From NCBI GenBank assembly GCA_019429125.1, contig JAHYJO010000021.1:1-16321 (forward strand): a DNA stretch of 16,321 nt, in the 5' to 3' direction. Shown piece after piece: positions 1 through 16,321 of the stretch. The first letter of the stretch is position 1; each line of letters starts with the position of its first letter. Origin of the DNA: Nanobdellati archaeon. Lineage in GTDB: Archaea; EX4484-52; GLR71. The position numbers and the translations under genes were made by a program. The notes beneath the pieces were generated by a model. The model made no database searches and was not told the origin of the DNA. It saw nothing but the letters and a program-made list of their open reading frames with translations.

Positions 1-157
1 CAGTAGCTAAACTTACTGAAAGTTTATTTGCAACCGTTATTGGTGCATTATTTTCTTTAATCAATAAACCTGCTTGAAGCTTCTTTTTTGCAAATTTATC
101 AGTTTCATTATTGATTGCATCAATAATGTTTTCAGAGGTAAAAGGTATATCTTTCAT
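1..157 (-). CDS. 5' part of a helix-turn-helix protein (IS630-transposase-N-terminus-like or HTH regulator), runs off the window
   Basis: My translation from ATG at 157 is open to the window edge: MKDIPFTSENIIDAINNETDKFAKKKLQAGLLIKENNAPITVANKLSVSLAT. 'KKLQAGLLIKE...ITVANKLSVSLAT' fits an HTH pattern. Not in the ORF track because it is truncated. Confidence 0.55.
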   Translation of the reverse strand, partial: MKDIPFTSENIIDAINNETDKFAKKKLQAGLLIKENNAPITVANKLSVSLAT

Positions 158-433
158 ACTAGATATTTAGTTTTTGATGTATATATAGTTTCTAAGTATT
201 TATCGCATTGACTATAAGTCATAGATTACTGAAGCGGTTATGGATTCGGAGTATATTGGAGTACCAGGTATCTTAAATTCTGCATATTTGTCTTGTCCTG
301 AGATTTCATTTATGTCGGCCGGCTTCGTTATTATTGGTTTTTTTGTGTGGGTTTATTTATTGGTCTTAAGATACGAGAAAACCGGATTGAAAAGATTTAA
401 AAATGATAGGGTTTATGTAATAATTAATGTTTA

Positions 434-976
434 TTGGTGGTATGTATTAAGATTATGATATCTGGGACGCCTGGTACGGGGAAGACGCAAGTGTCGGGCA
501 TTTTGGCTAAAAAGCTTGGGTTTGAGCTTATATCAGTAAATGATTTTGCTGAATCTCATGGGTTGGTAGAGGGGACTGATGAGGCGCGCGAGTCGTTAAT
601 TATTGATGAGGAAAAGCTTAAAGTTGAGATTGAAAAGCTTTCAGGGGATATTGTTTTAGAGGGACATCTTGCACATTTCTGTTATGCTGACCTTGTTGTA
701 ATCTTAAGGACGAATCCTCTCGAGCTTGAAAAACGGTTATTGTCGCGTAATTGGGCTCCTCAAAAAATAACTGAGAATGTTGAGGCTGAAATACTTGATA
801 TAATCTTGCAAGAAGCTGTAGAAATCAATAGCTATGTGGTCGAAATAGATACAAGTTCGGTTGACTCTGAGGCGGTGTCTAAGGTCATTTTTGATATGAT
901 TAAGAATAAGAATTATTCTGATTATAGGCCGGGAAATGTGTCTTGGGTTGCCTTTTTTGATATGCTTCCATTATGA
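434..976 (+). CDS. Adenylate kinase, AK6/Fap7 (hCINAP)-type archaeal nucleotide kinase
   Basis: Walker A GTPGTGKT, 'VLEGH' motif, 'VILRT', lid 'RLLSRNW..KITENVEAE', ~180 aa. True start may be GTG 437 or ATG 455. Confidence 0.9.
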   Translation: MVVCIKIMISGTPGTGKTQVSGILAKKLGFELISVNDFAESHGLVEGTDEARESLIIDEEKLKVEIEKLSGDIVLEGHLAHFCYADLVVILRTNPLELEKRLLSRNWAPQKITENVEAEILDIILQEAVEINSYVVEIDTSSVDSEAVSKVIFDMIKNKNYSDYRPGNVSWVAFFDMLPL

Positions 977-1056
977 TTTTATTAACTGTGTGATAGTTTT
1001 AGATACATTTATAAAAGTATGAGTCATAGTTATTCTGTGAATTATTTTTTCTATAT

Positions 1057-1893
1057 GTGACTAATATGTCAAAAATTATACGAATTATATTGATATTATC
1101 TGTACCTTTTATCTTATTTTTTTGTATAGGGCGTTTGTTGGGTGGTATGACGGGAGCATTTATAGGTCTTATTCTTTTTGGGTTGTACAGTGTCGTATCA
1201 TATTTTTATTCAGATAAGATAATTCTTCGCATGTATGGAGCAAAGGAATTACCTGTAAATAATAATGATGGCATCTATAAAGTGATTAAAGATTTGTCTG
1301 TACATGCAAAAATTCCAGCTCCTAAATTGTATATTGTTGATGTGGATACTCCTTCTGTATTTGTATGTGGGATGCGGAAACCTTTTGCAATTGCGGTCAC
1401 TTTTGGTCTTGTTCAAGTCTGTGATGAACGTGAAGTGGAGGCGGTTCTGTCTCGTGAGTTTGCGCAGATTTCTGGTGGTCATGTCTTGGTAAGCACGCTT
1501 TCTGCCATATTTTCGTTAGCTGTAATCTATCCTTTTGAAGTACTCTGGCGATATGGTGTGTCTCAAAATAAATATTTAGGGATTGTGTTACGTATGCCTG
1601 CGTTATTGGTGGCACCTTTTGCTGCTCTTTTTGTGCGCATGGGCAACAGACGGTCTTTTTCTATAGAACTTGATTGTATGGGTGCAAAATTGTCTAAGAA
1701 ACCAATATGTCTATCTTCAGCTCTTGAAAAGATATCGCGCGAGGTCAAATATAGACCCCTTAAGGTTGGCAGTCATGTGACATCAGCACTTTTTATATCA
1801 AATCCTTTTAATGGTTCTGTACTATCAAGATTCTTTTTGGTGCATCCTTCTCTTGAGGAGAGAATTGCTGGACTTGAGAAGTTGGTGGTATGA
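1057..1893 (+). CDS. htpX: HtpX-like M48 family membrane protein with degenerate zinc-binding site
   Basis: Two N-terminal TM helices, 'YFYSDKIILRMYGAK', 'AKIPAPKLYIV', 'IAVTFGL', 'LSSALEKI', 'ALFISNP', 'HPSLEERI' match HtpX, but HExxH reads REFAQ. Start GTG 1057 or ATG 1066. Confidence 0.85.
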   Translation: MTNMSKIIRIILILSVPFILFFCIGRLLGGMTGAFIGLILFGLYSVVSYFYSDKIILRMYGAKELPVNNNDGIYKVIKDLSVHAKIPAPKLYIVDVDTPSVFVCGMRKPFAIAVTFGLVQVCDEREVEAVLSREFAQISGGHVLVSTLSAIFSLAVIYPFEVLWRYGVSQNKYLGIVLRMPALLVAPFAALFVRMGNRRSFSIELDCMGAKLSKKPICLSSALEKISREVKYRPLKVGSHVTSALFISNPFNGSVLSRFFLVHPSLEERIAGLEKLVV

Positions 1894-1953
1894 ATACTTT
1901 TAAAAAGATTTTGAGTAAAGTTATATAGTATTATATATTTAAATGTGATTCTT

Positions 1954-2118
1954 ATGGCAAAACCAAGAAATGAAATCGCCGTTAAAAGGCTTTTTACAAA
2001 TGTGTATATCTGCATGAAATGCAATGCAAAGGTTCGATCCGGTAAAAAGGATGGGGTTAAATGCAGAAAATGCCATTCAACAGGCATGCGTCTTAAGAAC
2101 AAAGATATCAAAGGATAG
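1954..2118 (+). CDS. rpl40e: 50S ribosomal protein L40e
   Basis: 54-aa ORF below the track cutoff: MAKPRNEIAVKRLFTNVYICMKCNAKVRSGKKDGVKCRKCHSTGMRLKNKDIKG, with the CxxC...CRKC zinc ribbon of L40e. Confidence 0.92.
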   Translation: MAKPRNEIAVKRLFTNVYICMKCNAKVRSGKKDGVKCRKCHSTGMRLKNKDIKG

Positions 2119-2162
2119 ATAATATTATCCTATTATATATTTTTTCTTATATTTTTTTATAT

Positions 2163-2293
2163 GCTCTGGTGGCTCAGGGGTAGAGCGTTGCCTTGGTATG
2201 ACTGTAAGGGTATGTTATTGATATCCTGTGGATTTTTTATTTTTGCAGTTAACAAATAGGCAGAGGTCGCGCGTTCGATTCGCGTCCAGGGCT
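2163..2293 (+). tRNA. tRNA-Thr(GGT) with 59-nt intron at canonical 37/38 (2199-2257)
   Basis: Acceptor GCTCTGG/CCAGGGC plus T73, D stem GCTC/GAGC, anticodon stem TTGCC/GGCAG with loop TT-GGT-A|A, T arm GCGCG-TTCGATT-CGCGT. Relaxed BHB, intron stem GACTGTAA/TTGCAGTT, T-run follows. Confidence 0.92.
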
Positions 2294-2358
2294 TTTTTGG
2301 AATGGTAGTTTTTTATTTTGGTGTTTTTGTTTAGATTTATATGTGTAATTGTAGTTTT

Positions 2359-2677
2359 AGAGTTATAAATAATGAAAGCGCAAAAAAACTTCTCGGGGAT
2401 GAAATCTTAAAGAAAATTGCTCAGGAAATGACTGAAATTGTAAAAAAATACGTATATTGGCTGGAAAATGAGAGAGACTGTCAGAGCTAAACTTAGAGTT
2501 ATTGTGAAACGGTTGCTTAAAAAATACGGTTATCCTCCAGACAAAACTGCTATGGCTACAGACCTTATATTGGAGCAAGTTGAATCATTATCTGAAAAAT
2601 GGGTTGAAGATGAGGAAATGAATCCGTATATAATGCAATATGAAGAGAATATGGATGCTATTTTAGAGAAGAAATAA
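2359..2677 (+). pseudogene. hsdR: Remnant of type I restriction endonuclease subunit R C-terminus (DUF3387-like), frameshifted
   Basis: NNESAKKLLGDEILKKIAQEMTEIVK (2368-2445), then a frameshift in the A7 run (2442-2448) to NTYIGWKMRETVRAKLRVIVKRLLKKYGYPPDK..ATDLILEQ, the characteristic HsdR C-terminus. No upstream helicase/nuclease part. Confidence 0.85.
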
Positions 2678-2743
2678 ATCTTATGTTAATTTTTGGTATA
2701 TATTATATATTTGCTTTATTTGATTTCTTGGATGCCTTAATCC

Positions 2744-2912
2744 GGCACTGTTCATTTTTTTGAGTGATTTCAAACAAAATGTAGTTAATTAAATACCTTT
2801 ATTTCTTTTGTAATTCGACGTGAAATGTGTATATTAAATGGATTTCTGCAGGAGTTTATAAACAAACAATATTTAAAAAATATTCAAAATCACTCACTTT
2901 TTGGACAGTGCC
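2744..2912. mobile_element. 169-bp non-autonomous MITE (IS6- or IS1595-type ends) with 8-bp target-site duplication
   Basis: Left end GGCACTGTtcattttttTGAGTGATTT, right end (reverse complement) GGCACTGTccaaaaagTGAGTGATTT. Flanked by an exact direct repeat CTTAATCC at 2736-2743 and 2913-2920. No transposase ORF. Confidence 0.85.
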
Positions 2913-2926
2913 CTTAATCCAATATC

Positions 2927-2936
2927 TATTTAAATA
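2927..2936 (+). promoter_or_regulatory. Putative TATA box of trpS
   Basis: TATTTAAATA 20-30 nt upstream of ATG 2957, the spacing expected for a leaderless or short-leader archaeal transcript. AT-rich context lowers specificity. Confidence 0.45.
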
Positions 2937-2956
2937 TTATATTGTTAATTACAGGT

Positions 2957-4036
2957 ATGATATTTGATCCCTGGGGCGCTAACAAGATAACTGACTATGA
3001 ACATGCATTTACCAAATTCGGTCTTTCACGGTTTGATAAAGACACCTTTCCAATTGACCATTACCTTTTCAGGAGACATCTTATCATTGCGCACAGGGAT
3101 TTTGCTAAAGTTTATGATAGGATAAAATCTAAGAAGATTTTCCTGCAACTTACAGGGATTGCTTCATCTGGTGACCTTCATTTTGGGCATAAGGTGGATA
3201 TTGATCTTTTTAGGGTATTTAAAGGTCTTGGTGCTAAAGGATATTTCTGTGTGTGTGACCTTGATGCTTATACAAGTCGTGATGACAATAAAATACCTAC
3301 ACTTGCTGTTGCAAAAGTGCATGCGGTAAAAAATGTTGCTCACCTTCTCGCTTTTGGGTTTGATTCCTCTGATATATATGTCCAGTCGCGTAAAAGTAAC
3401 AGGTACTATGAGTTTGTATTTGAGATTTCTAAAAAGATAACAAGCAATATGTTTGAGGCTGTCTATGGTCACAAAGATCTTGGTAAGGTATCTGCTGTTC
3501 TTTTGCAATTGGCAGACATTATACATGTCCAGTTGCCTGAATTTTTTGGTAAGAATCCATCTGTTACTGGTATTGGTCTTGATCAGGATCCGCACGCTAA
3601 GATAACGCGCGATGTGACCAAAAAGTTACCGTATGATCTTGAAACACCGTCATTTGTTTATTTCCTTCATCAGTCTGGGCTTAAGGAAGGCAGTAAGATG
3701 AGTTCATCTGAGCCTGCAACTGCAATCTTTTTAGGAGATAGTGCTGATGCAGTAAAAAAGAAGATTAATAGGACATTTACTGGTGGTCGTGAGTCTTTAG
3801 AGGAACAGAAAGAAAAAGGTGGTAATCCTGATATATGTAAGGTTTATGAATTTTTTAGGTTCCATCATCCAGATGATAAGTATCTTTTGGATCTTACAAA
3901 AGATTGTATGGCAGGTAAAATCTTGTGCGGTGAGTGTAAGGGCAATTGCGTTAAGTTCATAAATGATTTCCTTTCTGTACATCAGAAAAAGTATGATGAA
4001 GCGTTGCCAACTGCTAAGAAAATTGTATATGGTTGA
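2957..4036 (+). CDS. trpS: Tryptophanyl-tRNA synthetase (archaeal type)
   Basis: Class I motifs HFGH and KMSSS, N-terminal DPWG..DY, 'HRDF', 'GLDQDPH', 'TFTGGR', C-terminal 'G.ILCGECK'. ATG 2957 preferred over TTG 2942. Confidence 0.95.
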   Translation: MIFDPWGANKITDYEHAFTKFGLSRFDKDTFPIDHYLFRRHLIIAHRDFAKVYDRIKSKKIFLQLTGIASSGDLHFGHKVDIDLFRVFKGLGAKGYFCVCDLDAYTSRDDNKIPTLAVAKVHAVKNVAHLLAFGFDSSDIYVQSRKSNRYYEFVFEISKKITSNMFEAVYGHKDLGKVSAVLLQLADIIHVQLPEFFGKNPSVTGIGLDQDPHAKITRDVTKKLPYDLETPSFVYFLHQSGLKEGSKMSSSEPATAIFLGDSADAVKKKINRTFTGGRESLEEQKEKGGNPDICKVYEFFRFHHPDDKYLLDLTKDCMAGKILCGECKGNCVKFINDFLSVHQKKYDEALPTAKKIVYG

Positions 4037-4081
4037 TTTTTTAACATAACCTATATAAACCATCTTCTATAAATAAGGGTT

Positions 4082-5515
4082 ATGGTGTTAAAGTCTAGGT
4101 CCAGTTTAGTTGTTTCTATTATATTTTTGGTTATGTTTTTGATGCAACCTGTTCTTGCGCAAGATCCGTTTTCAGTAAAGGTCTTGACTGAAAAACAATC
4201 TGTATATGTAGGTAATTCTGTTGATTATGTTATTGGTGTCACTAATAATCTTAATGAAGGTGTAGATGTCCAGATATTTCCGACTTCATCATACAGTAGT
4301 TGGTTTGCTACACAAGAAAATTATACGCAATATATAAGCCCAAATGGGACTGTTAATTTTAATGCTAGAATTGTACCTGCACTTGGGACATCAAGTGGTA
4401 ATATTGTAATCACTGTAAGTGTCTGTAAGGTGCGAAGCAATGTGTGTTCTGATACTTTCATAAATATGCAAGTTATAGATAAATCCCAGCTGAAGATATT
4501 GAGCTTTGAACCTGAATCGTCAGAATCACCTATGAATGCTGGAGCAAAATTTATATTTCGTCTGGAAAATCTTGGAGAATCAAATATAATATCCTACAAG
4601 TTGCAAGTTGATGCTTTTGATTTAAATGGTAATTTGGTATCAAACAGGACTGTTGATCTTGATAAGATTCCTACAAAGTCATTATATCCTCGTGATAGTG
4701 ATGCATCTGTACTTCTTGTTTTTGATGTTATTGGCACTTATGATGTATATGCAAAAATAATTGACAGCACTGGTGGTGTTGTGCAGACTGAAACTTCAAA
4801 GATTACAATAACTGTTCCTCCTGAAGTCAAGACTGAAATAATTGATAAGAATACAGTTCCGGGTATATTATTTGAAAAGACAACATATTTTATTCAAAAT
4901 ATGAATTCAAAAGTTAATAGTGTTACTGTAACCCATCCTGTTTTTTTAGTACCGTTCATATATTCTTTTTCAGAGGCACCTGAAATTGTTGAAATTGATG
5001 GTGTGAAATCCTTTGTTTGGGTTTGTGATTTGGCAATTTCGGGTAATGATGGTGATTCTTGTGAATTTAGTCTAACTGCTAATTATTGGGTTATTTACCT
5101 TGCAATAATTATGTTGTTTATTTTGGCAGGGTTTATTTATGCTGAGATTGAGAAGCCTAAGATAAAAAAGACGCACATAAATAAGGGTGAACTTCATTCG
5201 GTTCATATATCTATTAAGAATAATAGTTCAAAACCTCTTGAGGATGTTACGGTGACAGATGTTTTACCGTCTGTGCTTAAACTTGTCGGAGAGTATACTG
5301 TAAAACCTACAAGTATTATAAAAAAACATAATAGTGTTGAATTGGTCTGGGGTATAGGCAAATTAAAAAGCAAGGAAGAACGTGTTCTGACGTATAATGT
5401 GAAACCTATTGTAGAGGTTGAAGGGGGGATAGATTTACCTGCTGTTGAGATAAAAGCGGTCAATGCGCGAGGTAAGCATGAGAAAGTCATGTCAAAGTCT
5501 ATTGTATTGTCTTGA
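4082..5515 (+). CDS. Secreted/membrane-anchored protein: signal peptide, beta-rich (Ig/CARDB-like) extracellular region, single TM helix, C-terminal DUF11-like domain
   Basis: Signal peptide ending 'QPVLA', beta-strand-rich body with N-x-S/T sequons, TM 'YWVIYLAIIMLFILAGFIY', then 'VHISIKNNS..LEDVTVTDVLP...LVWGIGKLKSKEERVLTY'. Confidence 0.75.
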   Translation: MVLKSRSSLVVSIIFLVMFLMQPVLAQDPFSVKVLTEKQSVYVGNSVDYVIGVTNNLNEGVDVQIFPTSSYSSWFATQENYTQYISPNGTVNFNARIVPALGTSSGNIVITVSVCKVRSNVCSDTFINMQVIDKSQLKILSFEPESSESPMNAGAKFIFRLENLGESNIISYKLQVDAFDLNGNLVSNRTVDLDKIPTKSLYPRDSDASVLLVFDVIGTYDVYAKIIDSTGGVVQTETSKITITVPPEVKTEIIDKNTVPGILFEKTTYFIQNMNSKVNSVTVTHPVFLVPFIYSFSEAPEIVEIDGVKSFVWVCDLAISGNDGDSCEFSLTANYWVIYLAIIMLFILAGFIYAEIEKPKIKKTHINKGELHSVHISIKNNSSKPLEDVTVTDVLPSVLKLVGEYTVKPTSIIKKHNSVELVWGIGKLKSKEERVLTYNVKPIVEVEGGIDLPAVEIKAVNARGKHEKVMSKSIVLS

Positions 5516-5592
5516 TATTGGTATTTTGAACCATTGGTTTTAAAAAACTTTTTAGTGTATTATATAGGTATTGATTTTTATTTTTTATTTAT

Positions 5593-5738
5593 CCCGCCTT
5601 AGCTCAACCTGGAAGGCATAGTTTTTGTCTGGGGATTAGAGCACTCGGCTGTAGTCGAATACACAAGCGTGTTTTCGTCAGTTAGCCTGTGTTCGTATAG
5701 TGACCGAGGTGTTCCCAGTTCAAATCTGGGAGGCGGGA
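5593..5738 (+). tRNA. tRNA-Tyr(GTA) with two introns: D-loop (~5613-5636) and canonical 37/38 (5655-5702)
   Basis: C1-G72 acceptor CCCGCCT/AGGCGGG plus A73, D stem GCTC/GAGC, anticodon stem CTCGG/CCGAG with loop CT-GTA-G|A, T arm CCCAG-TTCAAAT-CTGGG. Canonical intron BHB helix CTGT/ATAG and stem CGAATACA/TGTGTTCG. Confidence 0.93.
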
Positions 5739-5753
5739 TTCTTTTTTCTTTTT
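5739..5753 (+). terminator. Oligo-T terminator after tRNA-Tyr
   Basis: TTCTTTTTTCTTTTT immediately after the discriminator base. Confidence 0.55.
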
Positions 5754-6242
5754 GTTTATTTGATATTTATGATTTTTTTTGTCTTGTGTGTGTGTTATAT
5801 TTATAATATTTGAAATATAGTTATTAGTGTAGTTATCAGTATAATTTTATTTATTTAGGATGTGTGTTATATGGATTGTGGGATTAAACTTGATTATTCC
5901 GCACGAGTTTGTGTGATTATATGGAATGAAAAGTCTATGTCTGCTTTTTTTGACGAAAACGGTATTGATTATTCTGTTAGCAGGGTATGATGTTACAGGG
6001 GATGAAATCTATTGTTTTGTATCTATGGGACCAGTTCAGATATCTTTATGTGATGGGCTTAAACATAATCGTTTTACACAGGCAGATAAAGAAATAAATT
6101 GTAGTTTAGATGCTGAAGAATTCTTTTTGCTTATGTAAAATGATTAAAAATCCATGATTTTTGTGTATTTTTTGGTTTTATTTCGTTTTTGTACTCGTAA
6201 AAAAGCAAATCTTTATAAACTTCTTTAGGGGGTACAGTTACC

Positions 6243-6250
6243 TTTATAAA
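6243..6250 (+). promoter_or_regulatory. TATA box of the 5S rRNA-tRNA-Asp unit
   Basis: TTTATAAA 22-29 nt upstream of the 5S 5' end. A second identical CTTTATAAA at 6211-6219 suggests tandem promoters. Confidence 0.6.
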
Positions 6251-6271
6251 GCTTATTGATGTATAGTATTA

Positions 6272-6385
6272 AGTTGGCGGTCATAGCGAAGGGGTACACC
6301 TGTTCTCATCTCGAACACAGAAGTTAAGCCCTTCAGCGAATTGAGTGGTACTGTCTTTCGACGGGAAGCTTAGGACGCTGCCACT
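6272..6385 (+). rRNA. rrf: 5S ribosomal RNA (not linked to 16S/23S)
   Basis: GGCGGTCATAGCG...TACACCTGTTCTCATCTCGAACACAGAAGTTAAGCC...GGTACTG...CGGGAA...CGCTGCC follows the archaeal 5S consensus. Terminal helix TGGCGG/CTGCCA, ~114 nt. Confidence 0.95.
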
Positions 6386-6400
6386 ATTTATATTTACAAT

Positions 6401-6565
6401 GCTCTGGTAGTGTAGTTGGCCTATCATCTGAGACTGTCACTCTTAGAACCCGGGTTCAAAATTCGTAAAAAATAATATTTTTAAATCAAATCATAATTTT
6501 TGGATAATCGGATTAAATTCGGTTATTCATATATTTTTTTGCGTTTGAAAATCCCGGCCAGGGCG
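6401..6565 (+). tRNA. tRNA-Asp(GTC) with 91-nt intron in the T-loop at 59/60 (6461-6551)
   Basis: Acceptor GCTCTGG/CCAGGGC plus G73, D arm GTGTAGTTGGCCTATCAT, anticodon arm TGAGA-CT-GTC-AC-TCTTA, T stem CCGGG/CCCGG split after TTCAAA. BHB helix TTCA/TGAA, intron stem CGTAAAAAA/TTTTTTGCG. Confidence 0.9.
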
Positions 6566-6697
6566 TTGTCTTTAAGATAATTCAAAATTTAATATATATA
6601 TATAAGGTATGGGATATGCGCACTTCCAAGATAAGTTTTTGTTTCTGATGTATTTATATGTTAGTCAGAACTATGCTTTTTTTGGTTTGATTTGTGT

Positions 6698-6945
6698 GGG
6701 CTCGTAGCTCAGTCTGGCTAGAGCACCGGACTCTTAATCCGGGTGTCGAGGGTTCAAAACAATCGGTGCTCCGTTGACGCGCAGTTGACGTTCGATTTTG
6801 TTGAAATCGGAATCAATGTTTATTGTTGAATTATAATTTTTGCGCGAAGAAGTACTGGACTGTCATGCCACCTGAGCAAAAGCGAAGGGTGTCGCTGGTT
6901 GTCAACCGTTTATGGATGGTTGTTGGGAATTTCCCTTCGGGCTCA
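6698..6945 (+). tRNA. tRNA-Lys(CTT) with ~173-nt intron in the T-loop at 59/60 (6759-6931)
   Basis: 5' exon GGGCTCG-TA-GCTC-AGTCTGGCTA-GAGC-A-CCGGA-CT-CTT-AA-TCCGG-GTGTC-GAGGG-TTCAAA. 3' exon T-CCCTT-CGGGCTC-A at 6932-6945 completes the T and acceptor stems with 3 G-U pairs. Relaxed BHB TTC/GAA, intron stem AACAATCG/TGGTTGTT. Confidence 0.85.
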
Positions 6946-7082
6946 TATAAAGAATCAAAAAATGAAAAGACGGTTTCCTATGGATTCCTATTTTCGCACA
7001 TATCCTTTCATTATATGTATGGTTTTTGGATTTACTGATTATATTAAAATTGTAATGTTATGTGACTATAGGGGCGATATAC

Positions 7083-7316
7083 TTGAATGATGACGAAATA
7101 AAAAATCATGTGCTTGTTCCAAAGCATGAAATTCTTAATGCTAAGGATAAAGATGCTGTTCTTAAAAAATATAATATAACTGTTGAACAGCTACCAAAAA
7201 TATTGAAAGAGGATGCTGCAATAAAGTCGTTTGGTGTTAAAACTGGCGATGTTGTTAAGATAACAAGAAAATCTGTTACGGCTGGCATTTCAACATATTT
7301 TAGGACTGTTATTTAA
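7083..7316 (+). CDS. rpoH: DNA-directed RNA polymerase subunit H (Rpo5)
   Basis: 'HVLVPKHEIL', 'QLPKI', 'GDVVKITRKS.TAG...YFR'. TTG 7083 after GGGGCGA preferred, GTG 7062 is possible. Confidence 0.96.
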   Translation: MNDDEIKNHVLVPKHEILNAKDKDAVLKKYNITVEQLPKILKEDAAIKSFGVKTGDVVKITRKSVTAGISTYFRTVI

Positions 7317-7327
7317 GGTGAGATGTT

Positions 7328-8806
7328 ATGATTAATTCATTTTTAAGATATTCACGGGATACTGGCGGACTCTTATCGCATCAGATTGAGTCATTCAATG
7401 ATTTTATAGAACATAGATTGCAACAGATTGTTGATGACATTGGTGAAGTAAAGATAGATTTGCCAACTGAAGAGAATTTGGTCATTCGTTTCGGTAAAGT
7501 TCAGATTGGACCTCCTGAAATAAAGGAGAGTGACGGGTCAACAAAATATTTGAACCCTACTGAAGCAAGACTTCGAAAACTTACTTATTCTTCTACATTA
7601 TATATTGAGATGACTCCTGTCTTTGAAGATGTGGAGCATGAAACTACATATGTAAACATTGGTGACTTTCCTATAATGGTCAAATCAAATTTGTGTCCTC
7701 TTTCTGGATTGTCAAAAGAGGAATTGATTCAGGCTGGCGAAGACCAATATGATATGGGTGGTTATTTTATAATTAATGGTGTGGAGCGTGTGCTTATTCT
7801 TTTTGAAGATATTGCACCTAATCGGTTGATTTTTCAAAAGAAAAAAGACGAAATCAATGCGCGAATAGATTCAAAGAACCGAGGTTACACTCAAAGGCAT
7901 GTATTTGAACGAAAAGAAGAAGGCACAATAGTTGCACGATTTGCAAATATTGCAACTACACCTTTACCGCTTGTTGCTATCATGAAAGCTCTTGGTCTTG
8001 AAATTGATAAGGATATAATCAATACAATCTTTAAGGGTAAAGAACCTTCTGAAAATATACTTCTTAACCTATACATGACTGAACTGTCTGGAAGAGATGA
8101 TGCAATCGCATATATAGGCAAAGTTCTTAAGATAGTAAAGAAAGAGCAAGTTAATGATCGTGTTGAGCATTTGCTTGACAATTATCTATTGCCTCATTTG
8201 GGTCAGGATGCTTCAAGCCGTCTGCTTAAGGCAAAATATCTTGCAAGTATAATGGGTAAGATGGAACTATTATATGAGGGTAAGATAGATGATGATATAG
8301 ATCATTATGCAAACAAGAGATTAAGACTTGCGGGCGATCTTTTAGAATCTGTGTTAAGATCTACAATACTTGGTAGATGGGGTCTTGTTGCAAGGTTACA
8401 GTATAATTATCAAAAAATGATTAAAAGAGGACGAAGACTTCCAAGTCTGCAAAGTATTGTCATAACTGGTGTACTTACAAAACAGATTATGCGTGCTATG
8501 GCAGTTGGTGATTTTGCGAATCAGACTGGTGTCAGTCAGAGGCTTGAACGAAGTAACTTTGTAAGATCTTTAGGTCATATGAGAGGTGTTGTGTCTCCGT
8601 TGTCGTCAACACAAGAACATTATGAGGCAAGAGAACTTCATGCAACTCATTGGGGCAGGCTTTGTGCTGTACGAACTCCTGAAGGACAAAATATTGGTCT
8701 TAGGAAATTCCTTGCACTTGGTGCTAAAGTGACTACTGATTCTTATGAAGAAGAAACAGAACAAGTTAAATCTGTATTAGAGGGATTAGGTGTTAAAAAT
8801 GAGTGA
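7328..8806 (+). CDS. rpoB2: DNA-directed RNA polymerase subunit B'' (Rpo2N)
   Basis: 'HQIESFNDF', 'P.EARLRKLTY', 'GGYFIINGVERV', 'DDIDHYANKRLRLAG', 'ARELHATHWGRLC...TPEG.NIGL'. SD AGGTGA at 7316-7321. Confidence 0.96.
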   Translation: MINSFLRYSRDTGGLLSHQIESFNDFIEHRLQQIVDDIGEVKIDLPTEENLVIRFGKVQIGPPEIKESDGSTKYLNPTEARLRKLTYSSTLYIEMTPVFEDVEHETTYVNIGDFPIMVKSNLCPLSGLSKEELIQAGEDQYDMGGYFIINGVERVLILFEDIAPNRLIFQKKKDEINARIDSKNRGYTQRHVFERKEEGTIVARFANIATTPLPLVAIMKALGLEIDKDIINTIFKGKEPSENILLNLYMTELSGRDDAIAYIGKVLKIVKKEQVNDRVEHLLDNYLLPHLGQDASSRLLKAKYLASIMGKMELLYEGKIDDDIDHYANKRLRLAGDLLESVLRSTILGRWGLVARLQYNYQKMIKRGRRLPSLQSIVITGVLTKQIMRAMAVGDFANQTGVSQRLERSNFVRSLGHMRGVVSPLSSTQEHYEARELHATHWGRLCAVRTPEGQNIGLRKFLALGAKVTTDSYEEETEQVKSVLEGLGVKNE

Positions 8807-10592
8807 AGTGTATGTTAATGGTTATTTTGCTGGTGAGCATGACAAGCCTTTAGAACTTGTTAAAGCACTTATAGAAAAAAGAAGAGTCAATAAGTTACCT
8901 GAGACTATGAATGTCGCTTATCATGTTGATAAAGACGAAGTGCAGATAAATGTTGATTCTGGCCGTGTAAGAAGACCTCTTGTTGTAGTAAACAATGGTG
9001 TGGCTTTGCTTACTGTTGATATGGGTGAGAAACTAAAAAAAGGAGAAATCTCTTGGGCTGATATTCTTAAAAAAAATATTGTTGAATATCTTGATGCTGA
9101 AGAAGAAGAAAATGCATATATTGCAGTTTCAAGAGAGGAACTTACATCTGAACACACTCATATGGAGCTTGATGGTATATTGATTTTAGGTGTTGCGGCA
9201 TCTGTTTTAGTATTCCCTGAGAAGAATCGTGGTGACCGTCTGAATTATGGGTCTCGTATGGCAGTCCAGTCTATAGGGATTCCTTTACAGAATTTCCTTA
9301 TGCGTGATGATACTACTTATAATGTTTTGGTATATCCACAAGTTCCTATAGTTAGGACTGATAGTATGGATGCTATAGGTCTTGAATCACATCCATCCGG
9401 TCATAATCTTGTAATTGCTGTATCTACTTATTACGGTTATAATGTTGAAGATGCTCTTATAGTAAACAAAGCTTCTCTTGAGAGAGGTATTGGACGTTCT
9501 GTTGCATTTAGGTCTTTTGTGACTGAATTTAGACGGTATTGGGGTGGTCAGGAAGATGAAGTATGTATCCCTGATGCAAGCGTAAAAGGATATCGTAGTG
9601 AAGAGGATTATTCAAATCTTGATGAACAAGGGATTATTGAAATAGAATCTAAAGTTCCTGCAGGTAGCGTTCTTGTTGGTAAGATTTCTCCGTTACGTTT
9701 CCTTGGTGTAGCTAAAGAGATTAAGATGGGTCTTCAGAATTTCAGAGATAATTCACTTACTGTATCAAATGGTAATGATGGTATTGTTGAAAAAGTAGTT
9801 CTTACTTCAGATTCAGAAGGAAATAAAATATTGTCGGTAGTTGTCCGTGATACAAAAATTCCTGAAGTGGGTGATAAGATGGCTACAAGACATGGTCAAA
9901 AAGGTGTTATTGGTCTTGTTGTCCCTGAAGAGGATATGCCATTTACTGCTGATGGTATTGTACCTGATATAATTGTTAATCCTCATGCTATGCCATCACG
10001 TATGACTGTGGGTCAGCTTCTTGAGATTGTTGCGGGTAAAGTTGGTGCTCTAGCTGCTGAAAGAATTAACGGTAGTATTTTCTGCGGTAAGGAAGATAAT
10101 ATACGGACTGAATTGAAGTCATTAGGATTCAGAGATGATGGTAAAGAGACATTATATAATGGTATCACTAGTGAAAAGATGGAAGTACCTATACTTACTG
10201 GTATAACATATTATTATAGACTTTATCATCTGGTATCAAAAAAGATTCATGCAAGGTCAAAGGGTCCTGTTGCACTGATGACAAAACAGCCAACTGAAGG
10301 TCGTTCAAAAGAAGGTGGACTAAGACTTGGGGAGATGGAAAAAGATTGTTTCATCGCACATGGTGCTCCGATAACTCTTAGAGAACGGTTTGGATCTGAT
10401 AAGGTTTCAATACCAATTTGTAAAACCTGTGGTGTAGTTGCGGTTGAAGATCATATAAAGAACAAGAAATATTGTCCTTTATGTAAAAATGAAGCAATCG
10501 TCAATGTTGAGATGGCTTATGCTTTCAAGTTGATGCTTGATGAGCTTAAGAGTCTGTTGATATATCCACAGATTATACCGGAGAACTCTTAA
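8799..10592 (+). CDS. rpoB1: DNA-directed RNA polymerase subunit B' (Rpo2C)
   Basis: 'GYNVEDA', 'GDKMATRHGQKG', 'PDIIVNPHAMPSRMTVGQ', 'QPTEGRSKEGGLRLGEME', C-terminal CxxC...CPLC zinc site. ATG 8799 overlaps the B'' stop. Confidence 0.96.
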   Translation: MSEVYVNGYFAGEHDKPLELVKALIEKRRVNKLPETMNVAYHVDKDEVQINVDSGRVRRPLVVVNNGVALLTVDMGEKLKKGEISWADILKKNIVEYLDAEEEENAYIAVSREELTSEHTHMELDGILILGVAASVLVFPEKNRGDRLNYGSRMAVQSIGIPLQNFLMRDDTTYNVLVYPQVPIVRTDSMDAIGLESHPSGHNLVIAVSTYYGYNVEDALIVNKASLERGIGRSVAFRSFVTEFRRYWGGQEDEVCIPDASVKGYRSEEDYSNLDEQGIIEIESKVPAGSVLVGKISPLRFLGVAKEIKMGLQNFRDNSLTVSNGNDGIVEKVVLTSDSEGNKILSVVVRDTKIPEVGDKMATRHGQKGVIGLVVPEEDMPFTADGIVPDIIVNPHAMPSRMTVGQLLEIVAGKVGALAAERINGSIFCGKEDNIRTELKSLGFRDDGKETLYNGITSEKMEVPILTGITYYYRLYHLVSKKIHARSKGPVALMTKQPTEGRSKEGGLRLGEMEKDCFIAHGAPITLRERFGSDKVSIPICKTCGVVAVEDHIKNKKYCPLCKNEAIVNVEMAYAFKLMLDELKSLLIYPQIIPENS

Positions 10593-10611
10593 TTAAGGTG
10601 TGTGATTTGAT

Positions 10612-13104
10612 ATGGTAATGATTGACAAAATTAAATTTAAGCTGCTTTCACCAAAGATGGTTCAGAAGATGTCTGCAGTCCTCATAACTACATCTGAAGT
10701 ATATGATGCAGATGCATATCCTGTTGAGGGTGGTGTCATGGATACTCGTATGGGTGTTATTGACCCAGGTATCAGATGTAAGACTTGCGGGGGTAGATCA
10801 GGTGAGTGTCAGGGTCATTTTGGACACATAGAACTTGCAAAACCAGTGTATAATATCTTGTATCTTAAACAGATAAAGACTATGCTTACATACACATGTA
10901 ATGATTGTGGTGGGCTTTTGGTCGATAAGGATAAGATTAAAGATGACAAGACATTAAACAAGCTTACGGTCCCTAAGACGTGTCCGGTGTGCAATGAACC
11001 TGTTGAAAAAATAAAGTTTGAAAGACCTATGTCGTTTAAGAGGGGCAATCATGTTATAACTGCTGAAGAAGCAAGAGAACATTTTGAAAAGATCTCTGAT
11101 GAAGATTGTGATTCTCTTGGTTTTAAGGGTGGTAGGCCTGAATGGATGATTCTCACCATATTCCCTGTGCCTTCAATAACTACAAGACCATCTATTACTC
11201 TTACAAGCGGTGAGAGAAGTGAAGATGATCTTACGCATAAGCTTGTGGATATTGTTAGGATTAATCAGAGACTTTTGAATAATCTTGAGATAGGTGCACC
11301 CGAATTTATTCTTGATGATCTTTGGGAACTTTTACAGTACCATGTCGCTACTTATTTTAATAATGAGATGACAGGTGTTCCACCTGCAAGGCACAGATCA
11401 GGACGACAGCTTAAGACATTGTCTCAGAGATTAAAATCAAAAGATGGAAGGTTCCGAAATAATTTGACAGGTAAGAGGGTTAATTTCTCTGCAAGGACTG
11501 TTGTTTCACCTGATCCAATGATTAGTGTCAATGAGGTCGGTATTCCAGAAAAGATAGCAAGCGAGCTTACTATCCCTATAAGAGGTACTAAAGATAATCT
11601 TGATTATTTGAAAGCATGCATATTGCGTGGGCCTAATGCAAAAGGTGGCGCAAATTATGTAATAAGACCTGATGGCCTTAAGAAGAAAATCATTGATATG
11701 AATAAAGAATATATCATGAATGAGTTTGCTGAAGGGTATATTTTAGAGAAACACATAAGTGATGGTGATATTGTATTATTTAACAGGCAACCGTCACTTC
11801 ATAAGATGTCATTGATGGCTCATAGGGTAAAAGTTTTACCTTACAAGACATTTAGGCTTAACCTTACTGTATGTACTCCGTACAATGCGGATTTTGATGG
11901 AGATGAAATGAATCTTCATGTTCCTCAGACTGCTGAAGCACGTGCTGAAGCAGAACAGTTGATGCTTGTTGAGCAGAATATACGTTCTCCTCGTTTCGGT
12001 GGACCTATAATTGGGGGTGTGCAAGATTTCATATCTGGTGGGTATCTTATAACACGAGAAGGTACTACTATTTCAAAAGAGCTTGCATCTCAGCTTTTGT
12101 TCAAAGTTGGTGTTGTTGTTGTTCTTAAGAAAGAGATATATACAGGAAAAGAATTGATGAGTTTCATACTACCTAAAGGTCTTGATATCGAGTATCAGGC
12201 AAATATATGTAAAAAGTGTGATGTCTGTAAGAAAGAAAAGTGTATGCACGATGCTTACGTTAAGATTGTTGATGGTGAATTCATTTCAGGAGTGATTGAT
12301 CAGAAAGCGATATCACCATTTAAAGGAAAAATCTTAGATAAGATTGATTTGGAATTTGGACATAGTGTGGCTGTGTTGTTCCTTGAAAGGATAACACGAT
12401 TGGCAACTGAGTATCTTATGTATCGTGGATTTACAATATCTGTTAGTGAAGAAGATGTGCCACAATCTGTTAAAGATGCTATTAGTGAGTTTGTTGATGT
12501 GCATTTTGTCAAGGTATATGCTTTGATTGATGAGTTCAATAAAGGAAAGATTGAGGTTCAGCCAGGACTTACTCCTGAGGAGACACTTGAAGGTCTTATA
12601 CTTTCTGAGCTGTTTGAAGTTGTTAACAAGAGTCAAAATCTAATTGCAAAAGAAGCAAAAGATAATGATGCACAGATAATGGCAAAGACTGGAGCTAGAG
12701 GTAGTATTCAAAATCTTACTTTCATGGCAGGTATAATCGGTCCTGAAACTGTACAAGGTCACAGGATATTCAGAGGGTATAAAGATCGTACATTGCCTCA
12801 TTATAAGAGGGGCGATCTTTCTGCTGAAGCTCACGGTTTTGTTAAGTCATGTTATAAGACCGGATTATCACCTACTGAATTTTTCTTTGAGGCTATGAAA
12901 GGTCGTGAAGGTATAATGGATTCTTCTCTTAAGACAAGAATATCGGGGTATATGCAGAGGCGTCTTGTGAATGCCTTGCAAGATATACTTGTATCAAAAG
13001 ATAACTCTGCAAGAGACAGTATTGGGCGGATTGTCCAGTTTGTTGCAGGTGAAGATGGTATTGACCCATCAAAAAGTGATGGTGGCAAGCTGATAAAGAT
13101 TTGA
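10612..13104 (+). CDS. rpoA1: DNA-directed RNA polymerase subunit A' (Rpo1N)
   Basis: 'C.TC...C.GHFGHIEL', '[19 protein letters not shown]', 'NRQPSLH', catalytic '[11 protein letters not shown]', '[12 protein letters not shown]'. Confidence 0.97.
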
Positions 13105-13124
13105 GGTTAACTGTGGTGATTATT

Positions 13125-14273
13125 ATGGATGAATCAGTTGTTCAAGATGTTTTGGGACTTTACGAAGAAAAGATAGATAAATCAGATTTGAGTGCTAAAG
13201 AAAAAAGTGCATTGAAAAAATCTCTTAAAGATAGATACACTAATATGTATTATGATTGTGGGGAGGCTATTGGTGTTATTGCTGCTCAGTCAATTTCTGA
13301 GCCGGCAACACAGACAACTCTTAGGTCTTATCATAGGGCTGCTGGTATTGGGCTTAATATAACTCAAGGTTTACCAAGGATTCTTGAAATATTTGACGCA
13401 CGAAAAGAACCTGTTACTCCTGCAATGAAAATATATCTTCAAAAAGAATTCAATACTAAAGAGAAAGCAATTAAGATTGCAGCGAGCATAAAAGAGACTA
13501 ATCTTAAGCATATAATGACTTTGGATTCATTGGATCTTGGAAATATGACTGTTGAAGTTGAGCTTGATAAAAAATTGATTGAAAAGTTGTCTATTGAGCC
13601 TGATAAGATTGTGTCTGCAGTAAAACGTAAGATAAAGAATTTAAATGGTAGTATTGAGGGCAATAAGATAATCTTTGAGATTAATAAAGATAAGGTGACA
13701 GTCAAAGATCTTCAGACATTAAGGTTTAAGCTTAGAGAAGTCCATGTGAAAGGTATAAAAGGCATTACACATTGTATTGTTGAAAAGACTTCAAATGAGT
13801 TTGTACTTTATACGCTTGGGTCTAATTTAATTAAAGTTTCAAAGATTGAAGGTATAGATATATCTCGTATGAAGTCAAATAATATATTTGAGATTGTAGA
13901 GACATTAGGTATTGAAGCTGCAAGAACTACTATCGTTTCAGAAATTACTGATACTCTTAGAGGACAAGGTGTGGATACAGATGTAAGGCATCTTCTTTTA
14001 GTTGCAGATACCATGACTCAGTCTGGAGATATACAAGCAATAGGACGATATGGTCTTAGTGGTTCTAAGTCTTCTGTACTTGCAAGAGCAAATTTTGAAG
14101 AGACTATAAAACATCTTGTTGATGCGGCGGTACATGGTCTGTCTGATGAACTTAATGGTATTGTTGAAAATGTCATGATAGGTAAGACTGCAAGAGTAGG
14201 TACTGGTCTTGTAGAAGTTGTTATGAAAACACAGGAAACACCTGTCAAGGTTGTTAAAGAAAAGAAAGAATAA
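13125..14273 (+). CDS. rpoA2: DNA-directed RNA polymerase subunit A'' (Rpo1C)
   Basis: '[18 protein letters not shown]', '[12 protein letters not shown]', 'LGIEAAR', '[15 protein letters not shown]', 'SVLARANFE'. ATG 13125 after GGTGA preferred over TTG 13101. Confidence 0.96.
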
Positions 14274-14557
14274 TGGTGAAACTTATGGATATAAGTCTAA
14301 AAATAAAAAAAGCAGAAACAACGGGTAATCTAATAATCGGTATAAAAAGTGTTATGTCTGCAGTACGTCAAGGTAATTTAACTGATGTAGTAATCGCATC
14401 AAATTGTCCTAAAGTGATGATTGATGAAGTAGTTCATACTGCAAAACTTTCAGAAGTTCCTGTAACTTTTTTTGAGGGGGATAGTAACAACCTTGGAGAA
14501 ATATGCAGGAAACCATTTACTATAGCTGTTTTGGGCATATCTGAAAAGAAAGCATAA
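14273..14557 (+). CDS. rpl30e: 50S ribosomal protein L30e
   Basis: 'TGNLIIG', 'VIASNCP', 'LGEICRKPF', in the conserved position after rpoA''. Confidence 0.94.
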   Translation: MVKLMDISLKIKKAETTGNLIIGIKSVMSAVRQGNLTDVVIASNCPKVMIDEVVHTAKLSEVPVTFFEGDSNNLGEICRKPFTIAVLGISEKKA

Positions 14558-14596
14558 CGTTGTATCATATAGGTTATAATATATTGTAGGGATCTT

Positions 14597-15022
14597 ATGA
14601 AACCGCTTGACACACAGACAATACGTGATATTTTACAATTTGAGCAACTTTCAAAATGTAATGTTGTGGACAGTATATTTGATGAAGATATATTATATCT
14701 TCTAGTTCGGACCAAAAATATATATGATATCATTGGTAAAGATGGAGAAAACATAAAGCGTTTAAGTGCTAAAGTGGGAAAGACACTTAAAGTATCTCTT
14801 TACTCAAATGATTTGAATCAGTTCCTTTCGAATGTTTTTCAGAGAAAAGTTAAAAGATTTGAAGTGTATGAAGAGGATGGAGTTAAAAAGATTCGTCTTT
14901 ATGTACCTTTAAAAGATAAGCGTTTTATTGTCGGTCAAAAAGGAAATAATATAAAGATTATGGGCGAATTCCTTAAAAGACAATTTCATATTACTAAAAT
15001 TGATATTGTTGATTTAAAATAG
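14597..15022 (+). CDS. nusA: Archaeal NusA (two KH domains)
   Basis: 141 aa with two GxxG KH loops (IIGKDGENIK, IVGQKGNNIK), located between L30e and S12. Confidence 0.92.
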   Translation: MKPLDTQTIRDILQFEQLSKCNVVDSIFDEDILYLLVRTKNIYDIIGKDGENIKRLSAKVGKTLKVSLYSNDLNQFLSNVFQRKVKRFEVYEEDGVKKIRLYVPLKDKRFIVGQKGNNIKIMGEFLKRQFHITKIDIVDLK

Positions 15023-15057
15023 ATGGATTTAATAAATAATTATATAAAGGTGTTGAA

Positions 15058-15477
15058 ATGCCAGGATTATACAGTGCACGAAATTTGAAGTCAAAGAAGA
15101 AGAAACAGAGATGGCAAGATATAAAGTACAAGCGTCGTACGCTTGGGCTTAAAGTCAAGAAAGATCCTCTTAAAGGTAGTCCGCAAGCTAAGGCTATTGT
15201 TCTTGAAAAGAGACAGATGGAAGCAAAACAGCCAAACTCTGCAATGCGGAAATGCGTAAGGATTCAGCTTATCAAGAATGGTAAACAGATTACTGCCTTT
15301 GTTCCTGGTAATGGTGCAATAAATCATATTAAAGAGCATGATGAAGTTACTGTGGAAGGTATTGGTGGTGCACAGGGTGGACCATATGGAGATATTCCAT
15401 GTGTTAAATGGAGAGTTAATAAAGTTAATGGGCTTTCGCTTCTAGCACTTCTTTCAGGTAAATCAAAGAGACAATAA
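15058..15477 (+). CDS. rps12: 30S ribosomal protein S12 (uS12)
   Basis: 'GLYSAR', '[17 protein letters not shown]', 'TAFVPG.GA', 'GDIP'. Confidence 0.97.
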
Positions 15478-15487
15478 GGTAATAATT

Positions 15488-16090
15488 ATGAGTGATGATA
15501 TAAAACTTTTTGACCGATGGGAAACTGAAGGAGTCAAAGTTAATGATTTAGGTCTTGTTGGATATATTAATCTTAAACCAATCCTTGTACCACGTTCTGG
15601 CGGAAGGCACGCAAAGGCTCAGTTCTATAAGTCTAAGCTTCATATTGTTGAGCGACTTATAAACAGGCTTTTTGTTGCAGGTCACAAAGGACGAAAACAT
15701 AAATTTACATCTGGACAGAATGTTGGTAAGACTTTTATGGCTACAAAGCTTGTTGTTGATGCATTTGATATTGTTGAAAAGAAAACAAGTACTAATCCTG
15801 TTGAAGTTTTTGTTCGTGCAATTGAGAACTCCGCACCTATTGAAGAAGTAACTACTTTTAAACGTGGTGGTATGACTTCTCGAGAGGGTGTTGTGACATC
15901 TCCTCAGAGAAGAGTTGATCTTGCTTTGAGGCATATGACTCAGGGAACTTATGCAAGTTCTGTCAAGAACAAGAAGATTGCTTCTCAGTGTCTTGCTGAT
16001 GAAATACTTTTCGCATTCAATAATGATATGAAGAGTAAAGCTGTTAGTGAAAGACAGAGAAGAGAAAAAGAAGCTCAAGGTTCAAGATAA
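15488..16090 (+). CDS. rps7: 30S ribosomal protein S7 (uS7)
   Basis: 'KLFDRW', 'IVERLIN', 'NPVEVFVRAIENSAP.EE', 'SPQRRVDLALR', 'CLADE'. Confidence 0.97.
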   Translation: MSDDIKLFDRWETEGVKVNDLGLVGYINLKPILVPRSGGRHAKAQFYKSKLHIVERLINRLFVAGHKGRKHKFTSGQNVGKTFMATKLVVDAFDIVEKKTSTNPVEVFVRAIENSAPIEEVTTFKRGGMTSREGVVTSPQRRVDLALRHMTQGTYASSVKNKKIASQCLADEILFAFNNDMKSKAVSERQRREKEAQGSR

Positions 16091-16096
16091 GGTTTG

Positions 16097-16137
16097 TGTC
16101 TTTTATCTTTTTTCATTTCATTTTTTATTATTTTTAT
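16097..16137 (+). terminator. Oligo-T terminator region ending the rpo-rps operon
   Basis: Several T4-T7 runs directly after the rps7 stop codon. Confidence 0.55.
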
Positions 16138-16321
16138 TGTACTTGTTTAGCAAAAACATAAATTCTTTATCAGCATCTGCTTAAGTTCTGCTTTTATATC
16201 TCAAGTTTGGGACTTCCCGGAAAAGACCGCCGAATTTGGGCACTACAGCCAATTTCCTAGTTACGAATTAAATTTAAAGAAGGTGATTCAATCTTAAGTT
16301 TTTTGAAAATATCTTCAGTTT

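Follow-up and report, generated by a model that had tools for sequence, protein, structure and literature searches.

The 173-nt insert in the T-loop of tRNA-Lys(CTT) is most likely a real, conserved, and structured intron, one of a family that is spreading among tRNA genes, and not an isolated case of an RNA encoded in an intron. In the explanation that we favor and consider probable, it is a bona fide BHB intron in the only tRNA-Lys(CUU) gene found, and it represents the long form of a lineage-specific, multi-copy family for which no product acting in trans is required. An earlier note on this DNA had proposed selection on the intron itself, largely from its length and structure. Conservation at the site and compensatory changes in the helices bear this out, but the intron is one copy of an exchanging multi-copy family and the argument from length fails.

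The tRNA-Lys(CTT) gene and its splice junctions

The window, meaning the whole stretch of 16,321 nt that was analyzed, is contig C6 of a 1.16-Mb host genome (32 contigs, 34% GC, 93% complete). The tRNA gene and all parts of its intron lie on the plus strand. Exon 1 of tRNA-Lys(CTT), placed at 6698-6758 from the sequence and by ARAGORN and Rfam, covers tRNA positions 1-59 and comprises the acceptor 5' strand, the D arm, the CTT anticodon arm, the variable loop, the T-stem 5' strand GAGGG, and the T-loop TTCAAA. The intron, in its long ("L") form, occupies 6759-6931 at tRNA position 59/60 and is matched by the family covariance model R1 with 90.2 bits (E = 1.3e-18). Exon 2, the 14 nt at 6932-6945, was placed from the sequence and by ARAGORN on the spliced form, and supplies T60, the T-stem 3' strand CCCTT, the acceptor 3' strand CGGGCTC, and the discriminator A. 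That exon 1 ends in TTCAAA and that the missing 14 nt reappear 173 nt downstream had already been noticed, and both are directly visible in the sequence. The exons join to a complete cloverleaf with a BHB at the junctions, which identifies the insert as a T-loop intron, and ARAGORN returns a regular tRNA-Lys(ctt) once 6759-6931 is removed. The insert was also correctly described as rich in GC, with values of 0.43-0.48 across the tRNA and intron as compared to 0.28-0.33 in the flanks.

An Rfam scan of the window places a 5S rRNA gene upstream of the tRNA at 6273-6386. By their order and sizes, we take the downstream ORFs to be the archaeal rpoH, split rpoB, rpoA', and rpoA'' cluster, in which the 492-aa ORF at 7328-8806 would presumably be a fragment of RNA polymerase subunit B. 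The nearest public relatives of this ORF are 84-97% identical and come from MAGs labeled Candidatus Nanohaloarchaea, Aenigmatarchaeota, or Nanobdellati. One 85% match bears a bacterial label and was read as a mis-binned contig. From these relatives, the host was classed as a DPANN-type archaeon.

In the unspliced DNA, 6698-6772 can be forced into a contiguous tRNA of 75 nt by both ARAGORN and Rfam, as might be expected if the gene were dead or disrupted, or were the scar of an integrated element marked by an att-site duplication, and were never spliced. We consider this explanation extremely improbable. The contiguous reading reaches only 34.6 bits, and its T and acceptor stems contain non-standard pairs in the Rfam alignment. 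Exon 2 completes the cloverleaf exactly, and dozens of tRNA genes are split in the same way with a BHB. Between congeners, the exons are 100% identical (exon 1 in G001, G003, and G006), whereas the intron and flanks differ. An att-site duplication was rejected on the grounds that no tRNA segment is duplicated and that the 173-nt insert has no ORF of its own. The possibility of an intact tRNA-Lys(CTT) gene elsewhere, raised in the earlier note as a sign of a pseudogene, came to nothing: ARAGORN and BLAST found no second copy in the 93%-complete genome.

The register of the BHB was taken from the comparative structure of related introns. Its 5' half (6753-6759) consists of the central helix strand TTCA (6753-6756) and the 3-nt bulge AA/A (6757-6759), and its 3' half (6926-6932) of the central helix strand GGAA (6926-6929) and the 3-nt bulge TT/T (6930-6932), with slashes marking the exon-intron junctions. 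From outside to inside, the resulting hBHBh' motif runs from the T stem (6748-6752/6933-6937) through the bulge at 6930-6932, the central helix, and the bulge at 6757-6759 to the inner helix P1, so that two 3-nt bulges flank a 4-bp helix with further helices on either side. Within the central helix (6753-6756/6926-6929), three pairs are joined by an A6756.G6926 mismatch, making this a slightly relaxed BHB. Among 13 family members, this helix is paired in 92.3% of cells, and its fourth pair is A-U in ten of the 13 and A.G in the tRNA-Lys(CTT) copy. BHB motifs are cut after the second bulge base, and this rule predicts cuts after 6758 and after 6931, exactly the boundaries originally proposed. 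The BHB-compatible comparative structure has an energy of -59.4 kcal/mol, as compared to -81.1 kcal/mol for the single-sequence MFE.

The genome encodes both the endonuclease and the ligase that BHB introns call for. EndA is present as one gene on contig C19, encoding a single alpha-type unit of 189 aa that scores 92.5 bits to PF01974. Its best single-unit structure match is M. jannaschii 1a79 (E = 4.7e-26), and a 7-residue insertion aligns to a similar stretch in ARMAN-2 EndA (4fz2). The RtcB ligase is encoded at C12:2467-3768 (564.9 bits). In the favored explanation, TTCA of the T-loop would pair with GGAA at the intron 3' end in the pre-tRNA, and this pairing would expose the two 3-nt bulges between the T stem and P1. 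The single 189-aa EndA would then cut after 6758 and after 6931, and RtcB would join the exons into a 75-nt tRNA and probably circularize the intron. Alpha4-type EndA is classically regarded as strict. An inserted C-terminal loop such as the 7-residue insertion is described for DPANN alpha4 EndA, in the accessible part of PMC5829648, as conferring broader specificity and is tied there to increased tRNA gene disruption.

Distribution and exchange of the intron family

A split-T-arm scan combined with a model search showed that at least ten tRNA genes of the host genome carry a 59/60 intron, with lengths from 40 to 173 nt, after three further rows of the scan had been dropped as false positives. 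As read from their anticodon loops, the hosts are Gln(CTG), Asp(GTC), Lys(CTT), Leu(TAA), His(GTG), Pro(GGG), Arg(CCT), Gly(CCC), Arg(GCG), and Ser(GGA). The R1 model, built from 13 introns, matches nine of the ten genomes of the taxonomic family, namely the host genome, all seven congeners (G001-G007), and one genome of another genus (G008), with 2-13 matches per genome in the host and its congeners; R1 found no match in G009. A wider search of the 42 genomes of the class, which are the same as those of the order, yielded nothing beyond genera of this family (f1).

The fetched loci contain 59 R1 matches, five of which were partial and set aside, leaving 54 that were examined. For the 41 matches at or above 74 bits, ARAGORN names the host tRNA in 33 once the insert is removed, with 12 anticodons represented: Lys(ctt) and Ser(gga) seven times each, Leu(taa) five times, Glu(ttc) four times, His(gtg) three times, and Lys(ttt), Gly(tcc), Gly(ccc), Thr(cgt), Arg(tcg), Arg(tct), and Gln(ttg) once each. 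The remaining eight carry further introns and were read by eye as Pro(GGG), Arg, and a possible Tyr.

Conservation of the intron among relatives, which had been suggested as a check, was found: tRNA-Lys(CTT) upstream of rpoH contains a family intron in the host genome and in G001-G006, or seven of the eight genomes of the genus, with the gene itself not seen for G007. The tRNA-Ser(GGA) site is likewise occupied in seven of the eight. In the two other genera of the family, those tRNA-Lys genes that were seen have no interruption (G009, anticodon CTT; G008, anticodon TTT). Length, which had been taken as a sign of special function, proved a poor guide. The orthologous tRNA-Lys(CTT) introns measure 101-122 nt, share the 5' two-thirds, and lack approximately 65 nt near the 3' end, while other 59/60 introns in the host genome are only 40-46 nt long. 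The extra 3' module is common to the tRNA-Pro(GGG) introns of the host genome, G006, and G007 (161-168 nt) and recurs in diverged form in a 161-nt tRNA-Glu intron of G008.

Intron subtype does not follow tRNA identity. Over shared columns, the tRNA-Lys(CTT) intron of the host genome is 68-76% identical to tRNA-Pro(GGG) introns, as compared to 52-58% for its six orthologs. The tRNA-Lys introns of G005 and G002 are 68-74% identical to the tRNA-His intron of the host genome, and are identical to each other except at the P4 tip, where both arms of the hairpin have been replaced; these tips recur in the His introns of other genomes. Similar introns are thus found in different isoacceptors, against the tRNA phylogeny, as expected of a multi-copy family. 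Because subtype is independent of tRNA identity, introns or parts of introns have been exchanged between tRNA genes.

Movement of this kind could also reflect a mobile element that is selfish and acts at the DNA level (MITE- or PATE-like), inserting into T-loops and intergenic DNA but surviving in tRNA genes only where its ends happen to form a BHB. Such an element would be multi-copy with numbers varying between congeners, limited to one genus and a few relatives, indifferent to tRNA identity, given to mosaic exchange of parts such as the P4 tips, and present in intergenic DNA, all of which is observed here. We nevertheless think it very unlikely. In five genomes searched, Y1 transposase and reverse transcriptase were each found in none and a TnpB-like domain in one, and no target-site duplication or terminal inverted repeat is visible at the T-loop junctions. 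IS200/IS605-type elements have paired ends, whereas the two hairpins here differ from each other. Searches of viral contigs with two exact patterns returned 0 matches each. In metagenome contigs, an 18-nt degenerate pattern hit at least 118 stretches; R1 was run on 80 of them and matched none, which indicates that the pattern matches arose by chance.

The conserved fold of the introns

From 13 MAFFT-aligned introns, RNAalifold recovered the long-range helix P3 together with two hairpins, the small HP1 and the long P4. Six helices, P1, P2', P3, P4, P5, and P6, are common to five long introns, which come from two genera and three tRNA species; of the 56 predicted pairs, 21 show compensatory changes. 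In the tRNA-Lys(CTT) intron, the 5' strand of P1, which is the inner helix h' of the BHB in the consensus of these five, lies at 6760-6763 and pairs with 6922-6925. It is followed by the P2' 5' strand at 6764-6775, whose partner is 6849-6857 and for which compensatory G:C to A:U changes are seen; alternatively, this segment can form HP1, a local hairpin whose ..CU loop is conserved. In place of HP1, the long forms pair this region with a conserved AGUAC stretch that follows P3, and it is in G007 that the G:C to A:U change occurs. Alignments of relatives place the P3 5' strand (the GCGCA region) at 6778-6783 with its partner at 6841-6846. P4, the long hairpin at 6784-6817, contains a bulged purine, is conserved at its UUC/GAA base, and varies at its tip, and nine of its 12 pairs have changes on both sides. 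An AT-rich unpaired linker (6818-6840 in the alignments) leads to the P3 3' strand. Two further hairpins come from the consensus of the long introns and are confined to them: P5 (6858-6903), with a UGA/GAAG internal loop and an AAAA-capped tip, and the small P6 (6904-6921; AACC/GGTT). The P5 hairpin motif recurs elsewhere in the genome. A K-turn reading of its internal loop was tried and set aside, as by eye the bulge and GA arrangement misfit the K-turn consensus.

Pairing is strongly maintained across relatives. In the 13-intron alignment, 93.3% of cells are paired as compared to 33-55% with slid partners, both-sided changes occur in 14 of 29 pairs, and the observed covariation score was reached by 0 of 500 shuffles. 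Over 44 copies of the core, 92.5% of cells are paired (36-48% when slid) and 13 of 18 pairs show both-sided changes. When copies that are 75-99% identical were compared in 257 pairs, 622 of the 867 changed base pairs were altered on both sides and 586 of these 622 still pair. All of these counts treat related copies as independent, and they are descriptive because the copies are related and were found by similarity. The compensatory changes that had been called for as a check are therefore present in the helices, and selection on pairing in the intron family is clear from the alignments. Some unpaired bases are also invariant in the 44 copies, namely the loop C and U, and G21 and G23 of the AGGCG stretch; this invariance is partly ascertainment, since resemblance to a model was the basis on which the copies were identified.

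Folding of the single sequence tells a different story. The intron has an MFE of -46.6 kcal/mol, while its shuffled versions average -44.6 (z = -0.52), and 56 of 200 shuffles were as good; for the pre-tRNA, z was -1.88 against shuffles. Since the energy is no better than that of shuffles, the case for structure rests on comparison. The earlier description of the insert as extensively folded therefore stands as regards a six-helix fold with covariation and falls as regards single-sequence energy. The five complementary pairs quoted in its support do lie where they were placed, save that TCGCT is at 6892-6896, one base off. As helices, three of them survive: GCGCA/TGCGC corresponds to P3, the hairpin at 6791-6811 forms the tip of P4, and the closing stem is an alternative P1 register, shifted by one. 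GTTGAC/GTCAAC and AGCGA/TCGCT fall outside the consensus of related long introns.

Comparison with known RNA classes was negative. Rfam returned nothing for the intron or the core in a gathering scan of the window, in a permissive scan of 6600-7100 with E up to 10, or at seven related loci. Box C (RUGAUGA) and box D (CUGA) together form a K-turn in guide RNAs. No RTGATGA within one mismatch occurs in 6498-7007 on either strand, and the longest perfect complements of five linkers to the 16S, 23S, and 5S rRNAs of the same genome are 6-9 nt, the level of shuffles. A box C/D guide intron was rejected on these three grounds.

In the favored explanation, selection would maintain a rod-like P1-P2'-P3-P4 fold, with P5 and P6 as side hairpins in the long forms. 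The simplest reason for this would be that the fold holds the distant halves of the BHB together, or that it serves the element's own spread. We rank the cis role first, the element's own spread second, and a function in trans third. Introns of 40-46 nt are found at the same site in the same genome, so splicing does not need P2-P6, and scaffolding in cis can account for the retention of these modules only in part. A trans-acting product is possible, although the data do not require one.

The core outside introns and related systems

A second model, R2, consisting of HP1, the spacer, and P4, matches ten of the 42 genomes of the order: the host genome and its seven congeners (2-18 matches each), G015 from another family (three matches), and G009 (one weak partial match). 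No R2 match was found in the other 32. The host genome contains a complete element, with linker and P3 3' strand, directly after the discriminator of tRNA-Ala(GGC) (C17:37414 onward), and the same trailer arrangement is found in G006 and G007, for three species in all. Trailer elements start 0-4 nt past the discriminator base. At tRNA-Lys(TTT), an element lies in the trailer in G006 and G007, lies in the T-loop in G004, and is absent in the host genome. Eleven intergenic copies were found in G004, G005, and G001, most of them followed by a run of at least five T. For four of the 11, a stop codon on the same strand lies within 20 nt of the start, and two of these four are mutually orthologous. 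In G015, the core was seen by eye in the anticodon-loop region of a tRNA-Trp-like gene. When intron, trailer, and free copies are aligned, 14 columns are invariant through HP1-P4; past P4, the free copies have T-runs, and in introns the run in the same region is interrupted.

The presence of the HP1-P4 core behind tRNA genes and in intergenic DNA indicates that intron and non-intron copies share an origin, and HP1-P4 is a self-contained module that also exists outside introns. It is tentatively conceivable, though we would not count on it, that HP1-P4 is an autonomous structured RNA module of the genus that resides at gene ends with T-runs, behind tRNAs, and inside BHB introns. If so, a route of intron birth would be the capture of a non-intronic hairpin element between ends that form a BHB or, in reverse, tRNA processing would have been used to launch a small RNA. 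The genus would then offer a concrete and still active system for studying the arrival of archaeal tRNA introns.

Whether tRNA genes act as launch pads, with HP1-P3-P4 (plus P5 and P6 in long forms) being a trans-acting, for example protein-binding, small RNA, can be weighed on the same evidence. EndA would release this RNA from T-loop introns, probably as a circle, and tRNA 3' processing would free it from trailers, where the start 0-4 nt past the discriminator means that tRNA processing would define the 5' end. The compensatory changes in the fold, the invariant unpaired bases, the occupancy of the tRNA-Lys(CTT) and tRNA-Ser(GGA) sites across the genus, the retention of the long architecture between two genera, and the tRNA-Ala(GGC) trailer copy kept in three species all speak for it. 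The invariant unpaired bases and these tRNA-Ala trailer copies are a hint of specific recognition. We nonetheless judge a launch-pad role unlikely. Genomes contain 2-18 diverged copies rather than one gene, some family members are shortened to approximately 45 nt, other 59/60 introns lack the core, and the linker is not conserved. Neither rRNA complementarity, nor Rfam, nor a search for box C gives the RNA a known function. The intergenic copies have no flanking processing site, and finding the core in plain intergenic DNA, with T-runs behind it, points to a module of a more generic kind.

The favored explanation of a spreading BHB intron family has precedents. The closest is the transposed tRNA introns of Thermoproteales, where very similar introns occur across isoacceptors by a movement mechanism given as unknown (Fujishima et al. 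2010, as summarized in the accessible part of PMC4090602). In both cases, similar introns in different isoacceptor genes imply movement. Judged against that summary, the present family belongs to a different phylum, uses the single site 59/60 in the genus as opposed to many positions, and has a conserved multi-helix fold and copies in tRNA trailers and intergenic DNA. In ARMAN-2, also a DPANN archaeon, pre-tRNA-Cys(GCA) and pre-tRNA-Pro(GGG) have 59/60 introns with a BHB or relaxed BHB that are cleaved in vitro, as outlined in the part of PMC3239211 that is accessible. The T-loop site, BHB junctions, DPANN host, and EndA removal (in vitro for ARMAN-2, predicted here) are shared. The EndA here, in contrast, is a single 189-aa alpha unit rather than the three-unit epsilon2 enzyme of ARMAN-2, and the intron is far longer and belongs to a conserved family in at least 12 tRNA species, a comparison limited to what that excerpt covers.

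Precedents for functional or stable intron RNAs are more distant. The euryarchaeal tRNA-Trp intron is presented, in the accessible parts of PMC12558985 and PMC4090602, as a long, conserved box C/D guide that is released by EndA and circularized. The present intron is likewise long and conserved, and tRNA-Trp sets the precedent for a functional intron RNA. Unlike the tRNA-Trp intron as portrayed there, however, it has neither a box C nor an Rfam snoRNA-type match, and it is found at 59/60 in many copies and many tRNAs rather than at 37/38 in one gene. Metazoan tricRNAs are stable circles formed from tRNA introns by a conserved endonuclease and ligase pathway, according to the accessible portion of PMC4536317; as described there, they are eukaryotic and arise at the canonical intron position, whereas the circle here is only predicted.

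In the open literature, we found no account of 59/60 introns that form a conserved multi-helix family in Nanohaloarchaea-like DPANN, and none of tRNA-intron homologs in trailers and intergenic DNA. A 2026 preprint on Asgard tRNA introns states, in its accessible part, that their route of arrival "remains open" (10.64898/2026.10.13.758758). The genus studied here combines a young single-site intron family, exchange between genes, length variants of approximately 45-173 nt, and homologs outside introns, and because these features occur together in one genus, presence and absence, donors, and intermediates can be compared directly.

T-loop introns also matter for annotation, as they cause ARAGORN to misread or miss tRNA genes. 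In the host genome, ARAGORN listed 30 tRNAs, with tRNA-Lys(CTT) misread, and missed at least nine further tRNA genes with T-loop introns, including a tRNA-Asp in the window.

Further interrupted tRNA genes

The window holds a hidden tRNA-Asp(GTC) gene (6401-6565, plus strand), placed after the 5S rRNA gene and before tRNA-Lys(CTT), that was detected by neither ARAGORN nor Rfam. Its 91-nt intron (6461-6551) lies in the T-loop at position 59/60, contains a T7 run, and has TTCA/TGAA as its central helix. Also undetected by ARAGORN was a tRNA-Pro(GGG) gene elsewhere in the same genome (contig C17:8005-8281, locus L081), which carries two introns, one of 168 nt in its T-loop and a shorter one, of ∼36 nt, in the region of the D-loop.

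Canonical introns were found in two genes. ARAGORN with its intron option placed a 59-nt intron at the canonical anticodon-loop position in tRNA-Thr(GGT) (window 2163-2293, plus strand; 45.2 bits with Rfam), and tRNA-Trp(CCA) on another contig of the genome (C13:60019-60211, minus strand) carries a 120-nt canonical intron. GATGATC- and CTGA-like motifs are present in the latter, which may be of the usual box C/D type.

Copies of the intron core outside T-loop introns

A complete element comprising the core parts of the intron fold (HP1, P3, P4, and linker) forms the trailer of tRNA-Ala(GGC), directly adjoining the discriminator base, in an arrangement kept in three species (own genome C17:37414-37530, L144; congeneric genomes G006, contig C66, L138, and G007, contig C100, L137). 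An ORF starts ∼10 nt past its end.

Free-standing HP1-P4 copies occupy intergenic sites in three further congeneric genomes: G004 (L124, L126, L128, L131, L132, L133, and L139), G005 (L125 and L130), and G001 (L119). The start of some copies coincides with a stop codon or follows one closely, and by eye the ends of the upstream ORFs resemble ribosomal protein uL16 and FtsZ. Because most of these copies are followed on the 3' side by runs of T5 or longer, they look like terminators. In G015, from another family, the core was found at three loci (L140, L141, and L142), where it sits inside short tandem repeats as well as around the anticodon loop of a gene resembling tRNA-Trp(CCA).

P5-type hairpins outside introns

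The P5-type hairpin, which among the introns belongs only to the long form, consists of a CACC/GGUG stem, a UGA/GAAK internal loop, and a 2-bp tip with a tetraloop, and had no match in Rfam. Extra-intronic copies lie on two contigs of the own genome (C22:37383-37401 and C23:7592-7606, both minus strand) and downstream of tRNA-Lys(TTT) in G004 (L052); one extra-intronic copy is held in the 5' leader of tRNA-Ser(CGA).
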